Source: Planctomycetaceae bacterium
GTDB lineage: Bacteria > Planctomycetota > Planctomycetia > Pirellulales > UBA1268
Direction of reading: 5' to 3'
Length of the DNA stretch: 64,000 nucleotides
Assembly (NCBI GenBank): GCA_011523305.1
Contig: WTHB01000152.1
Location: 100,270-164,269, forward strand
Positions 1 through 64,000 of the stretch are shown piece by piece. Every line of letters begins with the position of its first letter. Position 1 is the first letter of the stretch. Both the position numbers and the translations under genes were made by a program. The notes under the pieces are model-generated. The model worked only from the letters and a program-made list of their open reading frames with translations, was not told the DNA's origin and ran no database searches.

Positions 1-462
1 GCCATCGTGGTCCAGAAACGTCATGCCGATGTGCCACTTGCCCGACATTGCCGTGGCGTAGCCCTTTTGCCGAAGCATCTCCGGCAAGGTCAGTCGATCG
101 GGTGTGATCAGGCACGGCCCTCCGACCCCAGTAAAGACACCTCGGTAGTCGAGCCGAAAAGGCATGCGACCGGTCATCACCCCATACCGCGATGGCGTAC
201 ATACTGTCGATGGGCTGTGAGCGTCTGTAAATCGCATGCCCCTCGATGCCAGCCGGTCAATGTTTGGTGTGGGCACTTTCGCAGCAGCGTTGTAGCAGGT
301 GACATCTCCGTACCCCAGATCATCGGCGTAAATCAGCACGATGTTCGGAGAGGGAGCCGCAGGCGCATGCTGCGAGCAGGGTGGAAATGTGCCACATGCC
401 AGAACAATGAGAACACGGAGCCATCCGTTCATGGAATCAAGCTGTTCGAAGACGTTGCGCAT
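1..462 (-). CDS. Sulfatase (arylsulfatase family), N-terminal part; gene continues past the left window edge
   Basis: The reverse frame is open to position 1 and is absent from the ORF track because it is truncated. ATG is at 462-460. The translation MRNVFEQLDSMNGWLRVLIVLACG...PNIVLIYADDLGYGDV...RFTDAHSPSTVCTPSRYGVMTGR shows a signal peptide, the DDLG metal site and the C-x-P-x-R (CTPSR) formylglycine motif. Confidence 0.85.
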   Translation of the reverse strand, partial: MRNVFEQLDSMNGWLRVLIVLACGTFPPCSQHAPAAPSPNIVLIYADDLGYGDVTCYNAAAKVPTPNIDRLASRGMRFTDAHSPSTVCTPSRYGVMTGRMPFRLDYRGVFTGVGGPCLITPDRLTLPEMLRQKGYATAMSGKWHIGMTFLDHDG

Positions 463-572
463 GGTGTCGTGTGACCTGCGATGACACCCCTGTTCCTTGC
501 CAGTATCCAGTACCAAAGCTTTGCAGTCACCCACAAAGTACGTGCGGCACCAGCGTTGGCGGCATGCCCAAT

Positions 573-1541
573 CTACGGCCCGTCAGAGACGCCGTCGGCA
601 TCATTGAAATCCCAGCCTGGCTCAATGATGGTGATCTCCGGCTTGCCTGGCGGCACCAAGAAGATGTCGATTAACTCCGCATCTTCCGTACCAAGATTGG
701 CCGCGGCCATCGGTGTGTTTGCCGGCATGTAGTACCACTGACCGGCGGTGTAGGTGCTGTTTGGTTTACCCTCAACAAAATCGGTGATGGTTCCTGAGAG
801 CACCAGCGTATAGCCGCCGTACTCGTGGATATGGATGCCGACGCGGGTTCCTGCCTCGCGGATTCCCCGATGAATGATCACCTCGCGGCCAAATGAATCG
901 ATTAGTCCCGGCGGCACCAACGACTCCACATTCTGGAGGGGCTTCAGTTCACCATCTGGCACCGCCCCGTTGATTTCCGTGACCGGATAAAAGTGCGTCG
1001 GCTCTACTTTTGGTGGTGAGGGCAACGCGGCCAGCCACTCTAAATCGAACACTCCTTCAGTTTCAGCCAACTCCACAACGAGGTTGGCGAGCTGCCGGCC
1101 GGGCACGTCATTCGGTGGATCGGGAAGTGCTCGCCCCCCGTTCCACCCAACCACCATGAAGGCCTCGCGCATGTTACTGTTCGAGCCCGGTACCCAGCGG
1201 ATTTGATCGCCATCCTGAATGAGTCGAGCGGACAATGCCTGCAGCAACTGATGCGGATGTGACGTGGTTGGCAACGGAGAAATGTCCCGCCACGATTCGG
1301 TGGCCACGTCATACTTCTCAACCGCACCACTGGCAACATGACCGACCAGAAAGCTCTCAACCCCGTCACTAAAAAAGTCAGCCCGTTCGAAGGTGATCGG
1401 GGCTGGGCCAATGGCGGCATTGTTAATAAACACCACCTCAGGAGCGGTAAGTTCCGGTCGACTGACTCCGGCGTCACCGGTCAGGGGGAGTTTAGGTTCG
1501 AGCCTCTCACAGGGAACCAGCGTGTTTATTGTTCGCCACAT
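573..1541 (-). CDS. Hypothetical protein with C-terminal cupin-like barrel
   Basis: The track ORF 573..1556 begins at TTG; the first ATG is at 1541 (MWRTINT...). The C-terminal HIHEYGGYTLVLSGTITDFVEG resembles a cupin metal motif. No signal peptide is seen. Confidence 0.7.
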   Translation of the reverse strand: MWRTINTLVPCERLEPKLPLTGDAGVSRPELTAPEVVFINNAAIGPAPITFERADFFSDGVESFLVGHVASGAVEKYDVATESWRDISPLPTTSHPHQLLQALSARLIQDGDQIRWVPGSNSNMREAFMVVGWNGGRALPDPPNDVPGRQLANLVVELAETEGVFDLEWLAALPSPPKVEPTHFYPVTEINGAVPDGELKPLQNVESLVPPGLIDSFGREVIIHRGIREAGTRVGIHIHEYGGYTLVLSGTITDFVEGKPNSTYTAGQWYYMPANTPMAAANLGTEDAELIDIFLVPPGKPEITIIEPGWDFNDADGVSDGP

Positions 1542-1690
1542 CGGTTTTTCTTTCAAAGCTTTGGAACGATGATGTTAAAAATCTCTTGGTGTGACGGGTC
1601 CTCGCCACAACCATAGAATTAACAAACGGCTGATCGCTTCGATAAACTACTCCTACACCCTGCCTCAGAAACGAACTGAGGACAAGAAAA

Positions 1691-1843
1691 ATGCTCAAAA
1701 TTCTCAAGTTTTTTTGGATTTGCTGCTTCTGCCTGCTTGGCGCTGCGGTCGGAGCCGTGCTGCTTGGTGCCCTGCAACCAATGCCGTTATCCATCGCGGG
1801 GGCTGCGGTTGGCCTGGTGATCGGCGGACTGTTGGGGAAGTAG
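1691..1843 (+). CDS. Possible small membrane protein (50 aa), below the ORF-track length cutoff
   Basis: Translation is MLKILKFFWICCFCLLGAAVGAVLLGALQPMPLSIAGAAVGLVIGGLLGK. GAGGA lies about 9 nt upstream of the ATG. It has two Gly/Ala-rich hydrophobic helices and sits in an otherwise empty 490-nt gap. Confidence 0.35.
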   Translation: MLKILKFFWICCFCLLGAAVGAVLLGALQPMPLSIAGAAVGLVIGGLLGK

Positions 1844-2043
1844 ATCCCCTGGGAAGAGTGGTTTGTCTGAGCCGAGAACCGGCCTGCCCCGGGGGCACTC
1901 ATGCGCCCCGAAGGCGTTCTGGCTAGGGGTTCTTTCTCCCGGTGACTTTTCACCACAACTGCCCTGGCACTAGGCCGTTGAAACATGGTGGCCTCGCCTC
2001 GCATACCATACCGAATTTGTCCCTGTAACAGGACCAAAACGCC

Positions 2044-2811
2044 ATGAGCGGTTCCGCCGCACGTCGCCAATCGATTCGTGATGCTGTCAGACGCCACGGG
2101 AAACCAGCTTCCCGCCTCTCCGCGACCAAAAAACTACTCGGTTCGGCGGCCCTGCTCGGCGTCGGCATCTGGCTACTCCTCTGGACAACCGGGGCGTTTT
2201 CGCCGTCGGCAGCCGTCGCCGAACTCCGCACCCTAATCGATCAGGAAGTCACCCGATTGAACCGAGTGGCCCGGAATGAGATTCCCTACAGTGAACGTGG
2301 CCCAGATATGGGCGACTTTTTTCAGAAAGTGCGTGATCTTCCCGATTCCCAGCGGACGCAGGTCCGGCACGAGATGGGGCGGCTATTCGCCGCTCGGGAG
2401 CGGGCAGAGTTAGGCTCGTACTTTGCCCTTCCACCTGCACAGCGAATGGCGGAACTTGATCGTCGGATCAAGGAGAGCGAAGCCCGGCGAAAACAGTGGG
2501 CTGCCGAACGGGCTGCGCGGAGCCAAGCAAGTCAAGCCGGTGGTGCCTCCGGCGGCTCATCGAATGGACGACCACCTGCCGCTGGCGGGACTGGACAAGC
2601 GAGAGGCCCCTCAGGCCAAGGCCCGCAGTGGGGTTCCCGCGGGCCGCGGACCGAGGAGGCCCGAAACGAACGCCGGAAGGAACGGCTGGATGCCAGTTCA
2701 CCTGCTGAGCGGGCGAAGCGTACCGAGTACCGCCGCGCCCTGTCCGCTCGCCGGGAACAGCTTGGCTTGTCTTCCTCTGGCCGAGGAGGGTCAGGACGAC
2801 GGCCAGGTTAA
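2044..2811 (+). CDS. Hypothetical membrane-anchored protein with Arg/Glu-rich helical and low-complexity C-terminal region
   Basis: ATG start. There is one N-terminal TM helix (LLGSAALLGVGIWLLLW), then charged helical segments (RRIKESEARRKQWAAERAAR) and a Gly/Ser/Pro/Arg-rich tail. No family was recognised. Confidence 0.6.
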   Translation: MSGSAARRQSIRDAVRRHGKPASRLSATKKLLGSAALLGVGIWLLLWTTGAFSPSAAVAELRTLIDQEVTRLNRVARNEIPYSERGPDMGDFFQKVRDLPDSQRTQVRHEMGRLFAARERAELGSYFALPPAQRMAELDRRIKESEARRKQWAAERAARSQASQAGGASGGSSNGRPPAAGGTGQARGPSGQGPQWGSRGPRTEEARNERRKERLDASSPAERAKRTEYRRALSARREQLGLSSSGRGGSGRRPG

Positions 2812-2940
2812 CCACCCTGCCAAGCCACTGACTGCCGGAAAGATGCCAGACCACCAACGGCCGCAGGCTGAAGCGACGTCGGCTACACTCAGTTCCGACG
2901 ACTCGATTCTTCAGCACACTCCCGAGCGCAGCAGCAGACG

Positions 2941-3471
2941 ATGGCACGACGACTGCGGGCACCACTCCGGCAAGCAATCATAGCGGCCGGTCTGCTGGTA
3001 ATGGTGTTCAGCACCCGCGCCTGCCAGCCGCAGCACAATCTCAACACGCCACCCGCTACCAACTGGAACATCAGCACCGTGCATGATGGCGACACGGTCA
3101 CCGCCGTCGCACCAGATGGTCGCACCGAGCGGATTCGCCTCCTCGGGATTGATGCCCCGGAATACCGTCAGAAACACGGCAAAGCAGCCCGAGCGGCACT
3201 TGCCCGCAAGGTCACCGGCGTGCCGGTGCGAGTGACCGCCCACGGTCGTGACCAGTACAACCGGCTGCTGGGTGTCCTCTGGATAGGCTCTCGCAACCTC
3301 AACCGAGAACTTGTTGCTGAGGGCGATGCCTGGGTCTTTGACCAGTCATCCGCACCGGCCGATTTCATTGCTGCCGAACGAGCAGCGCAGCAGGCCCACC
3401 GCGGCCTCTGGGCCACCCCCCAGCCGCTTCGACCAGCCGAGTGGCGGCGGGCCCATCCCCGTACGCCTTGA
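2941..3471 (+). CDS. Thermonuclease (staphylococcal nuclease, SNase-like) family protein, exported
   Basis: N-terminal signal/anchor. VHDGDTVTAV...RIRLLGIDAPE...YNRLLGVLW...NRELVAEGDAWVF...AHRGLWA matches the SNase fold signature (DGDT, GIDAPE, GLW). Confidence 0.85.
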   Translation: MARRLRAPLRQAIIAAGLLVMVFSTRACQPQHNLNTPPATNWNISTVHDGDTVTAVAPDGRTERIRLLGIDAPEYRQKHGKAARAALARKVTGVPVRVTAHGRDQYNRLLGVLWIGSRNLNRELVAEGDAWVFDQSSAPADFIAAERAAQQAHRGLWATPQPLRPAEWRRAHPRTP

Positions 3472-3578
3472 CGAAACGAGCCAGAGTTCCGGTCGTGCCG
3501 ATTCCCCAGGAAGGCACTCGTCGCAGTCCCCCAGGATGGGCTGGGCTTGAGTTTCGTTTTGTCGGCATCCGATAACCT

Positions 3579-4862
3579 ATGGTTGTGCAAGCCATGAACC
3601 CCCCACCAGAAGTCGTGATCACTGGCGTCGGCGTCGTCAGCCCGATCGGCATCGGGGCAGACACCTTTTGGCATGCGCTGCTGGCCGGTGAAAGCGGCAT
3701 CAGACCGATCGACCTGTTTGACTCCAGCGGCTTGAGCGTTCGGTTCGGCGGCCAGATTCCGTCCTTTGAGCCGAAACTCTACGTTCGGCCCCGCAAGAGC
3801 CTGAAGGTGATGAGCCGCGAAATCCAAATTGGGTTCGCCGCGGCTGACCTTGCCATGGCCGATGCTGAGATCAGCAGCGACCAGCTCGATCCCGAACGGT
3901 TTGGCGTGGTTTTCGGCAACGACATGATCTACGCCGATCTTGATGACCTTGAAACCACCTACCGTCGCGCGCGAACGGCGGACGGTTCGTTCTCTTATGA
4001 GCAGTGGGCTGAGGCGATCCATGAAGAGTTGCATCCACTCTGGCTGTTGAAGCACCTGCCCAACATGACCGCGTCGCATATCGCCATCGCCCAGGATGCC
4101 CGCGGCCCCAACAACACGATTGTGCTAGGAGATGTGTCCGGCCTGCTTGCCGTCGCCGAAGCGGCTAGCGTCATTCAGCGGGGCTGGGCCGACGTCATGT
4201 TGGTTGGAGGAACAGGCAGCCGGCTGCACCCTACGGCACTGGTTGCCCGTGGCAACTCGAAACTCTCAAAACGGAACGATGACTGTCAGGCTGCCTGTCG
4301 GCCCTTCGACCGGGACCGGGACGGCCTTGTCAATGCGGAGGGGGCTGGTGTTCTGGTGCTTGAATCGAGGGCCCACGCCGACCGTCGTGCCGCCCGCATT
4401 CGCAGCCGGCTGCTCGCCACCGCAGCCCGTTGCGAGCCCAAAACCAGCCAGGAATCACCAACCGGCCGTGGCGTACAGCTGGTGCTGCGTGAAGTCCTGC
4501 GGCAGACGGGCCTCGATCCAAAAAAACTCGGTCACATCAATGCCCATGGCCTCAGTACCGTGGCCATGGATCAGGCTGAAGCCCGGGCGATTGCCGCTGA
4601 GGTCGGTGGCACACCAGTGACCGCACCTAAAAGCAACTTCGGACATGCCGGAGCAGGAGGCGGCCTGCTGGAACTCGCCGCCAGCGTGCTGGCTGTCGAA
4701 GCTGGCACCATTCCGCCGACCCGAAACTATCAAACGCCTGATCCCGACTGCCCGATCACCGTCATCCACGGCGAACCTCTCAGCGGCCGGCCGGCGACTG
4801 CCATCTCGCTCAACTTCGGCTCCATGGGACAGGCCGCAGCTGTCGCCATTGCCGCTGGCTAA
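3579..4862 (+). CDS. Beta-ketoacyl-ACP synthase II-like protein (FabF/KAS family) lacking the nucleophilic Cys (Asp185)
   Basis: It aligns along its full length to FabF by eye (VVITGVGVVSPIG..., ADVMLVGG, INAHGLST, KSNFGHAGAGGG). The active-site segment reads GPNNTIVLGDVSG where FabF has GPSISIATACTSG. The GAT codon is at 4131-4133. Confidence 0.9.
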   Translation: MVVQAMNPPPEVVITGVGVVSPIGIGADTFWHALLAGESGIRPIDLFDSSGLSVRFGGQIPSFEPKLYVRPRKSLKVMSREIQIGFAAADLAMADAEISSDQLDPERFGVVFGNDMIYADLDDLETTYRRARTADGSFSYEQWAEAIHEELHPLWLLKHLPNMTASHIAIAQDARGPNNTIVLGDVSGLLAVAEAASVIQRGWADVMLVGGTGSRLHPTALVARGNSKLSKRNDDCQAACRPFDRDRDGLVNAEGAGVLVLESRAHADRRAARIRSRLLATAARCEPKTSQESPTGRGVQLVLREVLRQTGLDPKKLGHINAHGLSTVAMDQAEARAIAAEVGGTPVTAPKSNFGHAGAGGGLLELAASVLAVEAGTIPPTRNYQTPDPDCPITVIHGEPLSGRPATAISLNFGSMGQAAAVAIAAG

Positions 4863-5034
4863 GCCGTCGCCCCGGTACCGGCCCCTCTGCCAGCCGGCTT
4901 AGCCCGATCTTTTCTGCTGCATCCCCGTCAGGCGTTACAACCGGCAATCTGCCCCTCGGGCTGATCCACCAAGCAGACGCTGAACGATCTTCAATGTATG
5001 CGGTCGCTTCCCGGCTGCGTGGAGAGGCAAACCC

Positions 5035-5298
5035 GTGAGACGTCAGACTATTCTCTTCCTCGGCCTGCTGGTCTTTTTCGTTGGCATCCAATTCCGGATG
5101 GTTGAGTCGTTCACGCTGAGTGACTTTTCCAGCCGACTTATTGCGGTGGCACCGGTACCCACGGAACCTGGTGTGGCCCCCACGTGGAGCCGAAAGGTTG
5201 TCGAGCCACCCCGTTGGCTCGGGCTCGCGCTGATGTCCGTCGGCTCCGTGCTGACCCTTCGCAGCATGAAACCACCCAAGGTCAGTTTCGGCGGCTGA
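5035..5298 (+). CDS. Small two-TM membrane protein, hypothetical
   Basis: GTG start with GGAGAGG upstream. Hydrophobic helices are ILFLGLLVFFVGIQF and WLGLALMSVGSVLTL. It is paralogous by eye to the ORF at 27515..27727. Confidence 0.5.
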   Translation: MRRQTILFLGLLVFFVGIQFRMVESFTLSDFSSRLIAVAPVPTEPGVAPTWSRKVVEPPRWLGLALMSVGSVLTLRSMKPPKVSFGG

Positions 5299-5306
5299 TT
5301 GCTTCG

Positions 5307-6335
5307 TTAATGGGGTGTCATCTCGCAGTCCGTGTCGGGCGAAACAGCCATGCCGACCTGATCAGCCGGATGCATGAACAGATACCGCCAGACCGGTTCA
5401 TGCAAATAGTTCCCCTCAGCATCCTTGCAGGCGTTGCCACCGGGAATCACGCCTGAATGGGCCCGCCGGCTGTCGCCACCCATGTCGCAGTCACTCATCA
5501 GCCGGCGGCTGTTGCCGTAGGGCGGTGGCGTCTGCTCGACGTTCACGAGCGGGCCGTATTCGTTCAGTCGCAGCAGCTGCCACGAGCGGCAGTAATGGTC
5601 CCGCGTCCAGCCGGTATCGAGCACATGGGTGAAGCCGAAGAAACGATTGAAAGCCGTGGCCGACGGTCCACCTTGCCAGGTCTCCGTATTGTCACGGGGC
5701 CCAGAGAACATCACGACGCGATCAACTGCCTGGTGCATCGCAAACCGGGCAGCGGTCGTCGACCCATGCGAGATGCCGGCCAGCGTCACCTTGCCCCAGC
5801 GGAGGTCGCTGCGGTCATCGGTGAGAAACTGCGCCCAGTTGCCCGCCGGGTTCTCGCGGTCAAGCCAGAGCAGAAACTGCCGGGCCCGCTCCCGCATGCT
5901 GTCAGGCTTCGGAATCGAAACGAGCGGACTGAAGTCTTCTCCGGTTGCAGCCTCCAGCCTCATTTTTCCCAGCACATCGCCCGAGTCGCGAATTTCCGGT
6001 GCGAGTGTGCCATACCACCGATTCGCATAGTGCACCTGGATTCCATGCAGGCCATACCCTGCAATCCGATCAAACAACGCAGCGTTGTGGGCCATCAGCC
6101 AAATCACCAGCCGCCCCTGGCTTGGCACGCTAGTATCAACCACCGCATGCTCGAGGTCAGCCGGCTTGTCCGTCTTGGGATCGATAAACGAAAAGCCGAT
6201 CTCCGGATGTTCACCAGCAGCTTTGTCGATTGCACTTGCCCGGGCGACCAAGTCATAACGGCGTCCCGGTTCTGCGGCGGCGGCAGTCACCATCACGGCG
6301 ATGCCAACAAGGCTGATGAGGCAGTAGAATCGCAT
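5307..6335 (-). CDS. Secreted alpha/beta-hydrolase-like protein, hypothetical
   Basis: The track ORF starts at TTG (6362). The ATG at 6335 gives signal peptide MRFYCLISLVGIAVMVTAAAAEP. A G-x-S-x-G nucleophile-elbow-like motif (GISHG) is present. Family is unassigned. Confidence 0.7.
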   Translation of the reverse strand: MRFYCLISLVGIAVMVTAAAAEPGRRYDLVARASAIDKAAGEHPEIGFSFIDPKTDKPADLEHAVVDTSVPSQGRLVIWLMAHNAALFDRIAGYGLHGIQVHYANRWYGTLAPEIRDSGDVLGKMRLEAATGEDFSPLVSIPKPDSMRERARQFLLWLDRENPAGNWAQFLTDDRSDLRWGKVTLAGISHGSTTAARFAMHQAVDRVVMFSGPRDNTETWQGGPSATAFNRFFGFTHVLDTGWTRDHYCRSWQLLRLNEYGPLVNVEQTPPPYGNSRRLMSDCDMGGDSRRAHSGVIPGGNACKDAEGNYLHEPVWRYLFMHPADQVGMAVSPDTDCEMTPH

Positions 6336-6394
6336 GAGGCTATCCTGTTCACATATGCACAATCGAATGGACTGAACAACACATCAACGCGACC

Positions 6395-7288
6395 ATGAAC
6401 ATACCTTCGCCGGAACAAACCACTCGCCGGAAATTCCTCCGTGACGGCACGCTGGTGTTGGCTGCCACATCGCCGGTTGCTCAGAGCCTTGCCGCGGCCA
6501 CGCCGGCAAGCCGGCTGCGGTTTGGACTGGTCACCGATCTCCACTACGCCGACAAACCGGCCGCCGGCACCCGCTATTACCGGGAGACCCTCGACAAGCT
6601 CGCCGAGGCGGAGGGCTGTTTCCGGGATGACTCGCTGACATTCATGGTCGAGCTTGGTGACCTGATCGACGCCGCCGACTCCATCGAGGCCGAACAAGCC
6701 TATTTGCGGCAGATCAATCAGGCTTTCTCCTCGATCTGTGAGGACCGTCACTATGTGCTGGGCAATCACTGCGTGCAGACGCTGCGGAAGGACGAGTTTC
6801 TTGATCAGGTCGGACAGAAACGCTCGTTCTATTCCTTCCGGCGTGCCGGCATCCATCTGATCGTCCTTGATGCCTGCTTTCGGCACGACGGCGTTCCCTA
6901 CGGCCGGAAGAACTTTCAATGGACCGACACCAACATCCCACCCGAAGAGCTGGACTGGCTCGCGGCAGAACTTGCCACTGGCGATGAGCCGGTGCTTGTC
7001 TTCGCCCACCAACGGTTGGACATCAGCGGCAACCACAGTGTTCGGAATCATGCCGCGGTCCGTCAGCGACTTGAGCAGTCCGGGCGGGTGCTCGCCGTGT
7101 TCCAGGGTCATAGCCATCACAACGACCATCGGGAAATCGGCGGCATCCACTACTGCACGCATGCCGCCATGGTGGAAGGCAGCGGTGCGAACAATAATGC
7201 TTACTCAGTTGTTGACATTCACGATGACGGAACGATCCAAATTGAAGGCTTCCGTCAACAACACTCTTACCACTGGCAGACCCACTAA
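6395..7288 (+). CDS. Metallophosphoesterase (calcineurin-like) with twin-arginine signal
   Basis: Tat-like RRKFLRDG plus hydrophobic stretch. Metallophosphoesterase motifs seen: LVTDLHYAD, ELGDLID, GNHC, VFAHQ, GHSHHN. Confidence 0.85.
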   Translation: MNIPSPEQTTRRKFLRDGTLVLAATSPVAQSLAAATPASRLRFGLVTDLHYADKPAAGTRYYRETLDKLAEAEGCFRDDSLTFMVELGDLIDAADSIEAEQAYLRQINQAFSSICEDRHYVLGNHCVQTLRKDEFLDQVGQKRSFYSFRRAGIHLIVLDACFRHDGVPYGRKNFQWTDTNIPPEELDWLAAELATGDEPVLVFAHQRLDISGNHSVRNHAAVRQRLEQSGRVLAVFQGHSHHNDHREIGGIHYCTHAAMVEGSGANNNAYSVVDIHDDGTIQIEGFRQQHSYHWQTH

Positions 7289-7291
7289 CTC

Positions 7292-8959
7292 ATGATGCGA
7301 ATGCTCCTCTTTGCCTGTCTCACCGCGGGCATCGGTCTGGTGACCGCAACCCACGCCGCTGACGACCCGATTCGACACCTGCAGATGGAAGCTGAACGGT
7401 CTGGCCGGGCCGACTGGGGCCACTGGGGCGACCAGCCAGGGACGTACGTGAGCTGGTCGAACCACTCCAATCGGCTGATCCCTGTCTACACCTTCGGGAC
7501 CGATCTCAGTGGGCTTCAGGGAGCAGGTAGCCCCTACCGTGATGCAGCGAAACTAGAAACTCTCTACGGTCAGCTGCCTGAGAACACCCTCAACCCCGAG
7601 GCTGACTACTTCGATCAGACCGATATCCACAGGCTGCAACTGCAGGCTGTCGCCGACGGCGCCCAGCGAGTTGTGTTGGTCGTCTTCGACGGACTCGACT
7701 GGCACACCACCCGCACGGCGGCGATCGCGGCAACCGGTCGCGTCCCCTACACCACGGGCCGCGGTGATGTCTTTGCCTTCCAGCGATATCGTGGGGCACC
7801 GACCGACTTTGGCTGGTGCGTGACCAGCCCAGCCAACAAGGGCACCACGTTTGACGTCGATGCCCAGATGGTTCCTACCCCCGGCGGCACCACCCCGGGG
7901 GGCTATGACGTTCGCCGCGGCGGCAGCACCCCGTGGGACCGCCTCGCCGACAGCCGCTATCTGATCGGCAAGGATCGGAGCTGCCCGCATGCCGTGGTTG
8001 ACTCAGCTGCCTCAGCCACCGCACTGTGCAGTGGCCGAAAGACGTACAACAAGGCCATCAACGTCGATCCGCAGGGCCAGCCGCTCGAACCGATCGGCAT
8101 CACGCTCCAGAAAGCCGGCTATGCCGTTGGCGTCGTCACCAGCGTGCCAATCTCCCACGCCACCCCGGCCTGTGCCTATGCCTGCAACGTCAGCCGCGAT
8201 GACTACCAAGACCTCTCCCGCGATTTGCTCGGCCAGCCCTCGATTTCCCGGCGAACGCCGCCCGCGCCGGGCGTCGATGTGCTCATCGGCACGGGCCACG
8301 GTGTGTCGGCAAAGGCCGACGACCAGCAGGGCCGCAACTTCGAGCCGGGCAACAAGTATTTGGCCGACTCAACGCTGCAGGCGATCGACGCAGCCCAGGG
8401 CGGTCGCTACCAGGTGGTGACCCGAACCGCAGGACGCCGAGGAAGCGAGGTTCTGACCGCAGCCGCCACCGCCGCCATCAAGACTGACCGAGGCCTGTTC
8501 GGCTTCTTCGGCACCGCTGATGGCCACCTGCCCTTCCAAACCGCCTGCGGCGACTACAACCCGCTCGGTGGTGAGATTGGAACAGAAAGAACTGCGGCAC
8601 TCCGCAAGAAGTACGCGCCCATCAGACCGTATACCGATGCTGATCTCACTGAAAATCCGACCCTCGCCGAGATGACCACAACCGCCCTCGACGTGCTTTC
8701 CAGCCGCGGCCCCTTCTGGCTGCTCATCGAAGCGGGCGATGTCGACTGGGCCTCCCATGCCAACAACATCGACACCGCCATCGGTGCCGTCTCCAGCGGA
8801 GACGCCGCCGTGGACGCCTTGTTTCGCTGGATTGAAGACCACGGGGGCTGGGAAGACACGGTGGTCATTGTCACCGCCGACCATGGTCACATGTTCGTGC
8901 TCGATGACGCCGAGCAGTTTGCCAAAGCCGCAGCCGGTCGCCTCCCAGCAGCTGAATGA
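7292..8959 (+). CDS. Alkaline phosphatase family protein (PhoA-like), secreted
   Basis: Signal peptide present. VVFDGLDW and VVDSAASATALCSG (DSAxSxTA nucleophile motif), plus C-terminal DWASHANN...TADHGH metal ligands. Confidence 0.85.
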   Translation: MMRMLLFACLTAGIGLVTATHAADDPIRHLQMEAERSGRADWGHWGDQPGTYVSWSNHSNRLIPVYTFGTDLSGLQGAGSPYRDAAKLETLYGQLPENTLNPEADYFDQTDIHRLQLQAVADGAQRVVLVVFDGLDWHTTRTAAIAATGRVPYTTGRGDVFAFQRYRGAPTDFGWCVTSPANKGTTFDVDAQMVPTPGGTTPGGYDVRRGGSTPWDRLADSRYLIGKDRSCPHAVVDSAASATALCSGRKTYNKAINVDPQGQPLEPIGITLQKAGYAVGVVTSVPISHATPACAYACNVSRDDYQDLSRDLLGQPSISRRTPPAPGVDVLIGTGHGVSAKADDQQGRNFEPGNKYLADSTLQAIDAAQGGRYQVVTRTAGRRGSEVLTAAATAAIKTDRGLFGFFGTADGHLPFQTACGDYNPLGGEIGTERTAALRKKYAPIRPYTDADLTENPTLAEMTTTALDVLSSRGPFWLLIEAGDVDWASHANNIDTAIGAVSSGDAAVDALFRWIEDHGGWEDTVVIVTADHGHMFVLDDAEQFAKAAAGRLPAAE

Positions 8960-10407
8960 CCACGCCACCACTGATTCACACCACCCTGCAGAATGTCTTT
9001 GGCCATGCGGCCTTTCAGGGAAACCAGCAGGCCATCATCGAACGCACGCTCGCGGGACACCACAGCCTCGTGCTGATGCCGACCGGTGGTGGCAAAAGCC
9101 TCTGTTATCAGTTACCTGCCCTTCACTTTGACGGCCTCACCGTCGTACTCAGCCCCCTGATCGCCCTGATGAAGGATCAGGTCGATGCCCTCATCCGTCG
9201 CGGCGTCGACGCCAGCTTCATCAACTCCTCTTTGACCAAGCGGCAGCGGCAGGACCGTTACGCCGCCCTCGCTGCCGGGCAGTACAAAGTCCTCTACGTG
9301 ACACCGGAACGCTTTCAGAAGGATGACTTCCGGACTGTGATCGCCCAGCGGCCGGTCTCACTCTTGGCCATTGACGAGGCCCACTGTGTCAGCCAGTGGG
9401 GCCATGATTTTCGACCTGACTACACCCGGGTTGGTGCCATCCGCCAACTGCTTGGCTGTCCACCGACCCTCGCCCTGACCGCCACCGCCACTCGCGCAGT
9501 CCAGCAGGACATCATCCAGCAGTTGGGCCTTGAGCCTGCCGAGGTGCAGCTGTTCCACGAAGGGATCGATCGTCCGAATCTCGCTCTTTTCGTCGAAGCG
9601 GTCTGGGACGAGGACGAAAAACTGCGACACCTGTTGAAGATCCTCGAGCCATTTGCACCCGGAAGCACCTCATCCGGCAGCCACATCATCTACTTCACGC
9701 TGATCAAAACTCTCGAACGGTTCAGCAGCCTGCTGGACGCCGAGGGTCTCTCCCACGGCTGCTACCACGGCAATTTGAACCCGCGGGATCGCAAGCGAAT
9801 ACAAGAGGCCTTTCTCAGTGGTGCCGAGCCCCTCGTGCTAGCCACCAATGCCTTTGGCATGGGCATCGACAAGCCGGACATCCGCACGGTGACCCATGCC
9901 GAAGTCCCCGGATCCCTGGAGAGCTATTACCAGGAGATCGGCCGAGCCGGCCGCGACGGCCTTCCCGCCTGCTGCACGCTGCTCTACGACCAGCACGACC
10001 TGCCAATGCTGATGGAGTTCATCCGCTGGGCCAATCCCGATGCTGACTTCTACCGACAGGTCCACCATGCCCTTGCCCATGACCTCGAGCGAATCAACGC
10101 CTTTGGAATCGAGTGGCTCAATCAGCAACTGCTCGGTCGCCAGGCCCGGCACGACCACCGGCTCGAGAGTGCCCTGCTGATGCTCGAGCGGCACGGAACG
10201 CTCGCCCGCAGTGGGGCCCGCCACACCCTGCAGCTGCTGGGCGAACTCCCGCCGGCCTTGGCGGACGACGAAGCCCTGGCGGCAAAGCTCCGCCGCGATC
10301 AAGAAAAACTGCTGGCGATGGTCGAGTACGCCCGCTGCGAAGGAAACCGCAAGCAGTTTCTAGAAGATTATTTTCTGAATGGTGAGGAAACTAATTTGAT
10401 CAACTGA
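8956..10407 (+). CDS. recQ: RecQ-family ATP-dependent DNA helicase (short form, no HRDC)
   Basis: FGHAAFQGNQQAII, PTGGGKSLCYQLPA (Walker A), DEAHCVSQWGHDFRPDY (DEAH box), TNAFGMGIDKPDIR and QEIGRAGRDG. ATGA overlap with the upstream gene. Confidence 0.9.
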   Translation: MTTPPLIHTTLQNVFGHAAFQGNQQAIIERTLAGHHSLVLMPTGGGKSLCYQLPALHFDGLTVVLSPLIALMKDQVDALIRRGVDASFINSSLTKRQRQDRYAALAAGQYKVLYVTPERFQKDDFRTVIAQRPVSLLAIDEAHCVSQWGHDFRPDYTRVGAIRQLLGCPPTLALTATATRAVQQDIIQQLGLEPAEVQLFHEGIDRPNLALFVEAVWDEDEKLRHLLKILEPFAPGSTSSGSHIIYFTLIKTLERFSSLLDAEGLSHGCYHGNLNPRDRKRIQEAFLSGAEPLVLATNAFGMGIDKPDIRTVTHAEVPGSLESYYQEIGRAGRDGLPACCTLLYDQHDLPMLMEFIRWANPDADFYRQVHHALAHDLERINAFGIEWLNQQLLGRQARHDHRLESALLMLERHGTLARSGARHTLQLLGELPPALADDEALAAKLRRDQEKLLAMVEYARCEGNRKQFLEDYFLNGEETNLIN

Positions 10408-10628
10408 TATTCGCGAGCATCAAGCTTCACGTCTGTAATGTCCCCCGTCCCACGTCTCCTCCTTTCCAACTGATTTCTGGAAGTTGATGCCAAAAAACGT
10501 CTGTTTTCCAGCATCCGAAGACTATCAACCGTTTCCTGGCACTTTTCGCCATGTCGTCGTAAAGAGTTACAGGGGTGGTTTTCTTCGCCGTCTTCTTTTA
10601 TCAGTCGCATGCTTCTGGGGATTTTTAC

Positions 10629-11675
10629 ATGTCACCAAAGGTCAAAAATTCGTGCGCCGCTGGCTTCACTCTGATCGAACTCTTAGTAGTGATCGCCATC
10701 ATCGGCGTTTTGGTCGGTCTGCTTTTGCCAGCCGTTCAGCAGGCGCGGGAGGCTGCCCGCCGGACGTCGTGCGTCAATAATCTCAAACAATTGGGGCTTG
10801 CGGTGCACAACTACAACGATGTCAACAAGCACTTTCCTCCTTTTGAGGAATACGGACGGGGACACTACGGCCGCCGCAACGGCTTTGTCCTCTTGCTCCC
10901 ACATTTTGAGGAACAGGCCCTCTGGGACCAGATTGATGCCGACAAGGGTGGGCGTCCGTGGCAAAACAAAAGTTACTGGAACACCAAGATTTCAGCGCTG
11001 GAGTGTGCTTCTTCGGAACCGCCAGCCACTTTCAACCAGGGGCAGGTAACGAGACTGAACTATCGCTTCTGTGTCGGCGATCGAACGATGCATCGAGACG
11101 CTCACGAACGACTCACGGGACGCAATCGGGGCATGTTTGTCTCAGGAGCCTGGGATGGCGATAACAACGTTGTCAGGCCAGGCACCAAAATTAAGGATAT
11201 TCTCGATGGGCTGAGCAAGACCATCGCCATGTCAGAAAAAGTTTCGATGACTGATGCAAGCAAGACACAGTGGGGTGGCTGGGCAGTCGCCACAACCGCC
11301 CAACGAACCCGTCCAAGCGTCTGCGCTGCAACAGAATCGGGCGGCACCCTGGCAGGTGGAGTAATTGAAGATTCGCGATGGTGTGATGGTCGCGTGGCGT
11401 ACTCAGCCTTCCATACGATCCTGCCACCGAACAGCCCAAGCTGCAAAGAGTCGGCAAGTGGCAACATTCATGACAAGCACTACAACCTGAGCAGCGCAAG
11501 CAGCGCCCATCCGGGGATCGTCAATGTGCTTTTCGGGGACGGTTCAGTCTCGTCTATTGATGAGACAATTGATGCTGGGAATTCGGCATCGGCATACGTT
11601 GGCTCTGGCGCAAGCCCCTTTGGTGTTTGGGGGGCCCTTGGCACCCGGGCGGGTGGTGAAGCAGCTAGCCTCTAG
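10629..11675 (+). CDS. DUF1559/H-X9-DG family protein with prepilin-type N-terminal cleavage/methylation domain
   Basis: The ATG at 10629 gives [45 protein letters not shown] (type IV pilin-like N-terminus). The C-terminal [13 protein letters not shown] is the H-x9-DG motif. This family is hugely expanded in Planctomycetes. Confidence 0.9.
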
Positions 11676-11735
11676 TGCTTCCTTTGCTTTTATTGTTATC
11701 AACTAATAGGTGATTCCGCCGATGGGACCACACAA

Positions 11736-12227
11736 ATGAGAATGTCTTTGCTTTGCCGGAAAGCAATTCTTGCCGCGAGCCTGTCGATGGCCACTGTTGG
11801 CTGTGGAACATCCGCACGTTCTCTTCCAACCATTGATGCCCGAGGCATCGTGACTTTTGAGGGTGACGCCGTGAGGAACGCCACGGTTGTCTTCAGCCCG
11901 ACAAAGCCAGGCGGTCGGGCCGCGACCGCGCGAACGAATGGCTCTGGCCGGTTCATCCTCTCAACACTTCGGCCCAACGACGGTGCCTTAGAGGGGGACT
12001 ACAAGGTCATGATTCACAAACTGACCACCACCGGTGGCATGACCGCCAAAGAGTATGAGGAGAACTACGAGGCGCTTACCTCGGGAGAGAGGGAAATGCC
12101 CGAGGAAGTCACAGAGAACGCCTTGCCGGAAATGTATGGTGACCCCGAAACAACGCTGCTTACGGCAACCGTGGAACCTGACAAAACCAATTATTTCAGG
12201 TTCAACCTTTCGGTAGACCAAAACTGA
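11736..12227 (+). CDS. Lipoprotein with carboxypeptidase-regulatory-like (transthyretin-like) domain
   Basis: Signal plus lipobox-like SMATVGC. GIVTFEGDAVRNATVVFSP...TNGSGRFILS is typical of the small beta-sandwich partner found downstream of DUF1559 genes. Confidence 0.7.
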   Translation: MRMSLLCRKAILAASLSMATVGCGTSARSLPTIDARGIVTFEGDAVRNATVVFSPTKPGGRAATARTNGSGRFILSTLRPNDGALEGDYKVMIHKLTTTGGMTAKEYEENYEALTSGEREMPEEVTENALPEMYGDPETTLLTATVEPDKTNYFRFNLSVDQN

Positions 12228-12263
12228 TTGACCAACGCACGACAGTAGTTGCCAGGCGACCGC

Positions 12264-13016
12264 TCACGCCGCTTCGGTCGTATCGAACGGACTGCCCGGT
12301 GGAGTCTCCCCAAAGTAGTACTTCTTCGCATCGGGGTTGTTGAGGACTTCCTCGGCGGTGCCGTGGCAGAGAATCTTACCCGCCCGAACAACGTAACTGC
12401 GGTCCGTGATCGCCAGCGTTTCCCGCTCGCGGTGATCGGTGATCAAAATGGAAATGCCAGAGTCTCGCAGACCCATGATGATCTTCTGGATGGAGTGGAT
12501 CGTCACCGGATCGATCCCCGTGAATGGTTCATCCAACAGAATAATCCGAGGTTCGGTCACCAGGCAGCGGGCAATCTCCAGCCTCCGCTTCTCACCGCCC
12601 GAAATGTAGTGCGACTTGGACTTGCGGATGCGGGTGATGTCGAACTGTTCCATCAATTCCTCACACCGCCGCTTCCGCTCCTTCGGCGGCATGCCGATCA
12701 GTTCCATGATCGCCAGCAGGTTCTGCTCCACAGTCAGCTTGCGGAACACACTCTGCTCTTGGGCGAGATACCCCATGCCGCCATCCCGCGACCGCTTGAA
12801 CATCGGCCAGGTGGTGATCTCCTGATCATCGAGCAGTACCTGGCCGCCATCGGGAATCACCAGCCCACAGGTCATCCGAAAACTGGTTGTCTTTCCAGCA
12901 CCGTTGGGGCCAAGCAGCCCCACAATCTCGCCCTGCTGCACCTCGAATGAGACCCCATCAACCACCCGGCGGCGGCCATAGATCTTCACCAGTCCTTCGG
13001 CTTTCAGCAGCGACAT
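12264..13016 (-). CDS. lptB: LPS export ABC transporter ATP-binding protein LptB
   Basis: GLLGPNGAGKTT (Walker A), LSGGEKRRLEIARCL (signature), ILLDEPF (Walker B), and the LptB-type C-terminal tail NPDAKKYYFGE. Confidence 0.9.
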   Translation of the reverse strand: MSLLKAEGLVKIYGRRRVVDGVSFEVQQGEIVGLLGPNGAGKTTSFRMTCGLVIPDGGQVLLDDQEITTWPMFKRSRDGGMGYLAQEQSVFRKLTVEQNLLAIMELIGMPPKERKRRCEELMEQFDITRIRKSKSHYISGGEKRRLEIARCLVTEPRIILLDEPFTGIDPVTIHSIQKIIMGLRDSGISILITDHRERETLAITDRSYVVRAGKILCHGTAEEVLNNPDAKKYYFGETPPGSPFDTTEAA

Positions 13017-13058
13017 ATTCCTTCCCTGGGCAATCTAGCCACCGACATGTTGGAGAAG

Positions 13059-14903
13059 TCAGCGGATTGACCGCATCCTCGCGAAGTTTGGCCATGAGGG
13101 CAATTGCAACTCACCGAAAACAGGTAGTTTTACGGTCAGATGCCAAGCAGCAGGCACCATGTGAGGCCAGAAAATCACCATGGCCCGGCCCACCAGGAGC
13201 CGTCGATCGACATAGTGCACGTCAATCCAGAGCCGCCCATCTTTGCTGGCAGCTGAATTATCCCCAAGCACAAAGAACTGATCGGACTCAAGCGGAAAAC
13301 TGAGGATTGGCTCGTCCCGAATCTCCCCCCGCAAGCCCACACCGACGGCTCCGATGTAGTAGCCATCCCGGAGCACCTTGAGGGCTGAAACCTGCACCTC
13401 GGCCGAACTGTCAGTCCCGGTCACCGTGATCCCAACCGGGGCGAGATCAGATGACTGGTCATCGCCCGGTGTGACCGGTGTGAGCCGGGGCGTTGCTGCC
13501 GCAGCCACGGCGAGCGGGGTCTCCCAGACCACCGGCGTCGCTGCCGGCCGATAGGCGCCATCCACAAACAGCCGCAGTTCATCATCGACATTGGCAACGA
13601 GAACCTGCCAGGCACCACAGCCCCGCACGGACGTCTTCGCCTGACTTGTCGTCCCATCGGCCGCCGTCAGGTCGGCCCGACCGGTCGCCAGATCAAACTC
13701 ACAGCGATGCCGCTTGCCACCATCAACCAGATCGATCGTCACGCGGCCGCTGGCAGCACGGCTTTCCAGTCGGCAGGAGACGGCAAGGTCACCCACCCAA
13801 TGCCCGGTTGAATGAATGGCGTTGTAGGCCTGAAAGTCATCGACTGCTGTCGGCCGCACCCCCTGCCGAAGCCCGAGACCGAGTCGGGCCTCTTTCCAGT
13901 CTGTTGCAGACGGGCTGATATGCCGGAATCGCAGGCTGGCTGAGGCACCGGCCGGACATGTGGTAGTGAACCGCCGACGCTGGTCACCTGCTTGCCAGCG
14001 TGTCGCGTCAGCAGCCGGGTCCGTCCAATCGATCCAGGCGGCAGGCCAGCCTTCCCGCTGCAGCACCGCTGCTGGGTGATCACTGTCATGCACCGTCTGC
14101 AGCATGGCCCGCATGACAGCGGGCGGCTTACGGGCAATGGTAGGTGCTGCCCCCTCGCGGCTGGTCCAGATATCACCACCGGCGATGCTGACCGTCTCAC
14201 CCGGCAGCCCAACCAGGCGTTTGATGTAGTTGGTGTCGGCATCTTCGGGATACTTGAAGACCACCACATCCCACCGCTGGGGATCGGTGAAATCGTAGGC
14301 GAACTTGTCGACCAGAATCCGATCACCGCTGTAAGACGGATAGCGGGCGTCGTACTGAACACCAGGCCCCTGGCCATCAATCAGTTTCATCAGGTTGCCG
14401 CAATTCGGGCATGTGGCCGAGGCCACCATCTTGCCAGCCAGTCGCAGCTTGAGCATTGCCAGCTTGCCGTCGGGCGCCTCCAGATCAGCCAACTGCTGTC
14501 GGGCCACCTCCCGCTGCTGGGGCCCGGCGGCCGTGTCATCAGCCAGCCGGCGGAGGTCAGTCACTTTGCTGGTCAGCCGGGATAGTTCGGTGCGGAAGGT
14601 CTGCGACTGATCGTCTTCCTCACGGCTGGCCCCAGCCTGAAAGTTGAATCCACACTCACTGCAGTCAAGATCCTTGTGCCGGCCCATCAAGGTGGGTGCC
14701 ATGGAGCCGGTCGGAATCACGAAGGCCTCCGCCTGGAAGGCTCGAAAGAGCAACGCCATCGTGAGGGCAATGATGATCGACTCGACCGTCTCACGGCCGA
14801 ACCCCAGCGGATTGCGAACAATGTCATTCCGCCGTGGGCCGTGGTCGGCTGCCTCTGGGGCAGTCTGGCTGCTGGTAGTCAGCGAATCCGTCGGCTGCGT
14901 CAT
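13059..14903 (-). CDS. lepB: Signal peptidase I (S26 family), long form with Zn-ribbon/coiled-coil insertion
   Basis: Box B is IPTGSMAPTL (Ser nucleophile), box D is YIKRLVGLPGETV (Lys) and box E is GDNSAASKDGRLW. The CSEC...CPNC pair is separated by a helical segment. Confidence 0.85.
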   Translation of the reverse strand: MTQPTDSLTTSSQTAPEAADHGPRRNDIVRNPLGFGRETVESIIIALTMALLFRAFQAEAFVIPTGSMAPTLMGRHKDLDCSECGFNFQAGASREEDDQSQTFRTELSRLTSKVTDLRRLADDTAAGPQQREVARQQLADLEAPDGKLAMLKLRLAGKMVASATCPNCGNLMKLIDGQGPGVQYDARYPSYSGDRILVDKFAYDFTDPQRWDVVVFKYPEDADTNYIKRLVGLPGETVSIAGGDIWTSREGAAPTIARKPPAVMRAMLQTVHDSDHPAAVLQREGWPAAWIDWTDPAADATRWQAGDQRRRFTTTCPAGASASLRFRHISPSATDWKEARLGLGLRQGVRPTAVDDFQAYNAIHSTGHWVGDLAVSCRLESRAASGRVTIDLVDGGKRHRCEFDLATGRADLTAADGTTSQAKTSVRGCGAWQVLVANVDDELRLFVDGAYRPAATPVVWETPLAVAAAATPRLTPVTPGDDQSSDLAPVGITVTGTDSSAEVQVSALKVLRDGYYIGAVGVGLRGEIRDEPILSFPLESDQFFVLGDNSAASKDGRLWIDVHYVDRRLLVGRAMVIFWPHMVPAAWHLTVKLPVFGELQLPSWPNFARMRSIR

Positions 14904-15526
14904 CCTTGCTCCTTCTCAGGGTCTGGGGTCGGCTGCGGGGCAAGGGCCTGCTCAACGGCCTGCCGCACGTCGGCATAGGTGAAGGGTCGCCCCAGCTGCT
15001 CCCGCGCCAGGGTGTCGTCAAACCGAGCCACCTGCTTTCCAGCACGATCCCAGACGAATGCCGCCGGCACACTGTCGAGCCCAAACTTTGCGTAGAGCGT
15101 ATCGGCATCATCCCGGCTGATCAGGTTCTCAACCGCATGGGCCCCCACCTGTTCTAGAAAAGCCTGCACCGGCGGCAGGATCTCATCAAGCTGACCGAAC
15201 CCCTCGTAGTCAAACGAGAGGGACAGACAGGCAACCTGGTCACCGTAGTCATTCTGCAGGGCGACCAGCCCAGGAAACTCCTTGACGCACGGTGGGCACG
15301 ATGTGCTCCAGCAGTCGAGGACCACCACCGTTCCCCGGTGGCCAGCAATCCGTTCGTGCAGGGAGTCATAGTCGACCACCGCCACGGTCACCGGGGGAGT
15401 GGGCTGCGCTGCTGGCTCCGACTGCCGGGTGGGCCCGGCCGAACCACAGCCGGCAATCAGCCCCAGCCCGAGCAGGATGATGGCCCGCTTCAGCCCGTTG
15501 CCACCAGATGTCATGCTACGCGTCAT
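14900..15526 (-). CDS. Thioredoxin-fold thiol:disulfide oxidoreductase lipoprotein (TlpA/ResA-like)
   Basis: The track ORF (367 aa) is trimmed to the ATG at 15526. MTRSMTSGGNGLKRAIILLGLGLIAGC has a lipobox, and WSTSCPPCVKEFP is a CxxC thioredoxin motif. ATGA overlap with lepB. Confidence 0.8.
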   Translation of the reverse strand: MTRSMTSGGNGLKRAIILLGLGLIAGCGSAGPTRQSEPAAQPTPPVTVAVVDYDSLHERIAGHRGTVVVLDCWSTSCPPCVKEFPGLVALQNDYGDQVACLSLSFDYEGFGQLDEILPPVQAFLEQVGAHAVENLISRDDADTLYAKFGLDSVPAAFVWDRAGKQVARFDDTLAREQLGRPFTYADVRQAVEQALAPQPTPDPEKEQG

Positions 15527-16061
15527 GTCGTGTTCTAAGTCATCGTTTGAGCACATCCGCCATCGGCCACCGCACCAGCTGTCGGGACCGCGGGAACTGC
15601 TCGTCGCCTGCCCAGCCTTCCGCAGCCGGGTCAATCTTTCCAATATCGTACGAACCTGTGGCTGTTTTGGCATCCAGCGGATCATTGCGTGCGGTTCCGG
15701 CAGACTGGATGAACGGATTGCCCGTGATGGCGCGACAGCCGTTGCGATTGAGGTGCACCGCAGCCTGCCACCGGTGCTCGACCGCCTGAAACGGGAGGGC
15801 TGGGAACTGGTGGGGCTGGAACAGGCGACGCGATCAGAAAACTTGTTCTCCTTCTCGTTTACCCCCCGCACCGTGCTGGTGATCGGCAACGAGCGGCTCG
15901 GGATTGAGCCCGATGTACTCGCCCGCCTCGATCGAGTGGCGGAGATTCCCCTGGCCGGGCTTCCGCACAGTCTCAATGCCGCCACGTCGACGGCCATCGC
16001 CATCTATGAGTATTGCCGGCAGTTCCCCGCTGGTAGCACGACTGTGGAACCGCCCCAATGA
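15525..16061 (+). CDS. SpoU/TrmH-family RNA 2'-O-methyltransferase
   Basis: NLSNIVRTCGCFG, VIGNERLGI and IPLAGLPHSLNAATSTAIAIYE are SpoU motifs 1-3. The start is placed at the ATG at 15525, the first Met ahead of the domain. That ATG overlaps the divergent gene's start codon, so the start is uncertain. Confidence 0.75.
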   Translation: MSCSKSSFEHIRHRPPHQLSGPRELLVACPAFRSRVNLSNIVRTCGCFGIQRIIACGSGRLDERIARDGATAVAIEVHRSLPPVLDRLKREGWELVGLEQATRSENLFSFSFTPRTVLVIGNERLGIEPDVLARLDRVAEIPLAGLPHSLNAATSTAIAIYEYCRQFPAGSTTVEPPQ

Positions 16062-17053
16062 CGCTGGTGATTGGCATCGATGAAGCCGGGTATGGCCCGA
16101 ACCTTGGGCCATTGGTCATTGGTGGATCGGTCTGGGAGGTTGACGAGACGCCCACGTCTTCTAGAGCACACTGCGACGATGATCGCGGTGAGCGTTTTGC
16201 CGACCTGGCCACTGCCATTGCTGCTGATTGGCGTGATGGCCGCGGCCCCCCGTGGGGTGATTCCAAAAAAGTGTTCAGCCGCAAAGCGGGCGGATCCGCC
16301 CTTGAGCCGCTCGAGCGGGGTGTGTTGGCGGCGGTGCTATCCATGGAAGCAGCGCTGCCGGCAACTGCAGGCTTCCTTCTCGACGTACTCGGCCTGTCGC
16401 TGCCGACCGATGCCAGCCAAGCCTGCTGGCGGGGCCTTGCAGCGGTGCCACTGCCCCAGGCAACTCAGGCTGAGACCAGCCAGCAGCAGGCTGACACCGT
16501 GCGGCGGCGGTGCCGCCAGCAGCAGCTTCGACTAGTTGGCCTGGCTTGCCGCTGGGTCTGGCCCGCAGCCTTCAATGCCCAGCTCGATGCCGGCCTCAAT
16601 AAATCCGACATCCTTTCCCAGGTCTCCCTTGGTCTGGCCCATGATCTCCGGCAGCGGCAGCCCACTCGACCAGCCACCATCTGGTGCGATCGGCACGGCG
16701 GACGCAAGCGGTACGCAGGGGTGATCTCCCACTGCTTTGCTGCGGCCCGGGTCGAACCCCTGAGCGAGACAGCCACCTGCTCGAGGTACCGGCTCCACGA
16801 CCAGCAGGCGACGACAACGATCCGTTTCACGGTTGGTGGAGAGGCAGACCTGCCCGTCGCCGTCGCGAGCATGACCGCCAAGTACATTCGGGAGTTGGCC
16901 ATGGGGGCATTCAACCAGTTCTGGGCTGCCCAGCGGCCAGGCGTTCAGCCAACGGCTGGCTATCCGGTCGATGCCCGCCGCTGGTGGCAAGAGACAGCCC
17001 GCCAGCGGCAGCAGCTCGGGATCGCCGATGCAGCCCTCTGGAGACGGGCCTGA
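16058..17053 (+). CDS. Divergent RNase H type-2 (RNase HII-like) family protein
   Basis: IGIDEAGYGPNLGPLVI (compare DEAGRGP), GDSKKV, IWCDRHGG and VAVASMTAKYIRE line up with the RNase HII D-E-D-D motif order. It is about 100 aa longer than typical. ATGA overlap with the SpoU gene. Confidence 0.55.
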   Translation: MTLVIGIDEAGYGPNLGPLVIGGSVWEVDETPTSSRAHCDDDRGERFADLATAIAADWRDGRGPPWGDSKKVFSRKAGGSALEPLERGVLAAVLSMEAALPATAGFLLDVLGLSLPTDASQACWRGLAAVPLPQATQAETSQQQADTVRRRCRQQQLRLVGLACRWVWPAAFNAQLDAGLNKSDILSQVSLGLAHDLRQRQPTRPATIWCDRHGGRKRYAGVISHCFAAARVEPLSETATCSRYRLHDQQATTTIRFTVGGEADLPVAVASMTAKYIRELAMGAFNQFWAAQRPGVQPTAGYPVDARRWWQETARQRQQLGIADAALWRRA

Positions 17054-17091
17054 CCTTGCCCCCAACTCGCTGCGAATCCACAATTTCATTC

Positions 17092-17589
17092 ATGGTAACA
17101 CTGACCACACAGCTGTACGTCGTCCGGCATGCCTGGGCGGAAGATGCCGGCTCGGATCTCGATGACCATGCCCGTCCCCTGACCAAGAAGGGCCGAAAGC
17201 GGTTCGAGCGGTTCATGAAACACATGCGGGATGTCGGCGTTGAGCTCGACCTGATTGTCACCAGCCCACTCGTTCGCACCCGGCAGACTGCCGAAATCAT
17301 GGCCGAGGTATTCGAGACACCCCGGCTCGAGATGCATGACGCCCTCGCCCCAGCCTCTGATTGGCCGGGCATCGTTGACTGGACTGTAGAAGAGGATGCC
17401 GCCCGGGTCGCCTGGGTTGGTCATGCCCCCTGCGTTGGTCGCCTCATCGCGCTCTCGATTGGTGATGGCTCGGCAGCCATTCGGATGCAGAAAGGGGCGA
17501 TGGCCTCGATCCGACTCGACGACGGCCTTGGGCTACCCGGAGAACTCCAGTGGCTGGCCACCGCCCAACTGATCGAGCCGGCCCTGTGA
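17092..17589 (+). CDS. sixA: Phosphohistidine phosphatase SixA (histidine phosphatase superfamily)
   Basis: The track ORF is trimmed to the ATG at 17092. LYVVRHAWAE (RHA catalytic motif), TSPLVRTRQTAE and VGHAP give a SixA-like size of 165 aa. Confidence 0.8.
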   Translation: MVTLTTQLYVVRHAWAEDAGSDLDDHARPLTKKGRKRFERFMKHMRDVGVELDLIVTSPLVRTRQTAEIMAEVFETPRLEMHDALAPASDWPGIVDWTVEEDAARVAWVGHAPCVGRLIALSIGDGSAAIRMQKGAMASIRLDDGLGLPGELQWLATAQLIEPAL

Positions 17590-17675
17590 CCGTCTCTGTC
17601 TGTCCGGGAATCGACCGGTCCGCCAGCCACCAGCCCTGACCACGGCTCACTTATTCCACCCAAGGAACCCTCGCC

Positions 17676-18050
17676 ATGTCACGAACACGATCGCTGCTCC
17701 AGACGCCAGCCGGCGCCTGGCTGGTTCTGCTGGCCGTCGCGGCTGGCGGCTGCTCCTCGGAACCGGGTCCACCCCGCGAGGTGATTGAAATTGAGTCGAT
17801 TGAAATCCTCGACAACGTCGCTGAGCAACCGCCCGAGGCAGCACCACCAGTTGATCAGGCCCCCGTGGAAGCCCGCACCGCGCGGCAGGCTGCCGATGAG
17901 GCCAAGGCCGCAGCGGACCGAAAGATTGACGAAGCAGGCCGGACGGTGAGCCCCCCGCCAACGAGTCCGGCTCCCGCGGCGCGTCCCACCGAACCGACTG
18001 CCCCGCCCCCTTTAATCCTTGAAGACGCCACCAGCGATGCCAACTCCTGA
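17676..18050 (+). CDS. Hypothetical lipoprotein, Pro/Ala-rich
   Basis: Signal plus lipobox (LLAVAAGGCSS) followed by a low-complexity Pro/Ala/Glu region. Confidence 0.55.
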   Translation: MSRTRSLLQTPAGAWLVLLAVAAGGCSSEPGPPREVIEIESIEILDNVAEQPPEAAPPVDQAPVEARTARQAADEAKAAADRKIDEAGRTVSPPPTSPAPAARPTEPTAPPPLILEDATSDANS

Positions 18051-19092
18051 GTCACCCCGCGTGCTGCTACCGGAGGCCGATCTCTCGAGCCCCCTGTTTG
18101 TCGGTATCGACCTGGGGGGAACCAACATCAAGGCGGCCCTCCTCGATGACGCCGGTCGCATGATCGCCTTTCACACCGAGCCAACCGAGGTCGCCCGGGG
18201 CCCCGAAGATGCCGCTGCCCGCATGGGGCAATCGGTCGCCCGCCTTGCTGCTGCCGTCGGCCTGACCGCCGCGGACATCACCGCTGTCGGCCTCGGCACA
18301 CCTGGCCCGCAAGACCTCGCCAGCGGCATGATGCTGCGGCCCGGCAACTTCCCCGGCTGGGACCACTTCCCAGTGCGGGATCGCGTGGCCAGCCACTGCG
18401 GCCATCCGGTTGCCTATGCCAACGATGCCACGGCAGCAGCCTTCGGCGAATTCTGGGTCGGTTCCGGCAGCGCGGCCAGCAGCCTCGTCCTCCTGACCCT
18501 CGGCACCGGCATCGGTGCTGGCATCATCATTGATGATCTCACCATCACGGGGGCCCACAGCCATGGGGCGGAGTGTGGCCACATGATTGTCGATCCCTCC
18601 CCACAGGCCCGCCACTGCCCCTGTGGGCAGCCGGGACACCTTGAGGCCTATTGCAGCGCCACCGCTTTGAAAAAACGGGCCGCCGAACGCCTCGCCATTG
18701 GTGGCACCGGCAGCCTCGCAGATGCTGTCGCAGCCGGGGAACCCTTGACACCGATCCTGATCGGCCGTGAAGCCGCCGCCGGTGACCCGCTGGCCCATGA
18801 ACTGATCATGGAACTGGCCGACTGGCTGGCCATCGGCATTGTCACCCTGATGCACACGATCGACCCTGCCGTGGTTCTGCTCGGCGGAGCGATGACCTTT
18901 GGCCGTGACGACAGCCCGGTCGGCCGTGGCTTCCTTGCCCAGATTGATGCGGCTGTCCGGCGCCGGACCTTTCCGACGCTGGCCCGTGACACGGTGATTG
19001 GTTTTGCCACGCTCGGTGGTGATGCCGGTTCCATCGGTGCTGCCGGTCTGGGCCGGCTGGCCTGGAAGCACCGCACCGGTGCCGCCAGCTAA
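18037..19092 (+). CDS. ROK-family sugar kinase (glucokinase-like)
   Basis: The track start at 18019 is TTG; the ATG is at 18037. GIDLGGTNIKAAL is the ATP-binding motif, GTGIGAGII is present, and the Zn motif is HMIVDPSPQARHCPCGQPGHLEAYCS. Confidence 0.85.
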   Translation: MPTPESPRVLLPEADLSSPLFVGIDLGGTNIKAALLDDAGRMIAFHTEPTEVARGPEDAAARMGQSVARLAAAVGLTAADITAVGLGTPGPQDLASGMMLRPGNFPGWDHFPVRDRVASHCGHPVAYANDATAAAFGEFWVGSGSAASSLVLLTLGTGIGAGIIIDDLTITGAHSHGAECGHMIVDPSPQARHCPCGQPGHLEAYCSATALKKRAAERLAIGGTGSLADAVAAGEPLTPILIGREAAAGDPLAHELIMELADWLAIGIVTLMHTIDPAVVLLGGAMTFGRDDSPVGRGFLAQIDAAVRRRTFPTLARDTVIGFATLGGDAGSIGAAGLGRLAWKHRTGAAS

Positions 19093-19135
19093 GGCCTCCA
19101 CCAAACCACTCACTTCCCACCCGAAAGCCGCCCTC

Positions 19136-20947
19136 ATGTCGTTCGACTGTAAGCATATCCGCAACTTTTCCATCATCGCCCACATCGACCACGGCAAGAG
19201 CACGCTCGCGGACCGCCTGCTAGAAAACACTGGCACCGTCGACAAACGGCAGTTGAAAACGCAGATGCTCGACGACATGGAGTTGGAGCGGCAGCGGGGT
19301 ATCACGATCAAGGCCCGCGCAGTCCGCATGGAATATGAGCATCAGGGTGAACGGTATGAGCTCAATCTGATTGACACGCCGGGGCATGTCGACTTCCACT
19401 ACGAGGTCTCCCGCAGCCTCGCCTGCTGCGAAGGCGCCCTGCTGCTGGTCGATGCCTTCCAGGGTGTGGAGGCCCAGACGGTCGCCAATGCCTACGCCGC
19501 CATTAACGAAGATCTGGAGATCGTGCCGGTCATCAACAAGGTTGACCTCGTCCATGCCCGCGTCGATGAAGTCCTGCAAGAAATGGAGCAGAGCCTCGCG
19601 ATCGACCCTGACGAGGTGCTCCGGGTCAGCGCGAAGACTGGCCTCGGCATTGATGCGTTGCTGGCTGCCATCGTCGAACGGATTCCACCCCCGAAGGGTG
19701 ATCCCGAGGGGGTTCTCCAGGCGATGATTTTTGACAGTCACTACGACAGCTACCGCGGCGTGATCACCTATGTCCGGGTGATCGATGGCACGATTCGCAA
19801 AGGGCAAAAGATCCGGTTCCTCAAAACGGGCGTCAGCCACGAGGTGCTCGAACTGGGCCAGTTCGTACCGCAACGGCGATCCTGCGACAGCCTGGCTGCT
19901 GGCCAGGTCGGCTATCTCGTCTGCAACATCAAGGATGTGGAGCAGGTCCACATCGGGGACACCATTTCGATCCCGGGAGCCGACGCTGCCGCCCCACTGG
20001 ACGGCTACAAGGCGCCACAGCGGATGGTCTACTGCGGCCTCTATCCATCGGAAGGGGAAAACTTCGAAGAACTGCGGGAGTCTCTGGAGCGGCTGGCAAT
20101 CAATGATCCGTCGTTTGAGTTTCAACCCGAAAGCAGTGATGCCCTCGGCTTCGGCTTTCGCTGTGGCTTCCTCGGTCTGTTGCACATGGAGATCATCCAG
20201 CAACGACTTGAGCAGGAGGCTGACCTTGATCTGGTGCAGACGGCCCCCAACGTCACCTATCAGATTCTGCTCAAGAATGGTGAGACGCTGGAAATCACCA
20301 ATCCCCAGGACGTGCCCGACACCGGTCAGATTGAAGAGTTCCGGCAGCCGATCGTGCGGTGCAACTTCCTCGTGCCAGCCGAGTTCATCGGCCCGGTGAT
20401 GCAACTCTGTAGCGATCGGCGGGGAGTGTTCCTGAAAACAGAATATCTTTCCCCGACCCGGGCGATGCTCTCCTTTGACCTGCCACTGGGTGAAGTGATC
20501 TACGATCTGCACGACAGACTGAAGAGCGTGACCCGCGGCTATGGCACGCTCGACTATGAACTGCGGGGCTACTTCCCGGCCGATCTGGTCCGGCTCGACA
20601 TTCTCGTCGGCGGCAAGAAGGTCGACGCCCTGTCGATCATCTGTGACCGTCGCGACGCCGACCGGCGGGGCCGGGCCATCGTCAAGAAGCTGCGCAGTGA
20701 GATCGACCGCCACATGTTTGAGGTGGCCCTGCAGGCTGCGATCGGCACGAAGATCATCGCCCGCGAGACGATCTCAGCGCTCCGGAAGAACGTCACCGCC
20801 AAGTGTTACGGCGGCGACATCTCCCGGAAGAAGAAACTCTGGGCCAAGCAAAAGGAGGGGAAGAAGCGAATGAAGAGCATCGGTTCTGTCGACATTCCCC
20901 AGAAAGCCTTCATGGCCGTCCTCGACACCGGCGACGAGCGGAAGTAG
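19136..20947 (+). CDS. lepA: Translation elongation factor 4 (LepA)
   Basis: The track ORF is trimmed to the ATG at 19136. IRNFSIIAHIDHGKSTLADRLL, DTPGHVDF and NKVD are the GTPase G1-G4 motifs. The LepA-specific C-terminus is GGDISRKKKLWAKQKEGKKRMK. Confidence 0.95.
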   Translation: MSFDCKHIRNFSIIAHIDHGKSTLADRLLENTGTVDKRQLKTQMLDDMELERQRGITIKARAVRMEYEHQGERYELNLIDTPGHVDFHYEVSRSLACCEGALLLVDAFQGVEAQTVANAYAAINEDLEIVPVINKVDLVHARVDEVLQEMEQSLAIDPDEVLRVSAKTGLGIDALLAAIVERIPPPKGDPEGVLQAMIFDSHYDSYRGVITYVRVIDGTIRKGQKIRFLKTGVSHEVLELGQFVPQRRSCDSLAAGQVGYLVCNIKDVEQVHIGDTISIPGADAAAPLDGYKAPQRMVYCGLYPSEGENFEELRESLERLAINDPSFEFQPESSDALGFGFRCGFLGLLHMEIIQQRLEQEADLDLVQTAPNVTYQILLKNGETLEITNPQDVPDTGQIEEFRQPIVRCNFLVPAEFIGPVMQLCSDRRGVFLKTEYLSPTRAMLSFDLPLGEVIYDLHDRLKSVTRGYGTLDYELRGYFPADLVRLDILVGGKKVDALSIICDRRDADRRGRAIVKKLRSEIDRHMFEVALQAAIGTKIIARETISALRKNVTAKCYGGDISRKKKLWAKQKEGKKRMKSIGSVDIPQKAFMAVLDTGDERK

Positions 20948-20967
20948 CTCTTCCGGCGAGGTTCCAA

Positions 20968-21630
20968 TCAACCGACTCCGACGGCACGCCAGCCGACGGC
21001 GCGAGCGGCGGCGAGATCGAGCCGAGGATCATCGCCCACCAGCAGGAGTTCACGCGGCGATCGACCCAGCCGCGACTCGACCGTCCGAAAAAATTCCGCC
21101 GCTGGTTTCCGCCAGCCCAGCTCGCTTGACGCGAAGACATGGTCAATGCCAGCCAACGGTTCGAGGACGCGAGCCAAGGGCACAAGCCGCTCATCGAAAT
21201 TGCTGGCGACTGCCACCTCACAGCCGGCTGCCCGCGCCTGCTCGAGCAGCATCACCCCAGCGACAACCGGCTGCCAGGATGCGGGCTGCCCAAAGTGATC
21301 CCAAAGATCCTGAAAGATGGCCTCCGCCTCAGGCTTCTCATCAAACACCTCCTCCACAATCAGCCGCCAGCGGTCGTATTCCCGCCGCCGACTGGTGGCA
21401 AAGGCGGGCTGGCTCGCCGCATCAATAGCCTCCTGGCGGCCCCAGGCTGTCGCAAACCGCTGCCGAATGTCAGGTTCAGCCAGTTCCACGCCATGCCGCC
21501 GCCCTGCCTCGGCATAGGCCCGGGCCACTGAGGGGCTCGGCTCAATCAGCGTGCCCACCACATCAAAGACAACGGCCCGAACGCCCCGAAACAGGTCGGT
21601 CGTGCAGGGTTCACAGGTTGCAGTCGGCAT
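20968..21630 (-). CDS. HAD-superfamily hydrolase
   Basis: VVFDVVGTLIEP (motif I), VASNFD (motif II) and LLVGDDPRLD (motif IV). Confidence 0.8.
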   Translation of the reverse strand: MPTATCEPCTTDLFRGVRAVVFDVVGTLIEPSPSVARAYAEAGRRHGVELAEPDIRQRFATAWGRQEAIDAASQPAFATSRRREYDRWRLIVEEVFDEKPEAEAIFQDLWDHFGQPASWQPVVAGVMLLEQARAAGCEVAVASNFDERLVPLARVLEPLAGIDHVFASSELGWRKPAAEFFRTVESRLGRSPRELLLVGDDPRLDLAAARAVGWRAVGVG

Positions 21631-21710
21631 AGGCGGCTCCGGTGTAATGACCTTAGAAAGATCATAGGCCGGCCGCCGGCGTTGGGGATCAGCCCCCGTC
21701 GCCCCGGCGG

Positions 21711-23795
21711 TTACCGCCGGGCAATCAGCCCCAGATCGAGCCCGAAGACAAACAGCATGAGGGACAGCAACAGCACCAGCCCCACATAGGACAGAATGCC
21801 GACAACGTGCTCACTCGGCGGCTTGCCCCGGATCAGTTCGTAGAGCAGGAACACCATGTGGCCACCGTCAAGCACGGGAATCGGCAGAAAGTTGATCACC
21901 GCCAGGTTGGCACTGAGCATCGTCAAAAACAGCAGCAACCGCCCCAGCCCCTCTTCAGCTGACTTGCCTGCCTGCTTGGCAATTTCGATCGGCCCACCGA
22001 GCAGCCGTGGGCTGATCTGGTTGCTGGTGATCTTTTGGAGAAAGCGATAGACGACTGACAGATCTTCACCGGTCTTGGCGAGCCCCTGGGCAAGTGCCGC
22101 ACCCACCGAGCCCGCCTGAACAAGCCGGTAGACAGGCTGGAAGATCAGGCCTCGGTCAACCACAAACGAGTCCGTGGCAGCAACCGGCAGCAGTTCGACA
22201 TCGCGGGAAAGACCGTCGGCCGATGCCACGGTGAGGTGCAGCCTGGTGTTTGCCGGTGACTGCTGCAGCATTGCCATCACGAACGGCCAGTTGGGAGCGG
22301 CTTCGGAGAGTTCCACGCCGGGGTCGTCCTCGCGGCTCGGTTCATCCCCGGCGAGCGACTCACCCACCTTGAGAAATCGCGCTCGGGTCAAAGCCTCACC
22401 CACTTGGATACCCGCGAGCGCTGCGGGTGAGTCGGGGGCGATCGCCACCACCTGCGAGCCCACCGTGAAGGCCAGCCCGAGGCTCGAGACTGCCACCGGG
22501 CTCTGCGGCCAGCGGGACTCCTCAATCCAGCTCACCGGCCGCGGCGTTACTTCAATTGTTGCCGTCGCAGCTTCCGCTGTGGCCTCACCAGAGGCTGCCC
22601 CACGCCGCACACCGAGCAGCACGGGTTGACCGGTGCGGGCCCGAAGTCGGCTATCGAGCGTGAGCGGATTGCCCAGCGGTTCGCCAGCGACCGTCACGAT
22701 TCGGTCCCCCGGTTGTAGCCCTGCCTGCGCCGCCGGCGAATCAGCCTGCACGCTGGTGATTGCCCCAGCCGCCATGATCAGTCCGGTTTCCAGCCGTGGC
22801 TGCGCCGGCAGCGTGACCGTCGCCTCGCCCCCAGCCGCCCGCTGCACCGTCAGCTCAACTGCTGCATCCGCCTGCTCTGACAACGCCGCGATCAGATCGG
22901 CATACCGGGCCACCGGGGTGCCGGCGACCGCCGTGATGGTGTCGTTCGGTGCAAAGGCCGGTGTCGCCTGCCCGGCCGCACCAGGCAGACCCAGTTCCAA
23001 ATCTGCAGGCAGCGTCAGGGAAAAGGGGCTGGTCACGCCAACGGTGGGAATGCCCAGATCGGTATCGGGATGCAGCGTCAGCAGTTGCTCCTGCTGATCG
23101 GCCGGCCGCATGACCGTAAAGTCGATGCCCCGAGCGGGGTCGCCAAGAGTCACCCCCTTCTGCAAATCGGTAAAGACCGGGTCCGTCTTGTCACCAATGG
23201 CGACAATCTCATCGCCTGTCCGCAGGCCCGCCCGCCAGGCGGCCCCTCCGGGACGAACACTCGAGACTTCACAGGTGAGTTCCTCCACCCCTAGGCTGAA
23301 CGCCCAGGCGGCCAGCAGCACCGCAAAGATGACGTTCATGATCACACCGGCGGAAATGATCGCCATCCGCTCCGGCACACTCTGGGCCGGATAGCTGCGG
23401 GGATCCCAGGCCGGGTGCGGGTCAGCCGTCGGCTCCGGGGGCAGATCACCCGACTCAATTACCTCGCGGGCCCGCTGGGCTTCGCGGGCAGCCGCAGCCG
23501 GATTGTCATCCTGACCGAGCATCTTCACGTAGCCACCCAGCGGCAGAATGCCGATGCCGTACTCGGTCTCTCCCCACGTGAAATGGGCCAACTTCAGCCC
23601 CCCAATGTCAAAGCCGATGTAAAACTTCTCGCACTTCACCCCACAGGCTTTCGCCACCAGGAAGTGACCGAGTTCGTGCACAAAAATCACGAATCCCAGC
23701 CCGATCGCTACCTGCAGGATCACCAGCCAACTGGCCGGCTCAAGAATCCAGAGGCCCAGCAGGTCTGCGGCTGCCAAGGGTGCCGTCGCTCGCAT
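21711..23795 (-). CDS. rseP: RIP metalloprotease RseP (site-2 protease, M50) with multiple PDZ domains
   Basis: FVHELGHFLVAKACG (HExxH), several PDZ-like GLxxGDxI segments and the C-terminal NLAVINFLPIPVLDGGH motif. The ATG at 23795 makes an ATGA overlap with the dxr stop; an alternative GTG lies at 23807. Confidence 0.9.
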   Translation of the reverse strand: MRATAPLAAADLLGLWILEPASWLVILQVAIGLGFVIFVHELGHFLVAKACGVKCEKFYIGFDIGGLKLAHFTWGETEYGIGILPLGGYVKMLGQDDNPAAAAREAQRAREVIESGDLPPEPTADPHPAWDPRSYPAQSVPERMAIISAGVIMNVIFAVLLAAWAFSLGVEELTCEVSSVRPGGAAWRAGLRTGDEIVAIGDKTDPVFTDLQKGVTLGDPARGIDFTVMRPADQQEQLLTLHPDTDLGIPTVGVTSPFSLTLPADLELGLPGAAGQATPAFAPNDTITAVAGTPVARYADLIAALSEQADAAVELTVQRAAGGEATVTLPAQPRLETGLIMAAGAITSVQADSPAAQAGLQPGDRIVTVAGEPLGNPLTLDSRLRARTGQPVLLGVRRGAASGEATAEAATATIEVTPRPVSWIEESRWPQSPVAVSSLGLAFTVGSQVVAIAPDSPAALAGIQVGEALTRARFLKVGESLAGDEPSREDDPGVELSEAAPNWPFVMAMLQQSPANTRLHLTVASADGLSRDVELLPVAATDSFVVDRGLIFQPVYRLVQAGSVGAALAQGLAKTGEDLSVVYRFLQKITSNQISPRLLGGPIEIAKQAGKSAEEGLGRLLLFLTMLSANLAVINFLPIPVLDGGHMVFLLYELIRGKPPSEHVVGILSYVGLVLLLSLMLFVFGLDLGLIARR

Positions 23796-25039
23796 CAACA
23801 CATCCACGTTCTGACTTCCTTTCTGGCCCAGGCGTCAAGCCTGAGAATATCTTCCAAGGTTGGCTCCGGCTCGAACGGATGCTCCGTCACCGCCCGCTCA
23901 CAGAGCCTCGCAATCTGAGGAAACGGCAGGCGGCCAGCAAGAAACGCCTGAACAACTTCCTCGTTGGCTGCATTCAGCACCGCCCCTGACGTGCCCCCGC
24001 GGGCGGCAGCCTCGTGGCCCAGCCGAACCGCCGGAAACCGCTCAAGATCTGGTGGCTCAAACTCCAACTGATGCGTCGCCCCAAAGTCGAACCGCCGCGC
24101 CGGGCCGGCGTACCGCTCTGGATACGCAAGGGCATACTGAATCGGCAGCTTCATGTCGGGTGGGCCGAGCTGGGCAATCACCGAGCCGTCGACATACTCC
24201 ACCAAGGAATGCACGATCGACTGCGGGTGGACCACTACGTCAAGTTGCTCTGCCGGGAGGTCAAAGAGCCAGCGGGCCTCAATCAACTCTAAGGCCTTGT
24301 TCATCATCGTGGCCGAGTCGATGGTGATCTTTGGGCCCATCGACCAAGTCGGATGATTGAGCGCCTCGGCCGGGGTCACCGTTGCCAGGCGATCCTGGCT
24401 CCACGTTCGGAAGGGACCACCACTGGCCGTGAGGACCACCCGCTGCACTTCCTGCCGCTGGCCACTCCGCAGGGCCTGATGGATCGCCGAATGTTCGCTA
24501 TCGACCGGCAGGATACTGCCGCCGGTCTGGGCAGCCCGTTGCATCACCAGCGGTCCGGCCATCACCAGGGTTTCTTTGTTGGCCAGGGCGACGGTCTTCC
24601 CGGCCGCCACGGCGGCCCAGGTGCTCTGCAGCCCAGCTGCCCCAACGATTGCCGACACCACTCGATCAACCTCGGGAGCGGTCACTAGGTCAGCCAATCG
24701 GTCCGGACCGACCGCCAATTTTGTGCCCGCTGGCAACGCCCCGGCCCCGATCGTCGCTGCAGCAGCTGCATCTGTCACCACCAGCCAGCGGGGCCGATGG
24801 ATCCGAGCCTGTTCCAGCAGCGGTCCAACGCTCCGGTGACCGCAGAGCAGCCAGGCGGCGAAGCGGCCCGCCGAGGCTGCGATCACCTCCAGCGTGCTAC
24901 AGCCAATGCTGCCGGTCGATCCGAGCACGGCCACCTGCTGGGGACGAGTCTGCCCAACAGACCCGCCCACTCCGGCCGACGAGGCGACAGGTGCCGACCC
25001 CGAGGAGGCCGGTGCCGCGGTACGGTCGGATGCCATCAT
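23795..25039 (-). CDS. dxr: 1-deoxy-D-xylulose 5-phosphate reductoisomerase
   Basis: VAVLGSTGSIGCSTLEVI (NADPH site), LANKETLV, LPVDSEHSAI, NHPTWSMGPKITIDSATMMNKALE. Confidence 0.95.
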   Translation of the reverse strand: MMASDRTAAPASSGSAPVASSAGVGGSVGQTRPQQVAVLGSTGSIGCSTLEVIAASAGRFAAWLLCGHRSVGPLLEQARIHRPRWLVVTDAAAAATIGAGALPAGTKLAVGPDRLADLVTAPEVDRVVSAIVGAAGLQSTWAAVAAGKTVALANKETLVMAGPLVMQRAAQTGGSILPVDSEHSAIHQALRSGQRQEVQRVVLTASGGPFRTWSQDRLATVTPAEALNHPTWSMGPKITIDSATMMNKALELIEARWLFDLPAEQLDVVVHPQSIVHSLVEYVDGSVIAQLGPPDMKLPIQYALAYPERYAGPARRFDFGATHQLEFEPPDLERFPAVRLGHEAAARGGTSGAVLNAANEEVVQAFLAGRLPFPQIARLCERAVTEHPFEPEPTLEDILRLDAWARKEVRTWMC

Positions 25040-25214
25040 GAAGACGTCGATCGGGGTGGGAGGGGACCCAGCGGGCTACCTGCCTGCAGAACTTCCCGAA
25101 TAGTTTACGCGGCACGGCGATCGGACGCTATCTGAGCCGTTTGTCGCAGCCCTCTCCGCTGCCTACGATGGGAAGATAGGAACCTTTTGGAACTCACCCC
25201 GTAGCGACCCCTCC

Positions 25215-27368
<2,154 letters not shown>

Positions 27369-27514
27369 TACGACCGACACAATCGCTTTGTTTCGCCCGG
27401 TCGGCAGGCCTGCTTGAGCCAGTGGCCGGCCCCTGCCGATCTCTCCCAAGGAAGCCGGAGAAGCGGTTCAGTCCAGAGCCCCATCAGCCCCCTGTGAGGA
27501 TGTCAGGAAGCACC

Positions 27515-27727
27515 ATGTTGAAGAGTCTTTTTCTGGCGGTTGGAATTTTTGCCGTAGTCGTCGGCATTGAACTGCTCTTTATCGACTCCGCTGTGGTCGT
27601 CCCACTGGCCGGCGGTGGTGGACGTACCATGGCAGCACCCGAATGGGCACCCTGGCTGCTGATTTCTGTCGGCGCCATCACGGTCCTCAACCTCTGCACC
27701 TTGCCCCGCGGGCTGATCAAAGAATGA
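27515..27727 (+). CDS. Small two-TM membrane protein, hypothetical (paralog of 5035..5298)
   Basis: An internal ATG at 27515 is preceded by AGGAAG. MLKSLFLAVGIFAVVVGIELLFIDSA...WLLISVGAITVLNL resembles the 5035 ORF in both helices. An alternative ATG lies at 27500. Confidence 0.45.
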   Translation: MLKSLFLAVGIFAVVVGIELLFIDSAVVVPLAGGGGRTMAAPEWAPWLLISVGAITVLNLCTLPRGLIKE

Positions 27728-27786
27728 TCGCGGGGAAGGAACCCGAGGCTCCCTGATCGTCAGCCCGCTCCTCTGGCTGACCTGCC

Positions 27787-28185
27787 ATGATCACCACTTC
27801 CACCCGTCCGACGCACGACACCGTTTTATTCGACGGACAGTGTCGGTTCTGCCAAGGCCAGGTGGCCCTGCTGCGTCGGCTCGACCTTGGCAGGCGACTG
27901 CATTTCCTTTCCCTGCATGACCCCCGGGTGGCAGCAGATTTCCCCGAGATTCCTCCGGGACAACTCCAGCAGCAGATGTTCGTCGTGGATCGCCGGGGCT
28001 CGGCCCGCGGCGGCGCCGTAGCGGTTCGCTACCTGTCCCGGCGGCTTCCGCTGTTGTGGCCGCTCGCCCTGCTCCTCCACATCCCTGGCTCCCTTCCGCT
28101 CTGGCAGGCGGCCTACGCTTTTGTGGCCAAACGCCGGCTGCTGCTGGCCGGCCGTTGCGATGACGACAGTTGTGCGCTCCCGTAG
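27787..28185 (+). CDS. DCC-family thiol-disulfide oxidoreductase (DUF393)
   Basis: VLFDGQCRFCQGQVALLRRLD carries the family CxxC motif at the expected N-terminal position. Confidence 0.8.
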   Translation: MITTSTRPTHDTVLFDGQCRFCQGQVALLRRLDLGRRLHFLSLHDPRVAADFPEIPPGQLQQQMFVVDRRGSARGGAVAVRYLSRRLPLLWPLALLLHIPGSLPLWQAAYAFVAKRRLLLAGRCDDDSCALP

Positions 28186-28237
28186 CACGACCTGGCACCA
28201 ACCTGCCTGCAGGTCACTAGTCACACTGGATGACCAC

Positions 28238-28999
28238 TCACTCGTCAGTCAGCCCAAAAAACATCAGGTGCTGCCAGGGCAACTGGTCAAAGTCACGCTG
28301 GAGGGTAAACCCGTTCGGCTCGAGTTCCCGCCTGACCTGGGCCTTCGTCATTTTGTGCAACGGCTTGATCGGCACCGCTAGGTCCTCACCGCGAAACTCA
28401 GCCAGCACAATCTGGCCTGTCGGTCGGAGGCTTTTCCGGATCCGGGTGAGCATCTGCTCTGGATGGGAAAACTCGTGATAGACATCGACGCAGAAGACCA
28501 GATCGACCTCGCCGACCGGCAGCCTGGGATCAATTACCGTGCCGAGCACCGGTCGAATGTTGAAGAGCTTGGCCTGCCGAGCGCGGGCAACCAGCAGCCG
28601 CAGCATCTCGGGCTGAATGTCGACGGCATACACCGTCCCCTCGGGGCCAACCTGGCGGGCTAACTCCAGAGTGTAAAACCCGTTGCCACAGCCCAAGTCA
28701 CAGACTGTCTGCCCCGGCTTGAGAGCAAGGGCCTCCAGCAGCATCCGGCAGTCTTCCTCCCGCTGACGGCTCTCACGGACGAGCCACGGCGCCCCGGTGT
28801 AGTGCATCGTCTGGGCGATCGCACGGCCCATGTAGTGCGTTTGTGGCGGTGGAATCTCGGCACTGCGATCGATCTTCAGGTCAATCACCAGCGGCCGTAC
28901 TGGCCGCTCGGCCGTCGGCTCCGCAGCGGCCGCGGCCCCGACCGAAAGACCGAACCAGGCGGTCAGGGCCGCTCGCAGAGGCATCGTCATTCTGCTCAT
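28238..28999 (-). CDS. Class I SAM-dependent methyltransferase with N-terminal signal peptide
   Basis: MPLRAALTAWFGLSVGAAAAAEP is signal-like. VCDLGCGNGFYTLELA is motif I, AVDIQPEM is present, and VFCVDVYHEF follows. Confidence 0.8.
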   Translation of the reverse strand: MSRMTMPLRAALTAWFGLSVGAAAAAEPTAERPVRPLVIDLKIDRSAEIPPPQTHYMGRAIAQTMHYTGAPWLVRESRQREEDCRMLLEALALKPGQTVCDLGCGNGFYTLELARQVGPEGTVYAVDIQPEMLRLLVARARQAKLFNIRPVLGTVIDPRLPVGEVDLVFCVDVYHEFSHPEQMLTRIRKSLRPTGQIVLAEFRGEDLAVPIKPLHKMTKAQVRRELEPNGFTLQRDFDQLPWQHLMFFGLTDE

Positions 29000-29073
29000 C
29001 GTGAACCTCTCCTGAAAGACACCGTTGCATCACAGACCACGCCGACACCCTCACCCCTCATCCACGCCGGTGC

Positions 29074-31290
29074 TCACTGCTCCACTCCCAAACTGTGAAA
29101 GCCCGCCTGGGGCTGGAAACGCTTGGACTCTGGCTTCGTGCTCAGATTGAAAACGGGGGGTTCGCTCTGCTGCAGTACGCTCTCGGCGAAGTAGTTTTCA
29201 CTGGAATGCTGCCTCAGAAAAATAGCTCCTCGCCCCTGAACAGCCTCTAGGCAATTGTTGAAGAAATAGTTGTTCGCTGTCGTCTTTTCTGCTGAGCGGC
29301 CACCCACAGCCATGCCACTGCCGTTTGGCTCCATTCCCTTCGCCGCCCGAACTCTGTTGCAGGCAACGACGTTCTTTTCAGTGATCCCTTTTACGGCCTC
29401 GGTCCACATGGAAATGCCGTGCACCTTGCTTTCTTCAATCTGATTCGCAAAGGCAATATTTTCTTTCACGCACTCCTCAAAGAATACGCCCGAATGACGT
29501 TCGTTGCCCGTGACGTGATTAAAGAGCGCTGCACTGTTGAAACAATAGGCGTCGAAGTCGATCGTAAAGTTCCCAGCCCGACAGGTGTTCCCGAGCGCGT
29601 ACACCCGTTTGGACACATGGGCCCAAATCCCCCGATGGCCCGCGGTACTGACCTCGCAGTCACGGATCACGAAAGGCCCCCGGTGTTTCTTCGAACTGAC
29701 TGCGTTCACCGGTGACGCACCACGGCCACCACTGCCCGGCCGCAGGTCGCAGGCAACCCCCTCAATCAGGAGCACATTCTTCGCGTCCGCGGCACTCACC
29801 GCTGAAAAGACTTTGCCTGCGGTCATGATCCGGCCACCGGAAAACGAGACGCACCCCTCACCTTTGAGTTCAATGAGTTCGAGCTTCTCACTGTCGCCGG
29901 CCACCTCATCCCGAATGATCTGCCCATCGAGAACGACACAGGCAAATCCGGGGATCTGCAACGAATCATTGCCTCGCAGGAAGAAGTCGCCGACCAATTG
30001 CACGACCAAGACTGCTTGTGGATAGGTTGCCCGAGCCGCCTTCAGTCGGTCGTTGACTTGACCGACCGACATCCCCTCGGCACCGGCCTCGACTGTCAGA
30101 TCAATCCGTGGTCGGGTCGCTGACGACTCCTCATCGCCCTTCCAAAGGTGCTGGGAACGATGCCGGTTTGCCGCTGTTGGCGGATCAAACATGGTGACGC
30201 CGCGTCCCACTCCAGCACCGATCGTCAGGCCAGTATTTGAGTACAGCGCGTTGCCTTTGCCACTGTCATGTCCATCAACGTTGTTCGTGTTTGCAAAGGT
30301 ATTCCAGCCAACCGTTGCGTCTGCTCCACGAAGAACGACACCGGTTGCATTCCGCTCAATTCGGTTCTCGTAGACCAAGCTGTACCGACTTGGGGCTGCC
30401 AGCCGAATGCCGACGTCATTGTCTGTCAGTTGATTGCGGGTCAGCACCACATTGGACGCGGTGACAGCTACGCCTGTCTGGCAGGACCTGCAGCAGACAT
30501 TGGCAACAATCGAGGAAGGCGCGTCGATAGCAATGCCGGTCTGCTCAACTGCGTCAATAATCGTGTCGAGCACAATGAAGGCTGGCGTCTCACCCACCAC
30601 GACTCCATTCCCCTGACACGCAGTGATCCGTGAACGAGTCAAGGAAACGGGGCTGTGATACTTTTCCACGCCTTGTCCCCGCACCCGGATACCATCTCCT
30701 CGACAGCCAGCCAGTGAGAGCTGATCCAGATGCACCCGGCCACTTCGTTCAATCAGGATGGCGGTCTCAATGCAATCACGACCGTTGAACATGAAGGCAT
30801 CGGTCGGCTCGCTTCGGCCCCGCGGGTCCGCGCGACCCTTGATGCTGACAAACTGGCTGTCTCGGACGAGCAATAGGGCTGCAGCCGTGCAGGATGAGGC
30901 CGCCACAAGTTGGCCGCCGGCTTCGAAGATCAGGCAGGTCTTGTCGGGAAGCGAGAGCGGCTGTGAGGTGATCTCAATCGGGCCGGTCAGACGAACCACC
31001 GTCACTGCATCCCGATGCTCCTGAAAGGCAGCATCCAGCCGTCGTTGCGCGGCCGCTGCCGACATGCCGCCAAGTTCAACGGTTCCCACCCGTTCATTAG
31101 GATCGATTATGAAGGGAAACGTGGGGTCTTGGTAAAAGTCTGCCAGGAGCGTTGGGACACCCCCTCGTCGCTGGTCATCAAACGACGCGGTACTCAGGAC
31201 CCGCGGAACGGAAGGCTCGTCAGCCGCGGGAAGCCACCCTCCCCACAGCAAACCCACCAACCAGAAAACAATCGCTAATGCATGCTGCAT
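29074..31290 (-). CDS. Secreted right-handed parallel beta-helix repeat protein (two tandem modules)
   Basis: Signal peptide present. Repeated short Gly/Asn/Val turns (NGVVVG, TGIAID, TGVAVT, DVGIRL, TGVVLRG). The N- and C-halves open with similar segments (GMSAAAAQRRLDAAF...AVTVVRLTG and GMSVGQVNDRLKAAR...AVLVVQLVG). Confidence 0.75.
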   Translation of the reverse strand: MQHALAIVFWLVGLLWGGWLPAADEPSVPRVLSTASFDDQRRGGVPTLLADFYQDPTFPFIIDPNERVGTVELGGMSAAAAQRRLDAAFQEHRDAVTVVRLTGPIEITSQPLSLPDKTCLIFEAGGQLVAASSCTAAALLLVRDSQFVSIKGRADPRGRSEPTDAFMFNGRDCIETAILIERSGRVHLDQLSLAGCRGDGIRVRGQGVEKYHSPVSLTRSRITACQGNGVVVGETPAFIVLDTIIDAVEQTGIAIDAPSSIVANVCCRSCQTGVAVTASNVVLTRNQLTDNDVGIRLAAPSRYSLVYENRIERNATGVVLRGADATVGWNTFANTNNVDGHDSGKGNALYSNTGLTIGAGVGRGVTMFDPPTAANRHRSQHLWKGDEESSATRPRIDLTVEAGAEGMSVGQVNDRLKAARATYPQAVLVVQLVGDFFLRGNDSLQIPGFACVVLDGQIIRDEVAGDSEKLELIELKGEGCVSFSGGRIMTAGKVFSAVSAADAKNVLLIEGVACDLRPGSGGRGASPVNAVSSKKHRGPFVIRDCEVSTAGHRGIWAHVSKRVYALGNTCRAGNFTIDFDAYCFNSAALFNHVTGNERHSGVFFEECVKENIAFANQIEESKVHGISMWTEAVKGITEKNVVACNRVRAAKGMEPNGSGMAVGGRSAEKTTANNYFFNNCLEAVQGRGAIFLRQHSSENYFAESVLQQSEPPVFNLSTKPESKRFQPQAGFHSLGVEQ

Positions 31291-31442
31291 ACCGCCACCT
31301 GTTGAAACTGTTCACTGCGCGGCAGACGACACTCGCCTCACATCGCTTGGTACGTGCCCTCCAGCGTAGGCGTCCGCAGGATGGCTCTGCAAGAAAAAGT
31401 GATCGTCACCAACGGTAGCATCGGCGTGCGACTGCTCGTGGC

Positions 31443-32393
31443 TCAGGCCGCGTCGTACCGGGGCTTTTCCAGCAGGGGAACCCCGGCCACATCAAAGCAG
31501 CTGACAATCGTGATGCCACAGCGGGCCGCATAGCCGATCAATTGATCGCGATCGACCAGAATCGTCTTTCCTGCCTCAATAGCCAGCACCCGCGCACCGG
31601 CAGCCCGAATCGACTGCAGCGTGCCAATGCCGATCGTTGGCATGTCGAACCGCTCGTCCTGCTGAGGCTTGGCTACCTTCACCACCGTCATTCCACCAGA
31701 TCGGCAGAGCTGCCCAGCCCGACGGATGCACTCATCAGTGCCTTCGATTGCCTCCAGTGCCAGCGGAGCCCGGTTCTTCACCACCACAGTCTGACCGATG
31801 TCGAGCCGGCCTAGTTCCTTCGCCAGCCGCCAACCAAAGGCAACGTCCGCCATGCGGCGTTTCGAGAGGGACTTACCCGCAAGGACCCCTTCGGTGGCCA
31901 GCAGTTCCGGCGCAAAGTCGGTGGCCGGACAGATCCGCACGCCCGACCGATCAAAGGCTGTGGCAATCGCCGCCAGCAGAGAGTCGTCCCGGTTGTCTTT
32001 CTTGCGGCTGACGACATGTGGCCAGAAGGTTCGCAGTCCCTTCCAGTCAGGCAGATGCCGGACCCAGCCCAACCGACGAAAGAGCTTTTTCTTGTGGATC
32101 TTGCCGGCCATGGTCGCCCGGAGCACGCCGTGCTGACGAAAGAAGTCGATCGCCTTGCCAATCTCGGCAACGCCAACTTCGCCATACACGTCCGCAAGGG
32201 AAGCGAGTGACTCTTCGGCATGGTGACGAATCGTCAGGATCGCAACCCGCCCACCCCGCCGCCGGATCGCCTCGGCCGTCGCGATCGGGAACCGCCCCCA
32301 GCCCGCCAGGATGCCAATCAGTTCACCGTCGAGGTCCGGTGCGGAGCCCTGGGCATGGTCAGCTGTCGCTGCTGTCATCGTGGTGTCGGTCAC
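31443..32393 (-). CDS. lpxI: UDP-2,3-diacylglucosamine diphosphatase LpxI (DUF1009)
   Basis: IGILAGWGRFP, DIGQTVVVKNRAPLALEAIEGTDECIRRAG and VVKVAKPQQDERFDMPTIG. It is adjacent to lpxD. GTG at 32393 or ATG at 32378. Confidence 0.8.
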   Translation of the reverse strand: MTDTTMTAATADHAQGSAPDLDGELIGILAGWGRFPIATAEAIRRRGGRVAILTIRHHAEESLASLADVYGEVGVAEIGKAIDFFRQHGVLRATMAGKIHKKKLFRRLGWVRHLPDWKGLRTFWPHVVSRKKDNRDDSLLAAIATAFDRSGVRICPATDFAPELLATEGVLAGKSLSKRRMADVAFGWRLAKELGRLDIGQTVVVKNRAPLALEAIEGTDECIRRAGQLCRSGGMTVVKVAKPQQDERFDMPTIGIGTLQSIRAAGARVLAIEAGKTILVDRDQLIGYAARCGITIVSCFDVAGVPLLEKPRYDAA

Positions 32394-32423
32394 TGTTCCA
32401 AGGCCACTCCAGCCACGCGTGGT

Positions 32424-33500
32424 TTAGGCCGCCCGCGACGACGCGTCGTCAGAGTCCGGCTGCTGCCCTTCCTCCAACGCATCAAGCCGCTTCCCGAACT
32501 GTTTAAGTTGCTTCCGCATTTCGGGCAGCTTCGACATCGCAGCAAGTTGGAGCTTGCGATCCTTCAGGTCGATCGCTGGTTCGCCGAGCACGGTTTTCTT
32601 GGCAGCGACGTCGTTGGAGACACCCGACCGGGCACCGAGCACGGCACCGTCACCGATGTGAATGTGATCCCGTAGGCCGCACTGGCCAGCCATGATCACC
32701 CACTCACCCGTACTGGTGCTGCCGGCAACGCCGACCTGGGAACAGATCATGTTATGGCTGCCGATGCGACAGTTGTGGGCAATCATCACCAGGTTGTCGA
32801 TCTTGGTGCCACTGCCAATTGTCGTTGGCCCGTAGGTGCCCCGATCGATGGTAGTGCCGGCACCGACCTCAACCCGATCGCCAAGCTCCACCCAGCCAAG
32901 CTGGGCAGACAGTTCCAGCCCATCAGCGGCTGGCTTGTAACCAAAGCCATAGGCACCCAGGACGGCATTGGCGTGAATGATGCAGTCGCGGCCAACCACG
33001 GTGTCTTCGTAGAGAACCGCCCCCGGAAAAATGGTCGTTCCCGCTCCGATCCGACAGCCTGCTGCCAGCCGCACGCCAGCATGCAGGGTGACCCCTTCCC
33101 CCAGGTCGCAATCGGGGCCAACAACCGCCAAAGGATGCACCTCCACATCACCGGCAAGCCGCGCCGAAGGGTCGATCACCGCCTGCGGGCTCACGCCGTG
33201 ACGCTGCAGAGAACGGACCGGGCGAAAATGCCTGACGATCCGGGCAAACGCGGCATGGACGTCGGCAACCTCAATGGTCGGTCGATCCTGAGGACCGACA
33301 CCCACCGGCACAATCGCTGCGGCGGCCCGGCTTTTTTCCAGGCTTGGCAGCCGCTCGACGGCATCGACCAGTGTCACCGCGGTCTCGGTGGCTGTCTCGA
33401 GGGTAGCTGCAGCGGTCACTCCCTCAGGGGCCAGCGCCTTGTCGGGCAAGACAAGTTGACCGCCAACGAGTTCGGCCAGCGTGGCGAGCGGAATCGACAT
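32424..33500 (-). CDS. lpxD: UDP-3-O-acylglucosamine N-acyltransferase LpxD
   Basis: It has an N-terminal LpxD domain followed by long left-handed beta-helix hexapeptide repeats (IGxxxxI/V). The HNCRIG and GSTSTGEWVIMAGQCG region is typical of LpxD. Confidence 0.9.
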   Translation of the reverse strand: MSIPLATLAELVGGQLVLPDKALAPEGVTAAATLETATETAVTLVDAVERLPSLEKSRAAAAIVPVGVGPQDRPTIEVADVHAAFARIVRHFRPVRSLQRHGVSPQAVIDPSARLAGDVEVHPLAVVGPDCDLGEGVTLHAGVRLAAGCRIGAGTTIFPGAVLYEDTVVGRDCIIHANAVLGAYGFGYKPAADGLELSAQLGWVELGDRVEVGAGTTIDRGTYGPTTIGSGTKIDNLVMIAHNCRIGSHNMICSQVGVAGSTSTGEWVIMAGQCGLRDHIHIGDGAVLGARSGVSNDVAAKKTVLGEPAIDLKDRKLQLAAMSKLPEMRKQLKQFGKRLDALEEGQQPDSDDASSRAA

Positions 33501-33559
33501 CAGACAACCTCCCTGCGCAGACGACCAGGCCGCCTCCGCTGACGGCTGTCGGGGGGAGA

Positions 33560-34063
33560 TTAGGGACCCGGCGGAGGGGACGCAAGATCGGCCGAGGCCG
33601 ATTCAGCCGCCCTGTCAGCCCGCCACAGCATGGCCACGGCCAGGACCAGCCGAAGCGTCCAGGCGATGGTTCGAATCCAGTTGGAATCGACCAGGAACCG
33701 ATGCGTTGCCGTATCCCAGCCGGCAGAAAGCCGCAGATGGCAGGGCACCTGCAGCAAAAACGTGCTGGCCCAGATGCCGGCCAGCAGCACCGCCCCTGCG
33801 AGGGGCATCCCGATGCCAAGCCCGCGGGGCCGTCGGACGAGCAGCCAGGCCGCCACCATGCCCTCGGTGAGCATCGGCGGAATCACCACGGGACCGGTAC
33901 GGGCTCGATGGGCCTGCTCCCAAGCGCCAAAGGTGTCGTGGGGCCAGCCCTCCATCAGCGGATAGTGGACCACCTGCACAAACCAGATCAGGCCGGTCAT
34001 GCAGCCGGTAGCGACGAGTTGCACGATCAGCGGCCAACGGCCAGCAGAAGCGGGGGATGGCAT
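33560..34063 (-). CDS. Integral membrane protein, DUF1772-like (tentative)
   Basis: Four hydrophobic helices. FVQVVHYPLM...W....H resembles DUF1772/anthrone-oxygenase-like membrane proteins. Its start shares one nucleotide with the upstream stop (TGATG). Confidence 0.5.
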   Translation of the reverse strand: MPSPASAGRWPLIVQLVATGCMTGLIWFVQVVHYPLMEGWPHDTFGAWEQAHRARTGPVVIPPMLTEGMVAAWLLVRRPRGLGIGMPLAGAVLLAGIWASTFLLQVPCHLRLSAGWDTATHRFLVDSNWIRTIAWTLRLVLAVAMLWRADRAAESASADLASPPPGP

Positions 34064-34413
34064 CAGGTTCCGATCGGAGCGAGTACCTCAACGGCATTCC
34101 CGGCGGGATCAGCGACATAGCAACTCCGGGTGCCATCCCGATGGGGCTTCAGCGTCCCAAACGCCTCTGCCTGAGGATGGATGAACCCGATGTGGGGTGG
34201 ATGCTGATCAGGAATCACCAGTGCCAGTCGGGTGTTGCCGAACTCAAGCAATGCCCAGGTCTCATCCTGATAGCCGATCTCACAACGGAAATGCCGGCGA
34301 TACCACTCGACCGCCTCAGCCACATTCTTGACCGCGATGGCAACATGGTGGATTTCATCGAGGGCCGCCTGGGGATCGGCGACAGGAAGGGAATCAGGCG
34401 CGGGTGCAGTCAT
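34063..34413 (-). CDS. VOC family protein (glyoxalase/bleomycin-resistance/dioxygenase fold)
   Basis: IHHVAIAVKNVAEAVEWY...LLEFGNTRLAL...HIGF...DPAGNAVEV is the typical betaalphabetabetabeta VOC pattern. Confidence 0.8.
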   Translation of the reverse strand: MTAPAPDSLPVADPQAALDEIHHVAIAVKNVAEAVEWYRRHFRCEIGYQDETWALLEFGNTRLALVIPDQHPPHIGFIHPQAEAFGTLKPHRDGTRSCYVADPAGNAVEVLAPIGT

Positions 34414-34524
34414 GGGAGCGAGTCCTGGTGGGTAGGGGCAATCAGAGTGATGAGTATACGCAAGGCATGGCGACCGGCACTGATCCTTCAGGCCGCTCGT
34501 CCATGCGAGGCAGGCCCGAGCCCG

Positions 34525-35262
34525 TCAACTGCGTGTCTTGAGATCGGCCAGGCCACCATCGATGCCAATCAACTGACCGGTCACCCAGGTGTTCTGCGGA
34601 TCGAGCAGCCAGCAGATGCCGCGGGCAACATCCTCCGGCTCACCCAGTCGGCCAGCCGGATGCATTGCCACCGAGGCCTTCTCGGCAAGTTCGTTGGCCA
34701 GAATCCCAGCCGCAAGGGGCGTTCGCACGAGACCGGGGGCAACCACATTGAAGCGGATCTTCGCCCGGGCATAGGTCGCCGCGGCCGAACGGGCCAGCCC
34801 GATCACGCCTGCCTTCGCCGCCGCCACTGCCTCGTGGTTGGCCAGGCCAAGGCGGGCTGCTGCGCTTGAGAGCAGCACCACCGAACCGCCCGTTGCCTTC
34901 AACAGCCGCCCGGCAGTGCGAACACAAGTAAAGGCGGTGGTCAGATTGGCTGCCAGGGTCGCCTGCCAGTCGTCCGGCGTTGTGAGATGGGCTGGCTTCA
35001 GCAGGATCGAGCCGACGCAGTTGGTCATGCCACTGAGCCCACCCAGTTCTTCGGCTGCCCGGTCCCCGCAGGCATCGACGGCATCGGCGTCGGTCGCCTC
35101 AACGGTTCCCCAGGGACAGCCGAGGGTTGTCGCGAGCTGTTCCAGCGGACCGGCCGTCCGCCCGGCCAAAAAAACCTGGCCGCCACCGGCAACGATCTGA
35201 TGGGCAACCGCCGAACCGATTCCGCCAGCCCCACCAATGATGAGCACCTTTTGCACGGTCAC
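34525..35262 (-). CDS. Short-chain dehydrogenase/reductase (SDR)
   Basis: VLIIGGAGGIGSAV (TGxxxGxG-like), NCVG, the catalytic-region SSAAA...AAKAG, and VAPGLVRTPL. The GTG start is uncertain (35262 or 35256). Confidence 0.85.
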   Translation of the reverse strand: MTVQKVLIIGGAGGIGSAVAHQIVAGGGQVFLAGRTAGPLEQLATTLGCPWGTVEATDADAVDACGDRAAEELGGLSGMTNCVGSILLKPAHLTTPDDWQATLAANLTTAFTCVRTAGRLLKATGGSVVLLSSAAARLGLANHEAVAAAKAGVIGLARSAAATYARAKIRFNVVAPGLVRTPLAAGILANELAEKASVAMHPAGRLGEPEDVARGICWLLDPQNTWVTGQLIGIDGGLADLKTRS

Positions 35263-35302
35263 CTCATGTTGCTCGTCTGCTGGTCACCCGCCGACCACTG
35301 GC

Positions 35303-36331
35303 TCAGAGCCAGTCTCCGATCGTCTGCTCAAGGTGAGCCTGCTCGGCCATGCTGCGGAGCTTGCCAATGGCTCGGGTCTGGATTTGCCTGATCCGCTCCT
35401 TGCAGACTCCCATCTCCACGCCGAGTTCGCGGAAGGTCTTGGGCTTCCCTCCATCGAATCCGAAGCGAGCCACAACAATCTGCTGCTCGCGGGGTTCCAG
35501 TTCCTCAAGGAACGTTGTGAACACATGCTTGAGATAGCCAACCTGCTCGGGCGTGCATGAATCGGGGTCGCGGGGCTCCTCCGCCCGATCCCTGACCGGT
35601 TCATCGTCGGATGCAAACCGGTTCCGCTGCTGGCGGCACTTTTGAGAAATTCGGAAGAAGTGCCGCTGGATGGCATAGGTGGCATAGGTGCTGAAGCGAT
35701 TGCCGAGGGCAAAGTTGAACTTTTCCACCGACCGCATCAATGCAACGTTTCCTTCGCTGATCAATTCGTCAAATGAAAGGCTCGGCTCGTTGAACTTCTT
35801 GGCGATCGAAACAACCAATCGCAGATTGGACGTGATCAGAATCGCCTTGACGGTCTCCGCTTCAGCCAGCAGACCTTCAACCTGCTTGAGTTGCTTCATC
35901 GTGGCCCGCTTGGGGTCGAGCCGATCGCGGCGGGTGACGGCTTGGAACTTCAACCAGTTCATTCGCCGGAAATAGAATTGCTCCTCATCCTTGGTTAGCA
36001 ACCGGGTCTGGTAGAGACTCGCCAGATACGGCGACAACGACCGACCTGCCGACGCCCGTGCCTCTGCTGCCGCCCGCTCAAGCGGAACCCCAGCATCAGC
36101 TGGCGGGGTACTCGCCAGCCGCTCAGCGTCGGGCTCAAGAAAGACATCCCCGCCGATGTACTCGATAGCCCGCTCAAATAAGGAGGCCCGCTTCCGAGCA
36201 AGGATGGTCTTCCGGCGTTTCTCTGCGGGCGTCAGCCCCCGACCAGAAACGATCGCAGGGCGTGTTCCGACCGTCTGGCGGCGGGCACTGGCAGTTTTGG
36301 GGAGACGTCGAGGCGAAGCAATCGCGATCAC
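35303..36331 (-). CDS. RNA polymerase sigma-70 family factor (regions 2-4 present)
   Basis: NLRLVVSIAKKF, GNVALMRSVEKFNFALGNRFSTYATYAIQRHF (region 2) and the C-terminal FRELGVEMGVCKERIRQIQTRAIGKLR (region 4 HTH). GTG start. Confidence 0.85.
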   Translation of the reverse strand: MIAIASPRRLPKTASARRQTVGTRPAIVSGRGLTPAEKRRKTILARKRASLFERAIEYIGGDVFLEPDAERLASTPPADAGVPLERAAAEARASAGRSLSPYLASLYQTRLLTKDEEQFYFRRMNWLKFQAVTRRDRLDPKRATMKQLKQVEGLLAEAETVKAILITSNLRLVVSIAKKFNEPSLSFDELISEGNVALMRSVEKFNFALGNRFSTYATYAIQRHFFRISQKCRQQRNRFASDDEPVRDRAEEPRDPDSCTPEQVGYLKHVFTTFLEELEPREQQIVVARFGFDGGKPKTFRELGVEMGVCKERIRQIQTRAIGKLRSMAEQAHLEQTIGDWL

Positions 36332-36515
36332 GGCTTAGATCCTTTCTCGCAGAACGACCGGCACCAAGGCAGGCGGCCAGTACAATGCCACATATCCTTA
36401 TGAACCGCAGATTCAGCCAGCGACTAACCGGTAGCCCAAAAAACCGGTTTCCCCCGGCCTTAACTGTCCAAAAAGCCCGCGACCCCGAGCCCCTCTTCCA
36501 CCAGCCAGCCTTGCC

Positions 36516-38069
36516 ATGCCCCGCCACCTTGTGCTTGTTCTCGGCGACCAACTCAACCGAAACACCGCCGCTCTGGATGGGTTCGACCCGCAGGCCGATC
36601 TGGTCTGGATGGCCGAGGTCGCTGAGGAATCGACCCAGGTATGGTCTCACAAGGCCCGGATCGTCACCTTTCTGGCGGCGATGCGGCACTTTCGTGACGA
36701 CCTGCTCGCCGAGGGCATTCCGGTTGACTACCGAGAACTCACCGCAGCCCCCACCGCTGGTGAACCAGACTCGCTGGCCGCGGCCCTGCGGGCCAGCCTC
36801 ACCCGCCTTGGGAAGGCCGGACAGGGGCCTGAGCGGCTCATCTGTGCCGAGCCGGGTGAGTGGCGGGTGCGGCAGGCCCTCGAAGCTGTGGCCGCTGATC
36901 TGAACCTGCCGCTGGAGATTCGCACTGACCGACACTTCTTCACGACCGTCGCAGAGTTTGCCGACCATGCCGCCGGCCGGAAGCAACTCCGACTGGAATA
37001 TTTTTATCGGCCGCTGCGGGAGCGGTTTGCCATCTTGATGGACGAGGGCGACCCCGCCGGTGGTCAGTGGAACTACGACGCCGACAACCGGGGAAGCTTT
37101 GGAAAGACGGGCCCCGGAGACCTGCCGCCCCCGCAACGCTTTCCTCCGGATACGGTCACTGAAGCAGTGATCGCCCTGGTTGAGGCTCGCTTTGCCACAC
37201 ACCCGGGCCGCCTGGCCGACTTCGACTGGCCGGTGACGCCACAGGATGCCCAAGCCGCCCTCCGCGACTTTGTCGGCCATCGGCTCAACAACTTTGGCAC
37301 CTATCAGGATGCGATCTGGACCGGCGAGCCCTGGCTCTACCATTCTCGGCTGGCGGCCGCGATGAACCTCAAACTGCTCGACCCACGTGACGTCGTCGCT
37401 GCGGCAGAAGATGCCTACCGCGCGGGAGACGCCCCGCTGCCGGCTGTCGAGGGCTTCATCCGGCAGATCCTGGGCTGGCGAGAGTATGTCCGCGGCATCT
37501 ACTGGCATCTGATGCCGGAGTATGCCCAGCGGAATGCCCTCGGGGCTGACCGGCCCCTGCCAGAATTTTTCTGGACGGCGGAGACCGAGATGAACTGTCT
37601 GCGGGATGCCCTCGGTCAGACGCTGAACCATGGCTACGCCCACCACATCCAACGGCTGATGGTGACTGGCCTGTATGCCATGCTCTTCGGGGTCACGCCC
37701 GAGGAGGTCCATCGCTGGTACCTCGCGGTCTATGTCGATGCGGTCGAGTGGGTGGAACTGCCCAACACAATCGGCATGAGCCAGTTCGCCGACGGGGGCG
37801 TGATGGCGTCAAAGCCCTACTGTGCCACCGGCGCTTATCTCGACCGGATGAGCAACGCCTGCAAGGGCTGCCGCTACAAGCCCAAGGTGGCCCAAGGCCC
37901 CGACGCCTGCCCCTTCACCACGCTCTACTGGGACTTCCTCGCTCGGCACGAGACACTGCTGAAGAAGAACCCCCGGATGACGATGCAGCTGAAAAACCTC
38001 AGCCGCAAGGATGCCGACGATCTCCGCGAAATCCGCCGGCAGGCCGACCGTCTGAGGAACTCCGGCTGA
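36516..38069 (+). CDS. Cryptochrome/photolyase family protein, FeS-BCP/(6-4) photolyase-like (PhrB/CryB type)
   Basis: N-terminal MPRHLVLVLGDQLN is typical of the photolyase-related family. GWREYVRGIYW and YAHHIQRLMV are present. Four Cys (NCL..., NACKGCRY, DACPF) sit where this family binds a 4Fe-4S cluster. Confidence 0.85.
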   Translation: MPRHLVLVLGDQLNRNTAALDGFDPQADLVWMAEVAEESTQVWSHKARIVTFLAAMRHFRDDLLAEGIPVDYRELTAAPTAGEPDSLAAALRASLTRLGKAGQGPERLICAEPGEWRVRQALEAVAADLNLPLEIRTDRHFFTTVAEFADHAAGRKQLRLEYFYRPLRERFAILMDEGDPAGGQWNYDADNRGSFGKTGPGDLPPPQRFPPDTVTEAVIALVEARFATHPGRLADFDWPVTPQDAQAALRDFVGHRLNNFGTYQDAIWTGEPWLYHSRLAAAMNLKLLDPRDVVAAAEDAYRAGDAPLPAVEGFIRQILGWREYVRGIYWHLMPEYAQRNALGADRPLPEFFWTAETEMNCLRDALGQTLNHGYAHHIQRLMVTGLYAMLFGVTPEEVHRWYLAVYVDAVEWVELPNTIGMSQFADGGVMASKPYCATGAYLDRMSNACKGCRYKPKVAQGPDACPFTTLYWDFLARHETLLKKNPRMTMQLKNLSRKDADDLREIRRQADRLRNSG

Positions 38070-38112
38070 GACCACCTGCGTAGGATTTCAGCGGGCCTCT
38101 CTACTTGCCTGC

Positions 38113-39204
38113 TCAGCCGGCGTCTTCGCTCGAACCGACGTTCAACGCACCTGCCCCGGGGGCGGTGCCGCGTTTGAGAAACCGTTCGGCGACGTCACTG
38201 CCAACGCGAATCACCCACCAGTCGCCCACCATTTCCGGTGCAATTCCGGCAAGCTCTGGCGTGGCCGTTGGCAGCACGGCCTCGCGAAAGCGGTCGAAGG
38301 CACGGTGGGAGGCCGTCCAGAGACCGATGAGTTCATCGGTCACCGCTGCTCGTGGCTCCCCGAGCACCCAGAGTTCAATCGGGGCACGAAGTTCGCTGGA
38401 TTCTTTCGGCAGGCTTCGTCCCTGCTGCTCAACATGCATCGAGCGGGCTTCAATCCAGTGAGCGTTCGCTGTGAACCGCCGGCTGCGGCCGGGACCTGCC
38501 TGTGTCAATAATGCCACCGTCTCTTTCCAAGGCAGATTGGCATTCAGGTCGGCGACGAGTTTGTCAGTCTGCTTTCCAAACGCCTCGAGGATGGTTTGCT
38601 GGAGATCGGCCCGCGCCTGGCTCTCGGCGGCTGGCCGCTGCCGCTCAATTTTTTGGCGAGCAAGGACCTGCATCATCCAGCCACGCAGGCCAGGTGGTGT
38701 CGCAATGCCGGTCACGTGAGAGTGATAACTGCAGTCAATCGTGCGATCACCCTTCTGGAAATTCATGCCATCAAAACTGATCTCCCGCCGCACATCGAAT
38801 TCAGCCAGCCCCCGGTTCAAAACTCGCACCGCTCCCTTCGCCGCGACGGTCGTGGTGCGGGTCGTCCCTTCAAAGTGCAGCACCAGCATCGGCTTGGTCT
38901 CATCAGCCTGTTTGGCCATCACGGGACGGCCATTGGTCACCGCCGTCCCGGTAACATGGGCACCGAACAGCCAGCGGTCGACTGGCGTCTGCTGATCGAC
39001 CACCGCCGGCGTGTGCTGACGGATGAACTCCTTAGAGACCCGCAGGACCAGGGTCCTGTTTTTGAGCCATTCAGTCGGTGGTGGCTTCGACTCGCCGCTG
39101 TCGGCCGCTGCTGCCACAGCAGCCAGGATCACCAACATCACAATGACACTGGCAAGCCACCGGGCTGACTGGAGTAACGACACAACGTTCGGCTTTGGGT
39201 CCAT
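38113..39204 (-). CDS. Hypothetical membrane-anchored/exported protein
   Basis: The ATG at 39204 gives MDPKPNVVSLLQSARWLASVIVMLVILAAVAAAA (N-terminal TM/signal). No family was recognised. The longer track ORF starts at 39255. Confidence 0.6.
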   Translation of the reverse strand: MDPKPNVVSLLQSARWLASVIVMLVILAAVAAAADSGESKPPPTEWLKNRTLVLRVSKEFIRQHTPAVVDQQTPVDRWLFGAHVTGTAVTNGRPVMAKQADETKPMLVLHFEGTTRTTTVAAKGAVRVLNRGLAEFDVRREISFDGMNFQKGDRTIDCSYHSHVTGIATPPGLRGWMMQVLARQKIERQRPAAESQARADLQQTILEAFGKQTDKLVADLNANLPWKETVALLTQAGPGRSRRFTANAHWIEARSMHVEQQGRSLPKESSELRAPIELWVLGEPRAAVTDELIGLWTASHRAFDRFREAVLPTATPELAGIAPEMVGDWWVIRVGSDVAERFLKRGTAPGAGALNVGSSEDAG

Positions 39205-39333
39205 GGCGAGATCCTCACGGCTCGAGTAATGCCCTGACCCTACTTCGGGATGCAAGAGCAGGCAACCAAGAGCCAGCCCGGATCGGTGCCAGTCAATGTT
39301 CCATCCGCATCAAAATTCGCTGCAGATTCTTTT

Positions 39334-40938
39334 TTACCCGGCCAGGAACTGACTATTTCCCAAGGTCTTTTCTCCAACCCTCGATGGCGGCGACTTCCGG
39401 TAAGTCTCTTTCTTAACGGGTGCCTTAGAGCGATCACTCTCCTTCGGTCCGAAGTTCTTATTCACAATGGGAAAATGAGCATTCTGACGCCTCAGTTCAC
39501 TCATCAGGGCATCGTCCAGTTTCTTAAAGAGGGCTGGTTCTTTTTGGGAAAGGTCTTTTGCTTCACCGATATCCTCTCTCAAGTCATGCAGGGCCCCTCC
39601 GCCTTCAAAAAGCTTCACCAGTTTGTAGGTACCTGCCCGAATGGCTGCGCTTGAGGTTAAACCCTCTCCTGCCTGCACATAGTGCGGCATGAACCAGGTA
39701 AGCTGACGACGACCTATCGTACCGCCCTTCAACACCGACGTCAGGTCGGTCCCGTCAACAGGGTTGTCCTTCCCGACCGTGATCCCTGCCATGGAAAGGA
39801 TGGTCGGAAAGAAATCCGTGGAGATCATAGGAGTGCTGGAAATCTGCTCCTCCCTTATGCTGCCTTTCCAACTAAAGATACAGGGCACCCGAATGCCTCC
39901 TTCCCACAACAACCCCTTTTCTCCCCTAAGGGGATGCATGGAAGTCACTTTGAACTTGCCCCCTCCACCCCGCGCCTGTGCCATAACCTTGCCACCGTTG
40001 TCGGAGAAGAAGATGAACACCGTAGTCTCATCCAGCCCTAGTTCATTAACTTTGGCCACCAGTCTGCCCACACTGTCATCAAGGCTTTTGATCATTCCCG
40101 CATACACCGAATTGTCGTGTGGTGCTCCCGGCTTTCTCTTGCCCTCAAAATATTCCGCATACTCCTCTTTCGATTCCCAGGGGCCGTGAACGGCGTAATG
40201 GGACAGGTAAAGGCAGAATGGTTCCTGGCTGTGCTTTTCGATGAAGGCTAAAGCCTTATCTGTAAGCCGATCGGTTAGATATTCCTGCTCTGATAAAGGG
40301 GTTACACCTTCCAGTACATATTTCCCATTCCTGTAGGGGCCGTGATAGCTTGGTGGAAAGCCCTTCGCTGAGATGGCAAAAGTGTGGTCAAAGCCCTGTC
40401 TGTCTGGAAACTGGTTACGGTCTGGTCCCAAATGCCATTTGCCGATAAAGCTGGTCGCGTACCCCTTTTCTTTGAGGCGTTCGGCAAATGTAATCCGTTC
40501 CAACGGGAATTGCCCGAGCTGTTTGGGGATCGTCAGAGGATAAGTCTTCGTGAACTTGTGCTGAGCTTCGTCTTTCCAGGAGCGATAGTCATAACAATTG
40601 CCAGCTTCTTCCTTGCTCTCGGGCGTCACGCCATGAAGGTGCTGTCTCGCCGGCGCCCAACCCGAAAGAATGCTGGCCCTGGTGGCTGAACACAGCGGTG
40701 CAGCGGCGTAGGCATCAGTAAATCGCATGCCGGATTTGGCAAGCTTGTCGATGTGAGGCGTCTCGTAGAATGTGCTTCCATAACAACCCAGATCCTTCCA
40801 TCCAAGATCGTCGGCAAGGATGAATACGATATTCGGCTTGGGCTCCGGTTCTGCTGCAGCCAAAGCCGGCAGACTCCCGGCCGCTACCAGCGTTGCCGCC
40901 ATGCACACAGTCCCCACAAAGTCGCGACGACGAATCAT
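39334..40938 (-). CDS. Sulfatase (arylsulfatase A-like) with Tat-type signal
   Basis: MIRRRDFVG...LPALAAA signal. PNIVFILADDLGWKDLGCYG, APLCSATRASILSG (CxAxR) and GKWHLG. Confidence 0.9.
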   Translation of the reverse strand: MIRRRDFVGTVCMAATLVAAGSLPALAAAEPEPKPNIVFILADDLGWKDLGCYGSTFYETPHIDKLAKSGMRFTDAYAAAPLCSATRASILSGWAPARQHLHGVTPESKEEAGNCYDYRSWKDEAQHKFTKTYPLTIPKQLGQFPLERITFAERLKEKGYATSFIGKWHLGPDRNQFPDRQGFDHTFAISAKGFPPSYHGPYRNGKYVLEGVTPLSEQEYLTDRLTDKALAFIEKHSQEPFCLYLSHYAVHGPWESKEEYAEYFEGKRKPGAPHDNSVYAGMIKSLDDSVGRLVAKVNELGLDETTVFIFFSDNGGKVMAQARGGGGKFKVTSMHPLRGEKGLLWEGGIRVPCIFSWKGSIREEQISSTPMISTDFFPTILSMAGITVGKDNPVDGTDLTSVLKGGTIGRRQLTWFMPHYVQAGEGLTSSAAIRAGTYKLVKLFEGGGALHDLREDIGEAKDLSQKEPALFKKLDDALMSELRRQNAHFPIVNKNFGPKESDRSKAPVKKETYRKSPPSRVGEKTLGNSQFLAG

Positions 40939-42407
40939 CAGTGCTCCTTCGCTGTTTTCTTCCCACGCTTCTGCCTGAGTTCTGTATAAGGCTCCGCGTT
41001 CACATCTTTGAGGTACCTGTCAAGAATGGCATGCATTTGTTTAGCCTTCTCCGGCATTTGTTTCGCAAGATCGTTCTGCTCTGATAGATCCTGTGAGAGG
41101 TCATACAACTCATGTACATTCTTCCGCCAATCGACCACCAGCTTTAGATTTCCCTCACGATAGGCAGAATAGCCCCGTTGCGGGCGATGAAAGACAAGTC
41201 CGGGTAGCGGCCGCTTGACTTTCCCCTTGCCCTCATTCTCGAGGACCTTTCGCATGCTCCCGCCGTCAATCGATTTGGACACGACTTCCCCACCCCCAGC
41301 CAAATCGACAAACGTGGGGAGCAGATCGTATTGCACAACCGGCACATCGGAAGCACTCCCAGCCGCAACACCCGGTCCCCTGACGATGAATGGCACTCGT
41401 ATACCACCCTCATACAACGACTGCTTCGCGGCACGGAGCGGATAGTTGACAGGAAGTCTGTCGCCCGGTTTGGGAACGGTATCCCCTGTCGCATGCAGCA
41501 TGTTCTGGTAGAGCTCGTTCTGCTGTTCATGCGGCGCACCGCCATTGTCGGAACTGAGAACGATATAGGTGTTATCCTCTAAACCGAGGTCCTTTACCTT
41601 GTCGAGCAGAATACCGACACCAGTATCAAGATCATCCAGCATCGCCGCGAACTCGGGCGGAAAGTCCCGAGGTGGTACGCCCTTCTTCATGTACTTCTCG
41701 ATTGTCTCCGCACGTGATCTCACCTGGTAATGCGGCGCGTAGTGACTGATCTGCATGAAGAATGGACGCGTTTCTCGGACCGCTCTCTCCAGAAATTCCG
41801 TCGCTCGCTTTGTCATGCTAAAGATGAGCTTCGGGTCCTTGTCCGGCTGTTCAGCGACAACTGGTTTCCGGGAGCCGTCTTCCCTGGACATGCCGCCGCC
41901 GGTGTTGTTTCCTGTCTCCCCGTCGCTCACATCGTAACCGGCGAACCTGGGATCCGGTATCAACTCGCCCCACTTTCCAAAATGTGCACACAGATATGAC
42001 GCATCAATAGCCTTAAGCGCCTTCGGTATCGTCGGATGATCACGAGGATCGAAGCTCTCCTTGGGATTCGTTGGAAACTCTGTTCCCCGCAATCGCGATG
42101 GAGTCTGACCACAGAGCACGCTACGTCGTGTCGGGGTACAGATCGGGGCGGGAGCGTAGCCACTCGTAAAACGCATGCCGGCCTCCGCAAGCCGCCGCAT
42201 ATTCGGCGTTTCGAAATAGGAACAGAACGAATCTGGCGTATTCCTGTCCATCTGGAACGACGTTTCCGACCATCCCTGGTCATCCGTCAGGATAAAGATA
42301 AAGTTTGGCCGCTTGATTCCCGATTCAGCTGCAGCAGCAAGAGATGCCGACGACAAACCTGCCGTTGCCGCCAATCCAATGACTATGATGATGTTGCGTC
42401 TTTTCAT
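40938..42407 (-). CDS. Sulfatase, secreted
   Basis: The ATG at 42407 is preceded by GGGAGGAG; the track start at 42425 is GTG. PNFIFILTDDQGW, APICTPTRRSVLCG (CxPxR) and HFGKWG. Its stop shares one nucleotide with the next gene's start. Confidence 0.9.
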   Translation of the reverse strand: MKRRNIIIVIGLAATAGLSSASLAAAAESGIKRPNFIFILTDDQGWSETSFQMDRNTPDSFCSYFETPNMRRLAEAGMRFTSGYAPAPICTPTRRSVLCGQTPSRLRGTEFPTNPKESFDPRDHPTIPKALKAIDASYLCAHFGKWGELIPDPRFAGYDVSDGETGNNTGGGMSREDGSRKPVVAEQPDKDPKLIFSMTKRATEFLERAVRETRPFFMQISHYAPHYQVRSRAETIEKYMKKGVPPRDFPPEFAAMLDDLDTGVGILLDKVKDLGLEDNTYIVLSSDNGGAPHEQQNELYQNMLHATGDTVPKPGDRLPVNYPLRAAKQSLYEGGIRVPFIVRGPGVAAGSASDVPVVQYDLLPTFVDLAGGGEVVSKSIDGGSMRKVLENEGKGKVKRPLPGLVFHRPQRGYSAYREGNLKLVVDWRKNVHELYDLSQDLSEQNDLAKQMPEKAKQMHAILDRYLKDVNAEPYTELRQKRGKKTAKEH

Positions 42408-42580
42408 CCGTTTCTCCTCCCTCACGTACAGGGACTAGTAGGATAGGACTATCAACGGCACGTTCCAAACGTCGCGACCAAAATAAAGATGCCGCGGGAT
42501 CTGCTCCTGAGAAGACGCTGGCGCAATGACAGCAGCTTTGCTTTTGCAGCACCCCCAAACAAGATCGGGGGAGTCGCGTC

Positions 42581-44899
42581 GTGTCTCAAAACAATCTGAA
42601 GGACTCTATGTATTGCAGCCCTTGGTCGGTGTTTGCCGCTGGACTGACCGCTGCCTTTCTGTGTAGGCAAGCCGCAGCCGCTGAATTACCGATGCCGGCT
42701 CTCCAAAGTAAAGCTTCGTGGCACCTGCCCGGAAATGAACGGGCAGCACCGCTTCAGTCCGATACACCCGTGATTGGGGAGGTGCTGGTGCCCGCGCTAA
42801 CCACCAAGGAGGTCTCGGCCGAAGGGGAATGGCGAGGCATCCTCAGCATCGATGTTTTCGGTACGGCGGATGGTGCTCGCGGGGACATTCAGATTGAAGC
42901 CTTTGATCTGGCTACCGATCAGGTGTTTGCCACGACCCAAGCTGTCATCGAAGGCAAACGTGCGCCGCGAGCGAAATGGGTTGTGATTGCTTCATCGGCA
43001 CATGGTGGAGCCGCGGCGGCCAGCGCGTTTGACGGTGATCGGACGACAGACTGGCACACTCGATACGGGAAGAATCGAGCCGAACCACCCCACTGGAACG
43101 GACTGGCCTTTTCCGAACCGCGGCTCTTAAAAGGCGTACGAGTGCTGCCTCGCCAAGGCGGTTTCACCAATGGCGTGCCCCGTGCATGGAAGCTTGAGGT
43201 TTTGAAGAAAGACACTCGCTGGCAGCGGGTGGATAGTGGTGAAACTGACCGTGCTAGCGTTGCCGACCGGCGGGAGGCCTTCGACATTCAACTGACGAAG
43301 CCACGCCCGGTCATGGGCTTTCGCTTTGTGATCGAGAAGGATTGGAGTGGTGGGGGATTCGGCACCGCTGCGGAGGTGACACCACTCGGATTGACGCTTG
43401 AGCAACCCGAAGACCCCGTGCTGGCGAAGACGCGGGCCTGGCTTGAGATTCCTCCAGCACGGATGGCACAACTGGCCGGCACCTCGTTTGGAATCCGTCT
43501 GACTGGAACGGCGGGCCAGGTGGTCGTGGGGATCCCACAGTGGTGCCGAGTCAATACCCAGCCAAGCAAGAAGCTTTTTGGACGGTCCAACGGGGGCCTC
43601 GGCCCAGACAAACTCGGAGCGGGCCTCCTCGGCTTCACCGCCTTAACCGAACAAAACCAGACCGTGCTGACCGTGATCAGCGTGGAGCGAGGTGGCCCAG
43701 CTGAGCAGGCTGGCCTCTTGGCCGGGGACGCCATTGTCTCGGTTGATCAGCGGCCCTTGCCAGTCAATGACCTCAACCCAGGCTGGAAATGGTTTCATCA
43801 GAGCCACGAAGCAAGGCTGGGGCGGGCTAGCGAAGCGGCACTGGCTGCTGGACGGACAACTCTCACGCTTGGTGTGCTGCGCAATGGAAAGGTGATGAAC
43901 CTCCCAATTCACCTCCGCCGCACTGCCGCCTTTACGACACTTTTCCCAGAAGATGACCCCCAGGCCGCTGCATTGCTCGCCGACTTGATCACGTGGCTTG
44001 AGGAAAATCAACGCGAAGACGGCTCGTGGTCCGGAGACATCAAACGGACGACATTCGCCGCATTAGCCCTGTTGGCCACCGAGAAGAAACCGCACGAGCG
44101 ACGCGTCCGCAAAGCAATTCAATGGGCCCTCGACAAGTTCGACACGCCGGAAAAACACGGCAACCTCGGCTTCTGGGGCGGAAGTTACATGGGCATCTTG
44201 TATGCCGAGTGGTATCTCCGCACCAACGACGAACGCGTCCTCCCTCACCTTGAAGCCATGCGCGACTGGGCGTACGAGGGCCAGCACCCGAGCATCTGGG
44301 CCGTGCCAGCTTTGGGTCACGGACCAAGCGGCCTGCCGTACGGCCAAAAGTCTTTGGTGGCACCAGCCTGTCACCTGCTCGTCTTTGAGTCACTCGCGAA
44401 ACGCTGTGGCATGAAAAGCAAACTGTGGGAACTGCTGATGCCCTACATGGAACTCGCCTGGTCGGACCCCAAAGACGGCGGCCATGGAGCCTTGGGCTAC
44501 AACAAATCTTACAAGGATCTGCAGGAGTTCTGGTCACGGTCGGGCCTCTTTGCTATGGCTTGCTGCTTGCGCAACGACCGGCCTGACATACAAATCGCAC
44601 TGACAACATTCATGCGTGAGCGGCACCCGTGGCTGAGAAACAGCCACGCCTACGGCGAACCGGGCGGTGGGCTTGGGCTGCTGAGCCTCCAACTCGTTTC
44701 ACCAGACGCATACGCGGAGATTCTTCCCGAATACGCCTGGTGGTTTTCACTGGCATGGAAGCCTGGTGAGGGCCTGAAATTCACACAGCCCCACATGGGT
44801 GCTCCGTATATGGGCGAGGATGACTTGCTGAATTGTGTATACGCACTCGTTCTTCAGTCGCCAAAACGCAATCTCCACCTGACCGGAAAGAACCCATGA
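42581..44899 (+). CDS. Secreted multidomain protein: F5/8 type C (discoidin) + PDZ + C-terminal alpha/alpha-toroid (prenyltransferase/terpene-cyclase-like) region
   Basis: Signal peptide present (GTG 42581 or ATG 42608). AFDGDRTTDWHTRYG...HWNGLAFSEPRLLKGVRVLPRQGG is discoidin-like. GGPAEQAGLLAGDAIVSVD is PDZ-like. EENQREDGSWSG plus helical repeats form the C-terminal half. Confidence 0.75.
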   Translation: MSQNNLKDSMYCSPWSVFAAGLTAAFLCRQAAAAELPMPALQSKASWHLPGNERAAPLQSDTPVIGEVLVPALTTKEVSAEGEWRGILSIDVFGTADGARGDIQIEAFDLATDQVFATTQAVIEGKRAPRAKWVVIASSAHGGAAAASAFDGDRTTDWHTRYGKNRAEPPHWNGLAFSEPRLLKGVRVLPRQGGFTNGVPRAWKLEVLKKDTRWQRVDSGETDRASVADRREAFDIQLTKPRPVMGFRFVIEKDWSGGGFGTAAEVTPLGLTLEQPEDPVLAKTRAWLEIPPARMAQLAGTSFGIRLTGTAGQVVVGIPQWCRVNTQPSKKLFGRSNGGLGPDKLGAGLLGFTALTEQNQTVLTVISVERGGPAEQAGLLAGDAIVSVDQRPLPVNDLNPGWKWFHQSHEARLGRASEAALAAGRTTLTLGVLRNGKVMNLPIHLRRTAAFTTLFPEDDPQAAALLADLITWLEENQREDGSWSGDIKRTTFAALALLATEKKPHERRVRKAIQWALDKFDTPEKHGNLGFWGGSYMGILYAEWYLRTNDERVLPHLEAMRDWAYEGQHPSIWAVPALGHGPSGLPYGQKSLVAPACHLLVFESLAKRCGMKSKLWELLMPYMELAWSDPKDGGHGALGYNKSYKDLQEFWSRSGLFAMACCLRNDRPDIQIALTTFMRERHPWLRNSHAYGEPGGGLGLLSLQLVSPDAYAEILPEYAWWFSLAWKPGEGLKFTQPHMGAPYMGEDDLLNCVYALVLQSPKRNLHLTGKNP

Positions 44900-44923
44900 C
44901 ACAGACACCCAAGACGGTCCCTG

Positions 44924-45235
44924 GTGGTTTTCGATCCGGTTGAAGATGCCTACAAACACGTGCTGACGTGTCTCGTCGTCACCATGTTGACCGGGCTAAC
45001 GGCACCGTGGAGTACTGCCGCCGAACCGACGCCCCCGCTGAGTCGGAGCTACACCATCTCGATGGTCGACCTGAATCAGCAGGTGAACCATTTCGTGACA
45101 GTAGCCCGCGAACCGGGACAATGCCTCTGCCATCCATCAACCGTCCTCTTTGCTGATGGCAGAACCATGCTTGCTGCCTTCGCTACGGCTCATGGCAAGG
45201 GTGACCTCCGCCTGCGTCACTGCCAGGGGCGTTGA
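44924..45235 (+). pseudogene. Possible 5' remnant of a BNR/sialidase-like gene (about 100 codons, then unrelated sequence)
   Basis: The signal-like N-terminus plus VTVAREPGQCLCHPSTVLFADGRTMLAAFATAHGKG resembles, from memory, the start of planctomycete/verrucomicrobial BNR-type exo-sialidase-like proteins. The frame stops at 45235 and no frame continues the similarity up to 45465. Confidence 0.3.
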
Positions 45236-45465
45236 CCGGTGAACGCCACATCGCCCAATTCAGCTTCGATGGTCGTCTCCTTTTCTGCTTTCGGGATTAC
45301 AGCACGTCGCGTCTACACGGGTGCTCTCAAACGCCCCTCCTCCGACTTACCAGGCTTCCCAGGCTTCTCGCGAGTCGTGAATGCTGCCTCCCCGCAATTG
45401 CTTGGCTGCAAGCAACCGGCTAGGGTCTCCGGCGTTTCTGCCCTGTTCTCCGGTAGTCTGCTCTT

Positions 45466-46644
45466 GTGTCCATCCGACCGTTGCTGCTGAGGATTCTCTT
45501 CGCTGGCTGGCTGGCTACCGCCGCAGCGATCCCAATCTGGGCTCAGGAATTGGTCTGGGTCCCACCGGTGACAGCTCCTCACGCTCAATCGGTGCCTGCT
45601 GGTCACGTGAGCCCGTGGACGCCGTACCGTGACGGTGAGCAGCGCATTGAGTTGCTGCCGCCAGTCGAGTTCAACCTCGAGCAAGACAGCTTCGCCAGTG
45701 AGCCGATCGCCGACCTCGACCCCGTCACGCCCGGACAGAGCCCTCGGAAAAAGTCAAGCTTTGGCCGAGCCGCCCCGGTCAGTCTGGGCGGCTTCTGGGC
45801 ACCCAACACCCCCATCGTCGGCCAGCCAACCAACCTCCAGATGAATGCCCAGTTCGCCCGGGTCGCCATGCCACTCGGCATTCCCGAGGAAGGCAAACCG
45901 CTCTGGCTGGCGATCGCCAAGTTCGGCCGCCTCGAACTGGCCACGGATGCAATCCTGCCTGACTCAGGCCAGCGGGTTCCGGGACAGTTCTGGCTGGTCG
46001 AGACGGGCGTCACACACATTCACCCACTTGCGTCGGGCAGCACCCTCGGCGGCACGTTCCTGTTCGGCTCCGCCAGCGACAAGCCATTCCATGCGGGCCG
46101 CGACCTCACGCTGATGGCCATCCTGTTTGCGACCGTCCCGGCTCGCAACAACCGCGACGACTGGAGCTTCAGCCTGTTCTATTCCCCCACCTCGCAGCTG
46201 CCCTATCCGTTGCCGGGGGTTGCCTATGTCTGGAAGCCAGACGACACCTTCGAAGCCAAGGTCGGTCTGCCGGCAGGCCTTGAGTGGCGACCAAGTGATG
46301 ACTGGGAGGTCAGCTTCAACTACTTTCCCTTGGTCAACGTCAACGCCATGGTCAGGCGGCGGCTTGCTGAGCAGCTCTGGCTATTTGGCGGCTACCGCAC
46401 AGACACGCAGATCTACTTCCTCGCCGACCGCACCATTGAGAAGGAGCGGTTCTACGTCTTCGACCAGCGAGCGGGCGTCGGCCTTGAGCAGCAGCTTGGC
46501 AGCGGCTTCAGCCTCGAATTCCTTGCGTCGTACCTCTTCGACCGGGAACTCTTTCAGGGCACCAGCTTCACCTCGGGCCGGACCGACGTGATCGAGTTCG
46601 ATCCCGGTCTCGGCCTCTCGCTGCAGCTGCTCTGGCGGCGGTAG
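45466..46644 (+). CDS. Hypothetical secreted protein, possibly outer-membrane beta-barrel
   Basis: GTG start. Signal is LLLRILFAGWLATAAAIPIWAQE. Alternating hydrophobic strands run through the C-terminal two thirds. No family was recognised. Confidence 0.6.
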   Translation: MSIRPLLLRILFAGWLATAAAIPIWAQELVWVPPVTAPHAQSVPAGHVSPWTPYRDGEQRIELLPPVEFNLEQDSFASEPIADLDPVTPGQSPRKKSSFGRAAPVSLGGFWAPNTPIVGQPTNLQMNAQFARVAMPLGIPEEGKPLWLAIAKFGRLELATDAILPDSGQRVPGQFWLVETGVTHIHPLASGSTLGGTFLFGSASDKPFHAGRDLTLMAILFATVPARNNRDDWSFSLFYSPTSQLPYPLPGVAYVWKPDDTFEAKVGLPAGLEWRPSDDWEVSFNYFPLVNVNAMVRRRLAEQLWLFGGYRTDTQIYFLADRTIEKERFYVFDQRAGVGLEQQLGSGFSLEFLASYLFDRELFQGTSFTSGRTDVIEFDPGLGLSLQLLWRR

Positions 46645-46666
46645 CCGCTCGCGGTCACCCTGTTGG

Positions 46667-48208
46667 CTACTCGTAGTCCCACTTCGTGATCCACGGGTCA
46701 CCAAACGTGTGCTGCAGGGCTTTGAGTTTTTGCTGATACCGCAGCAGCGTCGCGGCATGCGCGGGATCACCGGCAAGGTTGTCGGCTTCGTTCGGGTCGT
46801 TCGTCAGGTTGTAAAGCTCAAATCGAGGCCGCTGGATGTATTCGGCCACGGTCTTCTGGCCGTAGGGAGCATCTAGGCTGAGGCGAAACTGGGCCTGCCA
46901 ACTACTGGCCACCCAAAGGTCAGACGCAAACGGATACGGCAGCGGATGGGCGATGTTCCAGATCATTTTCCACTGCTGATCCCGCACCGCCCGCATCGGG
47001 TAGTACATCTGAATCTCATGGAAGGTGTGCGACGCAAAGTGGGCCTCGCGAATCTCAACCGCTGGATCACCGAGGATCGGCAGCCAGGAACGGCCATGGT
47101 AGACCGACAGGCCCTTTCGGGGACCATGGTTTTCCCGGTTGGCATAGGGTTTGTCCTTCCAATACTCCTGCGGAGCAACCCAGTGCTTCGGTCGCTGTCT
47201 GTCATGGTCGAGTTCGCCCGCAAAGTCGAGCAGGGACGGCGTGATGTCGGTATGGCTGACGAGACTCTTTGTGCGGCTGCCCCGGTCGGCCACATATGGA
47301 TCACGGACGACGAAGGGCACCCGGAGGCCCGGCTCGTAGACCGTGGTCTTGCCGCCGGAAAAAGCCATGCCATGGTCACTGGTAAACAAAATCAGTGTCT
47401 TGTCGTACTGACCTGCCGCCTTGAGAATCGCAACCAGCCGGGCCAGACCCTGATCAATGCGAGCACATGACTGGTAGTACTGGGCTAGTTCACTGCGGGT
47501 CTCAGGCGTGTCGGGCAGAAACGCGGGCACCGGCACATCGGCCGGATCGAAGAAAACCTCTTCCACCCCCTGGTGACTGCCCCGCCCCGGCTTATTGCCG
47601 AACAGGTCGGGCTTGAGGTCGAGCGGCGACGTTTTGTCGATTCCGCCGCCACGGTGTGGGTCACTCGTGGCGAAATAAAGAAAGAACGGCTGCTCGCTGT
47701 CGGCCTCGATCAGCCCCCGGCACGCGTCGGCCATCTGCACGGCATTGCGGGGATTACCGTTGAACACCGTCTCGAAGTGATAGACCTCCTCTGGAGCCAC
47801 GTGATACTTGCCGATCCGGGCCGTGCGATAGCCCGCCCGCGCCAAAGCCCGCGGCAACGACAGGCTGACAACGTCATACCAACTGGCAAACTTGTGAAAC
47901 GCATGCTGATGGCCGTACTGGCCATTGGCATGGTTGTGCAGACCCGACAGGATCACCGACCGACTCGCGGAACAGCTGGCGGTGGTCGCAAAGGCGTTCT
48001 CAAACACCATGCCGTCAGCAGCCAGGGCATCGATTGCCGGCGTGACGGCGACAGGGTCGCCGTAGCAGCCGAGCGTCGGCGATTCATCGTCTGAAATAAA
48101 GACAACGATATTACGGTCAGCCGCTCCTGCCGCGTGCGGCATTCCAACGACACTACCGACCACAACGAGCAAAATCAGACCGGTTTTGATCATTCTCTTC
48201 GGGCTCAT
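46667..48208 (-). CDS. Sulfatase (N-sulfoglucosamine sulfohydrolase-like), secreted
   Basis: The ATG at 48208 gives signal MSPKRMIKTGLILLVVVGSVVGMPHAAGAA. NIVVFISDDESP, ASCSASRSVILSG (CxAxR), IGKYHV and FTSDHGMAF. Confidence 0.9.
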   Translation of the reverse strand: MSPKRMIKTGLILLVVVGSVVGMPHAAGAADRNIVVFISDDESPTLGCYGDPVAVTPAIDALAADGMVFENAFATTASCSASRSVILSGLHNHANGQYGHQHAFHKFASWYDVVSLSLPRALARAGYRTARIGKYHVAPEEVYHFETVFNGNPRNAVQMADACRGLIEADSEQPFFLYFATSDPHRGGGIDKTSPLDLKPDLFGNKPGRGSHQGVEEVFFDPADVPVPAFLPDTPETRSELAQYYQSCARIDQGLARLVAILKAAGQYDKTLILFTSDHGMAFSGGKTTVYEPGLRVPFVVRDPYVADRGSRTKSLVSHTDITPSLLDFAGELDHDRQRPKHWVAPQEYWKDKPYANRENHGPRKGLSVYHGRSWLPILGDPAVEIREAHFASHTFHEIQMYYPMRAVRDQQWKMIWNIAHPLPYPFASDLWVASSWQAQFRLSLDAPYGQKTVAEYIQRPRFELYNLTNDPNEADNLAGDPAHAATLLRYQQKLKALQHTFGDPWITKWDYE

Positions 48209-48424
48209 GCCTTTCCCTTCCTGATCTTGCACCAAGACTCCGGAGTTGCTGCATTCCATCGCCCGGCCCGCGGTGTTCTTGCGCCGCCCAGCGGTCGGGA
48301 TGTGGCCATATCCGACAATTTATTTTAGGCCATTTCACCACTGCCTTCCTGGGCTGGAATTGCCCCGTTTCCCCGGTTTCGCCTAAAGTAAGAAAAACCG
48401 CCGTTTTCACGCCTGCGAGCCCCG

Positions 48425-49336
48425 ATGACCAGCTATTCCCTCACACACCTCCGGCAACTCGAAGCCGAAAGCATTCACATCATCCGAGAGGTGGCTGCCG
48501 AGTTTGACAACCCGGTCATGCTCTACTCTATCGGCAAAGATTCGGCCGTCATGGTCCGTCTGGCTGAGAAGGCCTTTGCCCCGGCCAAGCCCCCCTTCCC
48601 GCTGATGCACGTCGACACGACCTGGAAGTTCCAGGACATGTACGACCTGCGGGACAACTACATCGCCAACGAACTCGGCTTCAAACTGATCGTCCACACA
48701 AATGAAGAGGGCCGGGCTCAGGGCATCAACCCGATCGATCACGGCAGCAAGGTCCACACCGATGTCATGAAGACGCAGGCCCTGCGGCAGGCACTCGACA
48801 AGTATCGGTTCGACGCTGCCTTCGGTGGAGCCCGTCGTGATGAAGAAAAGAGCCGAGCCAAGGAGCGGGTGTTTTCCTTCCGAGATGAGTTTCACCGCTG
48901 GGACCCCAAGAACCAGCGGCCCGAACTCTGGAACCTCTACAACACCAAGGTCAAAAAGAACGAAAGCATCCGAGTCTTTCCGCTCTCCAACTGGACCGAA
49001 CTTGACGTCTGGCAGTACATCCACCTCGAGCAGATTCCGATCGTCCCCCTCTACTTTGCCGCCGAGCGACCCATCGTCTGGCGAGATGGCGTGATGATCA
49101 TGGTGGACGATGATCGGCTGCCACTGAACCCGGGAGAGCAGCCCGAAATGCGGCGGGTTCGTTTCCGCACCCTCGGATGCTACCCGCTCTCTGGCGCCGT
49201 CGATTCCAATGCAACAACCTTACCTGAGATCATCCAGGAAATGCTGCTGACCACCTTCTCCGAACGGCAAGGTCGATTGATCGATGTTGACGAGGCCGGC
49301 TCCATGGAGAAGAAGAAAAAGGAAGGGTATTTCTAG
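48425..49336 (+). CDS. cysD: Sulfate adenylyltransferase subunit 2 (CysD)
   Basis: [31 protein letters not shown] (PP-loop SxGxDS), [24 protein letters not shown] and the C-terminal KKKEGYF. Confidence 0.95.
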
Positions 49337-49460
49337 TTTTACGCGACCGGGGCCATCCCTGGCACCCGGTCGCTTGGGGTCGGCGAACAGAACGCCAAGG
49401 GTTCTGTCATCGACCACCCGGCTTCCGGCCGGGGCGAGAGCCAGTTTCACGCGTCCGGGC
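49337..49460 (+). repeat. Structured intergenic repeat element, copy A (three hairpins, flanked by TT(T/C)ACGCG direct repeats)
   Basis: It starts directly after the cysD TAG. Hairpins lie at 49343-49373, 49378-49415 and 49417-49433. By hand count, 84 of 102 aligned columns are identical to the reverse complement of 52592-52694. The rest of each interval is the only partly conserved 3' repeat. Confidence 0.7.
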
Positions 49461-49497
49461 CTATCTATTCACACGTTTTCGCCGACCCAACCACATC

Positions 49498-51432
49498 ATG
49501 TCCCATCAGTCCAGCCTCATCGCCACCGACATCGACGAATATCTCAACCAGCATGAGCAGAAAGAATTGCTGCGATTCATCACCTGCGGCAGCGTCGATG
49601 ATGGTAAGAGCACGCTGATCGGTCGGCTCTTCTACGAGTCGAAAATGATTTACGAAGACCAGCTCGCCGCCATCAAAAAAGATACGTCCCGCTATGGAAC
49701 CACCGGCGAAGAGGTCGACCTCGCCCTGTTCACCGATGGCCTCGAAGATGAGCGGCAGCAGGGCATCACGATCGATGTCGCCTACCGCTACTTTTCAACC
49801 GACAAGCGGAAGTTCATCATCGCCGACACGCCCGGCCACGAGCAGTACACCCGCAACATGGCCACGGGGGCCTCAACGGCTGACCTCGCGATCATTCTCA
49901 TCGATGCCCGCCACGGTGTGCTGCCCCAGACCAAGCGGCATTCGTTCATTGTCTCGCTACTGGGCATCAAGCATGTTGTGGTCGCGATCAACAAGATGGA
50001 CATCGTCGACTACAGCGAAGAGGTGTTCGAAACGATTCGCCGTGACTACGTCGATTTCGCCAGCCGCCTCGATCTGCCCGATGTCCACTTCATGCCGATC
50101 TCGGCACTGAAGGGCGACAATGTAGTGACCAACAGCGACAACATGCCCTGGTTCGAGGGTCGCCCGCTGATGACCCTGCTCGAGACCGTTTACATCGGCT
50201 CTGACCGGAACATGGAAGACTTCCGTTTTCCGGTCCAGTACGTCACCCGGCCGAACCTCGACTTCCGGGGGTTCGCCGGGACGATTGCCTCCGGCATCAT
50301 TCGCAAAGGCGATGAGATCATCACCCTGCCCTCCCGCAAAAAAAGCCGTATCAAGTCGATTGTCACCTTCGACGGGGAACTGGACGAAGCCTTCGCCCCA
50401 CAGTCAGTCACACTGACCCTGGAGGACGAAATCGACTCCAGCCGGGGCGACATGATCGTCCGCGCTGGCAACCTGCCAAAGGTCGATCAAAAGTTTGAGG
50501 CGATGCTGGTCTGGATGGATGAAACAGCTCTCGTGCCGGGGAAGGAATATCTCTTCAAGCAGACAAGCAAGGTGACACCAGGCCGGGTGGCTTCACTGCG
50601 GTATCGAGTCGACATCAACACGCTCCACCGCGAGCCGGCACCGACGCTGGGCCTCAACGAGATTGGGCGATGCGGCATCACCCTGGCCGCACCGATTGCC
50701 CACGACGCCTACCGCCGCAACCGGTCGACTGGTGCCTTCATCGTCATCGATCGGCTCACCAACAGCACCGTTGGCGCTGGGATGATTCTCGATCGTGAAC
50801 GGGAAGAAGGCGCCGCCCACTGGGACGACGAACCTGCTGCCGAGGGCCTGACCGCCTCAACCAGTGAAGTCACCGCCGACGAGCGGCAGGCCCGGTTTGG
50901 GCAGCAACCAGTCACGATTCTGCTCACCGGCCTGACCGGGTCGGGCAAGACAACAATCGCCCGGGCCCTCGAACGTCGGCTGTTCGATGACGGCCGGGCG
51001 GTGATGGTCCTTGACGGTCAGGCGATGCGGCTGGGGATCAGCCGTGACCTCGGTTTCTCTGCCAGCGAACGCAGTGAGAACCTCCGGCGGTCCATCGAGG
51101 TGGCACGGCTCGCCAACGAGGCCGGGTTGATTGTGCTGGCCGCCTTTGTCGCACCTGATGAGGCAACCCGGCAGAAGGCAGCGACCCTTGTTGGACCGGA
51201 CAGGTTCCTGACGGTCCACCTGTCCACCCCCGTCGAGGTCTGTCGTCAACGGGATGAGAAGGGGCAGTACGCCAAGGCTGATGCCGGTGAACTGGCGAAC
51301 TTCCCTGGTGTCTCAGCGACGTATGAGGCACCGGAGGCCGCCGACCTGGTTCTCCCGACCGACGAACTGCCGGTCGCCCGCTGTGTCGACGCGATCATCG
51401 ACCTGCTCAACCAGCGGGGCATCCTCGGGTGA
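49498..51432 (+). CDS. cysNC: Bifunctional sulfate adenylyltransferase subunit 1 / adenylylsulfate kinase (CysN-CysC fusion)
   Basis: The N-terminal GTPase has [28 protein letters not shown] and NKMD. The C-terminal APS kinase has [15 protein letters not shown] and [17 protein letters not shown]. Confidence 0.95.
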
Positions 51433-51998
51433 GCCACGGGCACTTGGCAGAACCAGCCGTCATCAAAATCGGTATCCTGACCGTCTCTGATCGGGCCAGC
51501 CAGGGAGCGTATGCCGACGAAGGCGGTCCGGCGATTGAGGCGTACCTCAATGAAGTGCTGACCGTACCCTGGCAGGCCGACTGCCGAATCGTGCCGGATG
51601 ATCTCGACGAGATTGCCACCACCATCAAAGCATTGGCTCATGAGGGCTGCTGCCTGGTGGTCACCACCGGCGGCACCGGCCCAGCCCCACGGGACGTCAC
51701 CCCGGAGGCAACCGAACAGGTCTGCACGAAACTGCTGCCGGGCTTTGGCGAACTGATGCGACAGGTCTCGCTGCAGTACGTGCCCACGGCAATTCTCTCG
51801 AGGCAGACTGCGGGGGTCTGCGGCAGGGCCCTCGTGGTCAACCTGCCGGGCCGACCCAAGAGCATTCGCGAGTGCCTCGATGCCATCTTCCCGGCGATTC
51901 CCTACTGCATCGATCTGATTCACACAGACACCCAACAGCCACCGCGACTGGAGACCGACCCAAACCGGGTGCAGGCCTTCCGGCCAAAGGGTGCATGA
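51429..51998 (+). CDS. mogA: Molybdopterin adenylyltransferase MogA
   Basis: The GTG start overlaps the cysNC stop (GTGA). [75 protein letters not shown] and AFRPK align closely with E. coli MogA from memory. Confidence 0.9.
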
Positions 51999-52176
51999 GC
52001 AGCGGCAAGCAGCCTCTTCATTGAAACCTCACCGCACCATCGGTCTGTGTTCACCAAGCATGAGCTCGAGCAGACCTCATCTCGGCAACTGAAAGGCCTT
52101 GGGCAACGTCCTTGGCGGCAACCGCGACAGACGGCTCTGCCAGCCGTTCTTTCTTATAATTGCGTAAGGTTTGGCC

Positions 52177-52569
52177 TCACCGGCAGCGACAGCACCGCTC
52201 CTCTACCGTCCACTCAAAGCCGGGGACTTCGCGGACCATTTCCCGCTTCACCGGAACTGTCTTGGAGATGACTTTGGCGCATGTCGGCTTCCAGAGCTGG
52301 TACCAAAAGCAGCCACAGTCGTCCCGACCATGATGCTTGCCGCAGAGGCAGCTGGGCCCCGGCAGAATGACGTCTTCCTGCTTCACATCCCAGCAGACTT
52401 TCGTCTTCTCAATCGTCACCGCCTTGGGCACGGGCACCCGCCGGATCTGCTGGCAGCTGCCGCAGCGATCACAGTGGCCATCACGGTTGTCGGGCAGCCG
52501 CTCGGCTGGATCGGCTGCCACGCTGACACTCGCTACGCAAAGAAACACGATTCCCAACACTCGCTTCAT
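52177..52569 (-). CDS. Small exported Cys-rich protein, hypothetical
   Basis: The ATG at 52569 is preceded by GGAGGGAGGGAG. Signal is MKRVLGIVFLCVASVSVAA. The mature ~110 aa contain 12 Cys, including HCDRCGSC, CLCGKHHGRDDCGC and CCRC. Confidence 0.6.
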   Translation of the reverse strand: MKRVLGIVFLCVASVSVAADPAERLPDNRDGHCDRCGSCQQIRRVPVPKAVTIEKTKVCWDVKQEDVILPGPSCLCGKHHGRDDCGCFWYQLWKPTCAKVISKTVPVKREMVREVPGFEWTVEERCCRCR

Positions 52570-52577
52570 TGTGCTCC

Positions 52578-52694
52578 CTCCCTCCGCGTGAATCGCCCCG
52601 GCAGGAGGCCGGGTGGTTGGCAACGGAACCCTCCGGCGTTCCGTTCGCCAACCCCAAGCGGACGGGGGCCATGGATGGCCCCGTCCGCGTGAAA
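52578..52694 (-). repeat. Structured intergenic repeat element, copy B
   Basis: It starts directly after the porin TAG (52697-52695) and ends at the RBS of the Cys-rich ORF. Hairpins lie at 52658-52688, 52615-52653 and 52597-52613. Direct repeats are TTCACGCGGACGGGG and TTCACGCGGAGGGAG. Confidence 0.7.
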
Positions 52695-54365
52695 CTAAAA
52701 CTCTGCCTGAAATCTCGTCCCCACGATGTCAAAGGGCACCGCACCTACGCCCACGTAATTCGGCATGCTGTGAATCCAGTTGAGCTGCACCCGCATCGAT
52801 CGATTCCACCACCAGTTGAGTGCGAGGGTAGATTCATTGAGAACGCCGAACTGGGGTGACGGAGGTGGCCCCGGCAAATTCGTCAGTTCATTTGCTGGAT
52901 TGAGATCACGACATGTCAGATCGAGGTATGACCAACGAAAGGCAACTTCCCAGGCACCCCAACCACGAACACGACCTCTCCGGCCAGTACCGAAAAAGGA
53001 GGTAAACGGATTAACGTTGTAGTCAAAGACCCCGGCCTGCTTGAGATAATCCGCATGCTCACCTGTCAAAAAATATCCGCACTGCATGTATGCGCCTGTC
53101 TGGAGTAATGTTGGTCCACCACGTTGCCTGACGGGCTCAAGCATCGCCTCACTTTGGAAATTGAAAGACCCCCGATTGAAGGCAAGCTCCAAATGGTACA
53201 ACTGAAAATCATCGGCAAGAAATCGACCTGTATCGAGAACCAAGGGTGTGCCTGCTGCGGTGACACCACCACCTGTTAAATCGCCGATGAAAAATTCCGG
53301 GAACGCCTTTGACTGATACGTCTTGGCGAATAACCCAGTCGCACCTTCGCCTCCGATCTGGCTGTAGAGAAATCCGGTGCCGACATGGAGCAGATACCGA
53401 CCCTTGGACGGTTCGTCGTAGTGCACCAAGTGGGTGATCCGCGACGCGAACGACACGCCTCCGTTGTCACCAATTTGGGCACCGTACTGATTGTCTCCGA
53501 ACGTCTTATAAACAGTCTCTAATGCCTGACCACTCCACAACGTGAGCCCAGTCCCGAAAACACTGTATGCCCAACTCGTTCGTTCATCTTCACTCATGGC
53601 ATACGCCATGATGCCTACTCGTCGAAATGGATCAAGTGCTTGGAAAGCCGCTGATCGTTCAAGAAAGTTAAGATGCCGAACGCTCGTCCAACTATCCATT
53701 GTTCCGGGCTGGCGGAACTGGCCAATGCGAATGGTGCCGAGAAAGGGAATGTGCGACTGCTCTCCCCAGACATCAACAAAGCTCGGATGCCCGGGCTGAG
53801 CAAAGTCCATCTCGATGGTGAACGCTGTGAACTCCGTAGGCTTCCCAATTGCTTGGAGACGGGCACGGCGAAAACTAACGCCGTCCTGCATGTCGCCAAA
53901 ATAAGCAATCGCTCGGGCATTCTGACTGTAGAGGCCATCGTCAAGCTGAAAGAATCCGCTCAGACGAACCAGGGGCAGTTTCTCGCCGACTGCTTCCAGG
54001 GCATCAAGCCTCGTCATCAAATTACCGACCTGATTTGGATCAAGGACGGTATCAGTCTGACCAGAGCGGCCTTCGAAAAATTGCCCGGCACCCTGTGCGA
54101 TGTTGCCCGGTTGATCGGGTGCTAAGATGGTGCCTTCACTCTGACTCGCTGATTGTGGTGTGGGGATCTCCTCAGCCGCAAACTGCAGGGCTTCGAACCG
54201 CTCGTCGGCGACCACACTCTCGGGAAGGTGGTCCTCGGGCTGGAAGGCGTCCGCCTCCCGGCTATCGGCCAGAAGCAGACCGATGCCGCAGACTGCCAGC
54301 AGCAGTCCCCGTAGCCATTGCAAGTGCCGTCCCAGCCGTCGCACGAGAGGTGCTCCGCGAACCAT
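52695..54365 (-). CDS. Putative outer-membrane porin (OprO/OprP-like; family assignment tentative)
   Basis: The ATG at 54365 gives signal MVRGAPLVRRLGRHLQWLRGLLLAVCGIGLLLADSREADA. It has an amphipathic beta-strand pattern, aromatic girdle residues and a C-terminal ...GTRFQAEF ending in Phe, typical of beta-barrel OMPs. Confidence 0.7.
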   Translation of the reverse strand: MVRGAPLVRRLGRHLQWLRGLLLAVCGIGLLLADSREADAFQPEDHLPESVVADERFEALQFAAEEIPTPQSASQSEGTILAPDQPGNIAQGAGQFFEGRSGQTDTVLDPNQVGNLMTRLDALEAVGEKLPLVRLSGFFQLDDGLYSQNARAIAYFGDMQDGVSFRRARLQAIGKPTEFTAFTIEMDFAQPGHPSFVDVWGEQSHIPFLGTIRIGQFRQPGTMDSWTSVRHLNFLERSAAFQALDPFRRVGIMAYAMSEDERTSWAYSVFGTGLTLWSGQALETVYKTFGDNQYGAQIGDNGGVSFASRITHLVHYDEPSKGRYLLHVGTGFLYSQIGGEGATGLFAKTYQSKAFPEFFIGDLTGGGVTAAGTPLVLDTGRFLADDFQLYHLELAFNRGSFNFQSEAMLEPVRQRGGPTLLQTGAYMQCGYFLTGEHADYLKQAGVFDYNVNPFTSFFGTGRRGRVRGWGAWEVAFRWSYLDLTCRDLNPANELTNLPGPPPSPQFGVLNESTLALNWWWNRSMRVQLNWIHSMPNYVGVGAVPFDIVGTRFQAEF

Positions 54366-54529
54366 CGACCGCCGCGGCGCAGACCGCAGCTCTACCGGAT
54401 CGTTGCAACCGATCCTGCCTTTTTTATCGGCAGAATCGGCAGGCTCACGCACCTTCTGCCGGTTGGCCTTGCCAAATCGCAAGGAAGACACCAGCAACGC
54501 GACAAACAGGGAAGACTAGGGAAGCCCGG

Positions 54530-55477
54530 CTACCGAACGCGGACCGCTCGAGAGACCCGTCCGAAGTTATCCACCAGGATCAGGTCCGTCTGGGAGATCG
54601 ACCGTACCGCTGGCATCAGCGTCTGGTTGACCATGTCGGACCGCGACGAGGCCGTCACATGGGACATCAGCCGGCCATTGGAGATCTGCCAAGTGCCACT
54701 GGAGATTGGGGTCGGGACAAACACATACTGGAAATTCTGCATCATCTGGTAGTAACGGTAGGTCTGGAAGGTGCCATCGACGTTGTAACTGACGTCGACG
54801 GAGCCCTCATTGTCCGTCATCCGCCAGGTGCCGACAGCCATCTCCCGCACCTCGGCATCGGTGAGCACCTTGGAGGTGACACCACCTGCTGGCACAACCG
54901 CCGGCGCTGGGGCTGTTTCCGCACTCTTCCACTGACTCATGTCTGGGGGATTGGCATGCACCGGCCGTGGGGCCCCCTTAGGCGTGGCAGAGTTGTTGGG
55001 GTCGTTCTTGGCCAAGACGATCAGCGCCCGGGAGGAGTCCTTCGGCGCAGCGAATTCCGTCGGCACGCTCGCCGTGTCACGGGAGATACAGACGACCAGT
55101 TTGCCCCCGTCAAACTTGTAGATTCCGGTGCCGGTTTCGGTGTCTTTGTTCTTGATCGTGATCCGCTTGGGGTAGCTCGTTGGATCAATCCGAAACTCAC
55201 GGGTCGTCTTGGTGCCACTCAGCGGCGACTCAAACAGCATCGTGTAGTCGACGATTTCAAGATTGCCGCCACCCGGCAGCCAGTACTGCATCTGGTCATC
55301 CGGAATCTCCTGGCCGTTTTCCACCAGTTCGATCACCCGCCAGTGCCCCCGCACCCGCTCCAGTTCGGTATCGACAGCCGTTGGGCTGTCCGCAGCTGGG
55401 ACCGGCTGTGCGAACAGGGCAACGACCGCACACATAAGGCCGACAAATCCAATGGAACAACGGGTAGCAGCGGACAT
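54530..55477 (-). CDS. Secreted protein with TIGR03067-like (planctomycete lipocalin-like) domain
   Basis: Signal peptide present. LERVRGHWRVIELVENGQEIP...FRIDPTSYPKRITI...GIYKFDGGKLVVCI matches the TIGR03067 pattern, followed by a second beta-rich domain. Confidence 0.75.
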   Translation of the reverse strand: MSAATRCSIGFVGLMCAVVALFAQPVPAADSPTAVDTELERVRGHWRVIELVENGQEIPDDQMQYWLPGGGNLEIVDYTMLFESPLSGTKTTREFRIDPTSYPKRITIKNKDTETGTGIYKFDGGKLVVCISRDTASVPTEFAAPKDSSRALIVLAKNDPNNSATPKGAPRPVHANPPDMSQWKSAETAPAPAVVPAGGVTSKVLTDAEVREMAVGTWRMTDNEGSVDVSYNVDGTFQTYRYYQMMQNFQYVFVPTPISSGTWQISNGRLMSHVTASSRSDMVNQTLMPAVRSISQTDLILVDNFGRVSRAVRVR

Positions 55478-55613
55478 GGCATCCTCTTTTTCAGGGGACC
55501 TCTATCCAGGCAGGACAGAAGCAGAAAACGTTGGTTTCCGGAAATGATCCCGAACCCAGCCGAATTCGGTCAACCTGAATTTTTTGTGGCTGTCCTGATT
55601 TCGCCGTGGCCGC

Positions 55614-56651
55614 CTACGGCGTGCTGCCCGCAAGCAATCGCGCCACTCGCGGAGCAAAGTAGCTCAGAATGGCGTCGGCTCCGGATCGTCTGATCGCCAC
55701 GAGACTTTCCAGTGCGGCCCGCTCTCCATCCAGCCAGCCATTGGCCGCGGCGGCCTGGATCATCGCGTACTCACCGCTGACCTGGTAAGCCAGCGTCGGA
55801 ACACCAAAGGTCGTCTTCACGCGCTGCACGATATCAAGGTAGGGCAGCGCCGGCTTCACCATCACCATGTCCGCCCCCTCGTCGAGGTCGAGGGCCACCT
55901 CCCGCAACGCCTCAGCGGTGTTCGCCGGATCCATCTGATACGTCTTCTTGTCGGCCACCCCAAGGGCCTTGGCCGTGTCGAGGGCCGCGTGGCTGCCCAA
56001 GGCGTCGCGAAACGGACCATAAAACGCGGAGGCGTATTTCGCGGCATAGGCAAGAATGCTGACATCATCTCGGTCCGCCGCGTCGAGCGCCGCACGAATG
56101 CCCCCCACGCGACCATCCATCATGTCGGACGGGGCCACGACATGGCAGCCCGCCTCCGCCAGAACCACTGCCTGCTGGCTGAGCACGGCGACGGTTTCGT
56201 CGTTGAGAATGCGGCCCTGCTCCAGCAAGCCGTCGTGGCCATGGGTGGTGTACGGGTCGAGCGCAACATCGCAGATGATGCCCACTGCATCGCCGGTTGC
56301 AGCCCGAATAGCCCGGACCGCCCGGCAGGTGAGATTCTCTGGGTCGAGGGCATGGCCACCATCGGCTGTCTTGTGCTGTGAGTCGATCACCGGAAACAAG
56401 GCGATGGCTGGAATCCCCAGAGCGGCCCCCTCCGTCGCCGCCTTCACCACACCAGAAATCGGCAGCCGTTCCACACCGGGCATCGACCCAACCGGCTCAG
56501 CCTCGTCCTTCTCATGGACGAACAGCGGCCAGATCAGGTCGGCAGCCGACAGGCGTGTCTCGGCCACCAGCGCCCGCAGCCAGGCATGCTGGCGGGTCCG
56601 GCGAAGCCGGGTCGTCGGATAGGAGCCGAGTGGCCGCTGTACTTCGGTCAT
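55614..56651 (-). CDS. hemB: Porphobilinogen synthase (delta-aminolevulinate dehydratase)
   Basis: RLRRTRQHAWLRALVAE, LIWPLFV, SDMMDGRVG, YASAFYGPFRDA, ADMVMVKPALPYLD and YQVSGEYAM. Confidence 0.95.
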   Translation of the reverse strand: MTEVQRPLGSYPTTRLRRTRQHAWLRALVAETRLSAADLIWPLFVHEKDEAEPVGSMPGVERLPISGVVKAATEGAALGIPAIALFPVIDSQHKTADGGHALDPENLTCRAVRAIRAATGDAVGIICDVALDPYTTHGHDGLLEQGRILNDETVAVLSQQAVVLAEAGCHVVAPSDMMDGRVGGIRAALDAADRDDVSILAYAAKYASAFYGPFRDALGSHAALDTAKALGVADKKTYQMDPANTAEALREVALDLDEGADMVMVKPALPYLDIVQRVKTTFGVPTLAYQVSGEYAMIQAAAANGWLDGERAALESLVAIRRSGADAILSYFAPRVARLLAGSTP

Positions 56652-57184
56652 CCTGCCACCCCGTTGCGACTGTCAATGATGACTGCCTCGCCCGGCGGAT
56701 CCGGAGCCACTGCCACGGGATGGTCAGGCCGTGTGGCAACCGCACACGACTCGGCAGTTTCCCAGAGGCTGATGCTGCGGGCCACGACCCCCAGATCTGA
56801 CAGCACATGCGGGCTGACGACCTCGAGGAGATACCTCGCCATGTTTTCTGCTGTCGGGTTGGTTGGCATCACGAAATACTTGACAGGTTCCACCTGCCGG
56901 ATGGCCGCCAGTGCATTCGTGTCTTGCTCGTGGATCAAAAAGGCGTGATCCCAATGGTCATCAAGCCAGCCCAGCATCCGCTTCTTAATCAGAGAGAAGT
57001 CAACAATCCGCCCCACATCGTCCACTTCGATACCGCCACGGGCTGCAACCACTTCAAGATCGACCTGGTAATTGTGCCCATGAAAGAACGCACAGCGGCT
57101 TTCGTGGCGAAAGAGCCGGTGCCCCGCACAGAACTTCAACTGCCGGATCAGCGAAAGCTGCGTGGTAGGAAGGTCAGACATCAC
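56648..57184 (-). CDS. 6-pyruvoyl-tetrahydropterin / 6-carboxy-tetrahydropterin synthase family protein (QueD-like)
   Basis: FCAGHRLFRHESRCAFFHGHNY carries the Cys and His-x-His zinc/catalytic motif. ATGA overlap with hemB. It is about 50 aa longer than typical QueD. Confidence 0.8.
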   Translation of the reverse strand: MMSDLPTTQLSLIRQLKFCAGHRLFRHESRCAFFHGHNYQVDLEVVAARGGIEVDDVGRIVDFSLIKKRMLGWLDDHWDHAFLIHEQDTNALAAIRQVEPVKYFVMPTNPTAENMARYLLEVVSPHVLSDLGVVARSISLWETAESCAVATRPDHPVAVAPDPPGEAVIIDSRNGVAG

Positions 57185-57231
57185 AGGGCCTCAGGGCATC
57201 AAAACAAGCGGCTGCCAAGGAGCCGCCGGCC

Positions 57232-57720
57232 TTACAACTGGGTGGGATTTGGCGCATCGCCGTAGACAGCCTTGGGGTCGAACATTTTCTCCGACTCCAG
57301 AAATTCCAGGGCCGTTCCCTCGGCACGCTGCTGCCCCACCGGCACCTTGCGATAGAAGCAGGAGCGATAGCCCACATGGCAACTGGCACCGCCAGCCACC
57401 TCCACTCGGAGCCAGACGCAGTCCTGATCGTCATCGATGCGCATCTCAACCACCTTCTGGACCAGACCACTGGTTGCACCTTTGTGCCAGAGGCACTGCC
57501 GGCTCCGACTGAAGTAGTGGGCCTCACCGCTGGCAATTGTTTTTTCCAGCGCCTCCTGGTTCATCACCGCCACCATCAGCAGTTCCCCCGAGGCGTAATC
57601 AGTGGTGACACAGGGAATAAACCCGTTGTCGTCAAACTTCGGGGCTAGTTCCGTGCCCTCCTCAACCTGCTCAACGGTGACACGGGGGGAGAACAGCGAA
57701 TCAGAGGCGGAATCGGCCAC
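57232..57720 (-). CDS. hisI: Phosphoribosyl-AMP cyclohydrolase (stand-alone HisI)
   Basis: [44 protein letters not shown] and [32 protein letters not shown] start. Confidence 0.9.
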
Positions 57721-57846
57721 GGGCTTGGTTTCCAGAACACGAGGAAGGCGAGGGCTGCTGCCGTCGCAGAATCAGACTGAGACCCTCTATCATACCTGCC
57801 AGAAACGCGAGGTCACGCCAATCATCTCCTCTCTCATCGCCTTCCT

Positions 57847-59295
57847 ATGAACTGTCTCGCAGATCGGCCAGCAGGCAACTCAGGCCCGCACTTGCTCCGG
57901 ACGGGTTTGGTCTTGGGCATGCTGACCTGCGGCTTTGGGCTCCAGCCCCTCATTTCTGGCCATGCCGCGGATTCCGGTCCGTCTGTTGCTGGCGCGGGCT
58001 GGTCCAGGCCGGGTGAGGACTGGCCAACTTTTTTGGGGCCGACGGCCAATGGTCGGAGCAGCCTGAAAGGCCTCCGACAGCCCTGGCCCGAGACTGGCCC
58101 CAGGCAGTGTTGGCAACTCGCATTAGGAGCAGGCTACTGCAGCCCGGCGGTCGCCAATGGCGTTGTCGTAGTGTTTGATCGGGTCGGCGACGAAAACCGG
58201 CTGCGGTGCCTGACCGCCGAAACGGGCCAGTTGCTCTGGGAACGTCACACACCGACCAGCTACACCGACATGTTCGGCTACGACGGCGGCCCCCGGGCAG
58301 CACCGGTGATTGCCGACCAACGGGTCCTCACCTACGGTGCCGACGGACGGCTTGCCTGCTGGTCCCTGCACGATGGCACTCGGCACTGGCAGATCGACAC
58401 AGCCAGGCGGTATCACGTGGTTCAGAATTTTTTCGGTGTTGCTGCCGCACCGATCGTCTTTTCGCCACCCAATGGCAGAGGTAACACACGGGTGATCGTT
58501 CAGGTTGGCGGCAGCCCTCCCGACATGCTTCCGGACGATCCACAACGGCTCGACCTGGTGAAGGGTCTCGATAGCGGGCTGGTGGCCTTTGACCTGACCT
58601 CTGGTGAGGAGGTCTGGCGCACGGGTGACGAACTCGCCAGCTACAGCACGCCCGTACTCACCATGCTGAACGATCAGCCTCGACTGCTGGCCTGGATGCG
58701 TTCACGATTGCTTCTGGTGGACCCGGTCAGTGGCAGAATTCTTGACAGCGTTCGTTGGCGGGCAGAGGAACTGTTCAGCGTGGTGGCGGCCAGCCCCGTG
58801 GTGCGGGACAATCAGGTACTCCTTTCCGAAACCTATGGCCCTGGCAGCATTCTCCTGGAGATCACCAACGACCGGCTTGAAGAGGTTCGCCGTGATCCAC
58901 CCCGCAGCCGCCCCCGGACAGCACTCCGAGCCCATTGGGCCACACCAGTGCTCGCTGACGGGTCGGTCTATGGCTCCACGGGCCGGAACGCCGGTGACGC
59001 CCTGCTTGCCTGCAGTGATTGGGCCACTGGCACCCTCCACTGGACGCACGCCGGTCTCGGCCGCTCCAGTTGCACCCTTGTTGATGACCATCTGATCGTG
59101 CTCGGTGAATTTGGCGATCTCCTCCTCGCCAAGGCTACGACCGCCGGCTGTGAAATCATCTCCCAGTGTCGGCTCATTGCCCCCACCCAGAACAGTGACT
59201 TGCTGGTTCCTCCCTGCTGGGCTGCACCGGTCATTGCCCACGGGTATCTCTACGTCCGGGGTGCCGGCCGACTGGTCTGTCTTGACCTGCTCTGA
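57847..59295 (+). CDS. PQQ-like beta-propeller repeat protein, secreted
   Basis: Signal peptide present. It has repeated W/G-rich blades (LLWERHT, HWQIDT, EVWRTGD, LHWTH) and ends YLYVRGAGRLVCLDL, typical of BamB/PQQ-like propellers. Confidence 0.8.
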   Translation: MNCLADRPAGNSGPHLLRTGLVLGMLTCGFGLQPLISGHAADSGPSVAGAGWSRPGEDWPTFLGPTANGRSSLKGLRQPWPETGPRQCWQLALGAGYCSPAVANGVVVVFDRVGDENRLRCLTAETGQLLWERHTPTSYTDMFGYDGGPRAAPVIADQRVLTYGADGRLACWSLHDGTRHWQIDTARRYHVVQNFFGVAAAPIVFSPPNGRGNTRVIVQVGGSPPDMLPDDPQRLDLVKGLDSGLVAFDLTSGEEVWRTGDELASYSTPVLTMLNDQPRLLAWMRSRLLLVDPVSGRILDSVRWRAEELFSVVAASPVVRDNQVLLSETYGPGSILLEITNDRLEEVRRDPPRSRPRTALRAHWATPVLADGSVYGSTGRNAGDALLACSDWATGTLHWTHAGLGRSSCTLVDDHLIVLGEFGDLLLAKATTAGCEIISQCRLIAPTQNSDLLVPPCWAAPVIAHGYLYVRGAGRLVCLDLL

Positions 59296-59620
59296 AGTTC
59301 GATAGTCGAGGGCCATCTGATTGCCGCGTAATTTTAGCCATGTCCCGCCTCTCGTTCCTACCACCCGACCGAACATCAACCAACTGGCGGCCACAAGGTA
59401 CCAACTACCTCGTAGTATGAGTTCATTGAGACTCGGCTGAGGCTACCCCCGCGACTTTCTTTGTGTAGCTGCGACTAACGCCAACAGTAACGCTATGAGT
59501 GGCTACTTCCCACGCCAAACGCAATACGGCTGGTGGTTCTCGTTCCACCAACACCGCGACTAACTATCCCGTGATTGCTCTATTTCTGGACCGCCCAGCC
59601 TCGTAGCTATCTTGTCTTCG

Positions 59621-60742
59621 TCAAGCTCCCGCCACATGGCCACTACAAATTGCCTCATAGAGCGCAAGGTGCTTCTTCGCCATATTCTGTTGTGAAAAAG
59701 TTTCGACCGCCCAATGGCGGGCAGTGGCTCGCCGACCTTCGGTAAGCGGATTTTGATCTGTTGCCCGCTCAATTGCGGCACAAGCATCCTCAGTGCTATC
59801 TGGAGTGAAGATTTCAGCGAATGGGCTTTGTGTATTTTTGTTGACTCGCAACGCTTCACAACAGCCACCAACTGGAGTGGACGCGATCACGCACCCCACC
59901 TGCATAGCCTCGACTAGCACGAGGGGCAGACCCTCACTACGCGACGAAGAGACGAAGACATCAACCGCCGACATCAGTGTCACAATGTCATTTCGAAAAC
60001 CAAGAAAATGCACCCGGTCTGGGATCTTGAGATCAACTGCTAATTTCTCCAGCTCAGCTCGTTTCTCGCCTTCCCCTGCAAGCCAGAGATGCCAGTTTTT
60101 TCCTTTCTCCACGCCCTTCGCAACTGCTCGAATAGTCGTGTCAAATCCCTTCACGGAAATCAAACTGCCCACACCGAGCAAATGCCGTGCTGGTGCTGAA
60201 TCATTAACTGCCGCCGCAGCCACAGTGAACATCTCATGAATTCCTGCAACCTGTTCTGCATGGACCTGCGGAGAGGGCAAACCACAGTGTATGACCGAAG
60301 TCTTTGCCCTCGGCAGGCCAACGGCCAAACAGGCATCACGTGCCGCCTCAGAAACACAGACAAGGTGTTCGGTGAGCCAACGGTGTTTCAGTGCATTCAC
60401 TCGGAAGATGGTATGCCGAATACCAATTCTCGGGATACAAAGACCCCAAGCCGCAATGCCACCTTGGGTAATCGCATGGGGATCATTCAGCACGAAGACA
60501 TCTGGCTTGTGGCGACGCACCCAAGACCGAACCTGTCGGCATGCTGGTCGCGAAAGGAAGTGACCCAGCACTTCGAAGTGCCTCAACCCAGGCCGTTGCT
60601 TCGCCCATGATGCCATTGGGCTACCATGCCGCGTGATGAGGGAGCTCTCGACTCCCAACTCTGCAATACTCTCAAGCAAATACGACAAAAGCAGCTCGCC
60701 CCCACCCCAGCCTTTCGCCATACTAAAAAAACAAACGTGCAT
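59621..60742 (-). CDS. Glycosyltransferase family 4 (GT-B, group 1)
   Basis: The C-terminal domain has LGVGSLISVKGFD, LWLAGEGEKR, VFVSSSRSEGLPLVLVEAMQVG (E-x7-E motif region). Confidence 0.85.
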   Translation of the reverse strand: MHVCFFSMAKGWGGGELLLSYLLESIAELGVESSLITRHGSPMASWAKQRPGLRHFEVLGHFLSRPACRQVRSWVRRHKPDVFVLNDPHAITQGGIAAWGLCIPRIGIRHTIFRVNALKHRWLTEHLVCVSEAARDACLAVGLPRAKTSVIHCGLPSPQVHAEQVAGIHEMFTVAAAAVNDSAPARHLLGVGSLISVKGFDTTIRAVAKGVEKGKNWHLWLAGEGEKRAELEKLAVDLKIPDRVHFLGFRNDIVTLMSAVDVFVSSSRSEGLPLVLVEAMQVGCVIASTPVGGCCEALRVNKNTQSPFAEIFTPDSTEDACAAIERATDQNPLTEGRRATARHWAVETFSQQNMAKKHLALYEAICSGHVAGA

Positions 60743-60750
60743 GTCTCCCC

Positions 60751-61572
60751 CTACAACCGCCCGCTAAGGTTAAAACGAGCGTAGACATCGCCGAAGACTT
60801 CGGCAGGCGCTTCGGCAAGTCGTTGCTTTATTGCATGGCCGCGAATCCACTGCGGCAAAACAAACTCAAGCGATTCACCATAACTAAGCTGAAACTCCGG
60901 CTCACCCAGCAGGCAAAGCTGATCGATGCACCGCAACGTACTTTCCAAATATTCTGGTGTAAATTCAAAGGACAACCCAGCAACTGGTCGTGAAAGTCCC
61001 GCGAGAACCTCATCCTCAAAACCTTCGACATCTATTTTTATAAAGACCGGCTGACCAAATCGCTCGATCAAGGAGTCGAGCGTCTGGATCTCGGTCCGTT
61101 GCCGCTCTGTCCAACACTCCGACCCAAAACGTCCCGTCTGCTGAACTGCCTCAACCCACCGTCGGGACAGTGACGACACTGTATGCGCCGTTGAGATATA
61201 CATCTCACCGATTTCAGCCTTCGCTCCAAGTGCTGCGCGAACAAGGTAGAAGTTCGGCGAGCGATGGAACACGCTTGCAAGAAAGTCACTGCAGCGATCC
61301 TGAGGCTCGATGGCAACGACCGCGGCTCCCATCCGGTGAAAGACCTTCGCTCTATTTCCAAGATTCGCACCCACGTCGAAGACAAGGTCTCTCGCTCCAA
61401 CAAATTGACTATAAAAGTCGGCTCGGCGTTGATCTTCATCAGTCCACTGCCGAAATTTGCGGCGATGTCGCCTTGCCGAGAGCGATTCTGCGAGGAACTG
61501 GATAAATTTTATCATCGTGGGGTTCTTATCTACGACAAAGTGTCCACGTGCAGCCATCCGAGCCCTAGTCAC
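60751..61572 (-). CDS. FkbM-family methyltransferase
   Basis: VFDVGANLGNRAKVF (SAM motif I) and FIKIDVEGFEDEVLAGL (FkbM signature). The start is uncertain: 61572, 61557 or 61515. The longest form overlaps the GT6 gene by 8 nt. Confidence 0.8.
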   Translation of the reverse strand: MTRARMAARGHFVVDKNPTMIKFIQFLAESLSARRHRRKFRQWTDEDQRRADFYSQFVGARDLVFDVGANLGNRAKVFHRMGAAVVAIEPQDRCSDFLASVFHRSPNFYLVRAALGAKAEIGEMYISTAHTVSSLSRRWVEAVQQTGRFGSECWTERQRTEIQTLDSLIERFGQPVFIKIDVEGFEDEVLAGLSRPVAGLSFEFTPEYLESTLRCIDQLCLLGEPEFQLSYGESLEFVLPQWIRGHAIKQRLAEAPAEVFGDVYARFNLSGRL

Positions 61573-62299
61573 GAATAGTGGCGTGATCCTTATCGAGAAG
61601 CATCAAGACGCACTCATAGTCAACTCCTTGCCTCGCCCACTCCTCATGGATTTCCGCATGATTCTGGGGCCAGTGAAATGAGGGCGAGAGGACCTTGACC
61701 GGAGGGTTGTCGATCAGATATCGATTCAGAACCGATTCATCATGCCACCGCGGTGTAAGGCCACGGCAGGCATCAGCATCGACCATCTCAACCGCTGTAT
61801 GGGTGAAGTCCCAGAAATCTTCATCCGAAAACCCCCAGAATCCGCCGCCGTAATAAACAGTACCTTCACTCCGGCGAACATAACTTCTCGACCGCCGATT
61901 CTTCTCGTACGTCCCTCTCTTCCCAACATAGCCACAATGTTGCACCGCCGTCCTATCACTCACGACGTCTGAGGCAACCACTTCTTTCATGAAGAGGCTG
62001 TCGACATCGACATAGAAGTGGTAATCACAAGTATGCCGCAGCCTAGTTTCGTATCGATTAAAGAAATGGAACCGATAGAGCGTCGGGTATGGAAAGGGTC
62101 GATGTTCGATGCGGTGGAAACGCAGACAATCCTTTTCGGCAGGCCGCTTAATCAATGCGTTGGCCTCTTCGATGCGGTCCGTGAAAATGCTGATCGACAC
62201 CTGCTCATCACATAAAAAATTATCCCAGATTGACGCAACCAATCCCTCCAGAAACTGAATGTACTTGTTGGTCGCAATGATTAAGACATTTACTCGCAC
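61565..62299 (-). CDS. Glycosyltransferase family 6 (ABO / alpha-1,3-Gal(NAc)-transferase-like)
   Basis: IIATNKYIQFLEGLV...ISIFTD, DYHFYVDVDSLF (DVD at 62000-62008), GTVYYGGGFWGFS, RWHDESVLNRYLIDNPPVKVLSPSFHW and KDHATIR parallel human GTA/GTB motifs (FAIKKYVAFL, VCVDVDMEF, FYYLGGFFGGS, VWHDESHLNKYLL..KVLSPEYLW). GTG start with AGAGAGG upstream. Confidence 0.85.
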   Translation of the reverse strand: MRVNVLIIATNKYIQFLEGLVASIWDNFLCDEQVSISIFTDRIEEANALIKRPAEKDCLRFHRIEHRPFPYPTLYRFHFFNRYETRLRHTCDYHFYVDVDSLFMKEVVASDVVSDRTAVQHCGYVGKRGTYEKNRRSRSYVRRSEGTVYYGGGFWGFSDEDFWDFTHTAVEMVDADACRGLTPRWHDESVLNRYLIDNPPVKVLSPSFHWPQNHAEIHEEWARQGVDYECVLMLLDKDHATIRD

Positions 62300-62335
62300 G
62301 AAATAGCCTCTCTTATTTTCACTGCATCAACGCTA

Positions 62336-63139
62336 CTACGCAACTTGCACTGAGCCCGACTTCTCGACACGCTTCAAGCACGGGCTTTCATTTCCGCAGG
62401 TGCTACCCAGTGAGCCCTGCCTGTCTTCACTCCCACAAACAAAAATAGCATCACATTGCTTAAGTCGGCCTGTCTCGCTGAGGTGTGGGGCGTAAAAGTT
62501 GTGAAGCAAAAATCCATAGCTGCGCATCATGGCGAGAAACTCATCAAACGCTACCTGCTTGTCATAGCATGGCACCGCAATGATTTCAGCGTAGACGAGC
62601 CGTACAGCTTGTCGCCGTAGCATCCGCTCCGCTCCCCGCAATACCAGCGGCTCACAACCTTGCACATCGAGCTTCAGAACGTCGATCGCCTCAATACCCG
62701 TCACCTCACAAAAGGCATCGATTGTTGTTGTCGATACCTGCTCTACCCGCTCCGGCTGCACCAAATGCCCCCAATACTGACTAGCCTCTGCTGCCACCGG
62801 GAGAAGTGAATTCGTTGCGGAGTTGCCATTCACGGAATAGGGCGAGTCTCCTACGCAGTCCGACAGCGCTACCATGTAGGCATGGACGTTCGCGTCTTGT
62901 TTTGCAGTCTGCTCAAGCACTGCGAATGAAGCTGAAAATGGCTCGAAACTATAGATCGACGCTGATGGAAACAGCGCTCTGTATTCACGCACAGTTTCGC
63001 CGTAATGGGCACCGACATCAAAAATTACGCTCGGACCCGCCCCCCCAAGTAACCGCTGCTGTTCCACAAAGGGATTGAGCGGCACTGGCCGCAACTCCAA
63101 TCCCCTGTGCTTATACATCCAACGAATCAACTTTTTCAT
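62336..63139 (-). CDS. FkbM-family methyltransferase (second copy, divergent from the first)
   Basis: IFDVGAHYGETVREY (motif I) and VLKLDVQGCEPLVLRGA (FkbM signature). Confidence 0.8.
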   Translation of the reverse strand: MKKLIRWMYKHRGLELRPVPLNPFVEQQRLLGGAGPSVIFDVGAHYGETVREYRALFPSASIYSFEPFSASFAVLEQTAKQDANVHAYMVALSDCVGDSPYSVNGNSATNSLLPVAAEASQYWGHLVQPERVEQVSTTTIDAFCEVTGIEAIDVLKLDVQGCEPLVLRGAERMLRRQAVRLVYAEIIAVPCYDKQVAFDEFLAMMRSYGFLLHNFYAPHLSETGRLKQCDAIFVCGSEDRQGSLGSTCGNESPCLKRVEKSGSVQVA

Positions 63140-63745
63140 TGCGCGTTGCAGTCCTTAGGGATCGTTCGGTGGATTGCCCGGCTGTGAGATCTCGAGCGAC
63201 CTCGCAACCAATCTGCCCCCGCTCAGAAGAGCCAAAGTGACCACTTCGAGGTTAGCGGCTTGCTGAATAAATGGGCCCGAGGTGTTGAGGAAAGAGTACC
63301 GAAGCAGATTAGCAACCCCCGAAAATTGCATGCAAGAACACTTTCCGGAAGTCTTCCATCATTTCGTCGCTCGTCATCGCCTGAATTCGTATTGTGGCGC
63401 ATGCTCTGGATAAGAAAAATTCCTGGTGGTCTGTTTCCTGCGGGCTCATTCTCACGTCGCCTTCGCATCACTCCCCTGCCGAGCCTCTTTCCTCAAAAAA
63501 GAAACATGAATAGAAGAATGGGTGCTCTAGGGGAGTGCGGCAGCCTCCCGCCCTCAACACTCCTTTGGAAATGCCTTCGGCTGCCTCGTGTTGCCGCCAT
63601 CATCCTCTTCGAGCAAGACAACTTACTGGCCTACGTGCAAATTCAGTCGGATTCCACCGACCGGAAGTGCCTTCATCAAAATTGATGTCACGATCCGATT
63701 CCCAACCACGAAGCCCCTCGCTCGCTCCACGTGTCAGAACATCCA

Positions 63746-64000
63746 ATGAACACTCCTCAGTTCAGCTTCGTGCTCCCAATTTACAATGGGGCGGTTTATC
63801 TCCGTGAAGCCCTCGCCAGCCTACGATGGCAAACGCTACGAAACTGGGAATGCCTCTGCATAAATGACGGATCGACTGATGGCACCGACATTATCCTTGA
63901 AGAGTTTGCAGCGGCTGATGACCGTTTTCGGATCCTGCATCAAGCAAACGCCGGAATAGTTGCTGCACTCAATCGAGGTATCCGTGAAGCTCGTGCTCCA
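63746..64000 (+). CDS. Glycosyltransferase family 2, N-terminal part (runs off the right edge)
   Basis: MNTPQFSFVLPIYNGAVYLREALASLRWQT...CINDGSTDGT...AGIVAALNRGI is the canonical GT2 (GT-A) N-terminus. It is not in the ORF track because it is truncated. Confidence 0.8.
   Translation, partial: MNTPQFSFVLPIYNGAVYLREALASLRWQTLRNWECLCINDGSTDGTDIILEEFAAADDRFRILHQANAGIVAALNRGIREARAP

Follow-up and report, generated by a model that had tools for sequence, protein, structure and literature searches.

In the window analysed here, by which we mean the whole 64,000-nt stretch of planctomycete DNA, the sulfate assimilation genes cysD and cysNC are separated by a spacer of 161 nt that contains a strongly structured sequence, and a second copy of this sequence is found in inverted orientation in the spacer behind a porin gene. 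This raises the question whether the cysD-cysNC spacer holds a sulfur-related cis-regulatory RNA, one of the candidates put forward in a preliminary description of the locus, or a repeat that happens to reside between two sulfur genes. The features concerned are the following.

48425..49336, + strand: cysD, sulfate adenylyltransferase subunit 2 (Pfam PAPS_reduct, E = 3e-55)
49337..49436, + strand: repeat copy A, one 100-nt unit (approximate, the end also given as 49437; R2 model, 106.9 bits, E = 4e-19)
49442..49468, + strand: degenerate restart of a second unit after copy A (AGTTTCACGCGTCCGGGCCTATCTAT, compared with the unit start AGTTTCACGCGGACGGGGCCATCCAT)
49475..49486, + strand: tail segment TTCGCCGACCC, a perfect 11-nt complement of the 5' arm of the second hairpin (H2) of copy A
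49498..51432, + strand: cysNC, fused sulfate adenylyltransferase subunit 1 and APS kinase (Pfam GTP_EFTU, GTP-eEF1A_C and APS_kinase)
52177..52569, - strand: 130-aa Cys-rich secreted ORF downstream of copy B, without a Pfam family
52576..52592, - strand: partial unit restart TTCACGCGGAGGGAGGG 3' of copy B, from reading of the sequence
52593..52694, - strand: repeat copy B, one unit (R2 model, 117 bits, E = 4.5e-21)
52695..54497, - strand: Porin_O_P family gene (Pfam PF07396, E = 8e-22)

The coordinates confirm that the two copies are inverted relative to each other and that each follows directly on the TAG stop codon of its upstream gene, being that of cysD (49334-49336) for copy A and that of the porin for copy B. 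Homologues of the first gene carry the name CysD in Pirellulales MAGs, gene callers place the porin start at about 54344 (549 aa), and the Cys-rich ORF has 22 homologues and is 54% identical to the L011 protein in the same position. Copies A and B are 83.5% identical over 91 nt by blastn and 81-83% identical over 101-104 aligned columns with one 1-nt indel (overall range of within-genome identity 0.81-0.87), in agreement with the 84 identities in 102 columns counted earlier. Copy B is 1 nt longer than copy A and nearer to the family consensus. Within the window an 18-mer of the element matches at these two copies only, with 0.15 matches expected.

Copy A had been taken as one element of about 124 nt, and it is this length that comparison with other strains corrects. 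The cysD-cysNC spacer measures 161 nt in L003, L005 and L006 and 261 nt, corresponding to two exact tandem units, in L004, L007 and L008, and Tandem Repeats Finder reports a period of 100 with 2.0 copies at 96% in the sister strains, so that the unit is set by this tandem duplication at 100 nt (49337-49436). At 49442-49468 a second unit sets in again in degenerate form, its local alignment to the unit start scoring 32, a value matched by just 3 of 500 shuffles. Whether they carry one unit or two, all of these contigs match the window at 99.8% identity or more, and most at 99.9% or more. Further away the same spacer looks different: it is 2 nt long (TAGGGATG) in L014, with a CysD 87% identical, which illustrates the tight cysD-cysN linkage already pointed out as the normal state, 34 nt long and without the element in L017 (CysD 93% identical), and of unrelated sequence (103-117 nt) in L012, L019 and L022, while L011 and L018 possess a diverged element at this place. 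Copy A and its positional orthologue L011_1 are 0.60-0.75 identical. At this place the element split a cysD-cysNC pair that was tightly linked ancestrally, and nothing ties it specifically to sulfur metabolism.

The structure of the unit was read from both copies with RNAfold, which returned the same three hairpins, at the same coordinates, as the preliminary description had drawn. In copy A they are preceded by the lead-in TTTTACGCG.

49343..49373, + strand: H1 of copy A (13 bp with one bulge, apex GGCCATCCCTGGC; RNAfold)
49378..49415, + strand: H2 of copy A (15 bp in the family model, apex GAACGCCAAGGGTTC)
49417..49433, + strand: H3 of copy A (CCCGGC...GCCGGG, 6-7 bp)
52658..52688, - strand: H1 of copy B (apex GGCCATCCATGGCC)
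52615..52653, - strand: H2 of copy B (apex GAACGCCGGAGGGTTC)
52597..52613, - strand: H3 of copy B (CCCGGC-CTCCT-GCCGGG)

The two copies fold with -66.1 and -70.4 kcal/mol (z = -3.4 and -4.0), and the 3' arm of H2 is degenerate in copy A, with CATCG in place of TGCCG. All four compensatory changes reported between the copies are present in the alignment columns (A versus B: columns 10-34 A:U vs G:C, 11-33 C:G vs A:U, 45-77 C:G vs U:A and 53-70 A:U vs G:C). The proposal that the constraint lies on pairing is borne out at the level of the family: across seven distinct copies 91.2% of the stem cells are paired, compared to 31-49% with the partner slid, and 22 of the 34 stem pairs show double changes, values that were reached by none of 500 shuffles. 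Per helix, 95.6% of the cells are paired in helix 1 (double changes in 8 of 13 pairs), 90.5% in helix 2 (10 of 15 pairs) and 83% in helix 3. The view that the loops diverge freely had to be abandoned, as conservation across the family is highest in the hairpin tops (GCCATCC(A/C)TGGC in H1, AACGCC..GGGTT in H2) and it is the lower stems that covary.

Whether this constraint acts on RNA or on DNA is a separate matter. The stems are almost purely Watson-Crick, with 5 G:T against 11 A:C mismatches and without an excess of G:U on the sense strand, and the opposite strands of both copies fold about equally well (z = -3.1 and -4.1). Because wobbles are few and the opposite strand folds equally, selection could also act on DNA hairpins, and the pairing constraint cannot discriminate between an RNA function and a DNA-hairpin function.

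Covariance models (R1 and R2) find members of the family at other loci as well. One, in L011 at 13496-13598 on the - strand (47 bits with model R1, 79.9 with R2), adjoins the stop codon of hicA in antisense orientation to this gene; another, in L022 at 7701-7805 on the - strand (49.6 bits with R1, 84.1 with R2), is located between the gene for TopoVI-A and a 96-aa ORF, again antisense to its two neighbours. At the latter locus the flanks of the empty site in L019 and the filled site in L022 are too diverged to place the insertion boundaries. The porin-to-Cys-rich-gene spacer of L011, orthologous to that of copy B, retains a remnant with H1 only (15045-15114, - strand), and L024 carries a member in the same spacer (1-121), the Cys-rich protein of that species being 75% identical. 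Six sites in four independent and unrelated contexts (cysD/cysNC, porin/Cys-rich protein, the 3' end of hicA and TopoVI-A/small ORF) were counted in roughly 300 kb of distinct sampled DNA, two of the six being antisense to the flanking genes. By genome, there are two sites in 73 kb of the present one, three in 16 kb of L011 and one in 14 kb of L022. No further copy is present in the 9 kb beyond the window, and any figure of tens to hundreds of copies extrapolates from about 1 per 26 kb. Copies A and B resemble each other more than A resembles L011_1, and the H1 sequences of L011_2 and L022_1 are 0.89 identical despite their different loci and species, pointing either to concerted evolution or to subfamilies. 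A search pattern for the family would be GCCATCCNTGGC-N(20-32)-AACGCC-N(1-4)-GGGTT, together with a separate one for subfamily II.

Database searches did not link the element to a described family. Rfam 15 gave no match at gathering thresholds across the whole window and only noise in permissive mode on both copies, so that the earlier statement that this is not a known RNA family holds for Rfam 15; nor did the literature searched on planctomycete REP, MITE or stem-loop repeats contain a description of it. Viral contigs contained no match to the element pattern, a distant blastn against the PLSDB plasmids gave none to the element, and the six-frame composite translation of the tandem units, meant to reveal ORFs miscalled over other copies, had no match at E <= 0.01 among 5.8 billion proteins. 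Scans of GTDB representative genomes and JGI metagenomes with the 22-mer GCTTGGGGTNGGCGAACNGAAC returned chance matches in coding sequences only (L001, L002 and L010), and since this 22-mer is too specific to the present species, these scans are uninformative on the range of the family. Promoter-like or terminator-like sites were found neither within nor beside the copies, suggesting that the repeat is transcribed as part of the operon mRNA.

The occupation of unrelated gaps together with a tandem number that varies between strains marks the element as a repeat of the REP/BIME or MIRU kind and not as a sulfur-specific regulator. The explanation that accounts best for the data, and that we consider likely, is an undescribed dispersed family of structured intergenic repeats in a Pirellulales clade, co-transcribed with the operons in which it resides and probably forming a hairpin block in the mRNA past stop codons. 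The family unit, of about 100 nt, consists of a TT(C/T)ACGCG lead-in followed by three G+C-rich hairpins; units occupy intergenic gaps in either orientation, often directly past a stop codon, can stand in tandem with a number that changes as quickly as that of a variable-number tandem repeat, and decay to partial units. A REP-like repeat had been among the first candidates, and the dispersed sites in several Pirellulales genomes support it. The preliminary description had also held that many copies scattered without bias in strand or gene context would indicate a plain REP or MITE: the four contexts and the antisense position of two of the six sites agree with such scattering, and as to many copies, the count so far is six sites in roughly 300 kb.

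Once transcribed, the hairpins might act in several ways. As in REP/BIME, they could form a barrier to 3'-to-5' exonucleases and as such stabilise the upstream cistron; they could be an obstacle to the terminating ribosome, because H1 starts only 6 nt past the stop codon; and they might uncouple translation of the downstream cistron from that of the upstream one. The combined outcome would be a changed ratio in the expression of the genes on either side. A role of the repeat in mRNA processing or stability, which had been suggested as well, is compatible with our analysis. Spread and homogenisation of the copies probably proceed via recombination or gene conversion between them, or by means of a trans-acting enzyme.

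Comparison with described repeats places the family near several of them. Like the REP/BIME elements of Enterobacteria and Pseudomonas, it forms G+C-rich stem-loops in transcribed intergenic gaps, intercistronic ones included, with copies that are dispersed, occur in both orientations and cluster. According to what PMC12306157 (citing Newbury 1987 and Liang 2015) and PMC3184786 relate on this point, REP elements stabilise the upstream mRNA and stall ribosomes if located within 15 nt of the stop codon; H1 lies at 6 nt here. REPs are single palindromes of 20-40 bp that bear a tag, GTAG or CGTC, and are accompanied by a RAYT gene (PMC3733652), whereas the present unit measures 100 nt, comprises three different hairpins with conserved loops, shows no sequence similarity to REPs and lacks a consistent tag: CGTC is found in the 3' arm of H1 in copy B and L011 but not in copy A, L022_1 and L011_2, and NTAG stands 6 nt upstream in four of six copies, in three of which it is the stop codon of the neighbouring gene itself. 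From a classical RAYT-associated REP or REPIN, which has a single short palindrome as its unit and a conserved unpaired tag at one end of the stem, the repeat differs in both of these features.

MIRUs are units of 40-100 bp, located intergenically within operons in head-to-tail arrays of strain-variable copy number (PMC3184786), which compares with a period of 100 nt and one or two copies among strains at least 99.8% identical to the window. In a MIRU a short ORF overlaps the neighbouring stop and start codons and maintains translational coupling (PMC3184786, PMC12548453). The present repeat is dominated by its hairpins and has no such ORF; a MIRU-like coupling ORF was rejected because a length of 100 nt is not divisible by 3 and no frame offers an ATG, GTG or TTG, and in copy B the porin frame is open up to a TGA that overlaps the downstream ATG, yet is without a start codon. 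For MIRUs, moreover, only one orientation with respect to the neighbouring genes is reported, in contrast to the two of six copies that are antisense here. ERIC/IRU and RIME-type elements of Enterobacteria and Rhizobia likewise measure about 100-200 nt and are dispersed, intergenic and transcribed, with several stem-loops. The BOX elements of Streptococcus pneumoniae share a size of about 100-200 nt, several stem-loop modules, intergenic dispersal and transcription. Their internal modules vary in number and they modulate the expression of neighbouring genes (PMC3184786). Differences are the A-Bn-C layout and the proposed mobilising IS of BOX, as opposed to the repetition of whole units with no known mobiliser here; none of BOX, ERIC and RIME is related to the present repeat in sequence, and their hosts belong to other phyla.

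The alternative that survives best, possible yet unlikely in our assessment, is a non-autonomous mobile DNA of the REPIN/MITE type, whose hairpins would be recognised as single-stranded DNA by a transposase encoded elsewhere (e.g. RAYT or the IS200/IS605 type). Covarying stems and conserved apices would then reflect recognition by the enzyme, and any effect at the RNA level would be incidental. Dispersal in both orientations, the almost exclusive Watson-Crick pairing without sense-strand wobble bias and the equal folding of both strands fit this proposal, as do the conserved apex sequences, the 89% identity of subfamily II H1 across different loci and species and the interruption of some contigs inside a copy, and the NTAG before four of six copies recalls the GTAG-tagged REPs (PMC3733652). 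On the other hand, inspection of all six copies and their flanks revealed neither terminal inverted repeats nor target-site duplications, a short direct repeat 3' of the copies being the start of the next unit, identical in sequence at different loci; the two ends of the unit do not form inverted repeats, and both of these MITE features were rejected accordingly. Neither the roughly 40 ORFs of the window, with about 73 kb of this genome covered, nor the genes listed for related loci include a transposase, Y1_Tnp or RAYT, a 100-nt unit with three different hairpins differs from a 20-40-bp REP, and this genome has only two copies in 73 kb. Both insertions in the window are old as well, their positions being shared with another species. 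Sites shared in this way look less like the work of an actively mobile element than like insertions that are old, fixed and possibly of use to the host.

Doubtful, to a degree that makes us give it little credence, is a true cis-regulatory RNA family, in which the repeat is an RNA module selected by the host at many operons and its loops dock an RNA-binding protein or RNase that sets the expression of adjacent cistrons. Such selection could explain why H1 and H2 pair both in the window and in L011 (one mismatched pair in L011 H1) while synonymous sites are saturated, cysD four-fold sites being 52% identical between the two. It would also be consistent with conserved apices on covarying stems, with an H1 that begins exactly 6 nt past the stop codon at both sense-oriented sites (cysD and porin) in two to three species, and with the slightly better folding on the transcribed strand of the two copies antisense to their neighbours, in what is a tiny sample. 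Against it stand the occurrence of both orientations, the copy number that differs among near-identical strains, the decay of the L011 porin-site copy to H1 only, the close relatives devoid of the element at both sites and the lack of a G:U excess on the sense strand.

An elaboration of this alternative, which we regard as speculative and rather improbable, would have the host-selected module stall or uncouple the ribosome and block exonucleases inside operons, with the tandem number, different in co-existing strains, tuning the cistron ratio as a variable-number 'expression rheostat' in Planctomycetes and with translation-dependent control at the porin locus. There the partial restart at 52576..52592 also serves as the Shine-Dalgarno region (GGAGGGAGGG) of the downstream Cys-rich gene and, once the first 18 nt are blocked in silico, pairs with the 3' arm of H1 of copy B. 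A ribosome on the 5' arm of H1 might thereby free the 3' arm to pair with the Shine-Dalgarno partial unit, which would render the next gene dependent on porin translation.

The sulfur-responsive riboswitch or attenuator controlling cysNC, with which the question started, has become highly improbable. A strong structure on the coding strand between cysD and cysNC, together with a diverged copy that another species has retained there, spoke in its favour, but the element is present in the porin operon, after hicA and beside TopoVI-A as well, exists as one or two units in near-identical strains, is missing between cysD and cysNC in relatives whose CysD is 87-93% identical, and offers neither an expression platform (no terminator, no sequestered ribosome-binding site) nor a match to an Rfam family. 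A trans-acting small RNA, for instance an antisense-strand RNA titrating CsrA/RsmA with a GGA in the tetraloop of the antisense H1 apex GCCAUGGAUGGC, is hardly credible either, as its support, the top sub-threshold Rfam match, to RsmW, which scores 20.3 and 18.5 bits on the antisense strands of the two copies (E = 0.13 and 0.24), stays far under the gathering score of 52 bits, each unit has one GGA-loop hairpin only, promoter-like and terminator-like signals are absent, and copies lie inside operons on the sense strand.

As a dispersed repeat family, the most probable reading, the element implies that structured and covarying intergenic sequences in Pirellulales need not be gene-specific riboswitches, and that false calls of 'cis-regulatory RNA' would arise from it where two copies chance to be close. 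It is a well-structured family with strong covariation of which neither Rfam 15 nor the literature searched holds a description; the kind of element has long been known in other phyla and the conceptual gain is therefore modest. The polymorphism of one versus two units could possibly serve as a strain marker in metagenomes, and the natural strains of either kind offer a test of the effect of intercistronic hairpins on the stoichiometry of operons, in a phylum whose RNA biology is little developed.

Finally, the minimum-energy fold of the 161-nt cysD-cysNC spacer uses a long-range helix between the tail at 49475-49486 and the 5' arm of H2, with the cysNC start codon unpaired. The tail looks like what is left of the 3' arm of H2 in a second unit that underwent an internal deletion, and for this reason the entire 161-nt spacer appears to be derived from the repeat.

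The element between cysD and cysNC was found to be one of two related sequences in the window (60% G+C), each of which starts directly 3' of a TAG stop codon on the coding strand of its flanking genes, as the preliminary description had claimed. These copies, A and B, and the repeat remnants beyond copy A are located as follows.

49337-49437, + strand: copy A, directly 3' of cysD (PAPS_reduct), upstream of cysNC (GTP_EFTU + APS_kinase)
49442-49468, + strand: degenerate restart of the unit, its score equalled by only 3 of 500 shuffles
49475-49486, + strand: perfect 11-nt complement of the 5' arm of hairpin H2, probably a leftover H2 3' arm
52593-52694, - strand: copy B, directly 3' of the Porin_O_P gene, upstream of a 130-aa Cys-rich ORF

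Copies A and B share 83.5% identity over 91 nt (blastn) and 81-83% across the full unit, with the single 1-nt indel reported earlier, and an 18-mer of the element matches the window only at these two sites (0.15 expected by chance). Family members were searched with two covariance models, R1 built from five copies and R2 rebuilt from eight; R2 with filters off revealed no further copy in the window, and none was found in 9 kb beyond it. The other window genes are ordinary chromosomal ones (LepA, FtsH, Dxr, RseP, LpxD, LpxI, sulfatases, DUF1559), without a transposase among them.

Sister contigs from several samples, retrieved via the exact CysD protein and all matching the window at 99.8% identity or more, carry a cysD-cysNC spacer of either 161 nt, as in the window (three contigs), or 261 nt (three contigs). 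The extra 100 nt form a second, head-to-tail unit (TRF: period 100, 2.0 copies, 96% matches), so that the repeat unit is 100 nt, laid out as TT(T/C)ACGCG-H1-H2-H3-GGGGCGA, and its tandem number is polymorphic inside one population. One single-unit allele, in sister contig L005 (k141_421684), looks from its name like a MEGAHIT k=141 assembly; repeat collapse at this k is unlikely because the stretch common to both units is only ~71 nt. Assemblers break contigs at multi-copy or copy-number-polymorphic repeats, and two metagenomic contigs end within the element (L009 2356-2427, contig end; L024 1-34, contig start). The remainder of the 161-nt spacer looks repeat-derived too. The H2 3' arm of copy A is degenerate; a perfect 11-nt complement of the 5' arm occurs 90 nt further on, shortly before cysNC, and when the complete spacer is folded, its minimum-energy structure pairs 49377-49389 with 49475-49487 (+) in a long-range helix. 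Segment 49475-49487 is probably the remnant of a second unit with an internal deletion.

RNAfold returned exactly the three hairpins proposed earlier for copies A and B (z = -3.4 and -4.0), and all four compensatory differences between them are present. The best-conserved parts are the hairpin tops (GCCATCC(A/C)TGGC, the linker CTTGG and AACGCC..GGGTT), contradicting the suggestion that the loops diverge freely. Among seven distinct copies, in an alignment fitted to the model and leaning towards structure, 91.2% of stem cells are in standard pairs compared to 31-49% with partners slid, and 22 of the 34 pairs changed on both sides, values that no shuffle attains; a MAFFT alignment made previously agreed with this (92.9% paired, 12 double-change pairs). 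At the orthologous cys site of the relative L011, where four-fold sites of cysD are only 52% identical to those of the window, H1 and H2 still pair in both genomes with several double substitutions (apart from one mismatched pair in the L011 H1) and share a derived CCCT loop, which argues that the hairpins are actively maintained. The stem pairs are nearly all Watson-Crick (5 G:T versus 11 A:C mismatches) and the complementary strands fold about equally well (z = -3.1 and -4.1), so the data do not tell selection on RNA hairpins from selection on DNA hairpins.

Copy A resembles copy B (0.81-0.87) more than its own positional orthologue (0.60-0.75), and in a second subfamily (H1 GGAAAAAG...CTTTTTCC) H1 is 89% identical between different loci of different species; this pattern of sequence likeness suggests that copies underwent gene conversion or were replaced from common source copies, a form of concerted evolution typical of repeat families.

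The models also detected members and remnants in relatives.

L011 13496-13598, - strand: copy adjoining the hicA stop codon, antisense to hicA
L022 7701-7805, - strand: copy flanked by a TopoVI-A gene and a 96-aa ORF, on the strand opposite to both
L011 15045-15114, - strand: H1-only remnant filling the spacer between the porin and Cys-rich orthologues
L024 1-121: end of one unit and part of a second, upstream of a Cys-rich homologue (75% identical)

The L011 remnant occupies the orthologous site of copy B (porin 64% and Cys-rich protein 54% identical), where the spacer of the more distant syntenic loci L025 and L026 is only 26 nt. Together, the family placements comprise four independent gene contexts, four sense and two antisense. 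In family-carrying genomes, copies other than those used for sampling number about one per 26 kb, any whole-genome extrapolation being a guess only.

The cysD-cysNC spacer itself varies among relatives, whose CysD homologues carry the names Pirellulales, Pirellulaceae or Planctomycetota.

Spacer between cysD and cysNC in relatives (locus; CysD identity; spacer)
L014; 87%; 2 nt (TAGGGATG)
L017; 93%; 34 nt, without the element
L012; 88%; 103 nt, unrelated, small hairpins
L019, L022; 89%; 116-117 nt, unrelated
L011, L018; 92-93%; 136 nt, diverged copy of the element

The element is thus dispensable at this junction and missing from several relatives; in Pirellulales, sequences seem to have landed or expanded here more than once. 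L019 (11207-11328) and L022 (9536-9658) have a conserved spacer in common (TGAGGCGGCATCACTCCTGCCG...), different from the repeat family.

Of the candidates put forward earlier, a REP-like repeat is supported by the dispersal of the family, in both orientations and with variable tandem number. We regard a REP/BIME-like dispersed structured repeat, including the mechanism proposed below, as probable; we are considerably surer that it is a dispersed family not specifically tied to sulfur metabolism, and much less sure of its effects at the RNA level. ERIC and RIME elements are multi-stem-loop mosaics, a build that the repeat shares with them and with BOX elements. Like MIRUs it is dispersed, intercistronic and variable in tandem number, but it lacks the MIRU coupling ORF (PMC3184786, PMC12548453). 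A classical REP was rejected on its wrong size, the lack of a consistent GTAG/CGTC tag and no RAYT being seen among about 40 window ORFs or in the gene lists of related loci, and a MITE on the lack of terminal inverted repeats and target-site duplication. A sulfur-related regulator was rejected, since it does not agree with four unrelated gene contexts and absence from the cys spacer of some relatives. The element belongs to no Rfam 15 family, in line with the initial impression, and our searches of the Planctomycetes literature found no description of such a repeat; the family is undescribed, the kind of element long known. Its antisense strands match RsmW (CsrB clan) weakly (49336-49468 (-) and 52592-52696 (+); ~20 bits versus a threshold of 52), and the antisense H1 apex GCCAUGGAUGGC presents GGA in a tetraloop, resembling a CsrA site; this likeness is probably due to chance.

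No promoter-like or terminator-like signals were found in or beside the copies, and the element would be transcribed within the operon mRNA. In two to three species, both sense-oriented sites have H1 beginning 6 nt past the stop codon. By analogy with REP/BIME elements, the hairpins (-60 to -70 kcal/mol) might protect the upstream cistron from 3' exonucleases, and might also impede the terminating ribosome, since in E. coli ribosomes stall at REPs that lie no more than 15 nt from a stop codon, according to a summary of Liang et al. 2015 (PMC12306157) and to PMC3184786. Between cysD and cysNC the element would abolish an ancestral termination-reinitiation coupling.

At its 3' end copy B is followed by a 17-nt partial restart of the unit (52576-52592 (-), TTCACGCGGAGGGAGGG), which nearly duplicates the 5' arm of H1 and now supplies the Shine-Dalgarno sequence of the 130-aa gene. 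With the 18 nt that follow the porin stop blocked in silico, as a stand-in for a terminating ribosome, the H1 3' arm (52658-52670 (-)) was released and paired with the Shine-Dalgarno region; at this one locus, such modelled pairing could constitute a translation-dependent switch. The encoded protein (52177-52569 (-)) carries a signal peptide, is rich in Cys residues (CxxCxxC, CC) and belongs to a small family without a Pfam domain (only 22 homologues found), its gene adjoining the Porin_O_P gene in syntenic loci. In L023 (1-130; GCA_022599615.1) a homologue of 92% identity lacks the N-terminus, apparently lost, and the sequence upstream of it is entirely different; synteny breaks just inside the gene start, adjoining the window position of copy B, which may reflect a rearrangement at the repeat.

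The database CysNC cluster member P0161 (762 aa) contains an internal 118-aa duplication (residues about 119-236 repeated), most likely an assembly artefact of its contig. Elsewhere in the window, the 17-mer GTCCCNAATCTCCCCCC occurs at 13314-13330 (+) and 33551-33567 (-) within a 36-nt inverted repeat pair (78% complementary), the first copy inside ORF 13059-14903 (-) (Peptidase_S26 match) and the second just upstream of the lpxD homologue.

Follow-up and report, generated by a model that had tools for sequence, protein, structure and literature searches.

A DXD-type GT6 glycosyltransferase in a probably laterally acquired GT11/FkbM cassette of a planctomycete, with a predicted blood-group-A-like product

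We confirmed that the window, the whole stretch of 64,000 nucleotides analysed here from a Planctomycetaceae bacterium, holds a real and intact gene for a bacterial enzyme related to the human ABO transferases. The gene encodes a glycosyltransferase of family GT6. Taken as a whole, the evidence makes it probable that this is a GT6 of the DXD type (clade 1), carried in a mobile cassette with GT11 and FkbM genes, dependent on a metal ion and making an A-like cap.

The gene lies in a low-GC island of approximately 9 kb that extends past the window end and finishes at about 67.8 kb. The island contains GT6, GT11, two GT2s, GT4 and two FkbM methyltransferases, and it lacks a flippase, a polymerase, a transporter and a priming transferase. 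The features are listed below. Positions beyond the window are window-equivalent positions on the same contig (L002 coordinate + 56730 = window coordinate).

59621..60742, minus strand: GT4 glycosyltransferase (PF00534, 97.5 bits; PF13439, 57.9 bits)
60751..61572, minus strand: second FkbM-family methyltransferase (PF05050, 41.7 bits; TIGR01444, 80.6 bits)
61565..62299, minus strand: GT6 glycosyltransferase, 244 aa, minimal catalytic domain (Pfam PF03414, fold and PDB matches)
62336..63139, minus strand: FkbM-family methyltransferase (PF05050, 80.7 bits; TIGR01444, 85.7 bits)
63140..63730, no strand: divergent intergenic region, 591 nt (GC 0.538)
63731..64000, plus strand: GT2 glycosyltransferase, truncated at the window end (whole gene 63731-64795; PF00535, 109.9 bits)
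64914-65807, beyond the window, minus strand: GT11, alpha1,2-fucosyltransferase family (PF01531, 107.3 bits)
65932-66714, beyond the window, minus strand: second GT2 (PF00535, 107.5 bits)
66824-67693, beyond the window, minus strand: 289-aa protein, possible pyruvyl transferase (PF04230, weak match of 17.4 bits)

The GT4 gene is the last of the minus-strand run and the first of the island, and its orthologues follow GT6 in loci L003 (65% identity) and L006 (55% identity). The second FkbM gene is directly downstream of GT6; a start at the GTG at 61572 would make the two overlap by 8 nt, and an alternative ATG is found at 61515. The other FkbM gene sits upstream of GT6 in the same operon-like run, and orthologues of both hold the same positions in L006. 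Between this FkbM-GT6-FkbM-GT4 run and the GT2 gene, the 591-nt region has no ORF with a family match, and a scan for sigma-70 consensus promoters and terminators returned nothing exceeding chance. Presumably, this region holds the promoters. The GT11 gene, 2.6 kb from GT6, carries HVRRGDY at residues 166-172.

In terms of the GT6 gene itself, the reading frame is intact, starts with GTG and is preceded, 7 nt upstream, by the Shine-Dalgarno-like sequence AGAGAGG. A 96%-identical copy is present in another data set. Glyco_transf_6 (PF03414) matches residues 3-214 with 100.8 bits (cut-off 25, E=8e-29). The subfamily model NF041524 (Gltr_6, NCBIfam) gave 138 bits, which is below its cut-off of 250 and leaves the product outside that subfamily. 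A PDB sequence search retrieved BoGT6a (E=1.6e-27) and human GTA (about 2e-23). The AF2 model reached a pLDDT of 97.1 and a pTM of 0.93, and the top Foldseek matches to it were BoGT6a, GTA and alpha3GT, with TM of 0.80-0.89 (0.82-0.89 to BoGT6a and GTA) and E of about 1e-22. The GT-A fold thus superimposes on the solved GT6 structures.

The product is a catalytic domain only, having neither an N-terminal stem or transmembrane segment nor a C-terminal BHB domain, and terminates 7 residues past the conserved Lys. The family motifs were found as ATNKYIQFL (residues 9-17), YVDVDSLF (96-103), TVYYGGGFWGFS (147-158), RWHDESVLNRYL (184-195) and VKVLSPSFHW (201-210). Key residues are D98-V-D100 (window 62000-62008), G151-G-G153, W185-H-D-E188, K237 and R243. 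Columns D98, D100, H121, E188 and K237 are invariant in a 70-sequence homologue alignment. The product, a GT-A glycosyltransferase of CAZy family GT6 reduced to its minimal domain, would be cytoplasmic and retaining.

As for the metal site, HMMER alignments place D98-V99-D100 on D211-V212-D213 of GTA and on N95-A96-N97 of BoGT6a. GTA residue numbers were obtained as chain index + 62, which was verified on the DVD, His233 and Leu266. The printed alignment sets W185-H-D-E188 on GTA 300-303. The UDP and donor contacts listed for BoGT6a are conserved at I8, T10, Y13, T73, R76 and W185-H-D-E188. The spacing from K237 to R243 is +6, the same as for K359/R365 of alpha3GT, a Lys-Arg pair described as conserved among metal-dependent GT6, and the C-terminal Arg was found in most DxD loci among those we fetched. 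An assignment to the metal-independent NXN type of BoGT6a was rejected, since the motif is DVD and the C-terminal extension is absent.

The DXD motif, together with the precedent of PaGT6 from Parachlamydia, leads us to infer that the enzyme depends on a divalent metal. D98 and D100 would hold the cation (Mn2+ or Mg2+) that binds the UDP-sugar, K237 and R243 would close over the diphosphate, and E188 would supply the essential carboxylate of the catalytic site.

A single-protein scan of the named genomes returned nothing, and an alignment-based scan succeeded. DxD is present in 120 of the 120 nearest homologues, in essentially all of the 150 nearest 50%-cluster representatives and in 86/92 GT6 ORFs of the fetched loci, which come mostly from named genomes. 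Among these fetched loci, those with NXN all belong to Bacteroides or Clostridia. In the maximum-likelihood tree of 102 sequences, the planctomycete protein falls in a clade of 22 rows (SH-aLRT 100), sister with weak support (80) to P-SSM2 and a Pirellulales MAG. The NXN clade and GTA branch elsewhere, GTA on a very long branch. A specifically vertebrate-derived gene was considered and rejected, because the tree groups the query with phage and environmental sequences.

A clade 1 of prokaryotic and phage GT6, with DXD and minimal domains, was defined by Thiyagarajan et al. 2012 (PMC3516806). Its PaGT6 is a metal-dependent GalNAc transferase with H antigen as acceptor (PMC3516806). The query shares with this clade the DXD position, a catalytic domain standing alone and the grouping with P-SSM2 and marine-metagenome sequences. 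Judged by the sequences compared, it is an ordinary member of this described branch, and NXN is a derived, gut-associated exception.

These results bear on an earlier note on the same DNA. Its GT6 identification was borne out by the profile, PDB and fold matches, and every motif it quoted was located at the residues given above. Its placement of the DVD at the metal-binding position agrees with the alignments, as does its equation of Gly151 and Gly153 with Leu266 and Gly268 of GTA, and the phylogeny it had proposed as a check puts the protein, with weak support, beside P-SSM2. On the other hand, the note held that DXD is exceptional and “vertebrate-like” in bacteria, which is refuted by clade 1, by PaGT6 and by the DxD counts. 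Both Thiyagarajan et al. 2012 (PMC3516806) and Pham et al. contradict its statement that the characterised bacterial GT6 carry NXN.

Furthermore, the island is compositionally distinct. Its genes have a GC of 0.48-0.56 and a GC3 of 0.51-0.58, compared with a GC3 of 0.66-0.69 in the flanking genes and a GC of 0.615 in the genome. None of 40 relatives carries a GT6, and any GT11 was found in only 4/41 related genomes. In the nearest relatives the genes flanking the island do not adjoin each other, and synteny is broken on both sides. A clean empty site was sought in same-genus genomes and none was found; the two nearest (G010 and G020) have the flanking genes split on different contigs, with other neighbours. 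Since the relatives are fragmented MAGs, the broken synteny can be demonstrated and the exact insertion site cannot. Lateral acquisition of the island, which the earlier note had proposed together with an AT-richer composition, is supported by the absence of GT6 from the 40 relatives, the low GC3 and the broken synteny, and the fall in GC and GC3 is real.

The distribution of the cassette is patchy. Cyanophage P-SSM2, a T4-like phage contig and two closely related planctomycetes also have GT11 and FkbM next to GT6. In these two planctomycetes the cassette is at other chromosomal sites and has diverged far beyond the housekeeping genes, with only 37-73% identity against 86-92% for housekeeping. 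GT11 is within a few genes of GT6 in all 6 clade contexts examined (the window, L003-L005, L006, L094, L095 and L096), plus P-SSM2, and FkbM directly adjoins GT6 in P-SSM2, L095, L006 and the window. Of 80 GT6 loci from more distant named genomes, only 18 have GT11 within 8 kb; the pairing is therefore not universal in the family. In a PHROG scan L096 alone was clearly phage, and the contigs of P0014 and P0012 gave too little for a phage call.

We picture an accessory and movable cassette made of GT11, GT2, FkbM, GT6, FkbM and GT4, with the second GT2 and the possible pyruvyl transferase. Its source would be of lower GC, and phages and aquatic bacteria may exchange it. Its likely role is that of a variable determinant for a surface antigen or a phage receptor.

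In terms of the acceptor, the printed alignment matches H121 to His233, G123 to Gly235 and T130 to Thr245 of GTA. In GT6 enzymes acting on fucosylated acceptors, GTA position 233 is His rather than Gln, 235 is Gly or Ser rather than Trp, 245 is Thr, and 343 is small or aliphatic instead of Trp. L234 was placed against Ala343 of GTA and Ile228 of BoGT6a by its spacing from K237 and not by the printed alignment. For GDP-fucose supply, the genome offers four gmd genes that score above cut-off and a gmd/fcl-like pair; the fcl-like gene reaches 268 bits, short of the NCBIfam cut-off of 500.

As for the donor, G151/G152/G153 sit on L266/G267/G268 of GTA in the HMMER alignment. The GGG triplet is the norm of the subclade, being present in 118/120 close homologues, and is smaller still than AGG. 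Small donor-site residues accompany GalNAc use, as with LGG in GTA and AGG in BoGT6a and in engineered alpha3GT; AGG-type triplets set GalNAc specificity in BoGT6a and in the AGGL mutant of alpha3GT. Known GT6 enzymes specific for Gal have bulkier residues there: GTB has Met and Ala, and alpha3GT has His-Ala-Ala. The human cisAB mutant with Gly266, named in the PDB titles of matched structures, is a dual-specificity form.

Combining both sides, GT11 would form Fuc-alpha1,2-Gal from GDP-fucose, and GT6 would then add alpha1,3-GalNAc to the fucosylated galactose to give a blood-group-A-like cap. The open G151-G-G153 pocket would favour UDP-GalNAc, with UDP-Gal possibly accepted too, and the flanking FkbM enzymes probably O-methylate the cap. 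Going by the residues and the gene neighbourhood, the most probable product would be an A-like GalNAc-alpha1,3-(Fuc-alpha1,2)-Gal cap, possibly methylated. The earlier note had proposed an A-antigen or Forssman-like epitope. The A-like half is plausible and is supported by the adjacent GT11 gene, which lies past the window end and so was out of that note's sight. Given this gene and the residues equivalent to His233 and Gly235, the Forssman-like half is less likely.

An enzyme of the same fold and metal dependence that uses Gal, or both donors, would make a B-like cap, Gal-alpha1,3-(Fuc-alpha1,2)-Gal, or a mixed A/B cap. The smaller UDP-Gal could enter the open pocket too; H186, D187 and E188, which recognise galacto-sugars, are conserved and the same residues serve both donors; and in E. 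coli O86 a GT6 (WbnI) and GT11 pair makes the B antigen, according to reference 13 as cited in PMC3516806. Against this, the Gal-specific GT6 known so far have the bulkier residues and PaGT6 transfers GalNAc, so we regard such a donor use as unlikely. GGG could also give a relaxed or different donor use. We hold it unlikely that the subclade is a functionally distinct GT6 lineage whose wide-open pocket takes a non-standard donor, such as a bulkier 2-N-acyl or otherwise modified hexosamine instead of plain UDP-GalNAc or UDP-Gal, with a phage-shuttled GT6, FkbM and GT11 module for a methylated blood-group-like cap. If so, the shuttling of this module between T4-like or cyano-phages and aquatic bacteria would amount to a phage-driven switch of surface receptors, serving superinfection exclusion or serotype conversion.

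The acceptor could also differ from fucosylated galactose. An alpha-linked sugar would then go onto another glycan (for example an unfucosylated one, in a Forssman- or alpha-Gal-like reaction) or onto a Ser/Thr-rich protein, and GT11 would act on a different branch. The scarcity of GT11 near GT6 in distant loci speaks for this, as do Leu234 and Cys122, which stand in place of the Ala and Pro of most clade-1 proteins; the acceptor pocket is therefore somewhat different. However, the residues equivalent to His233, Gly235 and Thr245 follow the ABO type and not the Gln and Trp of alpha3GT, GT11 adjoins GT6 in each examined context of the query's own clade, and the island has no protein with a Ser/Thr tract, which makes another acceptor quite improbable. 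A pseudogene reading was considered and rejected. There is very little chance that GT6 is a non-functional passenger in a decaying cassette, or an artefact of assembly or binning. It does lie in a compositionally foreign island of a MAG in 195 contigs, but the frame is intact, a Shine-Dalgarno-like site is there, every family-invariant catalytic residue is retained, the AF2 model has a pLDDT of 97, the near-identical copy comes from a separate data set, and genes of native composition flank the island on both sides in a single 179.6-kb contig. The A-like cap stays our preferred reading.

In the sequence data now available, bacterial and phage GT6 normally carry DXD and the NXN form of gut bacteria is exceptional, which corrects a common textbook impression. 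The cassette leaves known principles unchanged. What this case adds is the planctomycete host and a clear example of GT11, FkbM and GT6 as a mobile module that diverges fast and is shared with cyanophages, useful for following the spread of blood-group-like glycans among environmental microbes and phages. Glycan synthesis could also reasonably draw on the GGG subclade for new alpha1,3-GalNAc/Gal transferases.

Among known systems, human GTA/GTB and bovine alpha3GT share the GT-A fold with the query. With GTA it has in common the DVD (GTA 211-213), the WHDE (GTA 300-303) and the His233/Gly235/Thr245 equivalents, and its C-terminus follows the pattern K-x-H-x-x-x-R like that of GTA. It differs from GTA in its identity of only about 25%, in lacking the stem and transmembrane region and in having Gly for Leu266.

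In E. coli O86, WbnI is an NXN-type bacterial galactosyltransferase, encoded in a classical Wzx/Wzy O-antigen locus. The query island differs from this locus in having no export or polymerisation genes and two extra FkbM methyltransferases. What they share is the arrangement of a GT11 of the alpha1,2-fucosyltransferase family (WbnK in O86) with a GT6 in one surface-glycan cluster, for a blood-group-like determinant that is predicted in the query; the O86 pair is cited in PMC3516806.

BoGT6a of Bacteroides ovatus (PDB 4AYJ, 4CJ8) is the best match in the PDB by sequence (29% identity) and by fold (TM up to 0.89). Both proteins start at the same position, the alignment running from residue 1 of each, and have the same UDP/sugar contacts. 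BoGT6a is an A-antigen-type GalNAc transferase acting on 2'-fucosyllactose. Unlike the query, it has N95-A-N97, is metal-independent and carries a C-terminal membrane-association segment; its Lys231-Arg243 spacing is +12, whereas the query has the +6 of the metal-dependent type.

Finally, PaGT6 of Parachlamydia acanthamoebae, which needs Mg2+ or Mn2+ to transfer GalNAc to the H antigen, and the GT6 of P-SSM2 (PSSM2_268) are, like the query, minimal domains of about 230-245 aa with an intact DXD and with neither a stem or transmembrane segment nor a BHB membrane domain. The P-SSM2 protein is 36% identical to the query and is adjoined, as in the query, by GT11, FkbM, GT2 and GT1/GT4 genes. Compared with both, the separate and well-supported query subclade (SH-aLRT 100) has GGG for AGG and HCG for HPG, and the query has Leu for Ala three residues ahead of the conserved Lys and a Pirellulales-type planctomycete as its host.

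The open reading frame at 61565-62299 on the reverse strand is genuine, with 244 codons, a GTG start and a Shine-Dalgarno-like AGAGAGG run 7 nt upstream. Its product matches the Pfam profile PF03414 (Glyco_transf_6) far over the cut-off of 25, with 100.8 bits and E=8e-29, and scores 138 bits on NCBIfam NF041524, below the cut-off of 250. The top sequence matches among solved structures are BoGT6a, the NXN-type GT6 of Bacteroides ovatus (1.6e-27), and the human ABO transferases GTA and GTB (~2e-23). In the alignment to BoGT6a, the N-terminus MRVNVLIIATNKY is identical, residue by residue, to the start of that enzyme. The AlphaFold2 model, with a 70-sequence alignment as input, has a mean pLDDT of 97.1, and Foldseek matches it to BoGT6a, GTA and bovine alpha3GT with TM 0.80-0.89. 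The protein is a genuine GT6 and probably an active one.

All motifs cited in the earlier note were found, with DVD at residues 98-100 (62000-62008) and GGG at 151-153. In the printed alignments, D98-V-D100 falls on D211-V-D213 of GTA and N95-A-N97 of BoGT6a, and G151-G-G153 on L266-G-G268 and A155-G-G157, respectively. H121, G123 and T130 are aligned to GTA His233, Gly235 and Thr245, and W185-H-D-E188 to GTA 300-303. Since the PF03414 match is clear and the DVD lies on that of GTA, the proposed family and metal-binding position both hold at the sequence level. Furthermore, I8, T10, Y13, T73 and R76 are the same as the listed UDP and sugar contacts of BoGT6a, and D98, D100, H121, Y149, G152, E188 and K237 are invariant in the 70-sequence alignment. 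The K237-R243 spacing (+6) is that of K359/R365 in alpha3GT, a type of pair kept in metal-dependent GT6 and not in NXN GT6 (Pham et al. 2014). An arginine is present at the column of R243 in most DxD loci among the fetched GT6 loci.

The gene lies on a 179.6 kb contig of a 3.49 Mb genome (195 contigs, GC 0.615), within a low-GC island that runs from ~59.3 kb to ~67.8 kb, past the window end. GC3 of island genes is 0.51-0.58, versus 0.66-0.69 in the flanks.

Features of the island (window coordinates)
59621-60742, reverse: GT4 (Pfam/NCBIfam profile match)
60751-61572, reverse: FkbM methyltransferase (Pfam/NCBIfam profile match)
61565-62299, reverse: the GT6 (PF03414)
62336-63139, reverse: second FkbM methyltransferase (Pfam/NCBIfam profile match)
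63140-63730: divergent non-coding spacer, 591 nt, between the FkbM-GT6-FkbM-GT4 run and GT2
63731-64795, forward: GT2 (profile match)
64914-65807, reverse: GT11 (PF01531, 107 bits)
65932-66714, reverse: second GT2 (profile match)
Also in the island: a protein of 289 aa that weakly matches pyruvyl transferases

The GT11 carries HVRRGDY, GGLGNQLFQYA and ANSSFSWWGAWL blocks, the hallmarks of alpha1,2-fucosyltransferases. Genes for a flippase, a polymerase, a transporter or a priming transferase are absent from the island. By the standards of this genome the 591-nt spacer is long, and regulatory elements may lie in it; a search for sigma-70-like promoters there gave nothing above chance.

Just outside the window, 67831-69681 on the forward strand (11101-12951 of locus L002) encodes a 616-aa fusion of a UPF0176/rhodanese and an RluA-type pseudouridine synthase. 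Full-length matches to it are limited to the nearest relatives (G010, G020, G018, G008). In other genomes of the genus the match covers only about residues 20-300, with ~39% identity, which makes a lineage-specific fusion likely. An ABC1/UbiB-family kinase gene at 69697-71250, forward (L002:12967-14520), adjoins the island. Its named homologues are all from Methylobacter and other Gammaproteobacteria, at ~50% identity, with closer matches at 76-91%, and it may be of foreign origin despite a native-like GC.

From the family, fold, motif positions and context observed, we infer how the enzyme would work. A cation held by D98 and D100 would mediate binding of the UDP-sugar, the C-terminus (K237, R243) would close over the diphosphate, and the sugar would be transferred with retention to O3 of a galactose. 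By analogy with GTA (LGG) and with BoGT6a and engineered alpha3GT (AGG), the GGG pocket would favour UDP-GalNAc, with UDP-Gal also possible. The adjacent GT11 and the residues H121, G123 and T130 point to Fuc-alpha1,2-Gal as the acceptor and hence to an A-like cap. Of the two products suggested earlier, an A-antigen or a Forssman-like epitope, the same evidence makes the A-like one more likely than the Forssman type. A sugar of this determinant is probably methylated by the FkbM enzymes. The GT6 lacks a leader peptide and is expected to work in the cytoplasm, where its substrate would be an intermediate that is lipid-linked or nucleotide-independent; LPS, exopolysaccharide or glycoprotein are candidate glycans for its decoration.

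As for GDP-fucose supply, four gmd genes in the 3.5-Mb genome, all outside the window, pass the TIGR01472 cut-off with 499-576 bits (contigs C63:770-1810, C132:9113-10090, C31:44644-45609 and C87:11445-12407). There is also a fifth gmd-like gene, and C87 holds a gmd and fcl-like pair, the fcl-like gene scoring 268 bits on NF047922, below the model cut-off. This suggests heavy use of GDP-6-deoxyhexoses across several glycan loci.

GT6 was found in 0/40 relatives, 20 of them of the same genus, and no island genes are present in the two nearest species. There, the island flanks (a PQQ-type beta-propeller and the rhodanese-pseudouridine-synthase fusion) sit on separate contigs, next to other genes. 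Among named or long-contig homologues, the closest are on a Planctomycetota MAG contig (73% identical) and an ENA contig (68%). Both contigs come from close relatives, with sucC, sucD, a CCG-domain protein and gmd 86-92% identical and MetH 90%, versus merely 37-73% for the cassette genes. The cassette sites differ, one beside gmd and sucCD and the other near metH, and both keep the core order GT11, GT2, (FkbM), GT6, (FkbM), GT4. With diverged copies at other sites and the order kept, this behaves as a movable, rapidly diverging surface-antigen cassette, which supports the lateral acquisition proposed in the earlier note.

The GT11-FkbM-GT6 mobile cassette is well documented here. In cyanophage P-SSM2, the GT6 (PSSM2_268) is three genes downstream of a GT11 (PSSM2_265) and directly follows an FkbM gene (Pfam, 65 bits), with GT2 and GT1 genes around. 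On the contigs of three distant members of the clade, P0012, P0014 and P0068 (GC 47%, 31% and 25%), GT11 and GT6 are one to three genes apart; of these contigs, that of P0068 is clearly phage (RIIA 191 bits, Gam, Gp157, ThyX). GT11 is otherwise rare, present anywhere in 4/41 related and 0/14 control genomes. The pairing is looser in more distant named genomes (18/80 loci within 8 kb). On the T4-like P0068 contig (L096, 25% GC), a 512-aa GT11 and GT2/GT7C-like fusion at 9702-11240 directly follows GT6, with a Stealth-family gene next, forming a compact phage glycan cassette.

When the 50%-identity cluster representatives were searched exhaustively, 1,930 GT6 clusters were found, 1,095 of them at E<1e-10. 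GTDB species genomes contain 440 stretches that encode a relative, with hosts in Dependentiae, Chlamydiota, Pseudomonadota, Planctomycetota, Verrucomicrobiota, Bacteroidota, Bacillota, Acidobacteriota and one Woesearchaeota. At ~0.2% of species in scattered phyla, the family is indeed rare and patchy in bacteria.

Several variants were observed. H-N-D-E replaces the near-universal W-H-D-E acceptor/donor loop in 17/120 closest homologues, a change suggestive of a sub-lineage in which sugar recognition is altered. Many GT6 domains of the clade form part of larger multi-domain proteins (450-1,300 aa), some of which contain two GT6 stretches (among representatives, P0124 with 1,191 aa, P0129 with 1,263 aa and P0256 with 1,294 aa), and in ~30 representatives the GT6 is the C-terminal part of a protein of 840-990 aa. 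Several named genomes (loci L024, L022, L037) have two paralogues a few kb apart, in tandem in L022 (5732-6511 and 6502-7329), with one copy of such pairs showing altered acceptor-site motifs (HPC, IVQK before Lys).

The DXD motif had been read as exceptional and vertebrate-like. Thiyagarajan et al. 2012 (PMC3516806) split GT6 into three clades; in their work the expressed Parachlamydia enzyme PaGT6 adds GalNAc to both 2'-fucosyllactose and H trisaccharide and is strictly Mg2+- or Mn2+-dependent (PMC3516806; repeated in Pham et al. 2014). D-x-D is present in 120/120 closest homologues (DAD 71, DVD 47, DSD 3) and in 86/92 GT6 ORFs of the fetched loci, with NxN in only 3, from Bacteroides and Clostridia. 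Domains from the best 150 of the 1,930 representatives have DxD in 151 cases, DxN in one and a gapped column in five. DXD is therefore the ancestral, common state of bacterial GT6 and no vertebrate-like oddity. The GGG triplet is present in 118/120 closest homologues; donor triplets in the same best-150 domains are AGG (53), GGG (45) and CGG (29).

Lastly, in a maximum-likelihood tree of 102 GT6 sequences, the gene falls in a clade of 22 rows (SH-aLRT 100), nearly all metagenome proteins, with GGG in every close member. Its sister, with weak support (80), is P-SSM2 plus a Pirellulales MAG. Elsewhere are a large Chlamydiota/Dependentiae group, an NXN clade including BoGT6a, and human GTA, whose branch is very long. 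The subclade signature is DVD, GGG, HCG and LLDK..R, versus the commoner DAD, AGG, HPG and ALDK..R. Possible novelty is confined to this uncharacterised GGG subclade and to the conserved FkbM partner; as an addition to the known DXD clade the enzyme is ordinary, and its host phylum is new.
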